Origin: Thermodesulfobacteriota bacterium
GTDB lineage: Bacteria; Desulfobacterota; Desulfarculia; JACQYL01
Direction of reading: 5' to 3'
Length of the DNA stretch: 64,000 bases
Assembly: GCA_963675595.2 (NCBI GenBank)
Contig: CAXXLZ010000002.1
Span: forward strand, 2,784,001-2,848,000
Positions 1 to 64,000 of this stretch are shown here, in pieces. Within the stretch, counting starts at the first letter, position 1, and each line of letters begins with the position of its first letter. Under the pieces are notes generated by a model. That model saw only the letters and a list, made by a program, of their open reading frames with translations. It was not told the DNA's origin and did not search any database. Made by a program: the position numbers and the translations under genes.

Positions 1-239
1 CCGCCGCATTCCTCGGTGGTGCACTTGGAATACAGTCTGGAGTGATGAGGCATGCTCACGAACACATCGCCCACCGAGCTGTCAACGGTGGGATTCTGGC
101 TAAGCACACGGTCTTCGTTGCGATAGTAGTAACCCACGTCGGTGTAAGCCATCATACCAACCACAAAGTCCGCCTTCGCGGGTACCGCAAAGCTCACCGC
201 GATGACCAAAGCCGCGGCCACCAAAAACAACCTTCTCAT
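1..239 (-). CDS. Secreted/outer-membrane (porin-like) protein, 5' part; runs off the window start
   Basis: Read manually: ATG at 239 preceded by the RBS GGAGGAG. MRRLFLVAAALVIAVSFAVPAKA is a Sec signal peptide (AxA). The frame stays open to position 1 (DFVVGMMAYTDVGYYYRNEDR...). The porin call is an inference. Confidence 0.7.
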   Translation of the reverse strand, partial: MRRLFLVAAALVIAVSFAVPAKADFVVGMMAYTDVGYYYRNEDRVLSQNPTVDSSVGDVFVSMPHHSRLYSKCTTEECG

Positions 240-406
240 GTTCTCTCCTCCTAATGATTCGTCAATTGCTGACCGGACCCTCTAAATCCGGCCAATTGTA
301 CAACTCACCAACTCCCTCTAACAAAGACTCTCCGTGTCACCTCCTCACCTGTTGGATTTGAGGGGAAAAATCCCCTCCCATTGAGCGTATCCGGCTCAAT
401 AATCGC

Positions 407-435
407 CGAATAACATTACCCATAGATTGTGTCAA
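407..435 (-). promoter_or_regulatory. Putative sigma70 promoter for the porin-like gene
   Basis: Minus strand TTGACA (435-430), 17 bp spacer, TATTCG with an upstream TG. Confidence 0.45.
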
Positions 436-474
436 GATTTTTTTGCAGAAATGTGTGGTCTTTTCAATACCCTA

Positions 475-1068
475 CTACGCCTCTACACGCCGGTCCTTCT
501 TGCGCCTCGCGCCCGGCAAAGGACGCATCTCCGCTCCCTTGCCCAATTCCTTCAAGTGGACATGGATCCCTCTGAAAAAAGGCAGCCGCCATCGCACCTG
601 TTTGAACAAAATCCGCATGAGAATATAAAAAAGCAGGAACGGAAACGCGTACCCCACCCGGTTTCCCGCGAAAGGCAGAGGAAAGGGCAATTCGAACGGA
701 ACCCCGGAAAAACGTTTGCCCATCCAGTCGAGCGCCAAAGGAATCGGCCAAAGCATTCCCGCTCCCAGGGCGATCTGGTAGAAGAAGGACCGGCCGAAAG
801 CATCGTTGGCTTGCTTGTTGCACGCCGTGTACCCCGCCTTGTCCCCCAACTCCAGCGCCTCCATGGACAGATTGTGCATTTTGACCATTTCCTCGTTGTG
901 ATCCCGGATGAATTTCCGATTGATCAACAGGGCCGACGCCATGGTCAGTTCGCCGCACAGCACCGCCAGCAAAGCCAGCACCGCCGTCCCCAGGTAGAAG
1001 CCCAGCCACGGGTTCTCCGGAACGCGGTACCCGTAAATCAAAAGGGCGTCCATCCATTCAGGCCACAT
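475..1068 (-). CDS. Conserved membrane protein usually encoded next to TauE/SafE genes in sulfate reducers
   Basis: Hydrophobic segments and the motif YTACNKQANDAFGRSFF. Start at MWPEW has RBS AGGGG. Directly downstream of tauE. Confidence 0.7.
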   Translation of the reverse strand: MWPEWMDALLIYGYRVPENPWLGFYLGTAVLALLAVLCGELTMASALLINRKFIRDHNEEMVKMHNLSMEALELGDKAGYTACNKQANDAFGRSFFYQIALGAGMLWPIPLALDWMGKRFSGVPFELPFPLPFAGNRVGYAFPFLLFYILMRILFKQVRWRLPFFRGIHVHLKELGKGAEMRPLPGARRKKDRRVEA

Positions 1069-1114
1069 ATTCCCCTGTTCCCATTCCCACAGGCCGTCGG
1101 CCCGCACCGAAACA

Positions 1115-2263
1115 TCAGAAAGGCGGCAGCCAACTCGTTCCTAAGAAGCCCTTGGTGGTGTAACGAATACCCACGTAAAGCGCCAATACCACGAACAACC
1201 TCTTGAGCCAGATGTCCGGTATATACTTGGAGGTTCTGGGACCGATCATGGATCCCACGAAGATTCCGATTAATTCCACGCCGATGAGCCCCCAATGGAC
1301 CGGAACGTCCTTGCTGACCATGTAGGTCGTAACGGAAATCACCATGCCCACGAGCACCGTCAATGCGGAAGTACCGGCCACCAGGAACATGGGCAGACCG
1401 GCTATGGAGGTCAGAAAAGGAACGAACAGGAATCCGCCGCCCACGCCGATGAAAGAAGCCATCGCGGCAATGAGCAGACCGCCGATAACCGGCACGATGG
1501 GGGTAAAGCTGAATTCGGCTCCGAAGAAGGTAAAGTGCACTTTCGCGGGGCTCCAACTCAAGACTTTGACCCCTTGCTCCAGTGCGGCGCTCGAATCCTT
1601 TTGTTTGACGGATTTCTCGAAAGCCGCGGCCGCCGCTTTGGCCGCTTTCTTTCGGGCCTGACCCCTCGGAGTGGTTTCATAGAAAAGGAATCCGCCGATA
1701 ATCAAGACCACCAGTCCGAAGTACCCCAAGTACTCTCGGAGATTGATCTTGCCCGCGGTGAATACGGGTATCAGGTAGGACCCCAGGATCGAGCCCAATG
1801 CAAGACAGATCCCCAGAGGAAGCACCAGTCTCCGCATGCGATAGTAGTTGAGAGAACTGATGAAGGCGCTCAAGCCCACCAGCCACTGGTTCGAAACCCG
1901 AATCGAGTCCGTGATCGTCTTGTTCAGCGGATGTCCTTTGCCGAAAGACTTGGCATAGTCCCCCAGTCCGAAAACCGTGATGTGGCCCACTCCGGCCATG
2001 ATGCCCCCGAAGGCGCCCACACTGGAGAAAATCCACCCCACCCAGATCGCCCAGAAAAAGCCCACCACATAGCTCACCTGAGGCCCGCCGGGGATCCCCA
2101 GAAATCCGGGAGCGGCGTTGGGGTCCAACCGCCCGCTTTCGATGCCCGCTTGAATGGCGTCGGAAAGGGTATCCGCGAAAGCGGGCGCCGCAATCAATAA
2201 ACCAACGGATAGAAGAAGCCAAACCGCCAACCCGACCGAACACATCCTCACACCAAGCTTCAT
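1115..2263 (-). CDS. Sulfite exporter TauE/SafE (TSUP) family protein
   Basis: Multi-TM protein with motifs GAFGGIMAGVG and FIGVGGGFLFVPFL...VAGTS; RBS GGAGGTGA. Confidence 0.85.
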   Translation of the reverse strand: MKLGVRMCSVGLAVWLLLSVGLLIAAPAFADTLSDAIQAGIESGRLDPNAAPGFLGIPGGPQVSYVVGFFWAIWVGWIFSSVGAFGGIMAGVGHITVFGLGDYAKSFGKGHPLNKTITDSIRVSNQWLVGLSAFISSLNYYRMRRLVLPLGICLALGSILGSYLIPVFTAGKINLREYLGYFGLVVLIIGGFLFYETTPRGQARKKAAKAAAAAFEKSVKQKDSSAALEQGVKVLSWSPAKVHFTFFGAEFSFTPIVPVIGGLLIAAMASFIGVGGGFLFVPFLTSIAGLPMFLVAGTSALTVLVGMVISVTTYMVSKDVPVHWGLIGVELIGIFVGSMIGPRTSKYIPDIWLKRLFVVLALYVGIRYTTKGFLGTSWLPPF

Positions 2264-2366
2264 TCGTCACCTCCAGACCGTTTCAACCGCAGGGGCCTTT
2301 TCACCCCGCCGTCACGGGTTGTTATGAAATTCTTCCATATCTCCCGGCTTCAGCCGGGAAGTTACC

Positions 2367-2382
2367 TGCATGAGCCGAGCCC
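2367..2382 (-). promoter_or_regulatory. Possible sigma54 (-24/-12) promoter upstream of tauE
   Basis: Minus strand GGGCTCGGCTCATGCA has GG-N10-GC spacing but is an imperfect match to TGGCAC-N5-TTGC. Confidence 0.3.
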
Positions 2383-2404
2383 TCTCCAACCTTCGCACCC
2401 GAGA

Positions 2405-3244
2405 TCATTCCACTCCGAGCTCTTCTTTGATGCGTCGGATGATGTTCAGAAACGCCCGCGCCACATCCGAATCCGGACGCGCTTCGAACACGGGTGTGCC
2501 GTTGTCGCTTAGGGAAACCAATTCAGGATCCAAAGGAATCCCGCCCAGAAACGGCAGCCCGGCTTCCGATGCCAGCCTTTTCCCGCCTCCGGTCTTGAAC
2601 GGATCGATGACCCCGCCGCAGTGAGGACACACGAGCCCGCTCATGTTCTCCACAATCCCCATTCGCAGGTTCAGTCGGCGACAAAATTGTACGGACTTGC
2701 GCACGTCGGCCAGCGAAAGCTCTTGGGAAGTGGTCACGATCACCGCGAAGGCGTCCGGAATCATACGAGCCGCGGTCATGGGCTCGTCGCCGGTACCGGG
2801 CGGCGCGTCCACCACGAGATAATCCAGGTCTCCCCAAGGAACATCCGCGACGAATTGACGGATCATGTTGGTTTTGAGGGGGCCTTTCCAGATAACCGAC
2901 GCGTCCTTGTCGCGAAGGAGCGATTCCACGGACATGACCTCAAAGCCTTCGCGATAGACGACGGGGTCCATGGTCCGGTCCTCCCGGACCCGAGTCATCC
3001 GGTCCTTGATTCCGAGGAGTCCGGGTACGCTGGGACCATGTAGATCCACGTCCAGCAGGCCCACTTTGGAGCCTTCGGCATACAACCCGCAGGCCAGGTT
3101 CACGGCAACGGTGCTCTTACCCACCCCACCCTTGCCGCTCATGACCAACAGCTTGTGCCTGATATGGTCGAGAGACCGCCGGATCATTTCATCCTGGAGG
3201 GCTTTCACGGCACCCCGACAAGATTTCCCTTTTTCAGCGGTCAT
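2405..3244 (-). CDS. mrp: Mrp/NBP35 (ApbC) family Fe-S cluster carrier ATPase
   Basis: SGKGGVGKST, DVDLHGPS, DYLVVDAPPGTGDE, ENMS..CPHCG. Confidence 0.92.
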   Translation of the reverse strand: MTAEKGKSCRGAVKALQDEMIRRSLDHIRHKLLVMSGKGGVGKSTVAVNLACGLYAEGSKVGLLDVDLHGPSVPGLLGIKDRMTRVREDRTMDPVVYREGFEVMSVESLLRDKDASVIWKGPLKTNMIRQFVADVPWGDLDYLVVDAPPGTGDEPMTAARMIPDAFAVIVTTSQELSLADVRKSVQFCRRLNLRMGIVENMSGLVCPHCGGVIDPFKTGGGKRLASEAGLPFLGGIPLDPELVSLSDNGTPVFEARPDSDVARAFLNIIRRIKEELGVE

Positions 3245-3346
3245 CGGTCCGCCTCTGAAATCTCCGAATCCATAAATACCTCATAGAATCTCTTCACGAA
3301 ACCCCACCCGCTCGAACGATACGAGCGCGGAAGTCATGGCGCCTCA

Positions 3347-4504
3347 TCAGCCGCGACCGGCCCCGGCCGTCTTCATGGTCTCGATCTCCTCGGCGGGGCG
3401 GCCGCCTCCCATTGTGCGTCCCATTCGGTCCCGCAAAGCGGACCTCACCGCTTCCATCTCTTCGTCGTCCGGAATGTAAGGGTAGTTCCACTGGCGCACG
3501 CCGGGCAGACAGTTCCCGAAGGGACGATTGCACGCCACTTCCCCGTCCCTGCCGGGACAACCCGAGGTCATAAAAGGAGTCCGCCGCTCCACGGTTTCCA
3601 GAAAAACCTTCTCCGGAACCCCGAAGTCCCGGATGCGGCCGGCGTCGTCGAAACGCATGCTCTCGGCCCGGACTTGGTTTTCCTCGATGAGAAAACGGGC
3701 GACCTGCAACATGAGGTACTCATCCCAAGGAGGCTGGGGTAGATGTGCAAGCCGAGAATTCGATTCCGCGAAGAAACTGAACAGGTGGATCAGAGCCCCC
3801 GCATCGTGAACGCGCTGGAAGACTTCCACAAGCCGGCGTTGAGTTTCCCCCAGCCCCACGATCAGATGCACGCTCACTCGGAACTCCCCGAAAATGCTTA
3901 CCGAATCGTGAACCGTTCGCCAATATCGGTCCCAACGATGAGGCCCCCGTACGCCCGCTCCACGAAACTCCTTGAAAAGGTCTTCGTCGGCGGCATCCAG
4001 AGCCACCCCGATCATGTCGGCGCCGGCATCGCGGTAAGCTTCCAGGTCCTTTGAGGACAACACGGTGGGAGCGCAAAGAACGGAAAGAGGGAGATCGCAG
4101 GCCGAAGTGATGGTACGAGTGAGATTCAAGGTATCCCGTACCGCCCGCGGATGAGTGACCATTGAGATGCAAACCCGTCGCAATCTTTGCGATTGCGTCC
4201 TCATGCGCTCAATGATTTCCGAGACCGGCAGCGTGGGCCACCCCACTTTGATGAAGCTCTTTTCCTCATACTCTCCGGGACGATGGCGCGCCAAACCGCA
4301 ATAGGCGCAATTGGCGCGACAGCCTTCCGCGTAGGTCAGAAGAAGATTCACACAAGGATTTTTCGCACCTCGGTAAAAACGGCCCGGCAAGAACCCGAGC
4401 TCCATGGCGGTGGCCGTGCTCAGTTTCAGCACATCCGGGCTCTCCAGACGGACTTCCGGTTCACCGCAGGCGCCCTGAGGTTGAAAAACTTCCGTATCAG
4501 CCAT
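3347..4504 (-). CDS. Radical SAM protein, LipS2-type lipoyl synthase subunit
   Basis: CRANCAYC (CxxxCxxC) and C-terminal TSGCPG...CNRP, matching the LipS2 TxGCPxC(N/D)RP motif with an insertion; overlaps the lipoate ligase stop. Confidence 0.8.
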   Translation of the reverse strand: MADTEVFQPQGACGEPEVRLESPDVLKLSTATAMELGFLPGRFYRGAKNPCVNLLLTYAEGCRANCAYCGLARHRPGEYEEKSFIKVGWPTLPVSEIIERMRTQSQRLRRVCISMVTHPRAVRDTLNLTRTITSACDLPLSVLCAPTVLSSKDLEAYRDAGADMIGVALDAADEDLFKEFRGAGVRGPHRWDRYWRTVHDSVSIFGEFRVSVHLIVGLGETQRRLVEVFQRVHDAGALIHLFSFFAESNSRLAHLPQPPWDEYLMLQVARFLIEENQVRAESMRFDDAGRIRDFGVPEKVFLETVERRTPFMTSGCPGRDGEVACNRPFGNCLPGVRQWNYPYIPDDEEMEAVRSALRDRMGRTMGGGRPAEEIETMKTAGAGRG

Positions 4505-5600
4505 GGGCTTCCTTTGCTGATTCCAATAGTCCGGAAGACGAAGGAGTGGGCCGTTTCGCGGCTACAACGGCTTCCGCCAGAGCTTCGGGATCCACTCCGT
4601 GAATCATGTCCGGCACCCAGACCTTCCGGATGGCTTCCAGAACCGATTCCTTTCCCACATAGGTCCATTTCAGCGCCGACTCGATCCGATTTACCGATTC
4701 CACGGATGAAAAGAAATCCCCGGTAATCACCACCTGATCGATGACGTTGCCGGCAGTGGAAAGGTACACTTGGAGCAGCCCGCCCGGTGTCTTTCGGAGC
4801 GCTTCCCCCATGCGGGACCGTGGATGCTTGTGGGAAAAGACCCAGGACGGATCGCGGTAACGGTTCATTTCCAACTCCCGCGCCGTCCGTTCTTCCCATT
4901 CCGTGGGGCTCGAGTTTTCGAAACGGACCTGCAACTCCTCCTCGAAGGATCGGATCACGGCCCTTATCACTTCGTCCATCCCCGGGTTCCGTCCCGCCTC
5001 CCGGGAAATGGTGGTCAATCTTTCGCTGAAACAGCTGTATCCTTTGTCGTAGATCTTCTCCGTGGGCGTGTTCATGATGTCCAGCATGAGGTCCACGTCG
5101 AATTCCACCAGAAGACTCGCATGAAACAGCACCGCATTGCCGATTTCATTGGAAGCGGACAAACCCGCCAGCTTTTTGCCGCTCACCTCGATATCGTTCT
5201 TGGGACGAAATCCGGCTTCGATTCCCAGAGCTTCCAAAGCACGCATCACCGCCCGACTCATGGCCTGGAAAAGGCTCCGGATCCCTTTTCCGGTTCTTGA
5301 GTTTCCAAGAGAGACTCCGAGCCCGAGAGCCACCACCTCCGGCCCCATGATCACCGTTCCGCCGCCGGTGCTCCTGCGATTATAGGCAACGCCTCGATCT
5401 TTGCACCGATCGAGCTTCAGAGCGGCCCGTATGTCCTGGTATCGCCCCACGATGGCGGCGGGTTCAAAAGTATATAGATGAAGAATGGGAGGGGAATTCC
5501 GCTGAAAAACGGCATGGGGCAACATATCGTCCACGGACAGGCCTTCCGTGACGGGCACACGACGTTTCCAGTCTTCGAAGAGTCTCCACGTTTCCGTCAT
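4497..5600 (-). CDS. Lipoate:protein ligase (LplA catalytic domain plus C-terminal accessory domain; sLpl(AB)-like)
   Basis: RRSTGGGTV, FRPKNDIEVSGKKLAG, HASLL, and C-terminal KTPGGL...ITGDFF. Confidence 0.9.
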   Translation of the reverse strand: MTETWRLFEDWKRRVPVTEGLSVDDMLPHAVFQRNSPPILHLYTFEPAAIVGRYQDIRAALKLDRCKDRGVAYNRRSTGGGTVIMGPEVVALGLGVSLGNSRTGKGIRSLFQAMSRAVMRALEALGIEAGFRPKNDIEVSGKKLAGLSASNEIGNAVLFHASLLVEFDVDLMLDIMNTPTEKIYDKGYSCFSERLTTISREAGRNPGMDEVIRAVIRSFEEELQVRFENSSPTEWEERTARELEMNRYRDPSWVFSHKHPRSRMGEALRKTPGGLLQVYLSTAGNVIDQVVITGDFFSSVESVNRIESALKWTYVGKESVLEAIRKVWVPDMIHGVDPEALAEAVVAAKRPTPSSSGLLESAKEAHG

Positions 5601-5604
5601 GAAA

Positions 5605-6045
5605 TCACGATGTCTTGGCGCGTTCTTCTTCCGCGTGGGAGATTTCCCGATCGATCCATTCCTTCACCGCGTCTCCATGGAACAGCTTGGAGAGCTCCTC
5701 ATCCAGATCCGAGGGCTTCATCCGAAACACCCAACCGCCCCCATAAGGGTCCGTGTTGACCAAAGTGACTTCGTCTTCCAGGTCCTCGTTCACCTCGATG
5801 ATCGTGCCGGAGAGGGGAGAGCACAGTTTGCCGATCCACTTACGGCTCTGAATCTTTCCGCAGACTTCCCCCTGCTCCACTTCGTCGTCTTCCTCGGGCA
5901 TGTCCACAAACACGATCTCTCCGGCCTCTTTCTGAAAGAAATCGTTCATCCCCACCGTTACGCTCCCGTCCTCTTCAAGGCGGGCCCAACTATGTTCCTC
6001 GTGATAGTAAAGATCATCAGGCAGCGAAAAATCCTGGAATTCCAT
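5605..6045 (-). CDS. Lipoyl-carrier protein, GcvH fold (LbpA-like)
   Basis: LPDDLYYHEEHSW, VGMNDF, lipoyl-Lys motif IQSRKWIG (LbpA-like ESGKWVG type), VNTDPYGGGW; RBS AAGGAG. No gcvT or gcvP in the window. Confidence 0.88.
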   Translation of the reverse strand: MEFQDFSLPDDLYYHEEHSWARLEEDGSVTVGMNDFFQKEAGEIVFVDMPEEDDEVEQGEVCGKIQSRKWIGKLCSPLSGTIIEVNEDLEDEVTLVNTDPYGGGWVFRMKPSDLDEELSKLFHGDAVKEWIDREISHAEEERAKTS

Positions 6046-6123
6046 GGCCCTTCTCTCCTTTCTCAGCAACGCGCCAACCGATCCCGCCGGGTGAAGTCCA
6101 CCGTCTTCCCGGCCCGATTCGTC

Positions 6124-6381
6124 TCAAACGGACCCCGCCATTTTCCGGTTCACCTTGGTACGGATTTCAAAAAGATTCTCCGAACCGTGTAATTCTCCCG
6201 CAAGGAAACGCTCACGCGTCCGCACCGGTTCCGGATTCAAATATCGGAGACCCCCGACGCAGACGGCACCACCACAATTGTTGCACACTCTGCGGCCCGG
6301 GTAAAGAGACTCGTCCGAATCAACATGGTCCCGACAGGCTCTCAACCGCCAGTCTTTTGATTCCACATCCATATTCACCAT
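6124..6381 (-). CDS. Possible small hypothetical protein (85 aa, CxxC)
   Basis: ORF fills the gap between hdrA and the lipoyl-carrier gene on the same strand; no recognisable family, so it may be non-coding. Confidence 0.25.
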   Translation of the reverse strand: MVNMDVESKDWRLRACRDHVDSDESLYPGRRVCNNCGGAVCVGGLRYLNPEPVRTRERFLAGELHGSENLFEIRTKVNRKMAGSV

Positions 6382-6411
6382 CCGCTTTCCAGAAATTTCG
6401 GCCTTGCCCGC

Positions 6412-9261
6412 TTATGGGGACGGGGTTACGTCAAGCAACGCGGCGATCCTTGCAGACATCGCCGAGTCGGGCGGATCGCTCAGCGTGATGGCTCCCGCGG
6501 GACATTCGGCAACGCAGACACCGCAAGCACGACACAAGAAAGGGTCGATTCGGCTCACGTTCCCATCTCTGACGGCGGGTGCGCCGTAGGGACAGACTCG
6601 GACACAGGCCAGGCACGCTTGACAACGCCCCGCATCCACTACCGCGGAAACTCTCTCACGGCCCAGATCCTTGAGGAACAGAGCCGCACGCAAGGCCGCG
6701 GACTTGGCCTGCCGCACCGTTTCCTCCAAAGACTTGGGCGATTGGACCAGTCCGGCCGCAAAAACCCCGAAAACCGCCGTTTCTTCACTCAATAAGGGCA
6801 TACGGGCGTCGGAGATGAAACCTGAATCGTCCCGGGCGACCCCGAGTTCCTTCAGCCATTCCCCGGAGTCTCCCGGAACCATGGCCGATGCCAGCACCAG
6901 TCGGTCGGCGGGTGTCTCGATGTCCGCGTTAAGCAACTCATCGAAAAAGACAACGTAGACGCGTCCACCCCGGATTTCAACTCGAGGCTTCCGCTCGGGC
7001 GAAAACCGCGAGAACAGGATACCCGCCTCCCTCGCCTCCCGATAAAGCTCCTCCCGAAAACCATAGGTCCGAATGTCGCGGTGCAAAATAAATATCGAGG
7101 CCTGGGGGCGAAGCTTTTTCAAAAAAAGAGCGCTTTGAATGGAATGAGTGCAACAAACCCGGCTGCAGTAAGGCCTGTCCGAATCCCGAGACCCCACGCA
7201 TTGGATGAAGACCGCACGGGACACATCGTTCAGGGCCTCCGCCCCCAATCGCAGCTGTTCGTCCATCTCTCCGTGAGTCAGCACGCCAGGATGGCTTCCA
7301 TACCCGTATAACGAAGGGCGGATTTCCTCCGCCCCGGTGGCTACGACCACCGCCCCGTGCTCCAAAACACTGCGGGCTCCTTCGGGACCCTCGAGCTCCG
7401 TGATGAACGCGCCTCCTCGACCTCGCGTGCGCAGAGGCCGCGTCCGGTTCATCATGGTGAGCAAGGGTTCGGTCCGGGCCTCGGCCAACAGTCCCTCCAT
7501 AAAAGGAGGTACGGGCGTACCATTCCACAGGGCGGCCATGCGACGTGCGTTCCCGCCGAAAGTCTCGGTACGCTCGACCAACACCACCGGCACCCGCATT
7601 CGGCACAGTTCCAGAGAAACGCACAATCCCGCCGCACCGCCTCCCACCACCAGCACTTCCTTACGGAAAGGAATCGACTTGATTTCCGGCGGAGCGCCGG
7701 CCGTCACTGAGGCCAGGGCCTCATTCACGAGGGATCGGGCCTTTCCCAATGCCGCATGAGGAGCGTCCCGGTGAACCCAAGCGCATTGCTCCCTCAGGTT
7801 GGCCATGGCCATAAAGCGAGGAGGGAAGCCTGCGGCTTCCAATCGGTTCTTGAACAGAGGCCCCAAGATCCTTTCGGAGCAGGAGGCGATCACCAGCCGG
7901 TTCAGATCGTGCGTCCGGACCGCGGACATCATGGAAGCCAATGCCGCATCGCTGCACGCATAAGAAGTCCGTTCCGTGTGCGCCACCAAAGGAAGGGAAG
8001 CGCATCGGGTTTCCAGGCTTGAAAGGTCGATCACGTTGCCCACGTTCCCGCCGCACCCGCACAAAAAAACGCCGACGCGGGGAGGTCCGTCGTTCACCGT
8101 GGTATTCGGAAGTCGTTTGGGAGCCGTCGCGTCCTCGAGGAGAGTCCGGGCGCAGCAGGCCGCGGCGGCCGAAGCCTGGGATAGAGACTCCGCCACGTCT
8201 TTTGGACTCTCAAAAGCCCCCGCAACATAAATTCCCGGGCGGGAAGTCCACACCGAGTCCAAAGGATCGGTCGAAGCGAATCCGTAAGGGTTCAGGTCGA
8301 CGCCCAACACTTCCGCCGTTCGGCGTGCCTCCACCGACGGCTGCAATCCGACGCTCAACACTGCCAGGTCCACCTCTCGTTCTTGTCTCGCTCCGTCTTC
8401 CGATTCAAAGCAGAATCGCAGGCTTCCCGTTTCCGGAGCTTCTTCGATGGCGGGAATTCGCCCGTAAGCGAATTCGACGCCGTGGTCTCGCCGAGCCTTT
8501 TCGAAGTAGGGATCCAAGTCTTTTTCATGCGCGCGAACATCCATGAAATAGATGCGGACCTCGGCGTCCGGAAGCAGTTCCTTAACGGCCACGGCCTCCT
8601 TTACGGCATAGGCGCAGCACACGGAGGAGCAGTAGGGATTACCGCATCGGGTGTCCCTGGAGCCCACGCACTGAAGGAACGCGATCCGCTGAGGAGTCGC
8701 CCCGTCGGACGGACGAAGCAGTCCCCTGCCGGAAGATTCGCCGGGACGAATCCATTCCTCCAAGTCCACCGAAGTCACCACATTGGGCATTCGGCCGTAT
8801 CCGTATTCCGGTTTCAGGGCGGCATCGAAGGGAACACAACCCGGCGCCAGAATCACGGCCTGAACATCCAACGTTTCTTTGGACCGGAGGCCTTCTTCCG
8901 GGCCGTGGATTACGGAAACGGAGAAGCTGCCGGATGTGCCCGAAAAGGCGTCGATCTCCGCATTCGTCCATATTCGGATACCCGGGCGGGTCGCAGCTTC
9001 GTTCACACGACTCGACAATACGCAGTCCGCACAGTCGTTGGTGGGAAACAGTTTGTCCAGCCGGGCGAGGAGGCCCCCGGGAGAGGAAGCGGAATCCAAG
9101 ACAACGCATCCGAGTCCCAGGTCGTCCAGGTCCAAAGCCGCCTGCAATCCCGCGATTCCTCCACCTACGACCAGGACTGTGGAAAGATTGTTCGGTGCTG
9201 GTTGAATATCACTGGCTTTCATGGCATTGGCGTCGGTTTCTTTCAGGTTGTGCTTTCCCAA
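6412..9261 (-). CDS. hdrA: Heterodisulfide reductase subunit A-like flavoprotein (two FAD modules, C-terminal 2x[4Fe-4S])
   Basis: VVGGGIAG..LDKLFPTNDC, LQCVGSRD..YCSSVCC, VGVFLCGCG, NLREQCAWVH, second module VVGGGAAG..IQCVGSRD..YCSRVCC, C-terminal CQACLACVRVC and CRACGVCVAEC. Confidence 0.9.
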   Translation of the reverse strand: MGKHNLKETDANAMKASDIQPAPNNLSTVLVVGGGIAGLQAALDLDDLGLGCVVLDSASSPGGLLARLDKLFPTNDCADCVLSSRVNEAATRPGIRIWTNAEIDAFSGTSGSFSVSVIHGPEEGLRSKETLDVQAVILAPGCVPFDAALKPEYGYGRMPNVVTSVDLEEWIRPGESSGRGLLRPSDGATPQRIAFLQCVGSRDTRCGNPYCSSVCCAYAVKEAVAVKELLPDAEVRIYFMDVRAHEKDLDPYFEKARRDHGVEFAYGRIPAIEEAPETGSLRFCFESEDGARQEREVDLAVLSVGLQPSVEARRTAEVLGVDLNPYGFASTDPLDSVWTSRPGIYVAGAFESPKDVAESLSQASAAAACCARTLLEDATAPKRLPNTTVNDGPPRVGVFLCGCGGNVGNVIDLSSLETRCASLPLVAHTERTSYACSDAALASMMSAVRTHDLNRLVIASCSERILGPLFKNRLEAAGFPPRFMAMANLREQCAWVHRDAPHAALGKARSLVNEALASVTAGAPPEIKSIPFRKEVLVVGGGAAGLCVSLELCRMRVPVVLVERTETFGGNARRMAALWNGTPVPPFMEGLLAEARTEPLLTMMNRTRPLRTRGRGGAFITELEGPEGARSVLEHGAVVVATGAEEIRPSLYGYGSHPGVLTHGEMDEQLRLGAEALNDVSRAVFIQCVGSRDSDRPYCSRVCCTHSIQSALFLKKLRPQASIFILHRDIRTYGFREELYREAREAGILFSRFSPERKPRVEIRGGRVYVVFFDELLNADIETPADRLVLASAMVPGDSGEWLKELGVARDDSGFISDARMPLLSEETAVFGVFAAGLVQSPKSLEETVRQAKSAALRAALFLKDLGRERVSAVVDAGRCQACLACVRVCPYGAPAVRDGNVSRIDPFLCRACGVCVAECPAGAITLSDPPDSAMSARIAALLDVTPSP

Positions 9262-9268
9262 TGTGAGA

Positions 9269-10153
9269 TCACTCGATACCGAGTCTCTTCAGGAGCTTTT
9301 TCGGCTTGACGATGTTCTGCTTAAATCCGAGTTCCTTGGAAGAAAACCCCATACCCAAGCCCAAGATTTGGGTAATGAAAAGGACGGGCAGCTCGAAAGG
9401 CTCTCCGGACGCCGTGTCGATGCTCTTCTGGTTCGATTCGTACATAACCGAACAGAAAGGACAGGCCACAGTCAGGACCTCGGCTGTGGAATCCCGCAAG
9501 GCGTTGAGTTTGGACCGGGCCGCGGCCACGGCGGTTTCCGGGTCGTAAGCCATCACCGGCCCCCCGCAACATTTTGTTTTCCCAGGGTAATCCGTAGTGC
9601 GAGCCCCTGTGAGCCGTGCGAGTCGATCCAGAGAAGAGGGCGCTTCCACACTGTCGAAGCCATGAAGCTCCGAGGGCTTGATGAAATGACAGCCGTGGTG
9701 CGCGGCCACCGTAACGGCGGAGAGGTCTATCTTCATTGCATCGCCCACGGCCTTCAGTCCCACCTCGTCGTGGAGAAAGGGCACAATATGCGAAACCTTC
9801 ACGCCGCCTTCATACCGCAAGCCCACGCGTTCCAACTTCCGGTCGACTTCGCGCCTCAATTCCGGGCGGTGATCCAGCTCCACCGCGGCCTCCTTTAAAG
9901 AGGAGGTGCAGGAACTGCACAAGGTAAGGATATCCAGACCTTCCCGACGGGCCAGGGTCAAATTCGCGGCCGCCAGCGTGATCGCGGCCGTTTCGTCCAT
10001 GGCTTTCAAGGGAAAGCCGCAGCAGGCGAAGGTGAACACGTCGACCAAGTCGACGCCCAGGGCGAGACAAACGCGCCGTGCCGAGGCCTCGTAGTGCCTC
10101 GTGCGGGCCGGAATGGTGCATCCCAAGAAAAGTGCTTTGCGCATGTTATCCAT
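9269..10153 (-). CDS. hdrB: Heterodisulfide reductase subunit B
   Basis: Two CCG domains: FLGC..ACCG..LCSSC and HHGCH..KCCGG..ACPFC. Confidence 0.92.
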   Translation of the reverse strand: MDNMRKALFLGCTIPARTRHYEASARRVCLALGVDLVDVFTFACCGFPLKAMDETAAITLAAANLTLARREGLDILTLCSSCTSSLKEAAVELDHRPELRREVDRKLERVGLRYEGGVKVSHIVPFLHDEVGLKAVGDAMKIDLSAVTVAAHHGCHFIKPSELHGFDSVEAPSSLDRLARLTGARTTDYPGKTKCCGGPVMAYDPETAVAAARSKLNALRDSTAEVLTVACPFCSVMYESNQKSIDTASGEPFELPVLFITQILGLGMGFSSKELGFKQNIVKPKKLLKRLGIE

Positions 10154-10323
10154 AAATTGAGTTACTCCGGCGATTCAGTGCCCAACCCTCTCCAAGCGTC
10201 TCCCCAGCGGACGGCCGGGGGACGAGCACTTGCCCGCATCTCTCGGCGGTTTTGGGCTCGGGACGAAAGCCGTTGTGTCCCCGTGCGGCGAACACGGATG
10301 GAGAGACGCATTTCCGGAAACAA

Positions 10324-10827
10324 TCACGGTTTCACCGGCGCAAGGTCGTCCGCCAACAATGCGCCCGCATCTTCCAACACGGTGGGCAACTCCGGCAGAT
10401 CGAGTTTGACCCGTTTCTTATTGTCGAAGTCACTGATCTCGTAGATTCTGCCCATCCGGGAAAGGCTCTCCAACTGGATATTGGTTCCCGCCGGCGCATA
10501 ACCGGAGCGATACGCCATGTTCTTGAGAACGGTCATGAGCTCCGCGATATGCACGCCTTGAGGGCACCGTTCCCGACAGGCGTAACAGGAAGCGCAAAGC
10601 CACACGAAACCACCGGACAACACCTCCTTTTTCATGCCGAAAAGGCACATGCGGATAAGGCGGCGAGGGTTGAAGCGCTCATCGACTTCGCGGATGGGAC
10701 AGCTCATGGTGCAGGTTCCACAAGCGAAACAGGCGGCGAGGCTCTCCCCGCCGGGCCGGCTCCGAATTTCCATTGCGAACGAAGGGTCCAATTCTTCTAC
10801 GGCAATACGATTCAAAGCGAACTCCAA
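10324..10827 (-). CDS. hdrC: Heterodisulfide reductase subunit C
   Basis: CFACGTCTMSCP and WLCASCYACRERCPQGV; start codon uncertain (TTG). Confidence 0.9.
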   Translation of the reverse strand: MEFALNRIAVEELDPSFAMEIRSRPGGESLAACFACGTCTMSCPIREVDERFNPRRLIRMCLFGMKKEVLSGGFVWLCASCYACRERCPQGVHIAELMTVLKNMAYRSGYAPAGTNIQLESLSRMGRIYEISDFDNKKRVKLDLPELPTVLEDAGALLADDLAPVKP

Positions 10828-10858
10828 GATATTGAGAACAGCCGAAGCGGCTAGACGC

Positions 10859-10899
10859 GACGGCGGTTATCCATAACCGTCGTCCTCACAGGCTGTCAA
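10859..10899 (-). promoter_or_regulatory. Putative sigma70 promoter of hdrCBA overlapped by a 26-bp inverted repeat
   Basis: TTGACA (10899-10894); palindrome GACGGCGGTTAT-CC-ATAACCGTCGTC (10859-10884) covers the expected -10 position. Confidence 0.5.
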
Positions 10900-10943
10900 G
10901 CCGGCGGGAGACATTTCTTACCCGTCGGCGGACACTGCGAAGG

Positions 10944-11483
10944 TCAGGAAGTCGGTGCGAGGTCTTCGAGGGCTCGTGCGTAAGCGTTGAATGCTTCGTC
11001 GCCGAAAAGCACGAAACGCACTTTTTCAATCTCCGGATGATCCTTCAGGTACGCCCGAACAGCGGACAGAGCAACGGAAGCGGCCCGGTCCAAAGGATAA
11101 CCGTACGCACCCGTACTGATCGAGGGGAAGGCCACGCTCTTTAAACCGTTTTCCGACGCCAATTCCAGGCTCTTGCGGTAGGCGCCCGCAAGCGCCTGCG
11201 GCTCACCGGACCCTCCTCCGGACCAAATGGGACCCACCGCATGGATTACCCGTCGCGCCTTCAAGTTTCCCGCGGTGGTGATCACGGCACTCCCCGTGGG
11301 ACATCCGCCGAGCCGACGACATTCCTCCATGATCTTGGGGCCGCCCGCCCTGTGTATGGCTCCGTCCACTCCACCCCCTCCCGCAAGCCGGGCATTGGCC
11401 GCATTGACGATCGCGTCGGTGCCTTCGTGAGTGATGTCGCCTTTCACCAGCTCGATCCACGACCCGTTAACACGTACTTCCAT
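10944..11483 (-). CDS. ymdB: Macro domain protein (O-acetyl-ADP-ribose deacetylase, YmdB/MacroD type)
   Basis: GDIT, AIVNAAN..GGGGVDGAIH, VIHAVGP, AFPSISTGAYGYP; ATG at 11483 with RBS GGAGG. Confidence 0.9.
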   Translation of the reverse strand: MEVRVNGSWIELVKGDITHEGTDAIVNAANARLAGGGGVDGAIHRAGGPKIMEECRRLGGCPTGSAVITTAGNLKARRVIHAVGPIWSGGGSGEPQALAGAYRKSLELASENGLKSVAFPSISTGAYGYPLDRAASVALSAVRAYLKDHPEIEKVRFVLFGDEAFNAYARALEDLAPTS

Positions 11484-11508
11484 GAAGAACCCTCCATACA
11501 CCATACGT

Positions 11509-12126
11509 TCAGGCGTTCCGCCGGGCCTGATTCCAACGTGATTCGGTGCCGTTCATCAACCGGGTGATGTTGCCGTGATGCTTCGCCACCACCAACCCTC
11601 CCATAGCCAGGCCGAGCCAGAAAAGCGGTCCGGATCCCTGCAACCAGAAGCAGGCGGCCGGCATGACGAGAGCCGCCGCGATGGAACCGACGGAAACGTA
11701 CTTCGTAATCAAGACACCCAGGAGAAAGGCGGCCACACAAACCACAAGCACCTGAGGCGCGGCCGCCACAAGCACTCCCAAGCCCGTGGCCACGCCCTTT
11801 CCGCCTCGGAATCCAAGATACAGCGGAAACAGATGTCCGGCAAAGGCCGCCAAGCCGCAGGCCGCCGCGGTCCAGGAAAGGTCCGCGTTCCCGCTCCCCT
11901 CGGCGGCCAGAGCCGCCCAAACGGGCAGTGCCCCTTTGAGAGCGTCCGCCAACAGGGTCAGGACTCCGGCCTTCTTTCCCACCACCCTGGCGACGTTGGT
12001 GGCGCCGATGTTCCCACTTCCTTGTGACCGAATGTCCACCCGGGCATATTTCCTGGCCAGAATCAGGCCTGTGGGAACGGAGCCCAGGAGATACGCAAAC
12101 ACAACCAGAGCCGCTTTGATTTCCAT
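11509..12126 (-). CDS. plsY: Glycerol-3-phosphate 1-O-acyltransferase
   Basis: YLLGSVP, GSGNIGATN, GHLFP..FRGGKGVAT, KHHGNITRL..GTE. Confidence 0.95.
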   Translation of the reverse strand: MEIKAALVVFAYLLGSVPTGLILARKYARVDIRSQGSGNIGATNVARVVGKKAGVLTLLADALKGALPVWAALAAEGSGNADLSWTAAACGLAAFAGHLFPLYLGFRGGKGVATGLGVLVAAAPQVLVVCVAAFLLGVLITKYVSVGSIAAALVMPAACFWLQGSGPLFWLGLAMGGLVVAKHHGNITRLMNGTESRWNQARRNA

Positions 12127-12515
12127 GTCCTATTTCCTCACTGAGGCCGGCCCCTCGACGGATTATTTTACGTACGATCGACGAGTTCACATCGGACGTG
12201 AAAACGGAACCACAACCTCCAAATATTTTAAATTAGTGTAACACACCCGGACCCTGGGAAAAAAGGGATGCCGCGGCGTGCTCCTTCCGGGGGCCTGACT
12301 TGAAGATCTCTCAAGCCACCATTTTTTGCTTGCCTTATTGATTGTCTTAAACTATGAAGAGGCCACCCGTGTCGATTGGTCGTTGGGCCTTCGGACCGTT
12401 TTCGTACAGCCCGGAGGCAGCTCGAAGAGCGGAAAAGCAAGGGGGAATTATGGGGAATGGAACCCTTTCGAGGCGCAACGCGCACCACTCGGGACTGGAA
12501 GGCGGAGCCGAATTT

Positions 12516-12596
12516 ATGGCCCGCATGTACAAAGTCCTGACCGTCGGTTTCGCATTGATAGCCTTGACCGGCATTGCCAATGCCATTCTGGGGTGA
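12516..12596 (+). CDS. Putative 26-aa single-TM peptide MARMYKVLTVGFALIALTGIANAILG
   Basis: RBS GGAG upstream of ATG 12516, one hydrophobic stretch, followed by a strong hairpin. Confidence 0.45.
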   Translation: MARMYKVLTVGFALIALTGIANAILG

Positions 12597-12629
12597 AACC
12601 GGGAGAAATTAGACTTTTTTTCTCAGGTA

Positions 12630-12653
12630 AAGGGGGACCTTCGGGTCCCCCTT
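12630..12653 (+). terminator. Hairpin, probable terminator
   Basis: AAGGGGGACC-TTCG-GGTCCCCCTT, a perfect 10-bp stem with a UUCG tetraloop. Confidence 0.6.
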
Positions 12654-12767
12654 CCCATTTGCGGCCTTCGTCATGAACGCGCCCCTTGATCCCTCCCTTT
12701 CGGATTGTTAATTTCTAAGAAAGTGAAGGAATAGTCCGAAACGCGCAAAACGCGAGAGGAGATCATC

Positions 12768-12917
12768 ATGGACGAAGAGAAATTCAAATGTGAAGCCTGC
12801 GGTAAGGAATTCGACCGTGAAGGCGCGGTGCATGAATGTCGGGTATGCCACCGAACGCACTGCGATGAATGCATCAACCACGAAGGACTTTGCGAGCCCT
12901 GTGCCGAGAAAAAATAG
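12768..12917 (+). CDS. 49-aa Cys-rich small protein (four CxxC; putative double zinc finger)
   Basis: Read manually: MDEEKFKCEACGKEFDREGAVHECRVCHRTHCDECINHEGLCEPCAEKK; RBS GAGGAG; absent from the ORF track. Confidence 0.8.
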   Translation: MDEEKFKCEACGKEFDREGAVHECRVCHRTHCDECINHEGLCEPCAEKK

Positions 12918-13103
12918 GCTGAGGGCCGTTTTGGCTCCGGCAGGGGGTGGAGAAGGCCGAGGGAAGCGTCTTCCGCCCTTGCCGGGCAATGTCTATTGTG
13001 AGAGAGTGGAAACCCTTCCTCGTTCTTTTCGATTGCGAACGCCTTCCATCTTTGGGAGGTAATTCGATCACCAAAACACAAGCCATCGCCGCCGGAGTTC
13101 ATT

Positions 13104-13844
13104 ATGGATTTACAGGACGTCTTTCTCAAGCTGGACCGCACGGCGCTCGAACGTTACGCGCTCAGCGCGTTGCATCGACTCGTGGTTCACTACGGTCTCT
13201 GGTTTCGTGAAACCATCCACCAGATGGGTGAAACCGAGGCTTTTCGAATGCAGGAACAGGTCTGGGACGCGCTGTGGGGAAACCACATTAAACGGCTGGG
13301 TAAGACCCTTGATTTCGAGGTCAAGGACGATTTGCCGACGTGGCTCGGCACCCTGGACGATGACCGGCTTCGCTCCCTGATTACCGCTCTCAGCGTCAAC
13401 TGGCTGGCCAACGACGGCATCTGGTTTCAGGCCGTCGAAAATAAATCGAGCATGGTGGAGGCGAAACTGGCCAATGATACCTGTTGGGGCCGTTTCTCTC
13501 CCATCGAGGCTCGTGAGATCGCCCGAATGCTCGAACTCCCGGCCGACGGCGGCCTGGAGGCCTTGAAGACCGCTCTGGCCCATCGGCTGTACGCCCGCTT
13601 AAATCGCATGACCGTGGAAGACGAGTCCGACAATTCGATCATCCTCTATGTGAACGATTGCCGGGTGCAAGACGCCAGAAAGAAGAAGGGACTGGCCGAC
13701 TACCCCTGCAAGTCCGGAGGCTCCATCGAATACACCTATTTCGCCCGGACCGTCGACGCCCGAATTCAAACGGAATGCATAGCCTGCCCGCCGGACGCGC
13801 ACCCCGGAGAATGGTACTGCGCTTGGCGTTTTCGGATCGAATAA
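13104..13844 (+). CDS. DUF6125-family cytosolic protein
   Basis: VHYGLWF / ANDGIWFQAVE internal repeat; CRVQ..R..KGLADYPCK and CIACPPD.HP..WYCAWRF. Confidence 0.75.
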   Translation: MDLQDVFLKLDRTALERYALSALHRLVVHYGLWFRETIHQMGETEAFRMQEQVWDALWGNHIKRLGKTLDFEVKDDLPTWLGTLDDDRLRSLITALSVNWLANDGIWFQAVENKSSMVEAKLANDTCWGRFSPIEAREIARMLELPADGGLEALKTALAHRLYARLNRMTVEDESDNSIILYVNDCRVQDARKKKGLADYPCKSGGSIEYTYFARTVDARIQTECIACPPDAHPGEWYCAWRFRIE

Positions 13845-14031
13845 CGTCCATTGTAGGCAATCGTCTTTGGGGAACTTTCCGGAAATCGTCGCCTGCCCCC
13901 CCTCGAAAGTCCGGAACGAGGGGGAGTCTCTCGTGCTTTCGACGATCCGGAGGATGCGAAGGCCAAGTACCGTCTTCACCCTGTGATTCGGCGACGCCTC
14001 CGATGGAACGCTTCCCAACGATAGGATTCCA

Positions 14032-14919
14032 GTGGAACGCATTGATCTGCACACGCACAGCAAAGCGTCGGACGGAACCCTGAGCCCGACGGAACTCGTC
14101 GTCCGAGCTCGGGATCTGGGCCTGAAGGCCCTGGGACTCACCGACCACGATACGGTGGAAGGGCTTGATGAGGCGCTCGGCGCCGGAAAGTCACTGGGAT
14201 TTCAGGTGGTTCCGGGCGTTGAAATCAGCGTGCGAGTGCCCACTTCAGGTTCCATGCATTTGCTGGGTTATTTCATCGACCATCAGAACTCCGCTCTGCT
14301 TGATCGGCTGTTGAGGCTGCAGCAGTCTCGGAAAGACAGAAATCCCCAAATCATTGAGAAGCTCAACAGGCTGGGCTTGCAGATCACCCTCCGGGAGGTG
14401 GAGGATGTTTCCGGAGGAGGCCAGACCGGAAGGCCCCACATCGCATCCGTGCTGCAAGCCAAGGGCTACGTATCGGGGATCCAGGACGCCTTCGATCGCT
14501 ATTTGAAAAAAGGAGCTCCCGCCCATGTTCCCAAATATCGTTTCGAACCTGAAATCGCGTTCCGTATGATCCATGAAGCGGGGGGCGTCTCCAGTCTGGC
14601 CCACCCTTATACGTTGGCTGAGGACTTCGGCGAGCTGGAGCGTTGGATCAAGAAGTTCAAGGAATTGGGATTAGGGGGGATCGAGGTCTACTACTCGGAG
14701 CATTCTCCCGGACAGACTCGTTTCTACAAAGACCTGGCCCGGCGTTACGGTCTGGCCCAAACCGGAGGCAGCGACTTTCACGGGGCCAACAAGCCCGAAA
14801 TCGAGTTGGGCATCGGGAAAGGAGGACTTGAGATTCCTTACGAGCTGCTCCGCGATCTCGAGGCTTTAAAGATGAAAGGGCTCTCTCACGTCTCGGACTC
14901 GGAAAAGGAGCCGACTTGA
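14032..14919 (+). CDS. PHP-domain metal-dependent phosphoesterase (TrpH/YciV-like)
   Basis: DLHTHSKASDG, LTDHDT, GVEIS, GRPHIA, LAHP, GGSDFHG. Confidence 0.9.
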   Translation: MERIDLHTHSKASDGTLSPTELVVRARDLGLKALGLTDHDTVEGLDEALGAGKSLGFQVVPGVEISVRVPTSGSMHLLGYFIDHQNSALLDRLLRLQQSRKDRNPQIIEKLNRLGLQITLREVEDVSGGGQTGRPHIASVLQAKGYVSGIQDAFDRYLKKGAPAHVPKYRFEPEIAFRMIHEAGGVSSLAHPYTLAEDFGELERWIKKFKELGLGGIEVYYSEHSPGQTRFYKDLARRYGLAQTGGSDFHGANKPEIELGIGKGGLEIPYELLRDLEALKMKGLSHVSDSEKEPT

Positions 14920-15662
14920 CAGACAGTCCCCCCGTGGTTCCAACAAATGAAGAACGGAAGCGGGCCCCCGGACTGAGCATATCCAGGGAAAAGCTGGAGA
15001 GACAGGCCCGAACGTTCAAAGAGTCGGCCGGAAACTACCTCTTGGGGGTCACGGGCGGCATCGCGTCCGGGAAAAGCACGGTTTGCTCCATGTTGGAGGC
15101 TCTCGGCTATCCCCTGGTGGATCTGGACGTTCTCGCCCGCAAGGTGGTCGAGCCGGGTAGATCGGCTTGGCGACAAATAGTCGAACGATTCGGCAAAGAA
15201 GTCTTGTTTCCCGATGAAACCCTCGACCGGAAGAAGCTGGCGGGGATCGTTTTCCGGAATCCCGCACTGAGAGACGTGCTTGAGGGATTCACCCATCCAC
15301 CCATCTTTGATGAGCTGTTCGACCAAATGCGACTCATTGCGGACCGCGATCCCGGGGCCGTGATCCAGGTAGCGGTTCCCCTCCTCGTGGAACTCGACTT
15401 GAAATTCCTGTTCCACGGCGTGCTGCTGGTTTACGTGCCGCGTGGAGTGCAGCTTAGTCGTCTCATGACCCGAGACGGCATCGACCGCGAAGCCGCGGAA
15501 GATCGTCTCCGCGCCCAACTCCCTCTCGACTCCAAAGTATCCTATGCGGATTTCGTCATCGACAACCAGGGCACCATGGAGGAAACCCGAAGACAGGTGG
15601 AGGCTCTGAGGCTTCGCCTGGACGGTATTCGAAGCGAGGGGACCCCGCAACCGCGGCCGTAA
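14916..15662 (+). CDS. coaE: Dephospho-CoA kinase
   Basis: GVTGGIASGKST, LDRKKLAGIVF, THPPI, VPLLVE; start uncertain. Confidence 0.92.
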   Translation: MTDSPPVVPTNEERKRAPGLSISREKLERQARTFKESAGNYLLGVTGGIASGKSTVCSMLEALGYPLVDLDVLARKVVEPGRSAWRQIVERFGKEVLFPDETLDRKKLAGIVFRNPALRDVLEGFTHPPIFDELFDQMRLIADRDPGAVIQVAVPLLVELDLKFLFHGVLLVYVPRGVQLSRLMTRDGIDREAAEDRLRAQLPLDSKVSYADFVIDNQGTMEETRRQVEALRLRLDGIRSEGTPQPRP

Positions 15663-15688
15663 AGGTTTAAACACGGAAGGGACGGACC

Positions 15689-16456
15689 ATGCGGGTCACC
15701 ATTCTGGGGTCGGGAACGGGACTGCCTTCGGCAAGAAGAGCGTCCCCCGGCATCTGGGTGCGGGCGGGGAGCCGAAACCTTCTGTTCGACTCAGGCCCGG
15801 GAGCCCTCACCCAACTCGCTCGAGCGGGTTTGTCCATTCATGAGCTCGATTTTCTCTGCTACACGCATTTTCATCCCGATCACACGCTCGACCTTCTGGC
15901 TTTTCTCTTCGCCTCCAGGAACCCGATGCAGCCGCCGAGGACACGACCCTTCACCATACTGGCCCCTTCGGGATTCTCCGTCTGGTACCGGAAGGCCGTG
16001 GACCTCTACGGGAACTGGGTGGAACCCCCGGAAGGAAGTATGAACGTCGTGGAACTCGCTCCGGAGCCCGGCAGATACCCCCTCACAGAGCGACTGCTGA
16101 TCGAGGCCCGGCCGGTGGAGCATACTCCCCACAGCCTGGGATTTCGTCTGGAGGAACGACCCGGAGGGATCATGGCCTACGGCGGCGACTCGGACGTATG
16201 CCCGGAGCTGGTGGAATTGGGACGAAACGCGGACATCTTCGTGCTGGAGTGCTCCATGCCCAACGAATGCAAAATCGCGGGCCATTTGACTCCGGAGCAG
16301 GCCGCCGTCACGGCGGCTCGTTCGGCTGCGCGGCGGCTCGTTCTCACGCACTTGTACCCGCCGTGCGACGAAGTCGACTTGAAGGCCCAGTGCGGAAACG
16401 GCTTCCCGGGGGAAATCATCGTGGGTGAGGACCTCATGAGCTTCGAAGTTCCGTGA
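15689..16456 (+). CDS. MBL-fold metallo-hydrolase (RNase Z-like)
   Basis: ILGSGT, THFHPDH, GHLT, LTHLYP. Confidence 0.85.
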   Translation: MRVTILGSGTGLPSARRASPGIWVRAGSRNLLFDSGPGALTQLARAGLSIHELDFLCYTHFHPDHTLDLLAFLFASRNPMQPPRTRPFTILAPSGFSVWYRKAVDLYGNWVEPPEGSMNVVELAPEPGRYPLTERLLIEARPVEHTPHSLGFRLEERPGGIMAYGGDSDVCPELVELGRNADIFVLECSMPNECKIAGHLTPEQAAVTAARSAARRLVLTHLYPPCDEVDLKAQCGNGFPGEIIVGEDLMSFEVP

Positions 16457-16523
16457 TTTCTCAAGATTGGAAACTACTCCGGATTTTAGTTCGCAGACAG
16501 GATTTCCACGGAAGAAGTATGTT

Positions 16524-17453
16524 ATGAAACCGGAGTTACGTTATCGAGACCTCAACGGCTATCTCAGGGAACGTTTCGGATGCCGAGTACAAAAAGTGTC
16601 CTTGGATGCCGGATTCTCCTGTCCCAACCGGGACGGCGCCAAGGGGCGAGGGGGCTGCAGCTACTGCAATTCCAGGGGCTCGGGCACGGGAGCCTTCGCT
16701 CTGGAACCCGACGTTCGAACGCAATTAAAGAAAGGAATTGAATTCTACCGCCGAAGATACAAGGCGAAAAAGTTTCTTGCCTATTTTCAATCGTTTTCCA
16801 ACACTTACGCGGCGTTGGATCGGCTGGAACGGCTTTACACTTCGGTGCTCGAAGAACCCGACGTGGTGGGTCTGAGCGTTGGAACCCGACCGGACTGTGT
16901 CGAAGAGGAAAAATTGGACCTGCTGGCACGGATTGCGGAAACCAAAACGGTCTGGCTCGAACTGGGCCTACAAAGTGCTTCCGACGAAACTTTGCTGTGC
17001 ATAAACCGTGGACACACGGTGGCGGATTTCGCCGATGCCGTGCGGAACGCCCATGCACGGGGTCTGCCCGTATGCACGCACGTGATACTCGGTTTGCCCG
17101 GCGAGGAGCGGGAGCATGTATTGCGCACGGCCGAGTTCTGCGCGGACCTGAAAATCGAGGGGCTCAAGCTGCATCAATTATACGTGCTCCGGGGCACCGC
17201 CCTGGAACGGGATTATCTCGAAGGCCGGTACGAACCTTTGTCTCTGGAACAATACGCGGAATGGGCCGTGGAATTTCTGGAGTTCATTCCTCCTTGGACC
17301 GTGGTGCAAAGGCTCACCGGAGACCCCGACCGGAAGGAACTCGCCGCTCCGGCATGGGCGGTGGAGAAGAATCGTATCCGGAATGCGGTGTTCGAAGTTT
17401 TCGAAAAAAGAAATACTCGCCAAGGGGCGAAGTACGCATGCGCAAACAAATGA
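16524..17453 (+). CDS. TIGR01212 (YhcC-like) radical SAM protein
   Basis: DAGFSCPNRDG..GGCSYC, YFQSFSNTY, GTRPDC, ELGLQS, HVILGLPGE. Confidence 0.9.
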   Translation: MKPELRYRDLNGYLRERFGCRVQKVSLDAGFSCPNRDGAKGRGGCSYCNSRGSGTGAFALEPDVRTQLKKGIEFYRRRYKAKKFLAYFQSFSNTYAALDRLERLYTSVLEEPDVVGLSVGTRPDCVEEEKLDLLARIAETKTVWLELGLQSASDETLLCINRGHTVADFADAVRNAHARGLPVCTHVILGLPGEEREHVLRTAEFCADLKIEGLKLHQLYVLRGTALERDYLEGRYEPLSLEQYAEWAVEFLEFIPPWTVVQRLTGDPDRKELAAPAWAVEKNRIRNAVFEVFEKRNTRQGAKYACANK

Positions 17454-17506
17454 ACGACGTCACGTCATATCGACGGTCCGGCAAGGGCCGTGAGAAGGCT
17501 TGATAG

Positions 17507-17857
17507 GTGAGGCGCACGGATCGGAGTTCGGATATGATACTGGATCGAGAGGGCGCGTTGAAACGCCTCGGCGATATGGAGCGGGTTCTGGAGAAATTGA
17601 CCTTGATCTTCATCGAGGAAGCGCCGAACCGAAAAGCAAACCTGGAAAACGCCATGGACACGGAGGATTGGGAAATCATGGCCCGCGAAGCGCATTCGCT
17701 GAAAAGCGGGGGGGCCACCATCGGCGCCGTATCCTTCGCGTCTTGGGCCAATACTTTGGAGAAGGCGGCACGGGCCCGAGACAGCCGTGCTTCGGGCGCC
17801 GCTTTGCCCCATGTCCTGGCGGAACTGGAATCTTTGGTGAGCATACTCTCTCCATAG
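17507..17857 (+). CDS. Stand-alone Hpt (histidine phosphotransfer) domain protein
   Basis: AREAHSLKSGGATIGA motif; true start may be the downstream ATG (MILDREG). Confidence 0.85.
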   Translation: MRRTDRSSDMILDREGALKRLGDMERVLEKLTLIFIEEAPNRKANLENAMDTEDWEIMAREAHSLKSGGATIGAVSFASWANTLEKAARARDSRASGAALPHVLAELESLVSILSP

Positions 17858-18032
17858 ACGATGGAGAAGGGCCGGAGCCGGGCCGTAGAAGGACCCGGGA
17901 CGCCACAAGTGCCTACAGTGAAATCGGGATCGAAATGCAGTATACGATCCATAGACTCCGAAGTGATGCGGACATAAGATGGAATTCAGGTAAGAGAAAA
18001 TCTCCGCCTTATCCTCTTCCACTCACTCGCTT

Positions 18033-18072
18033 GAGGGGCGGGACTCGCGTGAAGTCCCGCCCCTCGTCTTTT
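18033..18072 (+). terminator. Rho-independent terminator-like hairpin
   Basis: GAGGGGCGGGACT-N7-AGTCCCGCCCCTC (13-bp stem) followed by GTCTTTT. Confidence 0.65.
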
Positions 18073-18168
18073 CGGAAGCCCCTTCGCCCCATCCCGAAAC
18101 AAGAAAGATGATGCGACACCTTCCCTCAGCAAGGGGAGATACTCAAAAGGTCGACAACGAATGCAAGC

Positions 18169-19125
18169 CTAAGAAACCATTCGCCGATCGTGATGGCGGG
18201 ACAAGAAGAACGCCTTCATTTCCTGAAGAATGCTTTCCTCCTCTTGGGGATGAAGCCATTTGGCCTCCGCGACTCCCCCGAACCAGGTCAGCTGGCGTTT
18301 GGCGAAACGTCTGGTGTCCCTCTTCAGGAGCCTTGAAGTCTCCTCAAGGGAAAGCTCACCTCGAATGTAGCATGCCGCATGCCGGTATCCGATGGCCTGC
18401 ATGGGGCCGGGATCAGCGGAGTAGCCCATGTCCAGAAGACGCTTCACTTCCTGAATGAGGCCCGCCGCCAGCATCTCGTCCGTACGTCGGTCGATGCGAT
18501 GAAAGAGCTCTTCTCTGGGACGATTCAGCACCAGATACAGTACGTCCCATTCCCGGTTTCGAAACCCGTGTTCTTTGTGCGCTCGAGTGATGGAACTCCC
18601 CGTGAGTTCGAAAACCTCGACGGCGCGCACAATGCGAACCAAGTCGTTGGGATGGATTCGGGCCGCCGCCTCCGGATCCATGCGATTGAGTGCGGAGTGG
18701 AGAGCGGGGGAGCCCTCCTCCAGGGCTTGGGCCTTCAGACGGGCTCTCAGTTCGGGCGAGGACGGAGGCGACGGGAACAGGCCATGAAGCAGGGCCTTGA
18801 TATAAAGCCCCGTTCCGCCCACCACCAGGACGCGTTTCCCTCTCTGGAAGATACCGCTTACGGCCTCCGAGGCTTCTCTGCGGAACCGGGCCGCATCGTA
18901 GGGCTCGTCGGGGAAGACGACGTCGATGAGATGGTGGGGAACCCGACCTCTCTCTTCAGGCGTGGCCTTCGCGGTTCCGATGTCCATGAAACGATACACC
19001 TGCATCGAGTCCGCGTTAACAATCTCGGCGCCCAGTGTTTCAGCGGCCTTCAGGGATAGTCGGGTCTTACCGACGCCCGTGGGTCCCGTCATTACGACGA
19101 TCCGAGGTCGAGAGCGAGGTTCCAC
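18169..19125 (-). CDS. miaA: tRNA dimethylallyltransferase
   Basis: GPTGVGKT, NADSMQVY, DIGTAK, VGGTGLY, AKRQLTWF; start assigned to the GTG just after the mutL stop. Confidence 0.95.
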   Translation of the reverse strand: MEPRSRPRIVVMTGPTGVGKTRLSLKAAETLGAEIVNADSMQVYRFMDIGTAKATPEERGRVPHHLIDVVFPDEPYDAARFRREASEAVSGIFQRGKRVLVVGGTGLYIKALLHGLFPSPPSSPELRARLKAQALEEGSPALHSALNRMDPEAAARIHPNDLVRIVRAVEVFELTGSSITRAHKEHGFRNREWDVLYLVLNRPREELFHRIDRRTDEMLAAGLIQEVKRLLDMGYSADPGPMQAIGYRHAACYIRGELSLEETSRLLKRDTRRFAKRQLTWFGGVAEAKWLHPQEEESILQEMKAFFLSRHHDRRMVS

Positions 19126-19142
19126 AATCGTGCTTTCAGTAA

Positions 19143-20924
19143 TCAGGTTCGCTTGAGGTCGCGTAGGATTTCCGGATAGTCCACCCGTTTCCACACCGGA
19201 CGGCCGTGTGGACAATGGTGCGGGCCTTTGAGAGCCATGAGGTCTTCCACCAACGCCTCCATCTCGAGTTGATTCAGTGCCCTACCCGACCGGACGGAAC
19301 CGTGACAAGCCATGGAGGCCAACACGTGTTCCATGGCGGAGCCCCCTTCCCTCCTTTGAGAGGGTCCTTCGATGCGCGCCAGAACGTCCCTCACCACCAC
19401 GGTCGCTTCAAGCCCCGCACAAACGGCGGGAATCGTGCGGACTAGATAGGTGGTTTCTCCGAAAGGCTCCAACTCGATGCCCGCCGCACCGAGCTCTTCC
19501 CGCAGGTCTTTCAAAACGAGTGATTCCCGAGGAGTCAGATCGAGAATCGCGGGAGAGACGAGGGCTTGTCGCGGCACGGGGCCTTGGGCGAGAGAATTTT
19601 TTAGCCGATGGTATACGATCCGTTCATGAGCGGCATGCTGGTCCACGATGAGAAGCCCTTCGTCCGTCTCCAAGAGGATGTAACTCTTGCCGAGCTGTCC
19701 GATGACTTTGAGCAAAGGCGCGGGCTCCATGGACGGAAGCCGCAGCTGTTCGACCGACTCCTCCGGCTGTGCCGGTACAGGGCTCGCCGCCGGTTCCCGA
19801 ACCTCGTGTCGCCTTCCCTCAATTGGCCTTGCCGGGACCGCGGCGAAGCGCGGCATTCCGTCGCCGGGCCTCCGCCCCCAATCCGGAGCGCGCCCGGTGG
19901 AGGAACGGCTTCGGGTCGCGGCGATTCCGTCCGGAGTTTCCGATGCAAGCCCCCCTTCCACCGCTCGAACCACCAGGTCGTAAAGCTTCGACGGGGACCT
20001 GAACCGCACTTCGGCCTTGGCGGGGTGCACGTTCACATCCACTTCGGCGGGATCCGTTTCCAGAAGAAGCACGGCCAGGGGATAAGCGCCTTTGGAGAGA
20101 AACGGCCGGTAGGCGTCAAGCACGGCTTTGTGAATCAAGCGATCCTTGACGGGCCTGCCGTTGACATAGACATAAAGATGCCGTGGAGCGGTTCGGGATA
20201 TTTCGGGCGGAGCCAGAAGCCCCGAGACTCTGGGAAGGCCGGCTCCGGACGAGAAGTCGAGCGTCCGGCCCGCTATGGCCCGCCCCCACAAAAACACCAA
20301 CCGGTCGCGAAGAGTCGTCCCTTTGGGAAACTCCATCGCTTTCTTGCCGTCCACTCGAAGTTCGAAACGGATGTCGGGGCAAGCCAGGGCGGTGCGGATG
20401 AAACCGTCCGCCACGTGCTGCATCTCCGTGGAAACGCTTTTTAGAAACTTGAGCCTGACCGGGGTATTATAAAAGAGTCGGGAGGCGGATATGCGTGTCC
20501 CCACGGGCATGGCGATCTCTTCCACGTTGCGGACCGTTCCGCCCTCCACCAGAATGCGCTGGCCCGTTTCCCGGTCCGCGACGCGGCTCTCCAATGTCAA
20601 ACGGCTCACCGAGGCAATGCTGGGCAAAGCCTCGCCTCTGAACCCCAACGACCGAACGGCGAACAGGTCTTCCTCGCGGATCAGCTTGCTCGTGGCATGC
20701 CGTTCTATGGCCAGAAGCATGTCGTCGGGCTCCATGCCGCAGCCGTTGTCCACCAGAGTAATGTTCTTACGCCCGCCCCCTTCCACCGCCGCGAAGATCC
20801 GGTCGGCGCCGGCGTCCACCGCGTTTTCCAGGAGTTCCTTCAGCACGGAAGCGGGCCGTTCCACCACTTCCCCGGCGGCGATCTTGTTGGCCAGAATGTC
20901 GGGCAAGAGCTTGATTTTGGGCAT
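19143..20924 (-). CDS. mutL: DNA mismatch repair protein MutL
   Basis: IAAGEVVERPASV, GFRGEALPSI, DVNVHPAK, endonuclease motif DQHAAHER, ACH, CPHGRP. Confidence 0.97.
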   Translation of the reverse strand: MPKIKLLPDILANKIAAGEVVERPASVLKELLENAVDAGADRIFAAVEGGGRKNITLVDNGCGMEPDDMLLAIERHATSKLIREEDLFAVRSLGFRGEALPSIASVSRLTLESRVADRETGQRILVEGGTVRNVEEIAMPVGTRISASRLFYNTPVRLKFLKSVSTEMQHVADGFIRTALACPDIRFELRVDGKKAMEFPKGTTLRDRLVFLWGRAIAGRTLDFSSGAGLPRVSGLLAPPEISRTAPRHLYVYVNGRPVKDRLIHKAVLDAYRPFLSKGAYPLAVLLLETDPAEVDVNVHPAKAEVRFRSPSKLYDLVVRAVEGGLASETPDGIAATRSRSSTGRAPDWGRRPGDGMPRFAAVPARPIEGRRHEVREPAASPVPAQPEESVEQLRLPSMEPAPLLKVIGQLGKSYILLETDEGLLIVDQHAAHERIVYHRLKNSLAQGPVPRQALVSPAILDLTPRESLVLKDLREELGAAGIELEPFGETTYLVRTIPAVCAGLEATVVVRDVLARIEGPSQRREGGSAMEHVLASMACHGSVRSGRALNQLEMEALVEDLMALKGPHHCPHGRPVWKRVDYPEILRDLKRT

Positions 20925-21101
20925 GAGCGACTCCGGCTGTCGACGGGTCAAGGATTGTCAAAGAGTCGGCGGATATGATAGGGTTGCAATCTAGGGAGGG
21001 CCTTAGCAGGGTTCTTCTTAACATCGAGGACCCCCGCCGAACCGCCGATCGCCTTCTTCCAAACCTCGGCGGGGGTCTTTGTCGAACGTCGGGGGTCAAC
21101 T

Positions 21102-21278
21102 ATGGATCGTAGCATGGACCAGCGCGAAGAGTCCGTTCTGAAAGCCACAAAGGAAATCGTCGTCAAGTTCATCGAAACCGGACGACTCAGCCTCAGTTCC
21201 TTCGAGGAAGCCTATGTGTTGGTGAGCCGGGTCGTTCGGGAAAACATTCGGACCCCGGAAGAGCCTTCCGAAGAATAG
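21102..21278 (+). CDS. 58-aa small conserved hypothetical protein
   Basis: Read manually: MDRSMDQREESVLKATKEIVVKFIETGRLSLSSFEEAYVLVSRVVRENIRTPEEPSEE. The KEIVVKFIE.GR.S..SF motif is recalled as typical of Desulfobacterota small proteins. Confidence 0.75.
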   Translation: MDRSMDQREESVLKATKEIVVKFIETGRLSLSSFEEAYVLVSRVVRENIRTPEEPSEE

Positions 21279-21343
21279 TCCCCCCGGCCGCTTCCTCGCC
21301 GCCTACATCCTCCCCCGATCGTTCACGCCCATTGGTCGGCTCC

Positions 21344-22072
21344 TCAGCACTTGTTGGCGCCGGTCTGAGCCACCAGACTGCTCGCCCGGAGCAGGGAGTC
21401 AAACGTACCCGCGTCGGTCCACCACCCTTCGAGCATGCTCCAGGTCATGGTCCCCTGCTCAATATACGCGTTGTTTACGTCGGTGATCTCCAATTCCCCT
21501 CTGGCGGAAGGTTTGAGAGTCTGGATAATCTCGAACACAGAGGGGTCGTACATATAGATTCCCACCACGGCGTAGGAGGAAGGCGGGTTGACGGGCTTCT
21601 CGATGATCTTCACGACCCGGTTCCCATCCACGATGGGAACGCCGAACCGGTGAGGATCGGGCACTTCTTTGAGCAGAATCTTGGCGCCGGTCTTCTGCCT
21701 CTTGAATTCCTCCACCGCCCCAATGATGTTATTCTCGATGATGTTGTCGCCCAAGACCACACAGATTTGTTGGTTGTCCGCGAAGTATTCGGCCACTCGT
21801 AATGCGTCGGCGATACCGCCTTCTCCCTCCTGGTAAGCGTAATTCAGGTGTTTCAGGCCGAAATCCCGGCCGTTGGCCAGCAACTTGAGGAAATCACCGG
21901 CATTGTTCCCGCCCGTGACGATGGTAATGTCGTCGATCCCCGCATTCACCAAGGTCTGAAGCGGGTAAAAAATCATGGGCTTGTCGTACACGGGAAGCAG
22001 ATGCTTGTTGGTGATACGGGTGAGCGGATACAACCGGGTCCCCAATCCGCCTGCCAGAATAATGCCTTTCAT
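21344..22072 (-). CDS. Sugar-phosphate nucleotidyltransferase (RmlA/SpsI-like glucose-1-phosphate thymidylyltransferase)
   Basis: MKGIILAGGLGTRLYPLT..KHLLPVYDKPMI, PSARGELEITD, WTDAGT. Confidence 0.9.
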   Translation of the reverse strand: MKGIILAGGLGTRLYPLTRITNKHLLPVYDKPMIFYPLQTLVNAGIDDITIVTGGNNAGDFLKLLANGRDFGLKHLNYAYQEGEGGIADALRVAEYFADNQQICVVLGDNIIENNIIGAVEEFKRQKTGAKILLKEVPDPHRFGVPIVDGNRVVKIIEKPVNPPSSYAVVGIYMYDPSVFEIIQTLKPSARGELEITDVNNAYIEQGTMTWSMLEGWWTDAGTFDSLLRASSLVAQTGANKC

Positions 22073-22851
22073 GCATGCTCCTTTTTCATTGTGTCCGGTC
22101 CGGGGTAACGGACCTCCACCAGATAAAGACCATGGGCCGGCGCTTTGGGGCCGGCGAGACGGCGGTCTTTCGATTCCAGAATGCTCCGAACGGCGTTGGA
22201 GTCCATCTTATTCCTACCCACCTCCACCAAGGTGCCCACCAGGTTTCGGACCATGTGCCTCAGGAACCCGTTCGCGGAAACGGCGATCCGGATCATCCCG
22301 GGTTCCGTTTCCAGGATCGAAAATTGTGTGATGGTACGCACCGGGTTCAAATCGTCCCCCCCCGAAGACCGGAAAGAGGAAAAATCCAACGTGCCGGTAA
22401 GCAGGGGAAGACACCGCCGCATGCCCTCCGTGTCAAGGGGACGGCCTACGTGCCAAGCCCGCCGCAGCAAAAGCGCCGAACGGTAAGGCTTGTTCCATAT
22501 CAGGTAGTGATACGTCTTGGAGACACTCGAAAAGCGGGCATGAAACTCCGCGGGCGCGTCCTCCGCGCCTACCACGGCAATATCCCGCGGCAGCAGGGCG
22601 TTGAGCGCGTTTTGAAACACACCCGCCGGATACTCGGCATCGGTGTGGAAATGGGCCACCTGCCCCCAGGCATGGACACCGGCATCGGTTCTCCCCGACG
22701 CGTAAACCGTGACCGCCGCCCCGAGCATCCGGCCTAGAGCATCCTCCAAGACCCCCTGGATGGTCAAAGCGTCGGCCTGTCTCTGCCATCCCGCGTACGC
22801 GCCCCCGTCGTATTCGAGCACCAGCTTGATGGTTCTTTGCGCGCGTACCAC
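22069..22851 (-). CDS. truA: tRNA pseudouridine(38-40) synthase
   Basis: YDG..YAGWQRQ, SGRTDAGVHA, FHARF, GFLRHMVR. Confidence 0.95.
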   Translation of the reverse strand: MVRAQRTIKLVLEYDGGAYAGWQRQADALTIQGVLEDALGRMLGAAVTVYASGRTDAGVHAWGQVAHFHTDAEYPAGVFQNALNALLPRDIAVVGAEDAPAEFHARFSSVSKTYHYLIWNKPYRSALLLRRAWHVGRPLDTEGMRRCLPLLTGTLDFSSFRSSGGDDLNPVRTITQFSILETEPGMIRIAVSANGFLRHMVRNLVGTLVEVGRNKMDSNAVRSILESKDRRLAGPKAPAHGLYLVEVRYPGPDTMKKEHA

Positions 22852-22867
22852 GAAAGGAAACCTTCCG

Positions 22868-23905
22868 TCAAGGGAACACGGGCACCAGTCTCAGCCCTGC
22901 GGTTTCTTCCAAGCCGAGCATAAGATTCATATTTTGGACGGCCTGCCCGGAAGCGCCTTTGACCAGATTGTCGATGGCGGAAACCACGACGACACGACCG
23001 GTCCGTCCATCCACTCTGAGCCCCAAGTCGCAGAAATTGGACCCCGTCACATTCGAGGTGGCGGGAAAGGACTCGGGAGGCAGCACCCGAATGAAAGGTT
23101 CGTCGCGATAAAACGCTTCCATTTCCTCCAACAGACCTTCCGTGGTCGGGTCACCCAAAATGCGGGCATAGACCGTTGTCAGGATTCCCCGATTCATGGG
23201 CGTCAAGTGGGGAGTGAAGGTTATGGTCACCGGTGCGCCCGCGACAAAAGAAAGCTCCTGTTCGATCTCGGGAGTGTGCCGGTGTTGGCCCACTTTGTAG
23301 GCCTTGAAGGACTCGTTCACTTCGCAGAAAACGGTGCCCTGGGCGGGAGCCCGGCCTGCGCCGCTGGCGCCGCTCTTCGAATCCACGATGATCGTGGATA
23401 CATCCACTCGGCGGTTCTTGAGCAAAGGGGCCAGGGCCAGTATGGCGCTGGTGGGATAGCAACCGGGATTTCCCACCAACTGAGCCGAACGCACGTCTTC
23501 CTTATGAAGTTCCGGTAGTCCGTAAACGGCCTGCGCCAGGAGTTCGGGTGAACTGTGGGTATGATACCATTCCGCGTAGACACCGGCGTTGCGGAAGCGA
23601 AAATCCGCGCTCAAGTCCACGACCTTAAGCCCCTCCGCCAGCAGCTTGGGAACGAATTCCATGGCGGTTTCGTGCGGAAGGGCCGTGAACGCCGTGCTCG
23701 CCTTGGCAGCCACGGACTTGGGGTCGGGCGCCTCGAAGGTAAGATCGGTGAATCCTCCCAAAGACGGGAAGACTCGGGAAACCTTTTTCCCCGCATACTG
23801 GCGACTGGTCACACAAGCGACATGCAACTCGGGATGGTGGGCGAGCAGTCGGATGAGCTCGATTCCGGTGTACCCCGAAGCGCCGATGATTGCGGTCTCG
23901 GTCAT
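22868..23905 (-). CDS. argC: N-acetyl-gamma-glutamyl-phosphate reductase
   Basis: GASGYTG, DLSADFR, NPGCYPT, HRHTPEI, DNLVKGASGQAVQNMN. Confidence 0.97.
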   Translation of the reverse strand: MTETAIIGASGYTGIELIRLLAHHPELHVACVTSRQYAGKKVSRVFPSLGGFTDLTFEAPDPKSVAAKASTAFTALPHETAMEFVPKLLAEGLKVVDLSADFRFRNAGVYAEWYHTHSSPELLAQAVYGLPELHKEDVRSAQLVGNPGCYPTSAILALAPLLKNRRVDVSTIIVDSKSGASGAGRAPAQGTVFCEVNESFKAYKVGQHRHTPEIEQELSFVAGAPVTITFTPHLTPMNRGILTTVYARILGDPTTEGLLEEMEAFYRDEPFIRVLPPESFPATSNVTGSNFCDLGLRVDGRTGRVVVVSAIDNLVKGASGQAVQNMNLMLGLEETAGLRLVPVFP

Positions 23906-23934
23906 GGCAAGGACCTCCGGTGCAAGGGTTCATG

Positions 23935-23966
23935 AAAAAAGGGAGGGGCTGCGCACCCTCCCTTTT
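23935..23966 (-). terminator. Rho-independent terminator after rpsI
   Basis: AAAAGGGAGGG...CCCTCCCTTTT inverted repeat with a U6 tract on the minus strand. Confidence 0.75.
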
Positions 23967-23993
23967 CCAATCGATTACCGAAAATGGTATGGA

Positions 23994-24389
23994 TCAGCGT
24001 TTGGAATACTGGTACCTGGCTCGCGCACCCCTGAGTCCGTATTTCTTTCTTTCCTTCACGCGGTCGTCGCGCGTGAGAAAACCGGCGCGCTTCAGCACCG
24101 TGCGGAACTCGGGATTGACCTGGAGCAGGGCCTTGCTGATTCCATGTTTCACGGCGCCCGCCTGACCGGAGATGCCCCCTCCCCTCGCAGTGACCACCAC
24201 GTCGTATTTGTTCAGGGTACTGGTGATCTGGAAGGGTTGACGAACCACCATGCAGGCGGTTTCCCGGCCGAAATACTCTTCCATGGAGCGATTATTGATG
24301 AGTATTCTCCCGGTGCCGGGTTTCAGCCAAGTTCTGGCGATGGCTGATTTCCTTTTCCCAGTGGCGTAGATGGTCTGCTGTGCGGCCAA
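23994..24389 (-). CDS. rpsI: 30S ribosomal protein S9
   Basis: [40 protein letters not shown]; TTG start with RBS GAGGAG. Confidence 0.98.
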
Positions 24390-24399
24390 GAGCCTCTCC

Positions 24400-24831
24400 T
24401 CAGTGTAATTGCAACGTTTTGGGTTGCTGGGCTTGGTGGGGGTGTTCGGGGCCCGCGTACACCTTGAGCTTCTTCAGCATGCTGCGCCCCAAAGGATTCT
24501 TGGGAAGCATGCCTCGAACGGCAAACACAACGATGCGCTCGGGATGCTTCTTGAGCATATCTTTGGCTCCGGTGGCCTTGATGCCCCCCAAGTAGCCGGA
24601 ATGGCGGTAATAGGTCTTCTGATCCCACTTGCGGCCGGTCAGGCGGATCTTTTCAGCGTTGACCACCACAATGAAGTCACCCGTATCCATGTGCGGCGTG
24701 TAGGTGGGCTTGTTCTTCCCTCGAAGGCAAAGGGCGATGCGGCTGGCCATACGGCCCAAGGTCTGTCCCTCGGCGTCCACAACATACCAGTCACGCTTTA
24801 TGTCATCCCGTTTTGCGGAGTAGGTCTTCAT
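24400..24831 (-). CDS. rplM: 50S ribosomal protein L13
   Basis: [32 protein letters not shown]. Confidence 0.98.
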
Positions 24832-24866
24832 AAATAAGGCACTCCCAGTGAAAAAATGAAGTTTTC

Positions 24867-24895
24867 TTTATAGGGAGTTCTCCGAGACGTGTCAA
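24867..24895 (-). promoter_or_regulatory. sigma70 promoter of rplM-rpsI
   Basis: TTGACA-N17-TATAAA on the minus strand. Confidence 0.8.
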
Positions 24896-24924
24896 GGAAA
24901 AATATCCAAAAAGTGGATCGCGTT

Positions 24925-25914
24925 TCAAATGATGAAGGGAGCAAACTCCGCTTTGGGGCGGCTCCGGCCTCTTTGAGGCGGGAAGGGGCCGCCGATGGGT
25001 CGAAGCACGACCACCCGAGCTTCCTCCCCTTCCCCTACGTCGCCGTAACTCGCGGCCAAATCCGCCGCGTCCTGCAACTCCCCGGGGGCGGCTCCTTCCG
25101 GCACGAGCACCACGGGACCGGGAATGTCCGCGCATTGGAGCGCCGGAATAGGCTCCGGGGTCAACGACAAAAGGGCGTCGTTTTCCTCTTTGTCCCTTCC
25201 CACCACCAGTTTGAGGCCGGATTTCATGCGAAAGTGTCTTCCCGTTTTAAGGATTTCCATTTCCCAAACCTCGGGTCGGGGACCCCGGTGAGTGAAAAGA
25301 TCCCTCAGTCGGCGGGAAAAAACCTCTTCGGTCAGGCGGCATCCCCCAGCGGGCGCCGGATAGGACTCCAATCCCAGTTCCTCGGCGAGAGCTATTTGGG
25401 GTTTACGGGACCTGCCCTTGAAATCCGGGAGCAGTGAACGATCCACCCACCCCTGTTCCTCGGGAAAGGTTTCGGCAAGGCAACGAGCGCTCAAGGGACG
25501 CAGCAGTCGCGCCCCGATCCCCGATTCCCGAGCCACCTGCGCCAGGGAACGGAGCGTTTGCGACATGGGCCGCTGGCCCAGCACCTCCCCCGTAAATACG
25601 AAATGCGCCTCCTGCGGCCCCATCAACTCTCCCGCAATGCGCACCATGAGCGTATGGCAGTCGATGCAGGGATTCATGTTTCTGCCGAAGCCGTGTTTCG
25701 GGGCGGCCAGCATGTCCAGATATCGGTCCGTGATGTCCGTTACGATGAGGGGAATGCCCGTTCTCTCAGAGGCATCGCGTGCGTTGCGGTCTCCGAAGAA
25801 AGGTGTGCGGAAACACACCTGAACCACTTCGATTCCTTGATGTTTCAACACAAGGGCGGCCAGAGTGCTGTCCAATCCTCCCGACGTGAGGCCGATGGCT
25901 TTGATTCTCTGCAT
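24925..25914 (-). CDS. PP-loop tRNA thiouridylase-like protein (MnmA/ThiI-related)
   Basis: SGGLDS, NPCIDC, TGEVLGQRPMSQ, PAGGCRLT, GRHFR. Confidence 0.8.
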   Translation of the reverse strand: MQRIKAIGLTSGGLDSTLAALVLKHQGIEVVQVCFRTPFFGDRNARDASERTGIPLIVTDITDRYLDMLAAPKHGFGRNMNPCIDCHTLMVRIAGELMGPQEAHFVFTGEVLGQRPMSQTLRSLAQVARESGIGARLLRPLSARCLAETFPEEQGWVDRSLLPDFKGRSRKPQIALAEELGLESYPAPAGGCRLTEEVFSRRLRDLFTHRGPRPEVWEMEILKTGRHFRMKSGLKLVVGRDKEENDALLSLTPEPIPALQCADIPGPVVLVPEGAAPGELQDAADLAASYGDVGEGEEARVVVLRPIGGPFPPQRGRSRPKAEFAPFII

Positions 25915-26004
25915 GGATAGGATATTATTCCGGAAACGGAACCCGAATCAACCGGTGAGTCCGCAAAGAGAGCGACATGAAAATACTGTGAGAGGATACC
26001 CGGC

Positions 26005-26604
26005 GTGATTGAGGCCGTGCTGTTCGACTTTGATGGAACGCTTACCCGGCCCGGAGCCATCGATTTTCGAGCCATTAAACAACGACTGGGCTGCCCGGAA
26101 ACCGAAGCGCTCCTTGAATTCATCGACCGCCTCGACCCTTCTTTCGGGCTTGAGGCTATGAGGATTCTCGAAGAAATGGAGCTTGAGGCCGCCCACCGCG
26201 CCCAACCCAACGAGGGGGCTCTGGAGCTGCTCTCGGCCATGAAACGGGAGGACATGCCTTTCGGCCTTCTGAGCCGCAACAGGGCGGCCGCCATCGAGGT
26301 TTCTCTCCGAGCCTTTCCAGGGATGTCGCTTTCGGATTTCGCCGCCGTCATCACCCGCGAACAGGCCCCGCCCAAGCCGGACCCGGCGGGGGTGCTCCTG
26401 GCCTCGTCCCGAATGGGCGTCACCCCCGGCAACCTATTGTTGGTGGGGGATTATCGTTTCGACATCATCGCGGGCCAACGAGCGGGCACCCGCACCGCGT
26501 TTCTCACCAACGGCCGGGCTTCGCAGCCGGTTCCGGGCGACCCCGTTCCCGACTTCCGGATCGAGCGTCTGCGACAGATCCACACGCTCCTGAATCTCGA
26601 TTGA
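26005..26604 (+). CDS. HAD-family hydrolase
   Basis: FDFDGTLT, KPDPAG, VGDYRFDI. Confidence 0.88.
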   Translation: MIEAVLFDFDGTLTRPGAIDFRAIKQRLGCPETEALLEFIDRLDPSFGLEAMRILEEMELEAAHRAQPNEGALELLSAMKREDMPFGLLSRNRAAAIEVSLRAFPGMSLSDFAAVITREQAPPKPDPAGVLLASSRMGVTPGNLLLVGDYRFDIIAGQRAGTRTAFLTNGRASQPVPGDPVPDFRIERLRQIHTLLNLD

Positions 26605-26895
26605 GTCCGGCAACGCACCGGGCGGCCGCTCTACGCCGACCTCCCCGCTCCTCGCTCCGTTTTTCCAAGAAAGACGCCGGGCGTTTCCGCTTACTTCACC
26701 CCGTCCATATGCCCGAGAAGAACTTTGTATTCCAACGGGCACAATGCGAGGATACCAAGCACCGAAAGGGGGCCGCCGACCGGGCCGCCGCAGGCGACGG
26801 CGTTCAAAAGTTGTAGGTTTTGTAAATTTTTCTAAAGTTATACGTACGTTTTCCGATGGTCTAATTGCAGCAGAGATGAAACTTACAGGCTGAAC

Positions 26896-26970
26896 AAGGA
26901 GGTTCTTATGCCGTAGAGCATCAAGGCTTGGGCCGCCGGAATGGACCCTAGGGATTAGTGGTCTGACTGC
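26896..26970 (+). ncRNA. Candidate cis-regulatory leader RNA (atoC-motif-like) containing an RBS and a Met-Pro-stop mini-ORF
   Basis: AAGGAGGT-tctt-ATG CCG TAG. TTGGGCCGC (26928-26936) can pair with GTGGTCTGA (26958-26966). CCCTAGGG palindrome. The resemblance to the Deltaproteobacterial atoC motif is from memory and unverified. Confidence 0.5.
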
Positions 26971-26985
26971 ACAGGGAGGTGTGGA

Positions 26986-27363
26986 ATGTTCACTTCCGGT
27001 CTTCATCTGCTGATTAACGTTCCACCAGAGAAGAAGTACACTTCCACGCAGGTCAGCTCCCAACTTAACGTCCCCCGGAGTACCCTCAGGTATTGGGAAA
27101 AGGAATTCGCCGAATTCATCTCGACCCAGGAAACCAGTGGGAAACACCGCAGGTATGGTCCCCGTGAAATCGAGGTACTCAAGGAGATCCAGGATCTCCT
27201 CGAAAACAAGCAGTATACCATTGCGGGCGCCAAACGCAGGATGCGGATCAATCGGGACAACGGCAGCTTCGAGCGAGTACTGAATCGAGCCGTTCAGGAA
27301 GTCGAAGGAGGCAAGACCCTATCGGAAGTCGCCTCCAGGATGAAAAGAAGACTCGATCTGTAA
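26986..27363 (+). CDS. MerR-family HTH transcriptional regulator
   Basis: VPRSTLRYWEKEF..GKHRRY..LLENKQYTIAGAK; RBS GGGAGGT. Confidence 0.88.
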   Translation: MFTSGLHLLINVPPEKKYTSTQVSSQLNVPRSTLRYWEKEFAEFISTQETSGKHRRYGPREIEVLKEIQDLLENKQYTIAGAKRRMRINRDNGSFERVLNRAVQEVEGGKTLSEVASRMKRRLDL

Positions 27364-27748
27364 GCTCGACGCCGAACCCCTTCCGGAAACTGTTTCCCCG
27401 GATCACCGGCATGCATTGCCGGCCGCGGGAAGGTAGAGCCGGAAGAACCGTGGGGAATAGGGAGCGCACCGGCAACAGGTGCTAGGAAATCACGCGGAAA
27501 CGCATGACCCCGGGACCCTCAAAAAGGGACCGGGCAGGATGAGCGGGTGCGGTTTCGAATCACGAGACCGCTTCGGGAAGAAACTTGAACCGGTGGAACG
27601 GTCGGCAGGCGAAAGCAACGACTCGCATGGTCCCAAGGGCCATGCGAGCTCTTTCCTTCCGCGCCGAGACGACTCCCGCTTCGCGGCAATTCCTCATGGA
27701 CTCCCACGTGGAGCATCCTCACCGAAAGACCAAGCTATCCCGTCGCCT

Positions 27749-28108
27749 TCAGGATTCCCGTTCGCGAACGTGGACGAGCCCTTGGTCGATCAGACCCCGG
27801 ATGTGGTCGTCATCAAGGGAATAATAGACCATCTTGCCCTGTTTTCGATATTTTACCAGGCGCAAATTACGCAGCAGACGCAGCTGATGGCTGGTGGCCG
27901 ATTCGGACAGATCGAGCAGTGCGGAAAGATCGCACACGCAGAGCTCTTCCGCCGCCAGGGCCATAAGAATTCTCAGGCGGGACGGTTCCCCCATGATTTT
28001 AAAGGTTTCGGCCAAGCGCCGAGTGTCGTTCTCCTCCGCGAGCCCGTCTCTCGCCTTTTCCACCCGTTCGTGGTGGACCATGCGGACTTCACAAATATCT
28101 TCCCGCAC
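27749..28108 (-). CDS. ArsR/SmtB (CadC/CzrA-like) metal-sensing repressor
   Basis: ELCVCDL, SATSHQLRLL, YYSLDDDHI...VHVRE. Confidence 0.9.
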   Translation of the reverse strand: MREDICEVRMVHHERVEKARDGLAEENDTRRLAETFKIMGEPSRLRILMALAAEELCVCDLSALLDLSESATSHQLRLLRNLRLVKYRKQGKMVYYSLDDDHIRGLIDQGLVHVRERES

Positions 28109-28152
28109 CCTAGCGGCTTCCTTTCCGGACTTTGAAGACCGGACGCTCGGAG

Positions 28153-29304
28153 CTACAGCGCACCGATGAGTCGGGCGATGACCAAACGCTGAACCTCGGA
28201 CGTTCCTTCACCGATTTCGAGCAATTTTTGATCCCGATAAAAACGTTCAACATCGTATTCCTGCATGAGGCCGTACCCGCCGTGGAGTTGTACCGCGTGG
28301 TTTACGCATTCCCGCATGACTTCCGAGCAATATAGTTTGGCCATGGCGGAAACCTTGGTGAAATTCTGTCCTGTTTGACAAAGCCAGCACGCCTTGTACA
28401 ACAGGAGCCTGGCGGTTTCGATGGACGTGGCCATGTCCGCCAGCTTGAAGGCGTTCACCTGAAATCGTCCGATGGGCTGCCCAAACTGGATCCTCTCGCC
28501 GGCATATTTCAAGGCCAGATCCAAAGCCCCTTGAGCTCCGCCCAAACCCATGGCTCCGATACTCAACCGACCTCGATCCAGAGTCCCGAGCATCTGCTGG
28601 AAACCTCTGCCTCTCGCACCCAGCAGGTTTTCTTCCGGAACCCGACAATCGTCGAAGTACAATTCACTGGTGTTGCTCGCCCTCCACATCATCTTGTTGT
28701 GCATCGGTCTGGCTGTAAATCCGGGGGTCCCATTCTCCACCAGGACGCAACTCAATTCTTTCTTGCCGTTCTCCCCGGCCCCGGTCTTGCACAGAATGGT
28801 GGAACCCCGGGTAATGTCCGTGGAAGCGTTGGTGATGAAAATCTTGCTCCCGTTGATCACCCATCCTTTACCGTCGGGCTTGGCCGTGGTCTGGGTATTG
28901 CCCGCGTCGGACCCGGCATTGGGCTCCGTGAGTCCGAATCCCCAGAGCGCCTTGCCGGAGCACAAGTCGGGCAGGTACTTCCGTTTCTGCTCTTCGTTTC
29001 CATAATAATACAGGGGGCCGATGCCCAAAGAATTGGCCGCGGCCACCGTGGCCCCGTGAGAACCGTCCACACGAGCCACCTCCTCAACGGCGATGATATA
29101 GGAAAGATAGTCCATTTCCTGGCCGCCGTATTCTTCGGACACGAACATGCCGAAAAGGCCCAACTCCCCCATGGCTTTCATGGTTTCGTAAGAGAATTCC
29201 TCCTTCCGATCCAGCTCTTGGACTACGGGCTTGATCACTTTCAAGGCGAATTCACGAACCGATTTCCTCAAGATTTCCTGTTCCGTGGAAAGCGAGAAAT
29301 CCAT
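28153..29304 (-). CDS. Acyl-CoA dehydrogenase
   Basis: FGLTEPNAGSDA, INGSKIFITN, ERIQFG, QLHGGYG, EIGEGTSEVQR. Confidence 0.93.
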   Translation of the reverse strand: MDFSLSTEQEILRKSVREFALKVIKPVVQELDRKEEFSYETMKAMGELGLFGMFVSEEYGGQEMDYLSYIIAVEEVARVDGSHGATVAAANSLGIGPLYYYGNEEQKRKYLPDLCSGKALWGFGLTEPNAGSDAGNTQTTAKPDGKGWVINGSKIFITNASTDITRGSTILCKTGAGENGKKELSCVLVENGTPGFTARPMHNKMMWRASNTSELYFDDCRVPEENLLGARGRGFQQMLGTLDRGRLSIGAMGLGGAQGALDLALKYAGERIQFGQPIGRFQVNAFKLADMATSIETARLLLYKACWLCQTGQNFTKVSAMAKLYCSEVMRECVNHAVQLHGGYGLMQEYDVERFYRDQKLLEIGEGTSEVQRLVIARLIGAL

Positions 29305-29354
29305 GTCGGCTCCTCTGTGCAATGGGTGGCGGCACCATGGGGGAAAACGAAACG

Positions 29355-29384
29355 ACTATAGGCAGCGGCCCGATGCCCTGTCAA
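29355..29384 (-). promoter_or_regulatory. sigma70 promoter of the acyl-CoA dehydrogenase gene
   Basis: TTGACA-N18-TATAGT on the minus strand. Confidence 0.6.
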
Positions 29385-29680
29385 TCAAAAAGCCGGTGCC
29401 CGTGAACCGCCCATTGCCTTCTTTTGCTTGTTATTTCCACAAGTAAGAGGGCGAAGGCTTCCATGCGGACGGACACGTCGCGCGCAGCGAAGAACCACTG
29501 GAATCGCCTGCCGGAGTTCAGGCCCTCGGCTTGATCTTTGGCCGATCACGAGGTAATGAAAAGAGCCGGGTAAGCGTCTTAGGGGCGTTTTTCCCCGGTA
29601 AGGACGGGTTGGAGCAATCATCCGACCCGGCTCTCAAGCCGCCCGTTCCGGGCTCCATTATCCATCCACGAGGAAACCAC

Positions 29681-30910
29681 ATGTCTTTTCAACGCATATC
29701 CGCCCGGCTCGACCAAATGGTCCCGGAAATGATTGAATGGCAAAGACGACTGACCGCCATCCCGGCTCTCGGCCCGGACAACGGCGGGGACGGAGAAGAA
29801 GAGAAGGCTCGATTCCTGCGGGAGGCGATGAAGGCTCTCCGGCCTGATGAGACCCACGAGATCAATGCACCCGACAAGCGCGTTTCATGCGGTTTTCGCC
29901 CCAATCTCGCCTATATTTGGAAAGGCTCCGATTCAAGCCGCAAAATCTGGGTGCTCACCCACATGGACATTGTGCCTCCGGGCGAACTCCGGCTGTGGGA
30001 CGGCGATCCCTATGTGCTGCGCGTGGCCGGGGACCGAATTCACGGCAGGGGAGTGGAGGACAACCAGCACGATCTGGTTTCTTCGGTCATGGGCGTCAAG
30101 GCGCTTCTCGACGAAGGTCTGCGCCCCAAGTACGACGTGGGCCTGATGTTCGTCTCGGACGAGGAAACCGGAAGTCGGTACGGGCTGAAATATGTCCTTG
30201 AAGAACGGCCCGGCTTCTTCAAGGATCATGACCTCATCGTGGTGCCCGACATGGGCAATGAAGAGGGAACGCTCGTCGAAGTGGCGGAAAAGAGCATGCT
30301 CTGGATGCGCTTTCGAGTTCTCGGAAAGCAATGCCACGCCAGCACGCCTGCAAACGGGGTCAACTCCCTGAAAGCCGCAGCCGGCCTTATTCTGGCTCTG
30401 GACCGACTGCACTCGATTTTCAGCGATCGAGACCCGGTGTTCGATCCTCCTGAAAGTACTTTCGAGTGCACGAAGAAAGAGGCCAACGTCCCCAATGTGA
30501 ACACCATTCCGGGAGAGGACGTATTTTATATGGACAGCCGGATCCTTCCCGGATACGACCTCAAAGACATCCTTGAGGAAGTGGATCGGATCCGCCTGGA
30601 AACGGAAGCGAAATACGGGGTGACCATTGAAGCCGGTCCGGTGATGAACGACCAGGCCGCACCGCCGACGGATCCCGCTTCACCCGTGGTTTTGAGTCTG
30701 GTGGAAGCCGTCAAGGCGGTTACGGGAACCAACGCTGCGCCCGGGGGAGTGGGCGGAGGCACCGTGGCGGCCTTTTTCCGTCGAGCGGGACTTCCCGCGG
30801 CAGTGTGGTGCACATCCAACGATACCGCCCATCAGCCCAACGAATATTGCACCCTGAACTCCATGCTCACGGACGCCAAGGTGTTCGCCCACCTCTTTCT
30901 CAACCCCTGA
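29681..30910 (+). CDS. M20-family metallo-hydrolase (DapE/ArgE-like)
   Basis: THMDIVPPG, GRGVEDN, SDEETGS, AHQPNEY; ATG at 29681 with RBS GAGGA. Confidence 0.88.
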   Translation: MSFQRISARLDQMVPEMIEWQRRLTAIPALGPDNGGDGEEEKARFLREAMKALRPDETHEINAPDKRVSCGFRPNLAYIWKGSDSSRKIWVLTHMDIVPPGELRLWDGDPYVLRVAGDRIHGRGVEDNQHDLVSSVMGVKALLDEGLRPKYDVGLMFVSDEETGSRYGLKYVLEERPGFFKDHDLIVVPDMGNEEGTLVEVAEKSMLWMRFRVLGKQCHASTPANGVNSLKAAAGLILALDRLHSIFSDRDPVFDPPESTFECTKKEANVPNVNTIPGEDVFYMDSRILPGYDLKDILEEVDRIRLETEAKYGVTIEAGPVMNDQAAPPTDPASPVVLSLVEAVKAVTGTNAAPGGVGGGTVAAFFRRAGLPAAVWCTSNDTAHQPNEYCTLNSMLTDAKVFAHLFLNP

Positions 30911-30945
30911 GGCCTGCCGAGAATATTTCCCTGAAAGGAGGCGCT

Positions 30946-31836
30946 ATGCATATTCAATCGCCCGGACGAATCAACGACCGGCTGTTGTTCCTCGGAGACT
31001 CCAAAATCTGCATGTATCTGCTTATGGGGGAAAACTACCTGCTGATCGGTGGAGGCATGTCTTTTTCACCTCCGGCGGTGGAAAAGCAACTGGACGAACA
31101 CGGCATCGACAGAGAGCGCCTGAACGGCCTTCTCATCCTGCATTCCCATTTCGATCACTGCACCGCGGCGCCCTATTTCCGGAAGGCCTATCCCGGATTG
31201 CGCATCTACGCCTCCGGAGAGGCTCGTCGAATTTTCGAGAAACCCAAGGCTGTCGGGCTCATCGCACAATTCGAGGGCCGGGCGCGAGAAAACAGAGGCG
31301 TGCCGCCCGAGTTCAACGGAATTCCCTTGTCGTTCGACGGGCTCCAGGTGGATCAAACCGTGTCGGACGGAGACGTCATCTCCCTGGGAGTTGACCTGTC
31401 CGTTCGAATATTCGAGACGCCCGGACACAGCAAATGCAGTCTGACGGCCTATTCTCCGGAACTCAAGCTCCTCTTTCCGTCCGACGGTGCGCCGCTTCCC
31501 CTGAGGGAAGGAGAGCCGCCCGTGATCATGGCCAACGACGACTTCCCGGCATACATCCGTTCTTTGGAGCGGTTACAGGACCTGGAAACCGAGTACTGCG
31601 CGTTCGAGCACGGCGGAGTGCTGGCAGGAGAGGAAGCTCGAAATTTTGTCAAAGAAGGGCTCGAACAGGCCCGTTACCTTAGGACCAACCTCCAAACGCG
31701 GCTGGCCCACGGCGATTCGGAGACCGACATCGCCGGCGAGATCGCGGCGGACGCCGGACGTGAAGGCAGCCTCGACTTCATCCCCGACGACGTTCTGCAT
31801 CATGTGATTCAACACATGGTGAAAACCGCGAAATAG
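30946..31836 (+). CDS. MBL-fold metallo-hydrolase
   Basis: LHSHFDH, TPGHSKCS, EHGG; RBS AAGGAGG. Confidence 0.85.
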   Translation: MHIQSPGRINDRLLFLGDSKICMYLLMGENYLLIGGGMSFSPPAVEKQLDEHGIDRERLNGLLILHSHFDHCTAAPYFRKAYPGLRIYASGEARRIFEKPKAVGLIAQFEGRARENRGVPPEFNGIPLSFDGLQVDQTVSDGDVISLGVDLSVRIFETPGHSKCSLTAYSPELKLLFPSDGAPLPLREGEPPVIMANDDFPAYIRSLERLQDLETEYCAFEHGGVLAGEEARNFVKEGLEQARYLRTNLQTRLAHGDSETDIAGEIAADAGREGSLDFIPDDVLHHVIQHMVKTAK

Positions 31837-31917
31837 GTCGGTCGAAGATTCCTCTCCGGTCTCCGCGACGGCTCTGACCATGTTGAAAACCGCGGAGACC
31901 GAACCATTTCGCATGCG

Positions 31918-32277
31918 TTACCAGAGCACCACGAACTTCCTGCCTTCCCTAAGTTCTCCCCTGAGTTTTTCCATATGTCTCAGGGAGGCAATTTCCCGTT
32001 CCAGATCCGACGGCTTCAACTGGAGCCGTTCGGCCAAGTCTCGGGGTTCCACACCGCCGGTTTCTTCGAGAATCCGGAGTATGTCGGACTGTAAAGTGCT
32101 CAGATCCGTCGCACCTCCGGACGCGTCTTCCAGGCGTTTGGCGCTGTGGATGGCCCAAGGATCGCAAGTTCGGGACGGAGACAACACGTCCATATAGCAA
32201 TCCTCACAAAGCACTCTTCCGAGATGTTCCCTTTTTTCTTCCGCAGAGACGGCGTCCCCGCAACGATCACATTCCAT
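31918..32277 (-). CDS. Zinc-ribbon (CxxC...CxxC) plus winged-HTH hypothetical protein
   Basis: CDRC..CEDC..CDPWA followed by HTH-like DLAERLQLKPSDLEREIASLRHMEK; RBS AGGAG. Confidence 0.75.
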   Translation of the reverse strand: MECDRCGDAVSAEEKREHLGRVLCEDCYMDVLSPSRTCDPWAIHSAKRLEDASGGATDLSTLQSDILRILEETGGVEPRDLAERLQLKPSDLEREIASLRHMEKLRGELREGRKFVVLW

Positions 32278-32295
32278 CGTTTCTTCTCCTATCGC

Positions 32296-33054
32296 CTATC
32301 GTGCCTGAAGTTCCGGATGGGATTCCAAATTCAGCACCACCACATGGACTTTGCCCGTGTCCTCTTCCACGAGCTGGAGCCTGAGCAGTCGAGCCGTGGG
32401 AGTCTCCCCGGGGAAGAACAGAAAGCCGTGCGCCAGCGTCTTGGGCTCCACCGGCACGTTCTGAAGGCTCTTGTCTCTCAAGTCTGAAATGATTTCCCTC
32501 CGAGCGTCCCCGGAGCCATAGCCTTGCGCCCCTCCAATGACCGCTCCGGCGGCGGCTCCGACCGCAGCGCCCTTGCCCAATGCGGCGGCGACATTACTCC
32601 CGCCCACGATGCCGATGGCGGCTCCCACTATGGCACCGGCGGCCGCTCCAAGAAGGCCGCGATAAGCTCCTTCCTTGACCACGTCCTCGGCACTCGCATG
32701 CTTGGTCGCCCGATCATAGGCCATGTCCCTGGACAAGACGGCCCATAGGTTCCCCTGCTCGTCTTCCAAAAAAGTCTGGGCTCCGTTAATCTTGAGGGGA
32801 TGACTCCCCCGGTTGTTGAAAACCACCTGCACGGGAAGCATGCCCGCGCCGCGGATATCGAAACCGAAGGCATCTTGGGCTTCCTTGGGATCCGCATACG
32901 CTTGGGCCGCCACCATGGCGCCGCCCACCTCCACAACGTTGGCATAGGACTCCGGACTCCTGAAAGGCAACGGTTTGGCTTTGTAGGCCGTGGAGCAACC
33001 GACCAACAACAACACGGCCAGGATCAGGAGCGGCACTCGCATAATCCGGTTCAT
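32296..33054 (-). CDS. Lipoprotein with glycine-zipper domain
   Basis: Lipobox LLVGC; GAAAGAIVGAAIG..GAAVGAAAGAVIGG; RBS GGAGGA. Confidence 0.8.
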   Translation of the reverse strand: MNRIMRVPLLILAVLLLVGCSTAYKAKPLPFRSPESYANVVEVGGAMVAAQAYADPKEAQDAFGFDIRGAGMLPVQVVFNNRGSHPLKINGAQTFLEDEQGNLWAVLSRDMAYDRATKHASAEDVVKEGAYRGLLGAAAGAIVGAAIGIVGGSNVAAALGKGAAVGAAAGAVIGGAQGYGSGDARREIISDLRDKSLQNVPVEPKTLAHGFLFFPGETPTARLLRLQLVEEDTGKVHVVVLNLESHPELQAR

Positions 33055-33448
33055 GAAGCAATCCTCCCCTTGGGTTCCTCGGCTCGAATTTTCAGTGGTC
33101 GAGCCGGAGTTGTCGACCGGAATACAACAGCAGGGCAACGAACCGCACCGTTGCATCCTATTTTGAACAGACCGCCTCCCGGCCAAAGCCGTTTAGACGG
33201 GATTCCGATCTGCTCATTCAAACGTACTCCGGACGGGAATTCAAGGCCTTGCCGTACCGGACCGGGAGCGTCGTTTCCTTGATTTTGTTTGACATGCCGG
33301 GGCTGTTTTGTTACCCACTAGAGATCGAATTAACCCATGGACGAAGGCGGTATGGAATCGAGTTTGGCTCAGGACCCATTCCCTGATCATAGTCGTCGAA
33401 ACGGCTCGCGCACCAACTCCTTCATGCTTGACGGGCAGGGCAGAGGCA

Positions 33449-34819
33449 ATGAACGAGAGAGGCTATCAATTGCTCCAAGACACTGTGGAGCGACTTCTGC
33501 GCCGTCATGCCACGAAGAACCTGACCAAGATACTTAATAAGACCCATCCCGCCGATATCGCACATCTTTTTAGACTCCTCAACGACAGATCCGCCCGCCA
33601 ACTTTTCGAAATCCTCCCGGAAGTCGAAAGCGCACCCTTGATTCTCTCCGAAATGGAGCCTAGAGTTCGCATCGATTTCTTTCATTTCGTGGATCTGAAA
33701 CGCGCCGCGGAGATCCTCTCCGACATGGCTTACGACGATGCGGCCGACCTTCTCGGTGATCTGCCTCAGGAACTCCGCGATCAGATTCTCGCTCTGATGC
33801 CGGACAAGGACACCGAGGAAGTAGCCGAACTCCTCAGCTATCCCGAGGACACGGCCGGCCGGATCATGACCACGGACTTCCTCAACGTCCCCGAAACCAT
33901 GGTGGCGCACGAAGCGGTCCACGAAGTGCGTAAGGCGGCGGAACGAGAGAACGTGTTCTATTTGTACGTCACGGACGGCCAAAAAAGACTGGTGGGCGTC
34001 CTTTCCTTGCGGCAGTTGGTCACCGCACCCGACGACACGCCCATGTCCGGCCTCATGACCAGAGACGTGGTCAAGGTGCGGGTGGACACGGACCAGGAAG
34101 AGGTTGCGCGGATGGTTTCCCGCTACGATCTGCTGGCCGTGCCCGTGGTGGATCACGCGGACGTCCTGGTGGGAATCGTTACGGTGGACGACGTCATCGA
34201 CGTTCTCAAAGAAGAAGCCACCGAAGACATGCTGAAACTCGCCGGTACGTCCGAAGAGGAAATCAGTTCATTCTCCGCGGCGCGAAGCGCAAAGGTTCGT
34301 TCGCCTTGGTTGCTCATCGCATGGATCGAGGGCGTCATCGCGGTCAACATCATCGGGGCCTTCGAGGTTCAATTCAATGCCCATCTACAGTTGTTCGCGG
34401 CTTTGGCCGCCTTTATTCCCATCATCAATGGAATGGGTGGAAACATCGGCACGCAAAGCCTGTCCATCACGCTCCGAGGGCTGGCCACGCACCGCATAGA
34501 CCCGAAACATCTTTGGAGGGTGTTAAGCAAAGAAGTGAGGGTGGGGTTGATGCTGGGGATCGCTTACGGGTGCCTGCTGGGAGTGGTGGGATATTTTCTC
34601 AAGCAGGACGTCATGCTGGGCGTCGTCGTGGGCATCGCCATGTGTACCAACATGACCATTGCGGCATTGGTCGGCACGTTTCTTCCGATTTTGGCGGTCA
34701 AGCTGAAAATCGATCCCGCTGTTGCGTCGGGGCCGTTTATCACGACCAGTATGGATATCCTGGGCGTATCTCTGTATTTTTTTACCGCTTATTTCCTGAT
34801 TGTCCGTCTAGCCCAATGA
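33449..34819 (+). CDS. mgtE: Magnesium transporter MgtE
   Basis: HPADIA, YPEDTAGRIMT, CBS pair, GGNIGTQS, DPAVASGPFITTSMD. Confidence 0.95.
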   Translation: MNERGYQLLQDTVERLLRRHATKNLTKILNKTHPADIAHLFRLLNDRSARQLFEILPEVESAPLILSEMEPRVRIDFFHFVDLKRAAEILSDMAYDDAADLLGDLPQELRDQILALMPDKDTEEVAELLSYPEDTAGRIMTTDFLNVPETMVAHEAVHEVRKAAERENVFYLYVTDGQKRLVGVLSLRQLVTAPDDTPMSGLMTRDVVKVRVDTDQEEVARMVSRYDLLAVPVVDHADVLVGIVTVDDVIDVLKEEATEDMLKLAGTSEEEISSFSAARSAKVRSPWLLIAWIEGVIAVNIIGAFEVQFNAHLQLFAALAAFIPIINGMGGNIGTQSLSITLRGLATHRIDPKHLWRVLSKEVRVGLMLGIAYGCLLGVVGYFLKQDVMLGVVVGIAMCTNMTIAALVGTFLPILAVKLKIDPAVASGPFITTSMDILGVSLYFFTAYFLIVRLAQ

Positions 34820-34846
34820 AAGCGTCGGGCCGTGCTGCGGACGGCC

Positions 34847-35275
34847 TTATTCCTCCGGCGGTTTTTCATAGGGAAAGGGCTCGTCGTAACTCCCCGCCGC
34901 ATTTAGGTCGTCTTCATCCATTGAATCCGTGAGCATGTGGCAAAACCCGTCCAGCAGTCCCCCCAAAGCGATGGAGACGCTCCGCGCTTCCACGTTTCCT
35001 CGAATCCTGCCCGTTGCCCCGACGTTCAGTTGTTCGTAGGCGACGATGTTTCCCTTTACGGATCCGTTGACCATCACCTGGTTCGACACGATGTCCGCTT
35101 CGACCCGGCTTTCCTTGCCCAGGATCACCTGGCCCTTGCTTTCCACTTTGCCCTTGATGTTTCCCTGCACAAGCATACTGTTGTTCAGGAGGATGATCCC
35201 CTCGAACACACAATCCGATCCAATGACCGTTTCTATCTTTTCGTTGTCGACGGACCGCTTTTCCTGTTTCTTCAT
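34847..35275 (-). CDS. Bactofilin (polymer-forming cytoskeletal protein, CcmA family)
   Basis: ETVIGSDCVFEG..VQGNIKGKV..VNGSVKGNI..IRGNV..GGLLDGFCHM beta-helix repeats. Confidence 0.9.
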   Translation of the reverse strand: MKKQEKRSVDNEKIETVIGSDCVFEGIILLNNSMLVQGNIKGKVESKGQVILGKESRVEADIVSNQVMVNGSVKGNIVAYEQLNVGATGRIRGNVEARSVSIALGGLLDGFCHMLTDSMDEDDLNAAGSYDEPFPYEKPPEE

Positions 35276-35304
35276 GCCTTAAGCCCGCAGAGACCTGTGA
35301 AGGG

Positions 35305-36405
35305 TCAGACGCTGAAAGGCCCGAACGCGTTTTCCTCGGACATGGCGGCGATGAGGGCGCCCTTCACGGTACTCGTCAATGGGTCGTCGGCCTTCCGTAC
35401 TTCCGAAATCCGTATGGGCAAACTGTATTCACTGAGTACTTTTTCGAAGGCGTCTCGAAAGCCGTTGGGACACACCGTTCCTCCCGCCAATACCATGGGC
35501 AAGGCGCTCAGGGAAGGAGGCATTTTCTTCTCTTCCTTGAGATGGGCTTCAATGTTGCTCGCCAAATGATGCATCACTTCATTGTAGAAAATGTGGAGCG
35601 CGTTTTCGATGCGGCTGCGCGGACTCCTGCCCAAATCGCACTCGTTTTCCTTGGCCAGACGAACGTCCGTGGGGTTCATATTGAGCACCGTGGCCGCCGA
35701 ATGATCGATATAATCCCCCGCCTTGGGAACCGAAAAAGAGAAAATGGGAAGAGACATGTAGGACAGGCAGACGTTGCACATACCCCCGCCGATGCTGACT
35801 CCGATCCCCGTAAAATTGTTGTCCGAAAGCTCGGAAAGAATCACGGCGTGGCCCTCATTGATCACCTTGACTTGGTACCCCATGGACATCAGGAAATTCC
35901 TGAAGATCGCCTCATGATATACCAGCCGCTCGGCTCCGTTTCTTGGAGCGGCGGGGATGCTCAGACACAGGGATTCACCCAAAGTGGCGGGGCGCTGTAT
36001 CAGGGTTTGAATGATCCGCTCGATCACTTTCTGCCCCAAGTCTTCGGCCGCGTTCAACAAACCGTGTCGCATGGGTCTGCGGGTTTCGGCCATGAACATG
36101 ACGGAGAACTTTTCGGCCGCGTTGCCCATGATATACATCTGGTTCCCGTCGGCGAAATAGTCCACGCGGTTCTTGTCCAGAATATCCAGGGCGAATTGGA
36201 CGTAAGGAACCGTGAAGAAAGCATTGAGCTGCCGTTTGGTCTCGATAACTTCGCCCTTCTTCTGACACATGACGATATAGCACGTGCCGATATCCAGACC
36301 CACGGGGCCCGTGGGACCCTCAGGCTTCTCATCAACGGCCTTCTCGGTGCTGACGATTGTCGCTTCAGACACGTTCATCGCTGTTTCTCTAAGGTCTTCG
36401 GTCAT
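35305..36405 (-). CDS. Actin-fold ATPase, volactin (VolA)-like
   Basis: Actin motifs GLDIGT, INEGHAV, SIGGGMCNV, LAGGT and GALIAA. ETRRPMRHG and ELSDNNFTGIG match recalled haloarchaeal volactin segments. RBS GGGAGG. Confidence 0.8.
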   Translation of the reverse strand: MTEDLRETAMNVSEATIVSTEKAVDEKPEGPTGPVGLDIGTCYIVMCQKKGEVIETKRQLNAFFTVPYVQFALDILDKNRVDYFADGNQMYIMGNAAEKFSVMFMAETRRPMRHGLLNAAEDLGQKVIERIIQTLIQRPATLGESLCLSIPAAPRNGAERLVYHEAIFRNFLMSMGYQVKVINEGHAVILSELSDNNFTGIGVSIGGGMCNVCLSYMSLPIFSFSVPKAGDYIDHSAATVLNMNPTDVRLAKENECDLGRSPRSRIENALHIFYNEVMHHLASNIEAHLKEEKKMPPSLSALPMVLAGGTVCPNGFRDAFEKVLSEYSLPIRISEVRKADDPLTSTVKGALIAAMSEENAFGPFSV

Positions 36406-36508
36406 CGGACCCTCCCCTTCCCCTCATCGAGTCTCATGATTCGGTCGCCGCCTGGTCGGACCATTAGCTTTGCCTCTCCGATATAACCGACTGGTAACCA
36501 TCGATCCG

Positions 36509-37888
36509 TTATCTGCACGCGGCCAGTTCTTCTTCCTTTTCCCGAAGGCTCTTGGACAGCGAGCCGTACTGCAAATTCCACCGCGCCAGTTCTTCACTCT
36601 GTCTTTGCTTCTCGAGTTCGAGCCTTTCCGCCAGTTTTTCCTTCGCTTCCACCGCCCGAATGATTTCTTCTTCCACGTTTCGAAGCCTGATCTCGAGCGC
36701 GCGGTTCACCCTCACCAACTTTGCGGCCCGGTTTCGCCACTCGGCCGCCTTGGCGTAGATCTCCACCTCGGTCAACTCCCGGGTCAAATCATCGGCCGAG
36801 ATTTCCGGCATCTCCTCCAATCCCTTGACCCCCTTAAACTCTTCCACCTGTTCCGCAAGGGATCGGTTCTCCTCGATCAAACGCTCCTGTTCCGTCCGCG
36901 CTGCATCGAAACGAGACCGGAGGCTTTCACATTCCGCCTCGACGCTCAGTAACCTTGCCAGACATTGGTCCTTGATCGAAGTCTCCTGCGACAGCCGTAA
37001 GCGCAGGGAGCTCACATCTTCAAGGCTCTCGGCATGCTCCTGTTCCAGCGTCTGCAATCGTGCGCCGAGATCAATACTTTCCGATTGGAATCGTTCGAGA
37101 TCGGCCGACATCCGAGACACTCGTTGCTCCGCCTCGGCGGATTCATTTTGAGCCCGAGAAAGTTCTTGAGCAAGCCGGTCCCGTTCCTCGGACAGCTCGG
37201 AAACTTGGGAATTGAGAACGTCGTTTTCTTCCCGATACAAGAGGCAATCCTCGGCGGCCCGTTTGCCGGCTTCCGCCTCCTCCGCCACCTTCTCATTCAA
37301 ATATTGGATTTGCTGCTCGGCCTCGGCAAGGTGTTTCAGAGCCCGAACAAGTCGTTCCTCTTCGGATTCGGAAACCTCCGCCGGATTCTCCTGCTGCGAG
37401 GTCAGTCGTTGGTACTGATCTTTGGCTCTTTCGATCTTTTCGGCGTCGGTCAATCGCTCCTTGGCCGGTTCGTGGGCAAGACCGGCGATGCCCTCCTTGT
37501 GCTTTTCCTTGAGCTGGCCAAACAGCTTGACGCCGCCCTTCACCACCTCGATAAAAGTCGAATTGGTCAACGGTTCCGTGAGGTAACGATGGATATGGCC
37601 TTCGTTCATCGCTTCGGAAACTCGGAGGTTGAGAGAGGGCGTGATCAGGATACGGACCACCCAGGGGCGGAGGTCTTTGAGCGATGCAAATAGTTCGGAC
37701 CAGGGAAGCCCGGGGAGATCGGCGTCGGCAATCACCACCTGAACATCGGATTTTTCTATCAGCTCGATGACTTTTGAGGCATCCTTGGCCGTGAAAACAT
37801 CGAAAACTGCTGGAAGGGCGTTGGCCAAAGTTTTCGCCATTCCCGGATTCCTGTGCGCTATGACGACGCGTGGTCTTCGGATGTCCAT
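36509..37888 (-). CDS. Atypical receiver domain plus long coiled-coil protein
   Basis: N-terminal ~125 aa REC fold (VVIADADLPG, RILIT, RYLTEP) followed by ~300 aa of E/R/L/Q-rich heptad sequence. Confidence 0.8.
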   Translation of the reverse strand: MDIRRPRVVIAHRNPGMAKTLANALPAVFDVFTAKDASKVIELIEKSDVQVVIADADLPGLPWSELFASLKDLRPWVVRILITPSLNLRVSEAMNEGHIHRYLTEPLTNSTFIEVVKGGVKLFGQLKEKHKEGIAGLAHEPAKERLTDAEKIERAKDQYQRLTSQQENPAEVSESEEERLVRALKHLAEAEQQIQYLNEKVAEEAEAGKRAAEDCLLYREENDVLNSQVSELSEERDRLAQELSRAQNESAEAEQRVSRMSADLERFQSESIDLGARLQTLEQEHAESLEDVSSLRLRLSQETSIKDQCLARLLSVEAECESLRSRFDAARTEQERLIEENRSLAEQVEEFKGVKGLEEMPEISADDLTRELTEVEIYAKAAEWRNRAAKLVRVNRALEIRLRNVEEEIIRAVEAKEKLAERLELEKQRQSEELARWNLQYGSLSKSLREKEEELAACR

Positions 37889-38205
37889 GGGTTGTCCTCT
37901 ATCATCGGTCTTTCCGCCGGGCGTTTCCGTTCAGGGCGGGCTCGGCGAACACCCCGGGAGCCGGGACTTGTTGGAACAACTTGGCGGCCTTCGCCGGTGA
38001 AGCGGTAATCGGGGCCACCGGTCCGGGCCCCGGATGCCGTCCTTACGACCCCTGCTCTTCACTTGAGCCAGCCGGTCTTGAAGCGGTCGTGACCCCGAAT
38101 TGTGAATCGTCAGGGCAAGAACGGTCGGGTTTTCAGCACCGATGTGCATATCACGACGGTCTATTCAAGTCAACTCCCTATTCTCACTGAATTTATCAGC
38201 GGAAC

Positions 38206-39540
38206 TCATCCCCCTTCCACCATCAGGACGATCTTGTCCACCACCTCTTCGGGATTTTCCCCGCAAACGATCATTTGAGGCTCCAGCGCGAATCCCCCCT
38301 CGTGCCGGAGAATGTCCGGCGGGATGTCGCTCACGGCGGGCGAAAACTTGATCTCCAAAGCCCCACCCGAGCCCCGAGCCTCCGTCCATTGGATCCCGTG
38401 GACGGACAGCCCCTCCTTCTCCGCCCTCTCCACGAACCCGTCAACGAGCTTGAGGTTGATCGCGGCTCGAATGGTGGGGAACAAAGCGGTCATTGCCGGG
38501 AGCAGATTCCCCATAAAAGGCGAAACTCCGAAGTCCGGTGGGCTGAACGCGCTGATTCCGTCATAGTACCGGACGATCCCTCCGGGAAAAGACGCCGTCT
38601 CCCCGACACTTGCAGCGCGAGGCAATGCATAGACCAGATCGGCGGGAACATTTGGAAGGAGATAAGTGGGTTTCAAATCCTCCAGGGTCCCAAGGGCTTC
38701 CTCCAGCTTCTCCACCATGATCCGTCTTTCGCGTTCCAGAGCGAGCTGAGCGAAATGATTGGTGGGGCCGTGGCCATGACCCAGGGGTAAAGCGTGCCGG
38801 ATCGCCAAATCAATAAAGGATCTGGCTTGCCGCACGGCCTCGGGTACCGAATGCCCGCAACCCAGTCCTGCCGCTATGGCTGCTGAAAACGTACACCCGG
38901 TGCCGTGGGTGTGAGGGGTATCGTACCGGACCGCCTCGAAATCAAGGAAATCCCGTCCGTCGTAAAGCATATCCACCGGAGAGCGAGGCATGTGCCCTCC
39001 CTTGACCACCACGTTTTCAGCCCCGAGCCCATGAATGATTCGGGCCGCTTCCTGCATGTCCCCTCGATCGGAAATCTCAAGCCCCGCAAGGATTTCCGCT
39101 TCCGGCACGTTGGGAGTCACCACGCGGGACAAAGGAATCAGCGCCTTCCTTACAGCCTCACGCGCCTCGGCAAGCAATAGAGCGTCTCCGCTTTTCGCGA
39201 CCATTACCGGGTCCACAACCAGGTTACGGATCCCGTGTTCCTTCACCTTGTCCGCAACCAGTTCGACAATGTCGGCACTGAGCAGCATCCCCGTTTTAGC
39301 TGCATCGACACCAATGTCTTCGGCTACCGCGTCGATCTGCAACGCAATGAAATCCAGCGGGACCTCGTGGATACCCTTCACCGCCGTGGTGTTTTGGGCG
39401 GTCAACGCGGTCAGTACGCTCATGCCGAAACCACCCAGCACGGTGATGGTCTTCAAGTCGGCTTGAATTCCCGCGCCTCCACCCGAATCGGACCCGGCGA
39501 TTGTCAAGATTCTTGGAATGGTCCGGTCTTCTCCGATCAT
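38206..39540 (-). CDS. thiD: Hydroxymethylpyrimidine/phosphomethylpyrimidine kinase with a C-terminal ThiN-like domain
   Basis: IAGSDSGGGAGIQADLKT, DPVMVAKSG, THGTGCT; ~175-aa C-terminal extension with ThiN-like pattern. Confidence 0.92.
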   Translation of the reverse strand: MIGEDRTIPRILTIAGSDSGGGAGIQADLKTITVLGGFGMSVLTALTAQNTTAVKGIHEVPLDFIALQIDAVAEDIGVDAAKTGMLLSADIVELVADKVKEHGIRNLVVDPVMVAKSGDALLLAEAREAVRKALIPLSRVVTPNVPEAEILAGLEISDRGDMQEAARIIHGLGAENVVVKGGHMPRSPVDMLYDGRDFLDFEAVRYDTPHTHGTGCTFSAAIAAGLGCGHSVPEAVRQARSFIDLAIRHALPLGHGHGPTNHFAQLALERERRIMVEKLEEALGTLEDLKPTYLLPNVPADLVYALPRAASVGETASFPGGIVRYYDGISAFSPPDFGVSPFMGNLLPAMTALFPTIRAAINLKLVDGFVERAEKEGLSVHGIQWTEARGSGGALEIKFSPAVSDIPPDILRHEGGFALEPQMIVCGENPEEVVDKIVLMVEGG

Positions 39541-39701
39541 GTCGGCCGCTCCTTCGTACGCAGGGGTGCACAGTCCAGGGAGGATCCGCGTCGGTCGCGA
39601 CGTGGATACCGGCCCGTGCGCGCTCCCTGTGCTTCACTGGATAATTTTTTTGGACCCGACTTCTTTCGCACCGGCAAATAGGTCTGCCTCCCAAGGGAGA
39701 A

Positions 39702-41597
39702 TCAGCCGGCCGCGTCCTCAAGGTCCAACTGGCAGAGATCGGCCTTTTCATCGAACCGAAACGCGATGCGAAACACGCCGTCCTCGGCCATGGTACGCAC
39801 TCGGTAACCGGTTCGGTAGAACACATTCAGCATCTTCCGATTGGTGCTCAATACGTAAGCGGTAAAGCCGGCAATACCGTTTGCTTTGGCGATCTCCGTC
39901 AGGAAATGCAACAGAAACGACCCGACGCCTTTGCGCTGCAACTCATGGCTCACGGTGAAGTCCACTTCGGCCATGTCCGAATTGGGTTCCATGAGATAGC
40001 GCCCCATGGCTACGATACGTTCCGCTCCGATGTCTCCCATGACTCCCACAATGGCCACGCCGTCCTCATAATCGATGTTGCACATGGCCTGCGTGTCGTA
40101 ATGGGAGAAGACCTTCATGTTGGAAAGAAATCGGTAATAGATGTCTTCTTTGGGCAGGGAATAAAAAAATTCCTGTAAAGGACGTTCATCCGTCGGCCGA
40201 ATGGACCGGAAGAAGACCCGAACATCGTCTTTGAAAGTCTGCCATGTTTCCAGGTTCGGGTAGGCCAGTTCCATGCCGGTTTCGAGAATCTGGTCCTCGT
40301 AGAGAAATTTCAGTTGTTTGGCTTCGGCCAGAAGCTTGTCCCGGAACTTGGGATGAGCGATGCTGATCAGGGCCAAGGCCCGCTCTCGAATCGTCAGACC
40401 GTGCAGGTTTGCAATACCGAACTCGGTGATCACATACTGAACGGAACCGCGCGTAATGACCACCCCGCTTCCTTCATCGAGATGTGTCACGATGCGGGAC
40501 CGTTTCCCATCCCTGCTGATGGAAGGCATGGCCACGATGTGCCTTCCGTTTTCGGACATGCGCGTACCCACCATGAAATCCACGTAACCGCCGATACCGC
40601 TCAATATCTGGTAGCCTCTCGAATCCGCGCATACCTGCCCCGTGATATCCACTTGAACGGCGGAGTTGATGGACACCATGTGATCATTGGCCGCTATGAC
40701 CGTAGGATTGTTTACGTGCTCCGTCGGATAAAACTGCACTTGCGGATTGTCCCTTACGAGATCGTAAAGCCGCTTTGTCCCGATGCAAAAGCTGGCGATG
40801 ATCCTTCCGGCATGCTTGGTCTTCATTCGGGAAGTCACCGCCCCGGATTCGATCAATTCCAGAAAGGCGTCGTGAAGCACGTCGGTATGGATGCCCAGGT
40901 CCTTCTTCCCTTTAAGCGCCCTGAGCGCCTCGACACAAACCGCGTTCATGCCCGCATGTATTGTCGACCCGTCCTCCACGAGCTTGGCGACCTGTTCTCC
41001 GATGCGCTCATGGATGGAACTGGGAGTGCTTGCCGCCCACTCCAAGAGCGGCTCCTCGTGCTCGACAATGATGTCCAAGTCGTTGACGTGAATGAAGCTG
41101 TCGCCCCAGACTCTGGGCATGGCCGGATTCACCTGTGCCACCACGGTCCTGGCGCTTTCCGCGGCGGCTTTGGTAATGTCCACACTAATGCCGTAAGAGC
41201 AAAAACCGTGTTTGTCGGGGGGCGAAACCTGAATCAGGGCCACATGGATGGGAACCCGACCCGAGGTGAAAAGAGCGGGAACGTCCCTCAAATAGATCGG
41301 CGTGTAGTCGGCGCGACCTTCGGATACGGCCTCTCGCGAACCCGATGCGATGTAGAAGGACTTGAGCCGGAAATGGCCGGCGAATTCCGCATTGGTATAA
41401 GCCCGTTTGCCCATGGAAAGGGCGTGCAGTATTTCAATATCGGAAATGTACCAGCGCAGGGAAGCCAAAGAGTTGACCAGATGCTGAGGCTCTCCGCAGC
41501 CGGACCCGATGAAGACGCGCTCTCCGGGTTTGATTACCTTCAACGCCGTCTCGGCATCTCTCTTCTTTGCCTGATAATCCTTTTCCCAATCATGCAT
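39702..41597 (-). CDS. Acetyl-CoA hydrolase/CoA-transferase fused to a C-terminal GNAT acetyltransferase
   Basis: GSGCGEPQHL, VSPPDKHGFCSYG, SGIGGYVDF, ITEFGIANLHG; GNAT region AEVDFTV..QRKGVG..NRKM. Confidence 0.88.
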   Translation of the reverse strand: MHDWEKDYQAKKRDAETALKVIKPGERVFIGSGCGEPQHLVNSLASLRWYISDIEILHALSMGKRAYTNAEFAGHFRLKSFYIASGSREAVSEGRADYTPIYLRDVPALFTSGRVPIHVALIQVSPPDKHGFCSYGISVDITKAAAESARTVVAQVNPAMPRVWGDSFIHVNDLDIIVEHEEPLLEWAASTPSSIHERIGEQVAKLVEDGSTIHAGMNAVCVEALRALKGKKDLGIHTDVLHDAFLELIESGAVTSRMKTKHAGRIIASFCIGTKRLYDLVRDNPQVQFYPTEHVNNPTVIAANDHMVSINSAVQVDITGQVCADSRGYQILSGIGGYVDFMVGTRMSENGRHIVAMPSISRDGKRSRIVTHLDEGSGVVITRGSVQYVITEFGIANLHGLTIRERALALISIAHPKFRDKLLAEAKQLKFLYEDQILETGMELAYPNLETWQTFKDDVRVFFRSIRPTDERPLQEFFYSLPKEDIYYRFLSNMKVFSHYDTQAMCNIDYEDGVAIVGVMGDIGAERIVAMGRYLMEPNSDMAEVDFTVSHELQRKGVGSFLLHFLTEIAKANGIAGFTAYVLSTNRKMLNVFYRTGYRVRTMAEDGVFRIAFRFDEKADLCQLDLEDAAG

Positions 41598-42076
41598 GGG
41601 GATATCTTTCCTTATGAATGACCTCAATTCCATGTGAGGGGAACGTTCCAAATTCGATTTCCGCCCCTTTGGAGGAATTCCCGCCTAAGCTTGGGGCGAG
41701 TGAGGAAACGGACTATGGAGGTGTCGCGGTGCTTCTCTTAAGATACGACGCCCCTAACAGATTAACAGAACAGACCCCAAGTTCAAGTCATTTCCCCTCG
41801 GAACGCTTTTGAAAAACCCATTGATTCATGTTAGGCTTCGGCTCGTTGCGGATCGAAGAGCGACGAGGCTTAAGAGCGGTTCGCCGAGCTTTCCACAAAG
41901 CCCTCCGGCCCGGTTTTATCCGAAAAAACGAGCGGTCTTCCGTCAATCGGGGGCTTCTCCATCTCTTCCGCCGGGAGCTCATAAATTCATACCCGCTTCC
42001 GAGTCGTCGGGTTCTGAACGGAATCAGCCCGAGCCCGTCGCGACGAATCCTCACCTCCTGCCGAGGGGACCTCCTC

Positions 42077-43288
42077 ATGGAGATCAAACCGACTTCCTAT
42101 ATTGAACGCCAGATGGGCGGCATGGACTATTTTCTTCTCTGGTTCGGCGCTTCCATTTCCATAGCCGAAATCTATGCCGGCAGTATTCTCGCCTCTCTGG
42201 GTTGGGTCATGGGGATGGCAGCGGTTCTCCTGGGACACCTCATCGGCAACCTTCCCCTCGCCTTGGGCGCCCTGGTCGGCAGTGAGCGCGGGTTGCCCAC
42301 CATGTATCTATTGAGGCCCACTTTCGGAAGGCACGGCTCATATCTGGCGTCCGTGTTGAACATCCTGCAATTGGTCGGCTGGACGGCGATCATGCTGCTG
42401 ATCTGTGAAAAAGCCGTTCGGGCCCTGCTGCCCGACCTCACCCTGGGGTACGCCAAATTGTTCATCGTGGTTCCCGGAATCGTTTGTACGATTTGGGCGC
42501 TATTGGGAAAGTCGTCTTTCAAATGGCTTCAGCGTCTCTCCATCATCACCCTGAGCACCCTGTGTCTCGGGATGACTCTCATGCTCTTTCTCAAACACGG
42601 AGAATTGGGCATTCAGAAGATGGGTGCCGACGGCGGGTTGTCTTTTGGAGTGGGTCTTGATCTCTGCATCGCCATGCCCATATCCTGGCTGCCGCTGGTG
42701 GCCGACTATTCCCGTTTCGCACGATCGGCCAAGGGAGGCTTCTTCGGCACCTACCTCGGTTATTTCATCGGAAGTTCCTGGATGTTCGCGCTCGGCCTGT
42801 CCAGCGGATTGATCCTGGGCAAACCGGACCCCATCATGGCGTTCGCCTCGCTCTGGTTCGGCCTTCCCGCTTTGGTCATCGTGTTGTTCAGTACTTTCAC
42901 CACGACATTCATGGATATCTACTCCTCGGCCGTATCGGCTTTGAACCTGAACCCAAAGGTTCGGATCGAAGTCTGTACGGTGCTCTCCGGCGCCCTGGGC
43001 ATCCTGGTGGCCCTGGTCTTCCCCATCGAACGCTATGAGTCGTTTCTGCTTCTGATCGGGTCCTTCTTTATTCCGCTTTTCGGCATTGCCTTGACCCATT
43101 ATTTTTTCCTTGACTACGAAGCGGTTCCCAAACGAAAGGCGGATTGGGGCGCTTTGGCGGTTTGGCTTGCGGGCGTCGGTCTCTACCAGGGTTGCCTGCG
43201 CGCCGACCTTGTGGTTGGAGCCTCCCTGCCCGCGCTTTTGGGCTCAGGACTACTTTTTTTTATCATGAAAAGATTTTTTGGAAGATAA
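42077..43288 (+). CDS. cytX: Putative hydroxymethylpyrimidine transporter (NCS1/CytX family)
   Basis: LWFGASISIAEI, NILQLVGWTAIM, AMPISWLPLVADYSR, STFTTTFMDIYS; located near thiD. Confidence 0.8.
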   Translation: MEIKPTSYIERQMGGMDYFLLWFGASISIAEIYAGSILASLGWVMGMAAVLLGHLIGNLPLALGALVGSERGLPTMYLLRPTFGRHGSYLASVLNILQLVGWTAIMLLICEKAVRALLPDLTLGYAKLFIVVPGIVCTIWALLGKSSFKWLQRLSIITLSTLCLGMTLMLFLKHGELGIQKMGADGGLSFGVGLDLCIAMPISWLPLVADYSRFARSAKGGFFGTYLGYFIGSSWMFALGLSSGLILGKPDPIMAFASLWFGLPALVIVLFSTFTTTFMDIYSSAVSALNLNPKVRIEVCTVLSGALGILVALVFPIERYESFLLLIGSFFIPLFGIALTHYFFLDYEAVPKRKADWGALAVWLAGVGLYQGCLRADLVVGASLPALLGSGLLFFIMKRFFGR

Positions 43289-43295
43289 TAAGAAT

Positions 43296-44297
43296 ATGAC
43301 CAGCGAGCGAAAGAAATGGTTGCAGCCTATTGGTTGGATCAAGCAAGGAATCCATTACCTTTCAGGTGTGCGAAGCAAATTCTTCGGAATCAAGACGATC
43401 GCGCTCGTGGGCGAAAGCGGCACGGGTAAGAGCTTTCACGCCCAGTCCATCGCCTCCTTGCTTAATTGTTCCTACATCATAGACGACGGATTGCTGATTC
43501 ACGGACAGCAGATTCTCGCCGGCAAGACGTCGAAGAACGAAGTTTCGCCGCTCAAGGCCATCCGACGCGCCATTTTCACCGACGACAAGCACATGCAGGC
43601 GGTTCGAGATACGATCCGCAGCCGCCACGCCGATCGGATCATGATTATCGGTACGTCGGAAAAGATGGTTCGCCTGATCTGCGAACGTTTGGGGCTACCT
43701 CAACCCTCACGCACGGTTTACATACACGAATTCGCCCAACCGGAAGACCTGATGGCGGCCCGTCGAAGCCGGGACATGGAAGGCAAACACGTGATCCCCG
43801 CACCTCAGGTCGAAGTGAAGAAGGTGTTCTCTCACGCCATCGTGGCCTCCGTGTCCCAGCTGATCGCCTCGTACCGACTCCACCGGCACCCTCCTCAAAC
43901 CATCGAAAAATCGGTGGTTCGCCCGGGGTACCAGATGGGCAGGCTGACCATTTCCGAATCCGCCCTCGCCTCTCTCGTCAAAGTCGTCATCGAACGACAC
44001 GACCCCGGAGTGGAGGTTCATCAGGTCCGAGTTCAGCTCAGCGACGGGCACATGCATGTTTACGGCGAGGTCGCCGTGGCGCTGGGCGACAATCTGCCCC
44101 AATCTTTGGGGCAGGCCCAGCAGGAAGTCTACAGCCAAGTGCGACAGTTCACCGGAATGCATGTGGAACGCGTGGATTTGAACGTGGTGGATATCCACCC
44201 GCCGATGGAGCTCGAAGCCGGCACGTCCGGCTGGAAGGCCCGACTGAAGAAAAAGAAGAAGGATAAGAAAAAAGAGCCGGAAGAGGAAGAAGGCTGA
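43296..44297 (+). CDS. P-loop NTPase with C-terminal Asp23/Gls24-like domain
   Basis: ALVGESGTGKS, IIDDGLLI, IIGTSEKMV, GKHVIPAP; C-terminal GRLTISE..QFTGMHVERVDLNV. Confidence 0.75.
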   Translation: MTSERKKWLQPIGWIKQGIHYLSGVRSKFFGIKTIALVGESGTGKSFHAQSIASLLNCSYIIDDGLLIHGQQILAGKTSKNEVSPLKAIRRAIFTDDKHMQAVRDTIRSRHADRIMIIGTSEKMVRLICERLGLPQPSRTVYIHEFAQPEDLMAARRSRDMEGKHVIPAPQVEVKKVFSHAIVASVSQLIASYRLHRHPPQTIEKSVVRPGYQMGRLTISESALASLVKVVIERHDPGVEVHQVRVQLSDGHMHVYGEVAVALGDNLPQSLGQAQQEVYSQVRQFTGMHVERVDLNVVDIHPPMELEAGTSGWKARLKKKKKDKKKEPEEEEG

Positions 44298-44344
44298 CAA
44301 CGCCCGCAGGCGCAGGTCCACTTGGTGGGAAGTCGCTTTGAGCC

Positions 44345-45751
44345 TTATTGTTTGTAGGTTTCTTTCGACAACCTGTAGAGCTTCATCTTGTTGTAAAGGG
44401 TCTTCTCGTCGATCCCCGCTCTTTCCGAGGTCCGGCGTATGTTGCCCGAGAACTCCTTGAGCAACGCCGCGAGGTACGCGGTTTCCAATTCCTGAACAAG
44501 CCGGTCCCTCAGCTCCCTCAAGGGGGCCTTGGTGTCCAACTGCCAATCCCCCGCCATGCCGCTCTGATACGAAGGCAGCTCCACGTCCGTGATTTCAGAC
44601 CCTCTGGTCATGATCACGGCCCGTTCTACGATGTTTTCCAGTTCCCGAACGTTTCCCGGCCAGAAATATCCCTCAAGTTTGTGCAGAACCTCGTCGCTGA
44701 TGGCATCCACCGGGCGTTTGAATCTCTCGGCATACTTCGCCAGAAAGTGATTCGCCAGCAGTGGAATGTCTTCTTTCCGCTCTCTCAAGGGCGGCAGAAT
44801 GATGGGGATGACGTTGAGTCGATAGTACAGGTCCTGACGGAAACGCCCTTCCTGCATTTCCTTTTCCATATCGCGATTGGTGGCGGAGATGATCCGGACA
44901 TCCACTTCGGTTAGTCTCTCACCGCCGACCCGCTCGAACGCCTTCTCCTGGATAACCCGAAGGAGCTTCTGCTGTACGGCGTGACTGGTGTTCCCGATCT
45001 CGTCCAGAAAGAGGGTCCCGCCGTGAGCCCGCTCGAACCGGCCGTGCTTCCTCGAAACCGCCCCGGTGAAGGCTCCCTTTTCGTGACCGAACAGCTCGCT
45101 CTCCAGCAGTGTTTCCGGCACGGCGGCGCAGTCCAGAGCGACGAAAGGCCCTTCTTTTCTCACGCTGTTGAAATGAATGGTTCTGGCCAGTTGCTCCTTG
45201 CCGGTACCCGTCTCTCCGGTAATGAGCACGGAAGAGTCCACATCCTGGATGGTACGAACCAACTGGAAGATCTTCTGCATGGCGGGACTCCGCCCGATCA
45301 TGCCGGAAAAAGACACGTAACGGTCTTCCAACAGGCCCTGCAATTCCTGATAACGAGCCGCGAGAGAAGCGTTTTCCGAACGAAGGGCGAGAGTCTCCTC
45401 TATTTTTTTCAACGTAATCTTGATATGCGGGAAATTGAGGGGCTTGAGAAAGAAGTCATAAGCGCCGGCCTTCATCACTTCGACGGCGGATTCAACCGTA
45501 CCGTAAGCCGTGATGACCAGCACTTCGGTTTCCGGATGCCCCGCTTTGACCTGTTTCACGACCTCCGCTCCGGACAGGCCCGGCATCATCAGGTCGGTTA
45601 CGACGATCTCGAAAGGACGCTCTTTGAGAAGATCGAGACCCTCCTGTCCGCTTGAGGCTGTTTCCACCGTATAGCCCCATTTTGAGAGCCTCATGCGCAT
45701 CAATTCCAGGATGAAGTGCTCATCGTCGATGACAAGAATGCTTAGAGACAC
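44345..45751 (-). CDS. sigma54-dependent response regulator (NtrC/AtoC family)
   Basis: REC (IDDE, TDLMMP), [33 protein letters not shown], Fis-type HTH. Confidence 0.95.
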
Positions 45752-45752
45752 C

Positions 45753-47600
45753 CTAATCCTCCTCCACCGTTTCCAGCAGCGAACGGACCAGTTCTTTCAG
45801 AGCCCCCACGGTGAACGGCTTCACCAGTTGCCGCCAATGAACCGCTTCCGGAGGTGCCGGGAGTCCGGGTTCACTGGAATCCACCATCAAAACCGTATGC
45901 TTTTTGAGATCGGGCCATGAGGCTAGAATCCGTTCACAAACGTCCGATCCGGGCGTCCCGTCCACCTCCGAATCCACCAGAACCATGGGGATCGAACCCT
46001 GTCGAATTCGTTCAAGAGCTTTGTGCAATGAATCCGTTTGCTCCAAATCGATCGCTTCGTCTCTCAAGACACTGTCCAGCCATTCGCCCAACGAGAGATC
46101 ATCGGTGACGAGAAGACATTTGACGCGACGCAACGGTTCCGTAGGCTCTCGGGGGACCGCTGCGGAATACGGCAGTTCGACCACGAAACGGCCCCCTTCG
46201 GTTGGAGGGCTGGCCAGATAGATGTGGCCCCCGTGTTCCTTCACGATACCATAGGCGATGGACAACCCCAAACCGGTTCCTTTACCCGGCGGTTTGGTCG
46301 TGAAGAAGGGATCGAAAATCTTCCTGCGATACTCTTTTTTGATCCCGGGTCCGTTGTCTTCCACTTCCATGACCGCGCATCCTTCTATGCTCTGGGTCCG
46401 CAGCCGAACCAATCCGGGACGTTCCTGCTTGTTTTCCTCCACCGCATCGAAAGCGTTGGAAAACAGGTTCAACAGCACCTGTTGCAGTTGACTGGGATCA
46501 CCGTGAATCGCCGGTAAAGTCCGATCCAAATCCGTTTCCACGCGAATGCCGCTATTCTCGATGCGCCGATCCTGAATTCCCAGGATGGTTTCAATGAGCT
46601 CGTTAAGACTGCACTCTTCCTTTTCCGGCTTCCTTTGCCGCGAAAACGTCAACAGACTTCGGACCAGATGAGCCGATCTCTTGGCTTCGTGACAGATGGC
46701 CTCAAGAGCGGAGGCCGCATCTCCGGGCAGTCCGTGTGCTTCCCGTAGAAACTCGGCGAAGCCGAGAATCGTGGTGAGAGGATTGTTCAGTTCGTGAGCC
46801 ACCCCGGCCACCAGCTTTCCAATGGAAGAAAGCTTCTCGGCCTGGAAAAGTTGTTCTTCCAGAAGCTTCTGTTCCGTCACGTCCAAGCCGATGCAAAGCA
46901 CACCCCAAGGCTTGCCCTCGAGATCCTCGAGTGTGCCGGTCCTCCAGTTCACGTCCCGCTCCTGGCCCTCTTTGGAAATAAGCGTGCATTGGAACGATTG
47001 GTCCCGACGATCCCGCTTTTGGGTGGACAACCTCTCCAAGACCATGCCCCACTGACCTTCCGGAACGAACATCTCCATCCACTCCTTGCCGATCACCTCC
47101 ACCCGATTGTAGCCGGACATGACCTCGGCCGCCCGGTTGAAGAAGATGATCCGCCCCGCCAAGTCCAAGGCTACGATGGATACTCCGGCGGTTTCGGTGA
47201 TGGAGCTGGAGGCCTCCACCTGCCGACGTAACTCATCCTGGGCATTCTTGAACTCGCTCACATCGTGAGCCACGGCCAAGAGAAGAGAAGGTTTTTCGGC
47301 CATGCTCCGGCATCTGAGAAGCGTGGGCAACACTACGCCGTTCTTGGCCAGGAGCATCACCTCCAGACCCAAAACGGACTTCCGATGAAGGGAGGAAAGG
47401 TCCTTGAAGGCCCCGGCACCATCAACAATCAACGTTTCAAACGCGATTCCGATCAATTCGTCCGGAGAACGTTCCAGCAATCCACAAGCGGCTTTATTCG
47501 CCCTCCTGACGAAGCCGTCCTCCGCCAAGATGAACGAGGGATCCGGGTAGTCGTCGAAGAGGACCTCCCAGGACACGCCGTCCCACTCTTCCGCGATCAT
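45753..47600 (-). CDS. PAS-domain sensor histidine kinase with degenerate C-terminal receiver
   Basis: Two PAS domains, [33 protein letters not shown]. Confidence 0.93.
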
Positions 47601-47656
47601 ATTTAGGCTCCGGGCAAAATGAAGAGGTCCACGATTGGATCTTCGGTAAGCCCAGG

Positions 47657-48058
47657 TCAGGTTTCCAGAGAATACTTGGGGGGTTTCTTCCTTACGGTAA
47701 AACCGATGATCCAGCCCGCCAGAAATACGGCACTGCCAATGAGAAACCAGCGCACCCTTGAGGACAGCTTCAAACGTTTGTACTGCTCCCTAAGCTCATC
47801 CATCTGCTCTTTCTGCTTGTTCAGTTTGGCTTCGAGCAGCTTGTACTTTTCCGATAACCGCCCCCCTGATTCGCTCCATTCGCCGGAACTTCCCGCCCAG
47901 GACGGTTCCACCGCTCCGGCCGGCACGCTTCCCTCCGAGGACTGCTGAACCGAAGTCCCCTCCCCTTGTTGGGCCCATGTCTGAAGGACCGATGCGGCTC
48001 CCGAGACAGCAAAAAAGACGACCAGGATAACGACCCCACGTGCCCGGCTTAACTTCAT
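47657..48058 (-). CDS. Exported coiled-coil protein with C-terminal membrane anchor (resembles the C-terminal half of TIGR04211 proteins)
   Basis: Signal peptide, short coiled coil, RWFLIGSAVFLAGWIIG followed by a basic tail. Confidence 0.6.
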   Translation of the reverse strand: MKLSRARGVVILVVFFAVSGAASVLQTWAQQGEGTSVQQSSEGSVPAGAVEPSWAGSSGEWSESGGRLSEKYKLLEAKLNKQKEQMDELREQYKRLKLSSRVRWFLIGSAVFLAGWIIGFTVRKKPPKYSLET

Positions 48059-48366
48059 GAATACACGCTCCCTTGCGGTTCTTCGGAGGCGGTTGCGGCG
48101 CCCCGGGCGTTCCGGTTTTCAACGGTCCGCCGAATGGCCGGCCTCTTTAGTTCAAGGAGAAAGACCATAAATAATGTTACAATGACTGCGGTCCGACCCG
48201 AACGATTTCAAGTACACTCTATTTGTTACCATTTCTATAGAGCAATCTCCCTCGGCTTTCAAGGATTCCGACCGTCGGTTCGGGAATTCGGAACCTTAGG
48301 GGGAAGACCGGTTCACAAGGTTCTTCTTCGCCTCCCATACTCATCCCCGCCGGGAAAGGAAAGCTT

Positions 48367-48837
48367 ATGAAACTCTATCTTGCAGGTCCCATTTTCTCAG
48401 AGGCGGACCAGAATTGGCTGAGGGCCCTAAAAGAAAAGATCGAGCTTTATTGTCGGGAAAAGCGACTCGGCCTCCAGGTGGTCTGGCCCTATGAGCTCAT
48501 GGATTCGGAGACCGCCCAACGCCTCGGACCCATGGCCAAGGGTGAAATATTTCGGCTGTGCAAAGGACATCTCGAGGACACCGACGTTCTCATCGCCTGC
48601 CTGGACGGTTCGCAAGTAGACGACGGAACCGCCTGGGAAATCGGCTATTACTTCGCCCGCAAACCGGGAAACCGACATCGGATATTGGGGATCCGGACGG
48701 ACTTTCGCAGAGCCGGAGAAACGGCATTTTCCACCGTGAACCTGATGATCGAGGAATCCTGCGACGTGCTGGTCCGCACTCCCGATGAACTCTTGACATC
48801 CCTCGAAAAATTGCTGTCTCCGTCCGATACCGTTTAA
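48367..48837 (+). CDS. Nucleoside 2-deoxyribosyltransferase family protein
   Basis: YLAGPIF, DGSQVDDGTAWEIGY, RTDFR, NLMI. Confidence 0.85.
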   Translation: MKLYLAGPIFSEADQNWLRALKEKIELYCREKRLGLQVVWPYELMDSETAQRLGPMAKGEIFRLCKGHLEDTDVLIACLDGSQVDDGTAWEIGYYFARKPGNRHRILGIRTDFRRAGETAFSTVNLMIEESCDVLVRTPDELLTSLEKLLSPSDTV

Positions 48838-48940
48838 GGACATCGGAAGGTCTTTTCCCGTTCAACAAGTCGACCGCACGTCGTAACCCGCCGGCCCTTG
48901 GTTCATCCCTACCATATATCAGGCTCGACGTATATCCGTC

Positions 48941-48969
48941 TTGACATAGCTTAAGCCTTGCCCTATTTC
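48941..48969 (+). promoter_or_regulatory. Putative sigma70 promoter of the porin/diheme protein pair
   Basis: TTGACA-N17-TATTTC. Confidence 0.5.
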
Positions 48970-49030
48970 TCACAAAGATATCGAAATTCATTCTTCTTAA
49001 CCATGCAGTCCGGAAAGGAGCCGGGGCCCA

Positions 49031-50599
49031 ATGGAGTTTCACAAATCGGTCCGCGTTTTCTTCCTTTTCATCTCCCTGATCTTTCTGATTCCATCGGTTG
49101 CCCTGAGCCAGACCGAGGCACTAGAGCAACTCCTTCGGATTCTCGAGGACAAGAACTTGGTCGGACCCGCGGAAGCACAAGGAATCCGCGAAACCATGTC
49201 CGAGGACCGTCGCAAACTCCTCGAACGGGAAAAGGAATTGGACGCGCGAGAACGCGCTCTGGAGGAACGGGAACACCGCCTTAAGGCTATGGAAACCTCC
49301 ACGGTTTCACCGAAGGTCGAAGAAAGCGAGCGTCCCGAAGCGCTTTCCTCCGACGGGCGCTCCTCGGAGGAGACGACGTCCGCCCTGCCTTTGGAGGCAG
49401 TCTACGATAAGGGATTCATTCTCCGGACCGAGGACCCCGACCTCTTTTCCCTCAGAATCGGAGGCCTGCTCCAGACCGACTACCGATTCTACAACTATCA
49501 AGGCGACGTCGACCCTGACGGAAACAAATTCGATATCCGGCGGGCGCGACTCATCCTGGAAAGCCGTATCTTCCAATATTTCGACTGCAAATTCGAATAT
49601 GAGTTCCAGGGAGCCGCCAGCAGGAACCTGCTCGACGCCTATGTGGACGTACACCTCGCTCCCTGGCTGTCCGTCAGGGCCGGGCAATTCAAAGAACCCT
49701 TCAGTTTGGAGCAGGTAACCAAAGACGGTTTCATTCCCTTTGCCGAGCGCTCCATGGGGTATTACCTCACGCCGCGGAGGGACGTTGGGGTCATGGCCCA
49801 CGCCTCCCTTTGGAGGGACCGCATCGGGTACGGGGTCGGTTTGTTCAACGGCGACGGACAGGATGATGTGTCGGGTGGAGACGTGGACGAACCTCAGGTT
49901 GCCGGTCGATTGGTGTTGCGGCCCTTGGCCGGTTTCGGCTTGCCCCTCCTGGAACAGCTCCAGATGGGAGGTTCCTTTACCTACGCGCGCATCGACCGAA
50001 ACAACGTAAGGGTGGACGTGCAGACCACCGGGCTCAACTCCATTTTCACCGTCACTTCCTCGGCCAAATTCAACGTGATCCTCAACGCTGGGGCCGCAAC
50101 ACGATACGGAGCGGAATTGGGCTGGGCCTACGGACCCTTCGCACTTATGGGAGAATATATCCACCTCGGCTTCACCGACCTGGAAACCAGTTCCGAAACC
50201 TTTGATGCTTCCATGGAAGACTACTATCTGGCCCTGCTTTGGATGATCACGGGTGAGAAACCCGAATTCCACGGCGGCGTGCTCGCCAACATCGAACCTG
50301 AACATCCTTTGTTCCAGGGCGGCTGGGGAGCCTTGGGGCTGGCTTTCCGATTCGATCGATTCGAGGCGGAGGAATCCGTTTACGACGATCTGGTCAACCC
50401 GGGGGATTCCATCCGCCGGGCCACGGGATTCACGCTGGCCTTGAACTGGTATCTCAACGCGTCCACCAAGCTCGTGCTGGACGCAACGCGAACCACTTTC
50501 GACCGTCCTTTGCTGGTGGGTCGAGACCCCGTTACCGGCCAATCCCTTTTCAGCGATCGAGAGGACGTGATCACCGCTCGGTTCCAGATCGGATTCTGA
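49031..50599 (+). CDS. Outer-membrane porin, OprO/OprP-like, with N-terminal coiled coil
   Basis: Signal peptide; IRRARL, LLDAYV, GQFKEPFSLE, ALNWYLN; C-terminal RFQIGF (terminal Phe). Confidence 0.85.
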   Translation: MEFHKSVRVFFLFISLIFLIPSVALSQTEALEQLLRILEDKNLVGPAEAQGIRETMSEDRRKLLEREKELDARERALEEREHRLKAMETSTVSPKVEESERPEALSSDGRSSEETTSALPLEAVYDKGFILRTEDPDLFSLRIGGLLQTDYRFYNYQGDVDPDGNKFDIRRARLILESRIFQYFDCKFEYEFQGAASRNLLDAYVDVHLAPWLSVRAGQFKEPFSLEQVTKDGFIPFAERSMGYYLTPRRDVGVMAHASLWRDRIGYGVGLFNGDGQDDVSGGDVDEPQVAGRLVLRPLAGFGLPLLEQLQMGGSFTYARIDRNNVRVDVQTTGLNSIFTVTSSAKFNVILNAGAATRYGAELGWAYGPFALMGEYIHLGFTDLETSSETFDASMEDYYLALLWMITGEKPEFHGGVLANIEPEHPLFQGGWGALGLAFRFDRFEAEESVYDDLVNPGDSIRRATGFTLALNWYLNASTKLVLDATRTTFDRPLLVGRDPVTGQSLFSDREDVITARFQIGF

Positions 50600-50723
50600 T
50601 GTTGAAAGGGAGACGAGAGGCGGAGATCGCCTGGAGTCCGTATTTTCACAACCAGGGAAGTCTCCCGACAAGGGGCGGACTTCTTCGGAAACCAACCCTT
50701 AATCTTACCGGAAGGAGTACATA

Positions 50724-52196
50724 ATGAAGAGAGGGGTAATCGTTGTCCTGTGTTTGCTTTCGGTCTGTTGGCTCACCGACGCGTTTTCGGCCTACCATCA
50801 TGAGGGGGAAATCGATTCCCCCCAGCTTCTTGCCGCGTATGAAGCCCTGGCCGGGACCAAGCTGGACCATTGTGCCACGTGTCACACGGGGGGAGAGTAC
50901 GTCAACAGTAAGGACCGCCTCGTGAGCCTCGGAAGCTGCCAGTGGTGTCATTACAGCTACGGGTACGAAGGCACCGGGAACATCATCGACACTTTGAACG
51001 ATTACGGCAAAGACTATCTGGTGAACGGTCGGGATGTGGATGCGGTGTCCGCCATAGCGGCCAACGATTCCGACGGAGACGGTTACTCGAACCAGGACGA
51101 GATCGCCGCGTTGACCTACCCCGGCAATGCGCAGGATTATCCCGGGCTTGTCACCGCTCCCTACAGGGTATATACCAAAGCCCAACTTGAGGCCATGCCC
51201 ACGCACACCCAGTTCCTCCTCATGAACGCCAATCGCCAAACCGACGAATACACCGAATACGCCGGCCCCACCATGCAGTTCTTGTTGGGGGACGCAGGCG
51301 CTTATCCGGAAACCACGGGCATCACCGTTTTCGCGCCGGACGGCTTCTCCAATTACTACCCCCTTGTGGAAGACGCCGATCCCGGTCTTTATCACGTGTT
51401 GGGAGAATACCCCCAGTCCATCTGGTATTACTCCGAAGAAGCGGACATCTCCTTGAACCCCGAAGACGGATGGTGCGATTACAGCGCTCCTGCGAATGCC
51501 GGACGTAACGACCTGGACCCCATTGTGGTCCCCGACGGACTTCGCATGATCCTGGCTCACACGAGAGACGGAGTCAACATGGATCCGGGTGTGTTGACCG
51601 AAGACAACAAACTGGACGGCGAAGGACCCTTCCGCGTGGTACCTCCCCAGAAAAACCCGGGACCGCCGGATCAAAGATTTACCGCGGAGAACCAGGAAGT
51701 CGGCTGGCCCTACGATGATAACGCCGATCACAACGCGGGTTCCTCCATCCGTTCCGCTACGATCATTCGCGTGGAGCCGCTTCCCGAAGGGACCACCGAT
51801 ATCGATGTCCTCGAAGCGGGATGGAATTACGTGGACGAAGGCAAGATCATCGTCTACGGCGGCATCGCCGGAGGGGACCAGTGTCCGATAGCCATGCAAA
51901 AGGCGGACGGCACCCTGGCCATGCCCTGCGTCGATCACCTGGGAACCCGCTACCAGGCTTATTTCGAACCCTACGAGAACCCCCAGGACACCGAAGGCCG
52001 GTACTGGAGAATGAGTTCGGTATACTATGCGGCGGCCGGGGCCCGGAACGAGATCTGCGCATCCACCGACGCTCAGGCCAATCTGCACATTCCCTGCATG
52101 CTACTCGACGGGACGCAACAGGAAGTCACCCTTATGTTCTATGTGAATCCCGAAGATCCGGATTCCTTGTACTGGAACATGTCGAGCGGTTCTTAG
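50724..52196 (+). CDS. Secreted diheme c-type protein with GEGP motif
   Basis: Signal peptide; CATCH and CQWCH; DSDGDGYSNQDE Ca-binding-like loop; LDGEGPFRVVPPQ; RBS AAGGAG. Confidence 0.85.
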   Translation: MKRGVIVVLCLLSVCWLTDAFSAYHHEGEIDSPQLLAAYEALAGTKLDHCATCHTGGEYVNSKDRLVSLGSCQWCHYSYGYEGTGNIIDTLNDYGKDYLVNGRDVDAVSAIAANDSDGDGYSNQDEIAALTYPGNAQDYPGLVTAPYRVYTKAQLEAMPTHTQFLLMNANRQTDEYTEYAGPTMQFLLGDAGAYPETTGITVFAPDGFSNYYPLVEDADPGLYHVLGEYPQSIWYYSEEADISLNPEDGWCDYSAPANAGRNDLDPIVVPDGLRMILAHTRDGVNMDPGVLTEDNKLDGEGPFRVVPPQKNPGPPDQRFTAENQEVGWPYDDNADHNAGSSIRSATIIRVEPLPEGTTDIDVLEAGWNYVDEGKIIVYGGIAGGDQCPIAMQKADGTLAMPCVDHLGTRYQAYFEPYENPQDTEGRYWRMSSVYYAAAGARNEICASTDAQANLHIPCMLLDGTQQEVTLMFYVNPEDPDSLYWNMSSGS

Positions 52197-52525
52197 CATC
52201 GATCGAACGATCCCGCTGATCGCACGGGGAAAGCCTCATTGATTGGGGTTTTCCCCTTTATTTTCGGGCCCCCGGCATTCCGCCCGAGCCCCTGAATCGC
52301 CTTCTTCTCACGAGCTTTTCTTTCCCCTGTTTCTTTTTCCGCGTTCCTTGCCTTCCTTCACCGCTTCCAATCCGCCGCCTGCACAATGTTTCTTCCACCT
52401 GTGCGGCATTGCCCCCGACGGGGTTCCCGGTCTATAATAAGTATCGCAGTCGGACTGAAAGAACCGTCTCGCATCAATTGTCCCATATTCTTCCCCGGAT
52501 CGCACAATCGGCGAAAGTCAAGGAC

Positions 52526-53710
52526 ATGTCCAAAGCCGATACAAAATCCGAACTTTCCCACATCGCCCCTCCGACGATCCTCATTGTGGAAGATGAAGTG
52601 ATTGTGGCCATGCTCCTTAAGGAGCAACTCGAACAGCTCGGGTACCGGGTAAGCGGATACGTCATGAAGGCCGAAGAGGCCCTCCGTCGCATTGAGGAAG
52701 ACAAGCCCGACTTGGTGTTGATGGACATTACCTTGCCGGGATCCATGGACGGCATCGAGGCGGCTGAGCTGGTCCAGAGCCGCTTCCATATCCCGGTGGT
52801 CTTTTCCACAGGACACTCCGACGAAGAAACGATCAGGAGAGCCAAGGCGGTGCTCCCTTTCGGCTTCCTGGTGAAGCCGTACCGCAATTCGGAACTGAAG
52901 GTGGCCGTCGATCTGGCCCTTTACGCTAATCGTGCGGACGCCCTGCGGCGGGCGGAAGAGGAAAGACTTCGAGCCAACGGGCGGACCCTCAGTGCGCTCC
53001 TCAACGTACCTTACGCTCAGTTCATGCTTCTCGACCGGCAAGGAAGGATTCTCTCCATGAATCGTCCGGCCATGGACCAGCTGGGAAAGGACGTGAGCGA
53101 GGTTCGGGGAAAGCCGGCTGCGGACTTCCTGTCCCCGGAGCCGTCGGAACTCCGACGCGCCAAGGCTCGGGAAGTGCTGGCCACGGGCAGGCCGGTTCAT
53201 TTCGAGGACCATGTCTTTCAACGAATCCTCGAAACCGACATTTTTCCCGTGTTCTCCCAAGGAGATACGGTTTCTCAACTTGCGGTGTTCTGGCGGGACG
53301 TCACCAAGGAAAAAGAAGCGACCCGAGCCCTCCGGGATGCGGAGCGGAAGTACCGGGCTTTGGTGGAAAACGTGTTCGAGGGCATCCTGGTACTGCTGGA
53401 CGGCCGGATCGTCTTCCACAATCCCAAAGCCGTCGAAATCCTCGAGTACCCCTCCGACGGTCTGCACGGGACCCCTCTGTTGGAACTCGTTCATCCCGAG
53501 GACAGAAACCGGATGAATTCGACTCTCTTTCCGGAAGACGACACGGCAACCGTGGAAGAAGAAATGCAGTTTCGTTTTCTGGATCGGCACGGATCCGAAC
53601 AACGGATGGAGACCCGAAGGGTGTGGATTCCCTGGGAGGCCGAAAAGGCCCTGATGGTGATCCTCCGTCCTTTGAAGAACGGGAAGACCTCGAACTCGCA
53701 GGTTGTCTAA
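52526..53710 (+). CDS. Response regulator REC-PAS-PAS with no output domain
   Basis: VEDE, LMDITLPG, FLVKP; two PAS domains (RDVT; VHPEDR). Confidence 0.85.
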   Translation: MSKADTKSELSHIAPPTILIVEDEVIVAMLLKEQLEQLGYRVSGYVMKAEEALRRIEEDKPDLVLMDITLPGSMDGIEAAELVQSRFHIPVVFSTGHSDEETIRRAKAVLPFGFLVKPYRNSELKVAVDLALYANRADALRRAEEERLRANGRTLSALLNVPYAQFMLLDRQGRILSMNRPAMDQLGKDVSEVRGKPAADFLSPEPSELRRAKAREVLATGRPVHFEDHVFQRILETDIFPVFSQGDTVSQLAVFWRDVTKEKEATRALRDAERKYRALVENVFEGILVLLDGRIVFHNPKAVEILEYPSDGLHGTPLLELVHPEDRNRMNSTLFPEDDTATVEEEMQFRFLDRHGSEQRMETRRVWIPWEAEKALMVILRPLKNGKTSNSQVV

Positions 53711-53806
53711 CGGCACAGCCGGTGTTGATCGATGCTCTTGATTTTCTTCAAAGAGGGTCGGGTGGAGAACTCCGAAGTTTCGCCGGAAAAACTCCCGAGC
53801 CGGGAT

Positions 53807-54136
53807 TTAATCGCCGGGACTTCCTTCTTTTCGGGGAAGCTTGATCACCCGAATGGGCCGCTTGTTGAACTTCTGGCCCACCTTGCTCATGAGAAGGCTC
53901 TTGAGACTGTCTTTGGCCTTCTTGGCATCATCCTGGGAAATAAAATACGCCCGCAGTCCCTCAATGGTCGGATAGGCCTGATCGATAGGATCCCAGCGGT
54001 TTCTGTCCACTTTGGCCTCGACCGCGTAGAAAGCCTCGGCTCTCCGCACCGCCAAGAGACAAACGTCGCCCAACTCGCGCTCCAGGATGCGAATCTTAGC
54101 CAGCTGCTCTTCGGTCAATTCCAGGAAATGCGCCAT
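53807..54136 (-). CDS. Hypothetical protein (109 aa)
   Basis: Starts 19 bp after the stop of the sigma54 activator on the same strand; protein-like composition. Confidence 0.6.
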   Translation of the reverse strand: MAHFLELTEEQLAKIRILERELGDVCLLAVRRAEAFYAVEAKVDRNRWDPIDQAYPTIEGLRAYFISQDDAKKAKDSLKSLLMSKVGQKFNKRPIRVIKLPRKEGSPGD

Positions 54137-54155
54137 ATCGAACCCTTGCGGAACC

Positions 54156-55715
54156 CTATGAAGCGGCGGTCCTGGAACTTTCTTCCGCCCTGAAATGATC
54201 GAAAGGGATTCCGTATTTCTTGACTTTGTATTGGATGATTCGTTTGGTTGTGCCGAGCCGCCGGGCGGCTTTTGTCTGGTTGCCCCGGCATTCTTTCAGC
54301 GCTTCCGTGATGAGTTCCGTCTCATACGCGGCCAGCAGCTGCTTCAATTCTCCCTTCGGAGGGCCTTTCACGGACCGGAACGAACTCTGAACGGCCGGCG
54401 GCAGATGCTTCGGCTCGATGGCGTCCCCAGGAGCCAGCAGCACGGCCCTCTCGATGTAATTCTCGAGTTCGCGGACATTCCCCGGCCATCGATAGGCCGT
54501 CAAAAGATCAAGAGCCGCGGCGGAAAAACCGGTTACGTGCTTTTGCATTTGTGCCGCGTACTTCGCCAGGAAATGCTCCGCAAGAACCAACACATCTCCC
54601 CCCCGCTCCCTCAAAGGAGGGGCCGGAATGGGAAAGACATTGAGGCGATAATACAAGTCCGATCGGAATTTGCCTTTTTCCATGAGCCGGGTCAAGTCCT
54701 GATTCGTGGCAGCCACCACGCGAACGTCCACCTTGATGGTCTTGGACGATCCGATGCGCTGAATTTCCCCCTCCTGCAAAACCCGAAGCAGTTTGGCCTG
54801 GGCCAAGGGTGAAAGTTCTCCCACTTCATCAAGAAAAATGGTACCCCCGTTGGCCGCCTCGAACCGACCGGGATTCGAACTCACCGCTCCGGTAAACGCG
54901 CCTCTGATATGTCCAAAAAGCTCGCTCTCTATGAGAGTTTCAGGTAAAGCGGCGCAGTTGACTTTGATCAACGGTTTTTCGGCACGGGAACTAAGCTGAT
55001 GAATATTTTCCGCGATCAGCTCCTTGCCTGTGCCGGTTTCCCCCGAGATCAGCACGGTAGTTCGGCTGTCCGCCACCTGTGCCGTCAATCCCTTGATCTC
55101 TTTCATGCGCTTTGAATTGCCGATCATCGAGCCGATATTGGGCCGCGTCTCAGAAAGCATTCTCTTCAGCTGCGCGTTTTCCTCCACCACCGATCGAGTA
55201 TATACCTTCCTGGCGATGAGTTCCGCCACGGCCGACAGGAATTTCACTTCCAGCCGAAGGTCCGAAATCAGCCTGGACACCTTGTCCGTGGAGATCACCC
55301 CTACAACGTCTCCTTCATAGATAATCGGCACGCACATAAAGGCCAGTTCGGTTCGATCCACGGTGCGGCGCGCACCCGTTCTATCCAGGAATAGGGGTTC
55401 TTTGTCCAAATTGAAGAAGGCCATGGGCCTGCCGGTCTTGGCCACCTGGCCCGTCACGCCTTCTCCCAGCAGGTATCGACCACGCAATTTCTCATCCGGC
55501 CCTAAGCCGAGCCCCACCACCAGATGGACCTCGTCCAGGTCGCGACGGAGTACGGAGATCATGCCTCGCTCAAGGCCCACACCGTCACGCAACAGCTCAA
55601 GCACCCGACGAAAGGACGACTCGAGGTCCTCCGACGTACTGATGGCCCGCGCGATTCCGTAGAGCGTGGCCAATTCCTCGAAACTGAAAGGTTCCATGAA
55701 GATTTCTTTTTCCAC
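54156..55715 (-). CDS. GAF-domain sigma54-dependent activator (NifA-like architecture)
   Basis: GAF (GEGVTGQVA..EPLFLDRTG..FMCVPI), [26 protein letters not shown]; start may be ATG 55697. Confidence 0.9.
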   Translation of the reverse strand: MEKEIFMEPFSFEELATLYGIARAISTSEDLESSFRRVLELLRDGVGLERGMISVLRRDLDEVHLVVGLGLGPDEKLRGRYLLGEGVTGQVAKTGRPMAFFNLDKEPLFLDRTGARRTVDRTELAFMCVPIIYEGDVVGVISTDKVSRLISDLRLEVKFLSAVAELIARKVYTRSVVEENAQLKRMLSETRPNIGSMIGNSKRMKEIKGLTAQVADSRTTVLISGETGTGKELIAENIHQLSSRAEKPLIKVNCAALPETLIESELFGHIRGAFTGAVSSNPGRFEAANGGTIFLDEVGELSPLAQAKLLRVLQEGEIQRIGSSKTIKVDVRVVAATNQDLTRLMEKGKFRSDLYYRLNVFPIPAPPLRERGGDVLVLAEHFLAKYAAQMQKHVTGFSAAALDLLTAYRWPGNVRELENYIERAVLLAPGDAIEPKHLPPAVQSSFRSVKGPPKGELKQLLAAYETELITEALKECRGNQTKAARRLGTTKRIIQYKVKKYGIPFDHFRAEESSRTAAS

Positions 55716-55848
55716 GGGACGTCAACTTAATACAATATGGTATCACTGTAAAGAGGGAGCACATAAATGTATCAACAAGAGTGCCACGCCTCATGCCAGA
55801 TCCCACCCAAGCCATTGATAATATGATACTTATTACATTCCCCGCTCA

Positions 55849-55864
55849 TGGCACACCATTTGCT
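55849..55864 (+). promoter_or_regulatory. sigma54 (-24/-12) promoter upstream of the glutamate synthase genes
   Basis: TGGCAC-ACCAT-TTGCT, an exact consensus with correct spacing. Confidence 0.8.
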
Positions 55865-56174
55865 TCTTCACTTAAGGCTCAAATGGATGGAGGTGGTGTT
55901 CGAGCTTTGTCCGCTTGATTCGAATCACTTCTCCGTTCAATGCACCGCTTTCCGGAACGGCCGCCTCGGGCCTTTTGGGAAGCCGGGAAGCCGGGTTTCC
56001 CGTGGCACCCGTTTGCATTGCGTCCGATTTTGGAATATAGGGTCATGCGTTCGTAGCCCGGATGACGGGTTCTATACCCACATTCCTACGGAATGGTAGG
56101 AAACCTACCTACTCCGCCGTAGGCAAAGGGGCGAAGCCCCTGATCAGGTAACATCCGACGAAGGTGAGAAATCA

Positions 56175-57311
56175 ATGTGCCGCCTTTTTGCTTTTACTTC
56201 ATACGAGCCCTTGTCTCCCATGCGAGCCATCGATGCGCTCAACGTGATGAAGGAAGGTCACGACGGCTCCGGGGTGGGGCTGTACATGGCCGACTTGGGA
56301 GGTGAGTTCGAAGGGTACAAGGGACTTCCCATCCTGTCCGGCATCGTCACTCTCGAGGGATTAGGCAAGCTGGATCAGTACATGTTCGAAAAAGGCTTCA
56401 TGCCCATGCACCAGTTGTCTTTCGAGCCCGGCAGGACCCCTCCTCCCCTGACGCCCAAGCGTTACACCTACCTCGTGCGGGTCTACGATATTCCCCGGGA
56501 GTGGAAGTCCCTTTCGGAACAGGAACGGAGCGACCGATTGCTCCAAACCCGGCTCCACTTGCGAAAGATGGGCCTGGAAGACGATTCCATCATCGTGTAC
56601 TCGTTCTGGCCGGACAGCATCATGATCAAGGAAATCGGGGATCCCGTGGAAGTAGCCCGATACCTGGGACTTGACCGGGAAGGCCTGACCGCGCGTACGG
56701 TTATGGCTCAGGGACGCCAGAACACCAACTACGACATCACCCTGTACGCATGCCACCCCTTTTTCCTTCAGGGGTACGCCACGATGACCAATGGAGAGAA
56801 CACGGCATTCGTACCCATTCGGGAGTACCTGACGTCGAGGGGATTTCCCGGATACGTGGGGTACTCTTCGGACTCCGAGGTATTCTGTCATATTCTGCAT
56901 TATGTGCACAAGCGTCTCGGCATGAGCCTCGAAGCCTACAAACATACGATTACTCCTTTGAAGGATGAAACGTTGCGTCGCCACCCCGACGGTGACACGC
57001 TGCGCATGATGAAACACACTCTTCGTCCGTTGATCATCGACGGTCCCAACATGGTGATCGGCTGCCTGCCGGACCACACCATGTTTATGGTGCAGGACAG
57101 CAAGAAGCTGAGGCCCGGCGTGTGCGGCGGAAGGCCGGGGCTGTTCGCCTTCTCCTCGGAAATGTGCGGCCTCGAGTATATGATTCCCAATCGGGACCGG
57201 GAGCGGGACGTCCAGCCCATGGGGGCGGACATGGTGGTGGTGGATAGGGCAAGGAAGGAGATGCGGATTTGGAGTCAATGGGATCGTTACGCATTACGCC
57301 GAGCAGCCTGA
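56175..57311 (+). CDS. Glutamate synthase, glutamine amidotransferase (class II) subunit
   Basis: N-terminal MCRL (Cys nucleophile), GHDGSG, RQNTN, ACHPF, NGEN, SDSE. Confidence 0.88.
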   Translation: MCRLFAFTSYEPLSPMRAIDALNVMKEGHDGSGVGLYMADLGGEFEGYKGLPILSGIVTLEGLGKLDQYMFEKGFMPMHQLSFEPGRTPPPLTPKRYTYLVRVYDIPREWKSLSEQERSDRLLQTRLHLRKMGLEDDSIIVYSFWPDSIMIKEIGDPVEVARYLGLDREGLTARTVMAQGRQNTNYDITLYACHPFFLQGYATMTNGENTAFVPIREYLTSRGFPGYVGYSSDSEVFCHILHYVHKRLGMSLEAYKHTITPLKDETLRRHPDGDTLRMMKHTLRPLIIDGPNMVIGCLPDHTMFMVQDSKKLRPGVCGGRPGLFAFSSEMCGLEYMIPNRDRERDVQPMGADMVVVDRARKEMRIWSQWDRYALRRAA

Positions 57312-58909
57312 GCGTCAAGGACCTGCCTTGGCAGGTTCACTGGGACCAGGACAAGTGCACCCTGTGCGGACGATGCACCTCGGTGTGCCCGGTCCGCGCC
57401 ATAGAACTTGGGGTATTCCGCAAACGCATCGTCCAGGTGGACGTGAACGACCGGAGCGCGGCGTCGAACGTTTACAAAGTCTTCTACGGCGTGAAACAGC
57501 AGACGGATCCGGCTCATGCCTGTATCGGTTGCGCCATGTGCGATCTGGTGTGTCCCAACCGGGCCATCCGCCCCATGCGTGCCGACGATGCGGACAAGTT
57601 GAGGTTCCACATCAATCAGGGAGGGGAGCCCAGAAAACGCGGCGGTCGAAGGAACGTCGCGGGCACCCTGCTGGATCATATCAAATTCACGAGAATTTCG
57701 ATGCTTACGGACCCCGCTTTGGACGCGGGGAGGCATGAATTCGAATTGCGGACGCTCTTGGGCCGCGTTCTTTCACCCGAAAGCATGATGGCCCACTTGG
57801 ACGAAGAAGGCTACGCTCTTCCGGTGCGGGAAATCTATCCGTTGATCATCGGAAGCATGTCTTTCGGAGCCCTCTCTCCCACCATGTGGGAGGGACTTCA
57901 GATGGGCATCGCCTATTTGAACGAAGAACTGGGGATGCCGGTGCGCATGGTAAGCGGAGAAGGCGGAGTGCCTCGACGCTTTCTCAAGTCCCGGTTCCTC
58001 AAATACATGATTCTGCAAATCGCCAGCGGTTATTTCGGCTGGGACGAAATCCTTCACGCCATTCCGCATATGAAGGAAGACCCCTGCGCCATAGAAATCA
58101 AATATGGGCAGGGGGCCAAACCCGGCGATGGCGGTCTTTTGATGTGGTACAAAGTCAACAAGCTGATCTCCGCCATTCGCGGCGTTCCCATGGCCATCAG
58201 CTTGCCGAGTCCGCCCACGCACCAGACCAAGTACTCCATCGAAGAAGCCGTGGCCAAGATGATCCAGTCCATGTACATGACCTGGGGCTTCCGCGTGCCG
58301 GTGTATCCCAAGATCTCCGCCACGAAAACCTCTCTGGCCGTGCTCAACAATCTCGCCCGGAACTCTTTCGCCGGCGGATTGGCCATCGACGGCGAGGACG
58401 GCGGCACCGGCGCGGCTTACGACGTCTCCTTGAACGCCATGGGCTATCCCATCGCGAGCAACATCCGCGATGCCTACCTGAACCTTGTCGCCATCGGCAA
58501 ACAGAACGAATTGCCCCTTTTTGCCGCGGGCGGCGTGGGAAAGAGCGGCAACTTGGCCGCCAATGCCGCCGCTTTGATCATGTTGGGCGCGAGCGGGGTC
58601 CAGATCGGCAAGTACGTCATGCAGGCGGCCGCCGGTTGCCTGGGCGCCGAATCGGACCGATGCAACATCTGCAACATCGGTCTTTGCCCCAAGGGGATCA
58701 CATCTCAGGATGCGCGCATCTACCGAAGGCTCGACCCCGAGCAGGTGGCGGAACGCTTGGTGGATATGTTCGAGTCGTTCGATACGGAACTACGAAAAAT
58801 CGTAGCCCCTCTGGGTCGCTCCACATCGCTTCCCATAGGCATGTCGGACGCTTTGGGCATTGGAGACGCCCATGCGGCGGAACGATTGAAGATTTCGTAT
58901 GTTTGCTAG
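57278..58909 (+). CDS. Glutamate synthase, ferredoxin plus FMN-binding subunit
   Basis: CTLCGRCTSVCP, CIGCAMCDLVCP, MSFGALS, EIKYGQGAKPGDGG, CNICNIGLCPKGITSQD. Confidence 0.92.
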   Translation: MGSLRITPSSLSVKDLPWQVHWDQDKCTLCGRCTSVCPVRAIELGVFRKRIVQVDVNDRSAASNVYKVFYGVKQQTDPAHACIGCAMCDLVCPNRAIRPMRADDADKLRFHINQGGEPRKRGGRRNVAGTLLDHIKFTRISMLTDPALDAGRHEFELRTLLGRVLSPESMMAHLDEEGYALPVREIYPLIIGSMSFGALSPTMWEGLQMGIAYLNEELGMPVRMVSGEGGVPRRFLKSRFLKYMILQIASGYFGWDEILHAIPHMKEDPCAIEIKYGQGAKPGDGGLLMWYKVNKLISAIRGVPMAISLPSPPTHQTKYSIEEAVAKMIQSMYMTWGFRVPVYPKISATKTSLAVLNNLARNSFAGGLAIDGEDGGTGAAYDVSLNAMGYPIASNIRDAYLNLVAIGKQNELPLFAAGGVGKSGNLAANAAALIMLGASGVQIGKYVMQAAAGCLGAESDRCNICNIGLCPKGITSQDARIYRRLDPEQVAERLVDMFESFDTELRKIVAPLGRSTSLPIGMSDALGIGDAHAAERLKISYVC

Positions 58910-59064
58910 GGAATGGTCGGACGCCGTCCTGAATCGTCATGGCGTATAGTCCCACCCCGATAAGCGATTGCGGAAAGGAGAACGGCCTGAAGCGGGAATC
59001 CGGCGGCCTGTCCGGCGTCGAAGGAGAGGCCCCTTGATCCGGGACTCCGCTGGGCTCGAATGAT

Positions 59065-61383
59065 ATGCAGTCCTTTTATAAAATATCCGGTTTCAAAGAG
59101 GGAAGCCGCGTCAGTTCCAGAGACCTTGAAGAAGGAATCCAGGAAGCCATCCGTGAAGGACGCCTCAACCTGGAAATCGACGCGCACGGCCAGCACGGCA
59201 TCGGAGGTCGTCTCTGGAAAGCGGGCAACCGCAAAGTCCACGTCCGCGTCACTGGATTTCCCGGCCAACGTTTGGGCGCCATGGGCTTTCCCAACACCAC
59301 CATCGAATGCATGGGGCCGGCTTCGGACGATACCGGCTGGCTTAACGTGGGGGCGGAGATCATCATTCACGGGGATGCCACCAACGGTACCGCCAACGCC
59401 ATGGCCCAAGGCAAGATCTATGTGGGGGGCCGAATCGGCGCGCGCGGCATGACCATGACCAAGTTCAACCCCAGGTTCGATCCCCCGGAACTGTGGGTTT
59501 TGGGGTCCGCCGGCGATTCCTTCGCGGAATTCATGGCCGGGGGAATCGCCGTTGTTTGCGGCGTCAATCCCCATGATCGAAGAAAGGTACTTGGTTACCG
59601 ACCCTGCGTCGGCATGGTGAGCGGCAAGATTTTTTTCAGGGGTCCCCAGGAAGCCGTGAGCCAGCACGATGTGAAGCAGGTGGATCTGGACGACGAGAAC
59701 TGGCATTGGCTGGAGGAAAGGATTCCGATCTTTCTGAAGAAGATCCGTCGGGAAGACCTGCTCAACACCCTGCTGAATCGGTCCGAATGGCAATACATCA
59801 CCGACAAGACGGCTTTTGAGAAGAAGAAGAAAGCTCGTCGCGCCATGGCCGACTTCCGACACAAGGTGTGGGAATCGGAGTTGGGATCCGGAGGAATGAT
59901 TGGAGACATTGTGGATCAGGCTGATCCCATTCCCCTCATCGTCACGGGAGATCTCCGCCGATTCGCCCCCGTTTGGGAGCACGCCAAAGCCATGCCTCCC
60001 TGTCAGTTCCATTGCCCTTCCGGTATCCCGGTTCACCGACGCTGGTCGCTGGTTCGCAATGGTCAACTTCAGGAGGCCTTGGATTTGTCCTTGCAGTACA
60101 GCCCTCTGCCTGCAACGGTATGCGGTTACCTGTGTCCGAATCTGTGCATGCAGAACTGCACGAGGAAACAAAGTCTCATGGACCCGGTGGACGTTTCCGC
60201 CCTGGGCCAGGCAAGCATCAAAGCGATCCCGCCGGAACCGGCTCCCCCGACCAACCATTCCGTGGCGGTAATCGGAAGCGGCCCCGCGGGGCTTTCCGTA
60301 GCGTGGCAACTCGCCCTCAAAGGACATCGCGTGACCGTGGTGGATCGGGAACCCAATCTTGGCGGTAAACTCAAGGCCGTCATCCCGGTGGAGCGCATAC
60401 CGGAGGAAGTTCTCGACGCCGAATTGGCGCGACTGGGCGAACTGATCGCCGAGTTTCAGTCCGGAGTCGAGGTGAATGCCGAGGTTTTCGATAATCTCAA
60501 GCGCACACACGAATATATCGTCATCGCCGTAGGAGCCAACGCACCCAAGACCCTGCCCATTCAGGGCGGAGAGCGAGCCGTGACCTCCCTCGAGTTCCTT
60601 CGCAAAGCGAGAAGCGGAGGCGTGATGAACGTGGGAAACGACGTGGTCATCATCGGTGCGGGGAATGTGGGGTGTGACGTTGCCACCCAGGCCGCCCGCT
60701 ACGGCGCCAAGAACGTGGTCCTTGTCGACGTTCAGGAACCGGCTTCTTTCGGAAAGGAGCGCATGGCGGCTCAGAGTATCGGAGCCAAGTTCCTGTGGCC
60801 GAAGTTCGTTGAAAGAATTACGCCGGATGCCGTGCAGTTCAAAGATGGTGATCGTCTTCTCGCCGATACCGTGGTGGTTTCCATTGGCGACGTTCCGGTG
60901 TTGGACTTCATTCCCGAGACGGTGGTTACGGAAAGAGGACACATCAAGGTGGACGAAACGGCTCAAACCAGCGATCCGCAGGTGTTCGCCATCGGAGACG
61001 TGGTCAAGCCCGGCCTGATTACGGACGCCATCGGTATGGGCCGAATCGCGGCGGAAAAGATCGATGCTCTGCTCAAAGGCGAAGCTTACAGCGTCCCCAC
61101 CAAGACGAAGGCGGACACTTCTCTGGTGCAGCCCTCTTATTTTGAACCCAGGCCGACCGCCTGTGACCTGGTGAGCCAAGCCAACTCGTGCGCCTCCTGC
61201 GGCACGTGCAGAGACTGCGGAATCTGCCAAACCATCTGTCCCACTTCCGCCATTGATCGGCGAGAAGAGGACGGCGATCCCATCCTGTCCTGTAACCCGG
61301 ACCGGTGCATTGGTTGTGGATTCTGCGTGGCCGCCTGCCCGTGCGGCATCTGGAGGCTGGAAGAGAACACGGCCATCGGCTGA
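59065..61383 (+). CDS. Glutamate synthase GXGXG domain fused to a GltD-like FAD/NAD(P)H oxidoreductase and ferredoxin
   Basis: GQRLGAMG, FAEFMAGG, PCQFHCP, IGSGPAG, IGAGNVG, C-terminal CxxCxxCxxxCP pairs. Confidence 0.9.
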   Translation: MQSFYKISGFKEGSRVSSRDLEEGIQEAIREGRLNLEIDAHGQHGIGGRLWKAGNRKVHVRVTGFPGQRLGAMGFPNTTIECMGPASDDTGWLNVGAEIIIHGDATNGTANAMAQGKIYVGGRIGARGMTMTKFNPRFDPPELWVLGSAGDSFAEFMAGGIAVVCGVNPHDRRKVLGYRPCVGMVSGKIFFRGPQEAVSQHDVKQVDLDDENWHWLEERIPIFLKKIRREDLLNTLLNRSEWQYITDKTAFEKKKKARRAMADFRHKVWESELGSGGMIGDIVDQADPIPLIVTGDLRRFAPVWEHAKAMPPCQFHCPSGIPVHRRWSLVRNGQLQEALDLSLQYSPLPATVCGYLCPNLCMQNCTRKQSLMDPVDVSALGQASIKAIPPEPAPPTNHSVAVIGSGPAGLSVAWQLALKGHRVTVVDREPNLGGKLKAVIPVERIPEEVLDAELARLGELIAEFQSGVEVNAEVFDNLKRTHEYIVIAVGANAPKTLPIQGGERAVTSLEFLRKARSGGVMNVGNDVVIIGAGNVGCDVATQAARYGAKNVVLVDVQEPASFGKERMAAQSIGAKFLWPKFVERITPDAVQFKDGDRLLADTVVVSIGDVPVLDFIPETVVTERGHIKVDETAQTSDPQVFAIGDVVKPGLITDAIGMGRIAAEKIDALLKGEAYSVPTKTKADTSLVQPSYFEPRPTACDLVSQANSCASCGTCRDCGICQTICPTSAIDRREEDGDPILSCNPDRCIGCGFCVAACPCGIWRLEENTAIG

Positions 61384-61470
61384 ACGGCGGCGGAGGCTTT
61401 CGGTTGCAGGCCGTGCCGAAACCGTACCCGACCGGAACGAACGACTTGAGATCAGGACAAAGTACTGCTT

Positions 61471-63111
61471 ATGCGCATCGGTTTGGCACAGCTCAACCCG
61501 GTGGTGGGTGATCTCGAAACCAATTCGAGACTTATCCTCGAAGGGATCGACAGAGCTAAGAAGGAGGATTGCCGCATGGTGATCTTCCCCGAGCAATGCC
61601 TCGTGGGATACCCCCTGCGCGACCTCCTGGAACGATCCGCTTTTGTGGATGCCAATCTCGAGGCGTTGGCGGCACTGGTTCCCCACACTCGTGGGATCGC
61701 GGCTCTAGTGGGCTATGTGGCGCGAAATCCGGAGCCGTCGGGAAAGGCCGTCGTCAATGCGGTAGCCCTTATTGACGACGGCGTATTTGTGGCGCAAGGC
61801 GGAAAGAACCTGTTGCCCTCTTATGACGTTTTCGACGAAACGCGCTACTTCGATCCCTTCGGCTCCCCTCTGATTCACACCATCGAAGGGGTACGCATGG
61901 GTTTCACGGTATGCGAAGACGTCTGGAACGACAAAGACCAGTGGAGTCGCCCTCTTTATAAAATGGACCCGGTCCAAGACCTGTGCGGCCGTGGAATCGA
62001 CTTGTTGATCAACGTCTCCGCTTCTCCCTATCATAAGGGAAAGATATCGTTCCGCGAGACCATGCTGGGCAAGCTCGCCCGAAAATACCGAATGCCGATG
62101 ATCTATTTGAACCAAGTGGGCGGCATGGACGAGCTTATTTTCGACGGCGCCAGCATGGTCTTCGACCAAACCGGGACCACGGTGGCCAGGGCGGCCGAAT
62201 TCGAATCGGATTTCATTGTATGGGACACGGATACCGGTGACGGAGAAATCCGGCCTTCTTCAGAAACTCAGGAAGTCTCCGTGCTGAAAGCACTTACGCT
62301 GGGACTGCGGGATTACCTCGGCAAATGCGGCTTCCGACAGGCGGTGATCGGCCTCAGCGGCGGCATCGATTCCTCCCTCGTGGCGTGCATCGCGGCCCGA
62401 GCTTTGGGTCCTTCCAATGTGATGGGCGTAAGTATGCCGTCGCCGTACACTTCGGACATGAGCCGTGAAGACGCCCGCCGGCTGGCGGAAAACCTGGGCA
62501 TATCCTTCATGGAGATCCCCATCGAGCCGCTTATGGCCTCCTTCAAGAAATCTCTCTCCCCGCTGTTCAAAGACAGGCCGGAGGATCACACGGAGGAGAA
62601 CATCCAGGCCCGAATTCGAGGCAATCTCCTCATGGCCGTTTCCAACAAGTTCGGATCGCTGCTGCTGAGCACGGGCAACAAATCGGAAATGTCCGTGGGG
62701 TACTGCACGCTGTACGGGGATATGTGCGGCGCGGTGTCCGTCATCGGAGACGTTCCAAAGACGCTCTGCTATGCGCTGGCGCGTTTGATCAACGCCGATT
62801 CGGAGATCATCCCGGAACGAGTCATCCATCGCCCTCCCAGCGCGGAGCTTAAACCCGACCAGACCGATCAGGACGTGCTGCCCCCGTACGACGCGTTGGA
62901 CGATATTCTTTACGCAGCCGTGGAACTGAATCAGAGTATTCAAGAGATCACGGACCGAGGCCACGATGAAGCCGTGGTTCGGGAAGTTCTTTTGCGGATG
63001 GACCGAAACGAATACAAGAGAGCTCAGGCCGCGCCGGTGCTGAAAGTCACGACTCGGGCCTTTGGGTTCGGACGCCGCTACCCCATCGCCCATACGGGAA
63101 CGGTCTATTGA
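61471..63111 (+). CDS. nadE: Glutamine-dependent NAD+ synthetase
   Basis: Nitrilase domain (FPE, VCEDVW), GLSGGIDS, ENIQARIRG, TGNKSE, PSAEL. Confidence 0.95.
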   Translation: MRIGLAQLNPVVGDLETNSRLILEGIDRAKKEDCRMVIFPEQCLVGYPLRDLLERSAFVDANLEALAALVPHTRGIAALVGYVARNPEPSGKAVVNAVALIDDGVFVAQGGKNLLPSYDVFDETRYFDPFGSPLIHTIEGVRMGFTVCEDVWNDKDQWSRPLYKMDPVQDLCGRGIDLLINVSASPYHKGKISFRETMLGKLARKYRMPMIYLNQVGGMDELIFDGASMVFDQTGTTVARAAEFESDFIVWDTDTGDGEIRPSSETQEVSVLKALTLGLRDYLGKCGFRQAVIGLSGGIDSSLVACIAARALGPSNVMGVSMPSPYTSDMSREDARRLAENLGISFMEIPIEPLMASFKKSLSPLFKDRPEDHTEENIQARIRGNLLMAVSNKFGSLLLSTGNKSEMSVGYCTLYGDMCGAVSVIGDVPKTLCYALARLINADSEIIPERVIHRPPSAELKPDQTDQDVLPPYDALDDILYAAVELNQSIQEITDRGHDEAVVREVLLRMDRNEYKRAQAAPVLKVTTRAFGFGRRYPIAHTGTVY

Positions 63112-63210
63112 AGTCTATTGAAACGGGAGTGTGTGTAACCGCGGACGTTCATCCGTTCGAAAAAGCATGAAACAAGCGCGGGTCCATCGGACCCGGCACA
63201 ATCCAACAGC

Positions 63211-63353
63211 CCGTTGAAAAAGTCGGATTATTGCGGATTGTTGAAAATCGATGGTATGCAAGGCGCGCAAATCCCTGAGAACGAGACGGACATAAAGGTG
63301 CGTCCCGGCAAAGAGGGATGAAGCACAACGCCGCGGATCGCGTTCTTCAACGG
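63211..63353. repeat. REP/MITE-like intergenic element with terminal inverted repeats
   Basis: CCGTTGAAAA...TTCTTCAACGG ends; internal ATGCAAGGCGCGCAAA and GCACAACGCCGCGGAT resemble multicopy elements recalled from Desulfobacterota genomes. Confidence 0.55.
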
Positions 63354-63582
63354 TCCGCCGAGGTCGGGCGGCCCGCCGCCCTTGACGAAAACCAAGCTAA
63401 CGAAGGTGGAAGAGAAGTGCCGGCACAGCGCTACACAACACCTTAAGTCGGCAAGGTGCAACGCCTTTCCGACGACGCGCATCAACCTTTCTGCCGGGCC
63501 GGGTAATCATGGGGGCCCGTCCGCCGGTGATTCATGAGATTGTATGCGCGATTCCCCGAAAAACACGTTTAGGAGGCAAGAC

Positions 63583-64000
63583 ATGGATTCCCCGAAGACC
63601 CCGAAAGACGTACTCCAGATGATCGAAGAAAACGATGTCAAGATGGTCGACCTTCGATTCATGGACTTCCCCGGCCTGTGGCAACACTTCTCCGTTCCGG
63701 CTCGAGAAATCGAAGAAGATACCTTCGAGTCCGGTCTGGGTTTTGACGGATCGAGCATCCGCGGTTGGCAGGCCATCAACGAATCGGACATGCTCGTGAA
63801 GCCCGTCCCCGAGTCCGCGTTCATCGATCCTTTTTTCGAACACAACACATTGGTCATGATCTGCAACATCTGTGACCCGGTCACCGGGGAAGACTACACC
63901 CGCGATCCCAGAAACATCGCCCGAAAGGCCGAAAACTACCTCCTCAGCTCGGGAATCGCCGACACGGCCTACTTCGGTCCCGAAGCCGAGTTCTTCATTT
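63583..64000 (+). CDS. glnA: Glutamine synthetase type I, 5' part; runs off the window end
   Basis: RBS AGGAGG; VDLRFMDFPGLWQH, FDGSSIRGWQAINESDM, YTRDPR, AYFGPEAEFF. Confidence 0.97.
   Translation, partial: MDSPKTPKDVLQMIEENDVKMVDLRFMDFPGLWQHFSVPAREIEEDTFESGLGFDGSSIRGWQAINESDMLVKPVPESAFIDPFFEHNTLVMICNICDPVTGEDYTRDPRNIARKAENYLLSSGIADTAYFGPEAEFFI

Follow-up and report, generated by a model that had tools for sequence, protein, structure and literature searches.

A candidate lipoyl carrier-linked heterodisulfide reductase cluster in a Thermodesulfobacteriota bacterium

Among the closest described systems is the sHdr-LbpA sulfur-oxidizing system of Hyphomicrobium denitrificans, Thioalkalivibrio, and Aquifex, as set out in the portions available of three sources (PMC6067878; PMC10332631; 10.1101/2023.12.18.572138). 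The available part of the last of these states that sulfurtransferases always accompany sHdr (10.1101/2023.12.18.572138). The locus described here, in a 64,000-nucleotide stretch of Thermodesulfobacteriota DNA (the window), presents a different setting: a sulfate-reducer-type bacterium without glycine cleavage keeps a carrier, together with enzymes dedicated to loading it, beside a complete Hdr. Judged from sequence, the cluster may comprise a soluble Hdr, a dedicated lipoyl carrier, and the machinery for its maturation, with the lipoyl disulfide/dithiol as candidate HdrB substrate, a reading in which we place roughly even confidence. Protein-bound lipoate thereby becomes a testable candidate for the disulfide used by heterodisulfide reductases outside methanogens.

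Ten co-directional genes occupy the minus strand at 475-10827, in the order hdrC-hdrB-hdrA-ORF-carrier-ligase-LipS2-like-mrp-tauE-membrane protein (Table 1), just as an earlier sequence-only reading had described them. Their spacing ranges from an 8-base overlap, that of the LipS2-like and ligase genes, up to 170 bases, and no terminator-like sites occur inside the intergenic gaps. Domain searches of the cluster, ~5 kb upstream, and ~12 kb downstream found no gcvT, gcvP, 2-oxoacid dehydrogenase, or MvhD/FlpD, and no TusA, DsrE, or rhodanese domains, bearing out the absences that had been claimed. The identical order, flanking plsY and macro genes included, is seen again in two other members of the family (protein identities 45-79%), so it is no mere accident of a single assembly. 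This synteny extends, however, to plsY and macro, which have no functional relation to the rest, so that retention by itself proves little. The macro gene, of MacroD type, lies directly upstream of the cluster in all five genomes of a comparison set (the G genomes), and the macro-plsY gap is 4 bases.

Table 1. Genes of the cluster and their coordinates in the window
Feature	Coordinates	Strand	Size or family evidence
hdrC, ferredoxin-like subunit, two [4Fe-4S] motifs	10324..10827	-	167 aa; TIGR03290 + Fer4 families
hdrB, catalytic subunit, two CCG domains	9269..10153	-	294 aa; PF02754
hdrA, tandem HdrA flavoprotein	6412..9261	-	949 aa; 2.2e-107 to 5odc_A
orf85, small conserved Cys-containing ORF	6124..6381	-	85 aa; no family
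lipoyl-carrier protein, GcvH-like, S-x-K-W-x-G clade	5605..6069	-	PF01597 at 1e-37
lipoate:protein ligase, Lpl(AB)-type	4497..5600	-	PF21948 + PF10437, one chain
LipS2-like radical SAM protein	3347..4504	-	NF053743, below cut-off
Mrp/NUBPL-type Fe-S cluster carrier ATPase	2405..3244	-	PF10609 at 9.7e-91
TauE/SafE-family (TSUP) anion permease	1115..2263	-	PF01925 at 5e-22
conserved membrane protein, no known family	475..1107	-	210 aa; no Pfam/NCBIfam match

The carrier, whose true start is likely the ATG at 6045, bears its lipoyl lysine at K77 with Cys70 and Cys83 on either side. By several measures it resembles an ordinary GcvH of glycine cleavage or the reductive glycine pathway: it passes the NCBIfam GcvH cut-offs (TIGR00527, 124.6 versus 115.85 bits; NF002270, 139 versus 117 bits), its best solved relative is 3a8i, "Glycine cleavage system H protein" (3e-27), and its net charge of ~-22 is acidic like that of canonical GcvH, sHdr-context LbpA rows lying at -2 to -6. 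Such an identity is nonetheless scarcely credible. GCV_T and GDC-P have no match in the 98%-complete genome, which leaves the carrier without a glycine cleavage system to serve; GCV_T was not found in G001-G003 either. The carrier tree, which the sequence-only reading had named as a check, likewise places the protein outside the canonical GcvH clade (79 rows), in a separate 40-row clade (SH-aLRT 99) that also holds LbpA-type proteins from sHdr type II-like contexts. The S, K, W, and G of the lipoyl-lysine motif S-x-K-W-x-G are invariant in alignment A1, and K-W is present after the lipoyl-lysine position in 37 of the 40 clade rows. The N- and C-terminal cysteines of LbpA are absent from the carrier sequence.

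Genomic neighborhoods divide along the same line. A CCG-domain (HdrB/HdrD-like) gene lies within 5 kb in 31 of the 40 clade rows and gcvT in none, further contradicting an ordinary GcvH, whereas canonical rows have a nearby CCG gene in 0/79 and gcvT in 29/79. The survey of synteny that had been proposed thus ties the wider clade to CCG genes. Six closed or nearly closed genomes gave 33 GcvH-like matches in total; with seven longer GcvH-domain fusion ORFs left out, a CCG gene fell within 5 kb of 10 of 13 K-W carriers and of none of 13 short non-K-W ones. With ~20 CCG-domain genes in the 6.8 Mb of the present genome, simple arithmetic puts the chance of a random site lying within 5 kb of one at ~3%. 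Of these ~20 genes, only three are near a K-W carrier. The adjacency comes in at least four architectures, namely the hdrCBA-carrier arrangement of the window, split hdrA/mvhD-hdrC-hdrB-carrier-glcD-hdrD (10 of an initial 20 loci), glcD-hdrD-carrier-hdrD (6 of the 20), and sHdr type II-like contexts, in records titled Thermodesulfobacteriota, Chloroflexota, Actinomycetota, and Nitrososphaerota. The second K-W carrier of this genome is itself flanked by two HdrD-like genes in the glcD-hdrD-carrier-hdrD form. Across several architectures and phyla, then, the carrier clade is encoded beside CCG-domain proteins.

Downstream of the carrier lie its probable loading enzymes. The ligase unites catalytic and C-terminal domains in one chain (PF21948 at 2.7e-37, PF10437 at 6.3e-09) and is closest among solved structures to 2ars and 3r07 (2e-25), which we take to be the Thermoplasma lipoate ligase enzyme; 1x2g, presumably E. 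coli LplA, matches at only 1.6e-06. The next protein matches NF053743 at 2.4e-63 (214.3 bits, under the 270-bit cut-off) and looks like one half of a LipS1/LipS2-type lipoyl synthase; two LipS1-like genes reside away from the cluster, at C2:302024 and C2:2510023. LipS2-like genes occur in 22 of 25 genomes with a strong carrier match and in 0 of 16 without, an E-value split set post hoc among mutually related genomes. The Mrp protein scores 349.7 bits against NF041136 MrpORP, below the 450-bit cut-off, and is retained in the cluster in G001-G004. tauE, single-copy in the genome by tblastn, is in the cluster in G001, G003, and G004, followed in each by a homologue of the membrane protein, while the G002 contig stops before tauE, inside mrp. 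The membrane protein matches nothing in Pfam or NCBIfam, and in the Atlas falls solely among uncharacterized Thermodesulfobacteriota clusters. orf85, also without a Pfam or NCBIfam match and without a lead from the Atlas, has a counterpart at the same position in G001 and G002 (45-48% identity) with three conserved cysteines.

Linkage to hdr is less uniform in the carrier's own six-row sub-clade. Carrier-ligase-LipS2 is the core common to all six loci, and in five of them the gene immediately before the carrier is HdrA-like, but hdrCB is adjacent in only three, all from one family. The sister family (two genomes) has a split HdrA-like/MvhD pair at the carrier locus and no hdrCB there; its best hdrC-hdrB match is on another replicon, where the 20 kb examined contained neither an HdrA-like nor a carrier match. 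A Desulfatiglandales MAG has hisD-carrier-ligase-lipS2 and no Hdr. The linkage anticipated in relatives therefore holds for hdrCB in one family and fails for hdrCB in the sister family and this MAG. Next to its HdrA-like genes, the sister family also has divergently oriented genes for an HxlR regulator and an OYE flavoenzyme.

This distribution invites the proposal that two unrelated units are simply neighbors in one family. One, running from the carrier to the membrane protein, would be a self-contained module that assembles, relays, or salvages lipoate, in which TauE takes up lipoate or octanoate and Mrp replenishes a sacrificial cluster; the other would be an ordinary sulfate-reducer hdrCBA acting on DsrC or another thiol. 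Besides the conserved core and the patchy hdrCB, such a division is favored by the fact that four of the five G genomes keep Mrp, TauE, and the membrane protein, with or without hdrCB there, by the common type of the window HdrB (below), by the DsrAB carried in the host genome, and by a transporter gene, lipY, among the lipoate-assembly genes of sulfur oxidizers in the figure 2 legend of a 2026 preprint. We consider this proposal possible, though on balance unlikely. The HdrA-like gene keeps its place before the carrier in five of the six loci, and the wider clade keeps its CCG link even without a lipoate-assembly gene near. Moreover, canonical LipA, E2, and E3 are all present on another contig (C1); as LipA and a third LplA/B-family gene are already available for the single E2, a second carrier-based relay would have no evident client.

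The Hdr subunits themselves have their cofactor motifs intact. HdrC, which matches TIGR03290 at 6.7e-28 (below the family cut-off) and has orthologues of 65-73% identity in G001 and G002, carries two Cx2Cx2Cx3C motifs (Cys 33/36/39/43 and 78/81/84/88). HdrB matches PF02754 in two stretches (1.5e-21) and solved methanogen HdrB chains at 2e-57 to 3e-44 (best 2.1e-57); all ten cysteines (12, 44, 45, 79, 82, 155, 195, 196, 231, 234) are present, and across 56 homologues they are invariant except for Cys45, which is nearly so. Its homologues at E<=1e-30 number 651 and, outside the family, are 48-54% identical among the matches listed; to carrier-adjacent HdrBs of other families it is only 42-48% identical, less than to ordinary homologues. 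The window HdrB is thus, by sequence, an ordinary deltaproteobacterial-type HdrB. The "large HdrA" of a single C/B/A set is indeed large, but turns out to be a tandem protein with two flavin modules (31% identity to each other): an sHdrA-like module (29-373; residues 28-369 match sHdrA, 6tjr, at 9e-48), an HdrA N-terminal cluster domain (394-540), a second flavin module (~535-865), and, at the C-terminus, a two-cluster ferredoxin domain (866-926). Both modules and the cluster motifs are present, and the genome has at least six paralogues that fall in its length class.

Could the cluster instead support sHdr-like sulfur oxidation or disproportionation, converting sulfane sulfur to sulfite, with the lipoyl carrier acting as a co-substrate and the sulfite leaving through TauE? 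The LbpA-type rows in the carrier clade, the conserved TauE-family permease, and a dedicated Lpl/LipS-type maturation set, as the available part of PMC10332631 describes for sulfur oxidizers, would fit. We nevertheless regard this as very unlikely. The genes correspond neither to shdrC1B1AHC2B2 nor to shdrC1B1AHB3-etfAB, as these are defined in the part available of 10.1101/2023.12.18.572138, and with no C2B2/H and no etfAB the earlier judgment that this is not an sHdr set was correct. The lack of TusA, DsrE, and rhodanese in the cluster and its flanks, the missing LbpA cysteines, and the methanogen-like HdrB also speak against it.

A redox-stress system would be comparable to Staphylococcus aureus GcvH-L or lipoyl-dependent Ohr/OsmC: Hdr would use low-potential electrons to maintain the carrier in its reduced state, and the dihydrolipoyl arm would supply peroxidases or mend disulfides. 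The upstream macro gene and the sister family's HxlR and OYE genes are consistent with it, as are the promotion of oxidative-stress resistance by GcvH-L, reported in the portion available of PMC12440151, and lipoyl-dependent peroxidase work to which the 2026 preprint refers in its introduction. It seems unlikely, as the cluster encodes no sirtuin, peroxiredoxin, Ohr, or OsmC domains, the macro protein matches MacroD/YmdB-type entries (4e-60 to 3e-48) better than "Protein-ADP-ribose hydrolase" entries (5e-22 to 9e-20), and the macro gene is tightly linked to plsY as well.

The coupling of Hdr to the lipoyl carrier thus draws on the lack of gcvT/gcvP, the dedicated maturation genes, and the CCG-adjoining clade, and is weakened by the one-family hdrCB link of the sub-clade, the ordinary HdrB, the small share of this genome's CCG-domain genes that lie near a K-W carrier, and a carrier charge like that of canonical GcvH. 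On the preferred reading, HdrC, HdrB, and the tandem HdrA would form a soluble heterodisulfide reductase alongside a carrier made by the Lpl(AB)-type ligase and the LipS2-like half-synthase, with a LipS1 partner encoded elsewhere and Mrp as Fe-S carrier; the TauE-family permease and the membrane protein would complete the cluster. From this arrangement we infer contact between carrier and HdrB: the oxidized dithiolane on the K77 lipoyl-lysine arm may be the disulfide reduced by the two noncubane clusters of HdrB or, in the alternative direction, the dithiol form may be oxidized by them. Electrons could pass through HdrC to the HdrA flavins and from there to ferredoxin and another partner encoded outside the cluster, possibly with bifurcation. 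The lipoamide couple (~-290 mV) is far more negative than CoM-S-S-CoB (~-140 mV), and would therefore make a poor high-potential acceptor for bifurcation.

Also close to this arrangement are the Hdr-linked K-W carrier clusters of related Thermodesulfobacteriota, on which no publication was found. There, the same carrier clade adjoins HdrB/HdrD-like CCG proteins, but the clusters have a GlcD-type FAD 2-hydroxyacid dehydrogenase and no TauE, Mrp, or membrane protein, and their HdrBs diverge from that of the window as given above. With methanogenic HdrABC (5odc, 9sfi, 8rvu, 7bkb), the cluster shares both CCG motifs of HdrB, the two cubane motifs of HdrC, and the thioredoxin-reductase-like flavin, N-terminal cluster, and C-terminal ferredoxin domains of HdrA. 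It differs in the tandem flavin modules, in an HdrA alignment that skips the inserted ferredoxin stretch of 5odc_A (residues 236-319), and in the lack of an MvhD, hydrogenase, or formate dehydrogenase module. To our knowledge, CoM-S-S-CoB synthesis is not to be expected in a bacterium. The SirTM/macrodomain/GcvH-L/LplA2 operon of Staphylococcus and Streptococcus, as far as the available portions of its descriptions go (PMC4518038; PMC11490716; PMC12440151), likewise combines a non-glycine-cleavage GcvH paralogue, its own ligase, and a nearby macro-domain protein; that operon includes no Hdr genes, and the present locus has no sirtuin gene and a macro protein of the MacroD/YmdB-like kind. From sHdr-LbpA, the cluster departs in having one classical hdrC-hdrB and a tandem hdrA rather than C1B1AHC2B2 or C1B1AHB3-etfAB-emo, no sulfurtransferase genes nearby, a strongly acidic carrier without the two LbpA cysteines, and a DsrAB-containing host, presumably an anaerobic sulfate or sulfite reducer. 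Yet both systems pair genes for Hdr-type Fe-S flavoproteins with a GcvH-like lipoyl carrier that stands outside glycine cleavage, and both provide this carrier with a separate Lpl(AB)-type ligase and LipS-type synthase in addition to the canonical LipA pathway; moreover, the window carrier and the LbpA rows of sHdr type II contexts belong to the same clade and bear the same K-W motif.

Ten minus-strand genes occupy positions 475-10827, with intergenic spacing from an 8-base overlap to 170 bases, and ORF calls with Pfam and NCBIfam scans of the cluster and flank ORFs bear out the gene content and coordinates that the sequence-only reading had given them. The cluster is real and conserved. Judged by its genes, it is a putative new form of pairing between an Hdr enzyme and a lipoyl carrier, in a DsrAB-carrying anaerobe without a glycine cleavage system. 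Upstream it is flanked by a macro-domain gene and plsY, and downstream by one gene of no named family, glycosyltransferases and a PAP2 protein; no sulfurtransferase, ETF, MvhD, sirtuin or glycine-cleavage domain occurs in the ORFs of the cluster and both flanks. A promoter and terminator scan, which was uninformative, gave one promoter-like site against 3.4 expected and placed no terminator-like site between genes. In the Atlas, orf85 gave no lead (best 0.77), and the membrane protein fell only among Thermodesulfobacteriota clusters that are uncharacterised, 14% of one of them giving a weak EMC3/TMCO1 hint.

Features of the cluster and of related sites in the same genome (G000, the window's genome, with contigs C1 and C2; coordinates without a contig are window positions)
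Feature	Coordinates	Strand	Remarks
HdrC		minus	167 aa; Pfam and NCBIfam scans
HdrB		minus	294 aa, two CCG (HdrB/HdrD-like) domains; Pfam and NCBIfam scans
HdrA		minus	949 aa; Pfam and NCBIfam scans
orf85		minus	85 aa, no family match; Pfam and NCBIfam scans
GcvH-family carrier	5605-6069	minus	154 aa, above both NCBIfam GcvH cut-offs
Lipoate:protein ligase		minus	catalytic and C-terminal domains within one chain; Pfam
LipS2-like radical SAM protein		minus	214.3 bits, under the 270-bit NCBIfam cut-off
Mrp/NUBPL Fe-S carrier		minus	Pfam and NCBIfam scans
TauE-family permease		minus	Pfam and NCBIfam scans
Membrane protein		minus	210 aa, no family match; Pfam and NCBIfam scans
Macro-domain gene, MacroD/YmdB-type	10944-11504	minus	between plsY (4-base gap) and hdrC (116-base gap)
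Second LipS1-like gene	G000:C2:2510017-2510889	minus	214.2 bits, under the 230-bit cut-off
Second carrier set (locus L004)	G000:C2:288000-307000		~2.49 Mb from the window, same contig
Tandem HdrA paralogues, first three	C1:678865-681291, C2:1146437-1148923, C2:1150337-1152814		tblastn
Tandem HdrA paralogues, next three	C2:1251705-1254218, C2:3173802-3176291, C2:3178089-3180545		tblastn

Methanogen-type HdrB carries two CCG motifs, with ten cysteines, that hold two noncubane clusters, and the accompanying HdrC has two [4Fe-4S] motifs. The window proteins share both traits: HdrB keeps the ten CCG-motif cysteines and matches solved methanogen HdrB chains at 2e-57, and HdrC contains two Cx2Cx2Cx3C motifs. 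Methanogen-type HdrA, in turn, has an inserted ferredoxin domain and works with an electron-input partner (MvhAGD, Fdh or an F420 module). The window HdrA differs in lacking the inserted stretch, its residues 29-373 covering the 5odc_A flavin domain in an alignment that passes over 5odc_A 236-319, and no FlpD/MvhD, hydrogenase or Fdh domain was found in the cluster. The same 29-373 segment matches sHdrA (6tjr) at 9e-48. The protein is a tandem, in which residues 394-540 align with the N-terminal cluster domain of HdrA, a further flavin module shares 31% identity with the first, and a C-terminal two-cluster ferredoxin domain lies at 866-926. That such a large HdrA is unique to the cluster was rejected, since tandem-length paralogues are encoded at no fewer than six further loci of the genome (tblastn; 37-39% identity over 815-839 residues). 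Some of the six in the table adjoin HdrB/C-like or HdrD-like genes. A related-loci search of genome contigs with the single HdrA protein as query gave no match.

The carrier passes the curated GcvH cut-offs (TIGR00527, 124.6 against 115.85 bits; NF002270, 139 against 117 bits), so annotation pipelines would call its gene 'glycine cleavage system protein GcvH' despite there being no such system in the genome, and a misnaming of this kind can mislead metabolic reconstruction, for example into inferring a reductive glycine pathway or glycine cleavage. The partners of a GcvH, GcvT and GcvP, are both missing: the host genome, 6.79 Mb on three contigs and 98.03% complete, has no match to PF01571 (GCV_T) or PF02347 (GDC-P), with the controls positive in 11/14 and 10/14 genomes, respectively, and tblastn of G000 with a relative's GcvT found no match either. 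The carrier tree that the sequence-only reading had proposed as a check covers 119 carrier-like ORFs, taken from the window itself and, among fetched loci, from L004 and L037-L163 except L137 (138 columns; LG+G4 maximum likelihood, quick, with SH-aLRT only). ORFs of 230 aa or more were excluded, among them at least the L043 and L053 carriers and GcvH-domain fusions of ~260-360 aa; the GcvH-domain ORFs of L140, L141, L149, L150, L152, L156 and L163 (~256-357 aa, from related genomes) stand outside both the counts and the tree. The rows split 40 against 79 with an SH-aLRT of 99, and the window carrier falls outside the canonical clade. A K-W pair follows the lipoyl lysine in 37/40 rows on the carrier side and 0/79 on the canonical side, a simple marker that splits 79/79 canonical from 37/40 Hdr-linked rows in this sample. 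With neither partner matched in the 98%-complete genome and the carrier outside the canonical clade, a true GcvH was rejected and is hardly credible.

Within the 40-row side, hereafter the K-W clade, the window carrier belongs to a six-row group (support 98) nested in a 30-row, Thermodesulfobacteriota-dominated group (support 85), which in this quick tree, with LbpA references labelled by gene context only, is separate from a five-row LbpA-type group (support 99) on that side, made up of Aquificaceae, Anaerolineales and Actinomycetota records. The carrier of the Anaerolineales record has as neighbours an HdrD-like protein, EtfB, EtfA and an Fe-S/CCG protein, a set that matches the sHdr type II gene content as published (10.1101/2023.12.18.572138); genes of these four kinds stand beside two carriers at L073. 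K77 (K69 counted from the ATG start) is the lipoyl lysine, invariant in 22/22 aligned carriers, and the S, K, W and G of the surrounding S-x-K-W-x-G are invariant across that alignment of the window carrier and 21 relatives; canonical GcvH rows read ES[VT]K[AS]xS[DE] at the site. At the position of the N-terminal LbpA cysteine, F or Y stands in all 22 carriers of the alignment and C-x-[IL]-P in the five rows whose context is Aquificaceae or sHdr type II-like. The only cysteines of the window carrier, C70 (-7) and C83 (+6), lie on either side of K77; C70 is present in 6/6 and C83 in 4/6 rows of the sub-clade, and other carrier types have neither at those positions. The two could lie opposite one another on the lipoyl hairpin. 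GcvH has been described as having acidic surfaces and LbpA basic regions (10.64898/2026.10.01.755906); the net charge of the window carrier is about -22, as acidic as canonical GcvH, and that of the five sHdr-context rows is -2 to -6.

Contig C1 holds one E2 with an adjoining dihydrolipoyl dehydrogenase and a canonical LipA, and the genome contains three LplA/B-family, two LipS2-like and two LipS1-like genes, counts from which the host appears to have an ordinary lipoate pathway with one ordinary client, plus two extra carrier-ligase-LipS2 sets. DsrA is present above its curated cut-off. The window ligase matches the solved entries 2ars/3r07 at 2e-25 and 1x2g at 1.6e-06. The LipS2 and both LipS1 candidates are best family matches, yet under the cut-offs (214-223 against 270 and 214-219 against 230 bits, respectively). 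The LipS1-like gene at C2:2510017, ~274 kb from the window cluster and with no reference-protein match within 100 kb, is likely the partner of the window's LipS2. The second set, L004, begins with DctM, LUD-domain and LdhH-like lactate genes, a multihaem cytochrome c and a GlcD-like FAD dehydrogenase, and continues with an HdrD-like gene, a K-W carrier, another HdrD-like gene, a 530-aa ligase, a LipT-like gene, LipS1, LipS2 and an MFS gene; this gene context suggests a carrier use linked to lactate or a 2-hydroxyacid. The window and L004 modules each have their own ligase and LipS2. A third, distant GcvH-related protein is encoded at L005 9443-10039 (minus; NF045810 GcvH_rel_desulf, 212.7 bits, above cut-off), directly beside a TsoB-like rhodanese/DsbD-type gene at 9972-11357 (minus; 742.6 bits, under the 805-bit cut-off).

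GcvH-like matches occur in 40/41 related genomes, G000 included, with at most eight per genome, and GCV_T in only 15/41, not including G000-G003 (the window's genome, two of its family and one of the sister family). Twenty of the best-scoring places were fetched and mapped by tblastn. Ten show split hdrA/mvhD, hdrC, hdrB, carrier, glcD and hdrD, and six show glcD-hdrD-carrier-hdrD or parts of that order. Two same-family loci repeat the full order, plsY through membrane protein, although one breaks off at a contig edge inside mrp. In two sister-family loci, plsY and macro are followed by a split HdrA-like pair, with an MvhD/FlpD domain at the end of its second half, and then by carrier, ligase, LipS2, LipS1, Mrp, TauE and membrane protein; hdrCB is absent from both. 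At L039 (G003, with the same order in its family member G004), an OYE-type NADH:flavin oxidoreductase (4897-6021, minus) and an HxlR-type regulator (6117-6833, minus) are divergently oriented and stand immediately upstream of the split HdrA-like/MvhD pair that precedes the carrier. A second scan, by carrier alignment, gave 80 loci, mostly canonical GcvH. When all 33 GcvH-like matches in six closed or nearly closed genomes were examined, with seven longer fusion ORFs put aside, a CCG gene lay within 5 kb of 10/13 K-W carriers against 0/13 short non-K-W proteins. Across the 119 tree rows the figures are 31/40 for the K-W clade against 0/79 canonical, and for gcvT within 5 kb 0/40 against 29/79, counts that serve as contrasts, not statistics, since the sample was picked by query similarity and contains mutual relatives. 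The adjacency takes several architectures, and the titles of the records that show it name Thermodesulfobacteriota, Chloroflexota, Actinomycetota and Nitrososphaerota. LipS2-like genes are found in 22/25 genomes with a strong carrier match and 0/16 without, at an E-value threshold set after seeing the data. In an archaeal Candidatus Terraquivivens record (L065 220-8650), three carrier-like genes are interspersed among three HdrD-like genes and one GlcD-like gene, and lysine is missing from the lipoyl site in 2/3 of these carriers.

The survey thus upholds a link to CCG proteins across the K-W clade (31/40), while the hdrCB link proposed for the window is, in its sub-clade, limited to one family. 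What is conserved in the six-row group is carrier-ligase-LipS2. An HdrA-like gene precedes the carrier in 5/6 of its loci, and a Desulfatiglandales MAG has hisD directly upstream of the carrier and no Hdr. Only in three genomes of one family does hdrCB sit beside the carrier, and the unrelated plsY and macro genes are kept there too. In the sister family the best hdrC-hdrB match lies away from the carrier (HdrB identity 52% and 49%), and the 20 kb fetched there showed neither an HdrA-like nor a carrier match. The window HdrB has 651 homologues at E<=1e-30, of which those listed outside its own family are 48-54% identical, and it shares only 42-48% identity with HdrBs beside carriers in other families. 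From these identities and the family-limited adjacency, the window hdrCBA resembles a common deltaproteobacterial Hdr that has ended up next to a carrier module, an arrival that could be meaningful recruitment or neutral rearrangement. That the two are unrelated neighbouring units is unlikely though far from negligible. A complex prediction of HdrB (56-row alignment) with the carrier (22 rows) gave 0.00 against a mark of 0.32, without controls, and counts neither for nor against binding. A functional carrier-Hdr link appears well supported for the K-W clade as a whole and only moderately supported for the window's own hdrCBA.

Sulfate reducers, syntrophs and many uncultured anaerobes are rich in Hdr-type CCG proteins. 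CoM-S-S-CoB, the methanogen substrate, is not known to be made in those organisms, so that most of their CCG proteins have no assigned disulfide. A genetically linked small lipoyl protein is a concrete candidate substrate that can be expressed and assayed. In the preferred reading, which we hold to be evenly balanced, the carrier's lipoyl arm is the dithiol/disulfide handled by the HdrB noncubane clusters. HdrC and the tandem HdrA would link the arm to ferredoxin and to a partner encoded outside the cluster, and the lipoyl cofactor would be made and maintained by the ligase, by LipS2 with a LipS1 from another site, and by Mrp. TauE and the membrane protein may move sulfite or another sulfur anion, or may serve in lipoate or octanoate uptake; lipY, a putative fatty-acid transporter, is shown among lipoate-assembly genes (10.64898/2026.10.01.755906, figure 2 legend). 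A wider generalization is more tentative: the lipoate of K-W-clade carriers may be the physiological dithiol/disulfide substrate of HdrB/HdrD-type CCG proteins in many non-methanogenic anaerobes, with the LbpA of sulfur oxidisers as a specialised branch. Two such systems would then coexist here, the window's self-contained HdrCBA-carrier-maturation-permease module and the lactate-linked GlcD-HdrD-carrier-HdrD. Full-text literature searches turned up no paper on non-sulfur-oxidising anaerobes, sulfate reducers and syntrophs included, that ties a GcvH/LbpA-like carrier to Hdr genes; supplementary tables S2-S5 of PMC10332631, on LipS1/S2-containing genomes and their gene arrangements, may contain such clusters.

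Among known systems, the macro, GcvH-like and ligase genes are reminiscent of the SirTM-macrodomain-GcvH-L-LplA2 operons of Firmicutes, where the SirTM sirtuin pairs with a zinc-containing macrodomain (PMC11490716). No SIR2 domain was found among the cluster and flank ORFs, and the best solved relatives of the macro protein are of MacroD/YmdB type; on both grounds a SirTM operon was rejected. The macro gene keeps its position in four relatives (G001-G004). A stress-defence role with the same chemistry is improbable, and sHdr-like sulfur oxidation less probable still. Type I comprises shdrC1B1AHC2B2 and type II shdrC1B1AHB3 with etfAB, each in one syntenic cluster, and sHdr-LbpA systems come with the sulfurtransferases TusA, DsrE-type and rhodanese (10.1101/2023.12.18.572138). 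The window has one hdrC, one hdrB and one tandem hdrA, with no second hdrC/hdrB pair in the cluster or flanks, no ETF domain or HdrD-like fused C/B protein in 475-12126 or ~12 kb downstream, and no TusA, DsrE-type or rhodanese gene among ORFs from plsY to ~12 kb downstream of the cluster. LbpA proteins form a phylogenetic group distinct from GcvH (10.64898/2026.10.01.755906), with a strictly conserved lipoyl-attachment lysine and two conserved cysteines, near the N- and C-terminus, that GcvH lacks (PMC6067878); the window carrier has the lysine (K77) and neither of these cysteines. The gene set fits neither definition, and membership of type I or II was rejected, in agreement with the initial view that this was not an sHdr set; the cluster should not be filed as one. 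The sLpl(AB)-LipS1/LipS2 pathway combines an Lpl(AB)-type ligase of archaeal descent with LipS1 and LipS2, and 58% of LipS1/S2-containing bacteria are without sHdr (PMC10332631, section 8 for the latter). Of the systems described, sHdr-LbpA of sulfur oxidisers comes nearest, and the cluster resembles it only in that an Hdr-type enzyme is paired with a lipoyl carrier of its own and a putative Lpl/LipS maturation set for that carrier.

Follow-up and report, generated by a model that had tools for sequence, protein, structure and literature searches.

A conserved gene cluster for a volactin-family actin, a bactofilin and a pseudo-receiver/coiled-coil protein: candidate part of a bacterial morphogenetic system

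In Myxococcus xanthus, the protein AglZ combines a pseudo-receiver with a coiled coil. FrzS of the same organism is built on the same plan, and its receiver is described as binding a partner while its coil localises the protein (bioRxiv 10.1101/2024.03.11.584430). Bactofilins and M23 peptidases are described as a wall-remodelling module, with adjacent genes in 226 species; the published LmdC has a short cytoplasmic tail that binds bactofilin, a transmembrane (TM) segment, a coiled coil and an M23 domain (PMC10945521). In Haloferax, the actin homolog volactin (VolA, HVO_2015) forms dynamic filaments and is needed for the rod-to-disk transition; its filaments bridge the cytoplasm, and contact with the membrane is confined to the filament tips (PMC10869688). 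Volactin and the halofilins, which are bactofilin-type polymers, both act in one cell during Haloferax shape transitions. The sections of PMC11459167 covered here state neither genetic linkage nor direct cooperation between the two, whereas at the locus presented below the actin and bactofilin genes lie in one cluster. In Chlamydia trachomatis, BacA and MreB were reported neither to co-localise nor to interact in a two-hybrid assay (bioRxiv 10.1101/2020.10.19.346502). The likeness to the present case is that a link between an actin and a bactofilin was sought by experiment. Since no interaction was seen there, we know of no precedent for direct cooperation between an actin and a bactofilin. 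Likewise, neither the listed titles of papers that mention volactin nor combined-topic searches revealed any treatment of a bacterial homolog or any description of a cluster like this one, so that the statement in a preliminary description of this DNA that no such system had been reported still holds.

The window (the whole stretch of 64,000 nucleotides that was analysed, from a Thermodesulfobacteriota bacterium) contains a cluster of three genes without a peptidase gene (table 1). The ORF coordinates agree with the preliminary description in that the genes are co-oriented, all on the minus strand, with gaps of 103 bp (P0001-P0002) and 29 bp (P0002-P0003). All three reading frames are intact.

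Table 1. Features of the cluster (positions within the window).
Feature	Position	Strand	Remarks
Bactofilin paralogue gene (P0003)	34847..35275	-	142 aa ORF
29-bp spacer, actin-bactofilin	35276..35304	-	Holds the M23 gene in 5/5 related loci
Volactin-family actin-fold ATPase gene (P0002)	35305..36405	-	366 aa ORF
103-bp spacer	36406..36508	-	Purine-rich ribosome-binding stretch before actin start
Pseudo-receiver/coiled-coil gene (P0001)	36509..37888	-	459 aa ORF
317-bp intergenic region, presumed promoter	37889..38205	-	5' of P0001, below the ThiD/ThiN stop

On the 5' side of the cluster, the 317-bp region is the sole long stretch free of coding sequence. A sigma-70 consensus scan found no site in it, with site counts not above those of shuffled sequences, and a sigma-54 pattern scan gave no match; a weak candidate (TTGACT-17-TATGCA, minus strand, ~38173-38145) was recognised by eye only. 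In the 103-bp spacer the stretch GGGGAAGGGGAGGG ends 5 nt before the actin ATG. This start codon is taken to be right because the N-terminus of the actin matches that of its counterpart in a related genome (L002). The spacer shows no unusual structure (z +1.34; 181/200 shuffles fold at least as well). In the 29-bp spacer AAGG lies 3 nt before the bactofilin ATG, and an in-frame TAA 6 nt upstream of this ATG makes an earlier start impossible. A scan of ten flanking ORFs (29.5-45.8 kb) revealed, among others, ThiD/ThiN, MgtE, an acetyl-CoA hydrolase/transferase, a sigma-54 activator and a permease. The ten contain no mre, fts, par or mam genes, consistent with the earlier remark that mreCD, ftsZ, par and mam genes are missing nearby.

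The second gene product matched the Pfam family Volactin (PF25216) over its full length (263.5 bits, E 4.3e-78, profile 3-321/321; cut-off 35), and among 14 control genomes this family exceeded the cut-off only in Haloferax volcanii, the source of the founding member. The AF2 model (pLDDT 81.9, pTM 0.84) has an MreB-like actin fold of two RNase-H-like domains, and MreB, MamK, BeeR and actin were all found by Foldseek at probability 1.00. The best structural neighbours were MreB (4czl, E 1.3e-12), MamK (5ljv, TMt 0.71) and BeeR (8r2n), with TM 0.57-0.71 and E 1e-12 to 1e-10. In contrast to this structural likeness, sequence identity to these proteins is 12-18%, and P0002 scores 22 bits against Pfam MreB_Mbl (cut-off 27) and 34 bits against NCBIfam MamK, compared with 400. 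MamK was the best match, and the only PDB family reached, when a sequence profile of the volactin family was used (E 8.6e-6).

Four of the five actin motifs claimed in the preliminary description are canonical on the MamK alignment, namely phosphate-1 (GLDIGT), connect-1 (E184-G185), adenosine (G308-G309) and connect-2 (G349). The fifth deviates: phosphate-2 reads S204-x-G-G-G-M-C-N211, with Ser in place of the usual Asp, a pattern shared by at least 90% of 20 aligned family members. P0002 has Ser and Asn where MreB, MamK and BeeR have two acidic residues, and it also differs from them in the absence of mreCD or mam genes from its context. ATPase activity and polymerisation of P0002 are assumed by analogy with the founding member of the Pfam family, the one member known to form dynamic filaments. 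A conserved N-terminal extension of 34 residues lies outside the Pfam model. P0002 is the single volactin copy in the genome and, because a separate true MreB is present (506 bits), it is an additional actin. In this it resembles volactin, an extra actin tied to shape and apart from the rod-shape MreB. Unlike volactin, it belongs to a bacterial, peptidoglycan-walled host, and in its subclade the actin gene is linked to pseudo-receiver and bactofilin genes and, in the relatives, also to one for an M23 peptidase.

The product of the first gene was described earlier as an atypical receiver domain with about 300 aa of coiled coil. The receiver part of this description stood, and the coil proved slightly shorter. 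The Pfam score against Response_reg (PF00072) was 30.0 bits over residues 9-116 (cut-off 30.2), and PF00072 is assigned to the orthologues P0126 and P0127 in the precomputed table. Matches among PDB chains (phmmer) were receiver domains, the best being HupR (2jk1, E 2e-11). In the AF2 model, residues 7-136 form a (beta-alpha)5 fold of five strand-helix units (pLDDT about 90), followed by a linker (135-172) and helices at 174-353 and 374-458, about 265 helical residues in all. H12-R13 stand at the positions of the acidic pair and E105 at that of the conserved Lys, and D55 and T83 are retained. By these residues the domain is classified as a pseudo-receiver.

The Mg-binding acidic pair and the Lys are lost in all six orthologues, the window protein included. 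H12 and E105-P106-L107 are invariant among them; two, the window protein being one, retain the phospho-acceptor Asp, which is Ser or Thr in the other four, and the Thr of the receiver quintet is also present in two of six. With these residues lost, the earlier proposal of a signal-responsive system is unsupported; nor was a kinase gene found among the ten flanking ORFs (29.5-45.8 kb). The length of the coiled coil ranges between 380 and 639 aa across orthologues, and the ends of the coil are conserved; I377 and W384 are invariant in an alignment of five of them. One database record of a pseudo-receiver protein 93% identical to P0001 begins within the receiver and opens with ~20 residues that do not resemble those encoded in the window.

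The third gene was correctly recognised as encoding a bactofilin (Pfam PF04519, 80.4 bits, residues 16-112, profile 1-97/98; cut-off 27.9). N-terminal peptides of the MFSK type are reported to bind the membrane, with F2 critical and MFSKKKK as the global consensus (PMC12448750); in Thermodesulfobacteriota the N-terminal motifs of bactofilins often differ from this consensus (eLife 2025). P0003 starts with MKKQEKRS and lacks a hydrophobic N-terminal motif, whereas all seven M23-linked bactofilins start with M-x-(K)-L-[FL]. It also carries an acidic tail (net charge -10 over the last 35 aa), and its branch in the tree is long. It shares 54% identity with the bactofilin of the L002 operon and 39% with a second bactofilin encoded elsewhere in its own genome. 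The missing 'LF' may mean that membrane binding was lost, and P0003 may no longer take part in wall remodelling.

The same gene order was observed at all six loci that carry this subclade of actins: the window, four species genomes (L002-L005) and one metagenome (L099), and in every case the actin gene immediately follows the pseudo-receiver gene. Only the cluster genes are common to the six loci, all flanks differ, and the order is kept down to an adaptor identity of 23-30%. In a further contig from another study, at strain level (98.3% identical), the cluster is collinear and its genes contain no indels. All 14 differences listed for the actin gene are synonymous third-codon changes; 7 of the 8 listed for the bactofilin gene are at third codon positions, with one amino-acid change in total. 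In this one strain pair, both genes show purifying selection. The gene set is considered more than a chance assembly because of the E-values and because it recurs in five other loci with unrelated flanks, in line with the earlier view that the genes form a unit.

The cluster is rare and clade-restricted. The volactin family exceeds the Pfam cut-off in 3/61 related genomes and 11/401 genomes of the phylum, and the neighbourhood was absent from all 10 other volactin-positive genomes of the phylum. A neighbourhood search across volactin-like actins, as proposed in the preliminary description, thus found the linkage within one small clade (6/6) and in none of the 76 other loci examined. The six cluster-bearing actins fall on one side of a branch with SH-aLRT 96.9 (83 sequences), indicating a single origin. 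The known examples, six loci and one strain, are mutually related, and their conservation does not represent six independent events.

In all five relatives a fourth gene, encoding a membrane/coiled-coil M23 endopeptidase of the LmdC type, lies between the actin and bactofilin genes. This peptidoglycan-cutting enzyme makes the shape role suggested earlier much more concrete. The Zn/catalytic motifs HxxxD and HxH are intact in all seven M23 proteins examined, which also share a TM-like segment near the N-terminus and a cytoplasmic K-[IV]-T-[LV] motif, an architecture like that of the published LmdC. The L002 protein scored 112.7 bits against Pfam Peptidase_M23, and the genes of its operon lie close together, with one overlap of 8 bp and one gap of 14 bp. 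In each of the four genomes that have the four-gene operon, the operon bactofilin is the only one. The window's own genome instead encodes an M23 protein of 360 aa on another contig, at G000:C1 (~1.12 Mb), directly beside the second bactofilin, which has the hydrophobic N-terminal motif. This M23 protein groups with that of a genome of the same family, G002 (97/96), and is sister to that of L002 (98/98), which fits vertical descent with a split in the lineage of the window. The three components of the preliminary description are therefore those of the window, and the usual form comprises four genes; the window cluster is the exception, a split form. Its link to the wall would run only through descent and the distant locus.

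As in BacA-LmdC of Hyphomonas neptunium and Rhodospirillum rubrum (PMC10945521), a bactofilin gene and a bitopic M23 gene are adjacent in the relatives and at the distant locus. In the relatives, however, the module is extended upstream by the actin and the pseudo-receiver/coiled-coil protein, for which the parts of PMC10945521 covered here describe nothing alike. The window differs further, as its cluster has no peptidase and its bactofilin no hydrophobic N-terminal motif.

Taken together, the data are best explained by a morphogenetic system that is rare, confined to one lineage and based on the known bactofilin/LmdC wall-remodelling module, with the cluster as its actin half; we give this reading a probability of about 0.5. 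Weighing against it are the place of the peptidase gene outside the window cluster, the missing hydrophobic motif of the window bactofilin, the Ser in the phosphate-2 motif of the actin, and the small number of known loci, which are related to one another. The ancestral, usual operon would encode the pseudo-receiver/coiled-coil protein, the volactin-family actin ATPase, the bitopic membrane/coiled-coil M23 endopeptidase and the bactofilin. The bactofilin would act as a nucleotide-independent scaffold at the membrane that holds the endopeptidase by its short cytoplasmic tail, as for BacA-LmdC. The actin homolog would form a dynamic filament, driven by nucleotide, by which the scaffold is placed, moved or switched. 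Between these two polymers the pseudo-receiver/coiled-coil protein would serve, without being phosphorylated, as an adaptor or ruler, and the output would be local peptidoglycan cleavage leading to an altered cell shape or size. In the window genome the system would be split: the endopeptidase and the motif-bearing bactofilin are encoded at the distant locus, and the window has genes for the actin, the pseudo-receiver and a bactofilin paralogue that evolves fast. This paralogue probably works with the actin/adaptor pair in the cytoplasm, or assembles together with the distant bactofilin. The specific proposal of a composite cytoskeleton, in which a volactin-type actin is physically coupled through the non-phosphorylated adaptor to a bactofilin scaffold and steers an LmdC-type endopeptidase in space or time, is more doubtful and is put forward tentatively.

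It is rather unlikely that the cluster is instead a wall-independent scaffold for positioning or polarity, whose cytoplasmic filaments would place a cargo (a chromosome region, a complex or an inclusion) after the M23 link had been given up. Such a scaffold would resemble MamK or the BacNOP-PadC-ParAB system of Myxococcus. The window cluster would suit this role in having no peptidase, no hydrophobic motif on its bactofilin and no TM segment in any of its three proteins (sequences of all three, AF2 models of P0001 and P0002). The match of the family profile to MamK points the same way, as do 8 loci of another bacterial volactin-like clade, in which the linked gene encodes an ATPase of the MinD/ParA type, a kind of protein typical of positioning. 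Volactin filaments that bridge the cytoplasm and meet the membrane at their tips only (PMC10869688) would also fit. Against this, in all five relatives the peptidase gene is still part of the operon, and the locus has no cargo gene, DNA-binding adaptor, mam gene or iterated centromere-like repeat: a Pfam search found no DNA-binding domain in the cluster proteins, and the repeats at the cluster are short, two-copy only and by their coordinates not inside the intergenic regions.

That the three genes have no joint function in the window genome, being the remainder of a four-gene operon on its way to loss or simply neighbours, is improbable. In favour of it, the same-family genome G002 has the M23-bactofilin pair and no volactin gene, and the sparse distribution of volactin implies frequent loss or rare gain; the long branch of the window bactofilin and the deviating start of the 93%-identical record may be added. 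However, intact frames, a collinear strain with almost exclusively silent differences in the actin and bactofilin genes, and an order retained despite strong divergence of the adaptor speak against it.

A regulator of polarity or surface motility like FrzS or AglZ, with the pseudo-receiver as the main actor and the actin used as AglZ complexes use MreB, is decidedly improbable. The window receiver has lost phosphorylation residues like that of FrzS, and a receiver that binds a partner joined to a coil that localises (bioRxiv 10.1101/2024.03.11.584430) would suit such a role. The likeness is nevertheless one of architecture only: no specific sequence relationship was detected, and the 12 PDB receiver matches (E <= 0.01) include no chain named FrzS, the nearest being HupR and receivers of HD-domain response regulators. 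Moreover, none of the ten flanking ORFs (29.5-45.8 kb) is a motility, gliding, pilus, MglA or Frz gene, and the invariable partners are the actin, the M23 peptidase and the bactofilin, compared with SgmX, MglA and pili for FrzS. A ParM-type cassette for DNA segregation or mobile-element maintenance, or an anti-phage system with an actin-fold ATPase, is extremely improbable: an actin-fold ATPase with small partner genes is typical of type II partition loci and Foldseek lists ParM (lower down, TM about 0.5), but the setting is chromosomal amid thiamine, acetyl-CoA and Mg-transport genes, no DNA-binding partner or iterated repeats were found, none of the ten flanking ORFs scanned (29.5-45.8 kb) is an integrase or transposase, and none of the three proteins matched PADLOC (E <= 0.01).

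The conserved unit and the cell-wall-cutting enzyme of the relatives' operons point, from sequence, to a putative bacterial cell-shaping machinery that has not been described. If the composite cytoskeleton proposed above is true, it would be the first cooperative system of an actin and a bactofilin, and a counterpart in walled cells of the haloarchaeal volactin/halofilin shape switch. The split in the window genome would then represent a bactofilin that is subfunctionalising into a paralogue bound to membrane and peptidase and a paralogue bound to actin.

The genes for the pseudo-receiver/coiled-coil protein (P0001, the adaptor), the Volactin-family actin (P0002) and the bactofilin (P0003) lie at the positions given in the preliminary description, all on the minus strand and separated by gaps of 103 and 29 bp. 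They are flanked by unrelated housekeeping genes, no NCBIfam model scored above cut-off for any of the three products, and PADLOC returned no defence matches for the cluster proteins. A consensus scan of positions 34400-38400 for sigma-70 promoters and terminators found sites no more common than in shuffled sequence, and none in the upstream gap. For sigma-54, using TGGCAC-N5-TTGC, which we take to be the promoter consensus, 46 pattern matches were counted in the window against 53 expected, none of them upstream of the cluster. RNA folding of the 103-bp spacer showed nothing unusual, and a search for iterated repeats found none.

Features of the window and of the related loci, with their coordinates
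Feature	Location	Strand	Remark
Adaptor gene	36509-37888	minus	ORF, 459 aa
Actin gene	35305-36405	minus	ORF, 366 aa
Bactofilin gene	34847-35275	minus	ORF, 142 aa
ThiD/ThiN and acetyl-CoA hydrolase/transferase	upstream of cluster	same as cluster	beyond a 317-bp gap
MgtE gene	downstream of cluster	convergent	
ORF of 296 aa	32296-33186	minus	between MgtE gene and small HTH-like ORF; no Pfam match at E <= 0.001
Sigma-54 activator gene	44345-45751		
Perfect sigma-54 consensus match	55849-55863	plus	only one in the window
One-mismatch sigma-54 site	55772-55786	opposite to perfect match	
Second volactin-like neighbourhood	L012:9197-10563; L059:5221-6578; L054:2791-4260; L063, L065 and L076:9100-10463; L077:9081-10574; L057:2753-3652		eight loci
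Gene of ~1250 aa	L007:3896-7732	divergent	example, upstream of volactin-like gene
Gene of ~860 aa	L007:9131-11770	convergent	example, downstream of volactin-like gene
Volactin-like gene, then FeoB fragment	L095:8250-11829 (G030:C49)		same-class genome G030
ORF of 1185 aa	L088:9711-13268 (G000:C1)	minus	immediately upstream of the M23-bactofilin pair in the window's own genome

The second protein of the cluster matches Pfam Volactin (PF25216) over the whole model (263.5 bits, E 4.3e-78), and its AF2 model has an actin fold (pLDDT 81.9, pTM 0.84); the nearest solved structures are MreB, MamK and BeeR, at 12-18% identity. Eight database actins (P0005-P0012) are 54-57% identical to it. The genome of the window has a single volactin-type copy, plus a true MreB one megabase off. 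Of the five actin motifs originally claimed, four are canonical, and the fifth, phosphate-2 (residues 204-211), reads S-x-G-G-G-M-C-N in this family instead of the usual D-x-G-G-G-T-T-D/E. In 20 aligned family sequences G206-N211 is invariant and S204 is conserved in at least 90%. The family also has a conserved acidic N-terminal extension of 34 residues, which lies outside the Pfam model and is predicted to form a helix and a strand.

Residues 9-116 of the adaptor matched Pfam Response_reg at 30.0 bits, just under the cut-off of 30.2, and the best phmmer match among solved receivers was HupR (2jk1, E 2e-11). Alignment to these receivers places H12-R13 at the Mg-binding acidic pair and E105 at the conserved Lys, so that the domain, described beforehand as an atypical receiver, is indeed a pseudo-receiver. 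Two other phosphorylation residues, the phospho-acceptor D55 and T83, are retained in the window protein. All six adaptor orthologues compared share H12 and E105-P106-L107. Two of them, those of the window and of the related locus L002, have the acceptor Asp; the other four have Ser or Thr at this position. In the AF2 model a (beta-alpha)5 fold, modelled with confidence, is joined by a disordered linker to helices at 174-353 and 374-458. Total length among orthologues varies between 380 and 639 aa; the coiled-coil part is the variable region, and the ends are conserved, including a helix (EIY-KAAEW, residues 376-384) with invariant I377 and W384. At E <= 1e-10 at least three homologous proteins were found, a lower bound because only the 8000 candidates with most words in common were scored. 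Prediction of a complex between the actin and adaptor residues 340-459 scored 0.00 against a mark of 0.32 in a run whose controls did not fold, and this score speaks neither for nor against the pairing.

To see how widely the arrangement occurs, one genome per species was scanned, giving 447 stretches that encode actin relatives, and the best 80 of these were examined together with flanks of at most 8 kb. ORF calling relied on a heuristic that takes the longest ORF, and bactofilins and M23 peptidases were detected with HMMs built from six and five sequences, respectively; the bactofilin HMM picked up a distant bactofilin of G030 at 78 bits. The expectation that the neighbourhood is shared across bacterial volactin-like actins held for one small clade and failed outside it. 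An adaptor homologue directly upstream and a bactofilin downstream were found in four of the 80 loci, the four closest to the window (L002, with 73% actin identity, and L003-L005, with 54-56%), whose records are labelled uncultured delta proteobacterium or Syntrophobacteraceae. A metagenome scan with the adaptor alignment gave 34 pattern matches, of which one was confirmed as a further locus, contig L099. The neighbourhood was absent from the other 76 loci (actin identity 43-49%), mostly of Desulfurivibrio or Desulfobulbia with some Acidobacteria and Nitrospirae; at least 3 kb was available downstream in 61 of these, upstream in 60 and on both sides in 53. When 83 volactin-like proteins were placed in a tree, those from the six cluster-bearing loci all fell on the same side of a branch with SH-aLRT 96.9, and the association of actin, adaptor and bactofilin therefore looks like a single origin, on a comparative base of six related loci and one strain. 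Beyond the cluster genes themselves, no flanking genes are common to the six loci; an apparent recurrence of FeoB-like genes nearby was rejected, as no flanking families were in common.

In all five related loci (L002-L005 and L099) a fourth gene lies between those of the actin and the bactofilin. Its product has a putative cytoplasmic tail with a K-[IV]-T-[LV] motif, a TM-like segment, a coiled coil and a Peptidase_M23 domain (112.7 bits in L002), and the HxxxD and HxH motifs are preserved in all copies. In L002 this gene shares 8 bp with the actin gene, and 14 bp separate its end from the bactofilin gene. Each of the four genomes with the four-gene operon has exactly one bactofilin, that of the operon.

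When the window's own genome was searched with the L002 peptidase, an M23 protein of 46% identity came up on another contig, C1, with a second bactofilin directly after it and no actin or receiver gene alongside. The ORF upstream of this pair encodes a long array of almost identical repeats of ~40 aa, which by eye resemble TPRs. A genome of the same family, G002, has no volactin gene and only an M23-bactofilin pair. In the peptidase tree the C1 and G002 proteins group (97/96) and together are sister to that of L002 (98/98); their bactofilins also group (87/93), while the window bactofilin stands beside that of L002, unresolved and on a long branch. The window protein (Pfam Bactofilin, 80.4 bits) is 54% identical to the L002 bactofilin and only 39% to the second copy in its own genome. 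All seven M23-linked bactofilins start M-x-(K)-L-[FL], resembling a membrane-targeting peptide as published in PMC12448750; the window protein begins MKKQEKRS, and an in-frame TAA, 6 nt before its ATG, rules out an earlier start. The simplest history suggested by these sequences is a four-gene ancestor, followed in the lineage of this genome by bactofilin duplication and a split, after which the peptidase-bound bactofilin would have remained membrane-competent and the actin-linked copy diverged.

The cluster is rare and known mostly from metagenome-assembled genomes. Among class-level relatives, 3 genomes out of 61 exceed the Volactin cut-off; counting the window's own, so do 11 of 401 sampled evenly from the phylum. 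Eight of the other ten volactin-positive phylum genomes have a bactofilin, adjacent in none; in one of them (G165) the two genes share a contig at a distance of 6.4 kb, with opposite-strand genes between. Positions 33800-38600 were found whole and collinear in the contigs of a second study, whose strain carries a 98.3%-identical copy, with 83-84 differing letters and no indel within genes. Among the 40 listed of 91 strain differences, 14 fall in the actin gene (all synonymous, third-position), eight in the bactofilin gene (seven third-position, and one amino-acid change, in the tail) and two, both non-synonymous, in the adaptor gene. This pattern and the lack of indels show that the frames are real and under purifying selection, strongest on the actin. 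In another assembly a 93%-identical adaptor copy (P0125, 407 aa) has its start within the receiver domain and differs from the window protein over its first ~20 residues, perhaps through a frameshift or an artefact of gene calling in that record; the second study's contigs have no indel in the adaptor gene.

Other volactin-like genes have different surroundings. A second conserved neighbourhood comprises eight loci in union, the actins of which form one group in the tree. In seven of them a protein of ~145-175 aa (175 aa in L054) follows the actin on the same strand, and in seven, six in common with the former set, a ~300-aa MinD/ParA-type ATPase is second downstream (CbiA 63.8 bits in L077); the L065 stretch ends short of the ATPase, and in L057 only the ATPase was seen. 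By eye the small protein looks receiver-like; hhalign gave a probability of 0.4% (E 0.14) against a receiver, and Pfam Response_reg an E of 0.044 in two of the seven. Volactin-like genes of the Desulfobulbia type appear mostly solo. A divergent gene of ~1250 aa stands upstream of the volactin-like gene in about 51 of the 80 loci, and a convergent one of ~860 aa, with a Cys-rich motif at its start, downstream in 28. In L095 a 143-aa fragment matching FeoB_N and FeoB_C comes after the volactin-like gene, and ~1.3 kb beyond this fragment lies another actin gene, which is MreB-like (MreB_Mbl 61.6 bits); the bactofilin of this genome lies on a different contig.

M23 peptidases of the LmdC type are described as DD-endopeptidases that bactofilin recruits via their cytoplasmic tail, shaping stalks, buds and curvature, and adjacent bactofilin-M23 genes are reported from 226 species (PMC10945521). 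Volactin filaments in Haloferax are described as dynamic, with ParM-like instability, bridging the cytoplasm, and as required for the change from rod to disk (PMC10869688); PMC12050087 gives D4GU28 as the UniProt accession of this volactin. In FrzS the pseudo-receiver is presented as a binding module and the coiled coil as a localisation module (bioRxiv 10.1101/2024.03.11.584430). We infer that actin and adaptor may be an add-on that positions or switches a bactofilin/LmdC wall-cutting scaffold, with the window bactofilin paralogue as the actin-side partner in this genome, a reading to which we give a probability of about one half. The main rival accepts the split and holds that the window cluster now serves as a wall-independent positioning scaffold; the peptidase is encoded with the other bactofilin here and within the operon in all five related loci, and we regard this alternative as rather unlikely. 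One experimental test of bactofilin-actin binding was negative, Chlamydia BacA being reported not to bind MreB (bioRxiv 10.1101/2020.10.19.346502).

By their sequences the parts of the cluster belong to known families (Volactin, bactofilin, the receiver fold and, in relatives, M23/LmdC). A literature search found, among the papers it covered, no cluster of a bactofilin with an actin and a receiver/coiled-coil protein, in agreement with the earlier view that no such system had been described, and, judged by the listed titles of papers mentioning volactin, no dedicated treatment of its bacterial homologues. To our knowledge volactin has so far been archaeal only, and its bacterial relatives are all annotated 'hypothetical' wherever named. 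Bactofilin-M23 modules are a recognised means of sculpting stalks, buds and curvature, and the new element appears to be the extension of such a module by an actin and a pseudo-receiver adaptor. The four-protein set is small enough for reconstitution in a heterologous host. An operon joining actin and adaptor to bactofilin/LmdC would be the first genetic evidence of a non-MreB actin in peptidoglycan hydrolase placement, and would give a first functional context for the volactin-like proteins of roughly 450 bacterial species genomes.
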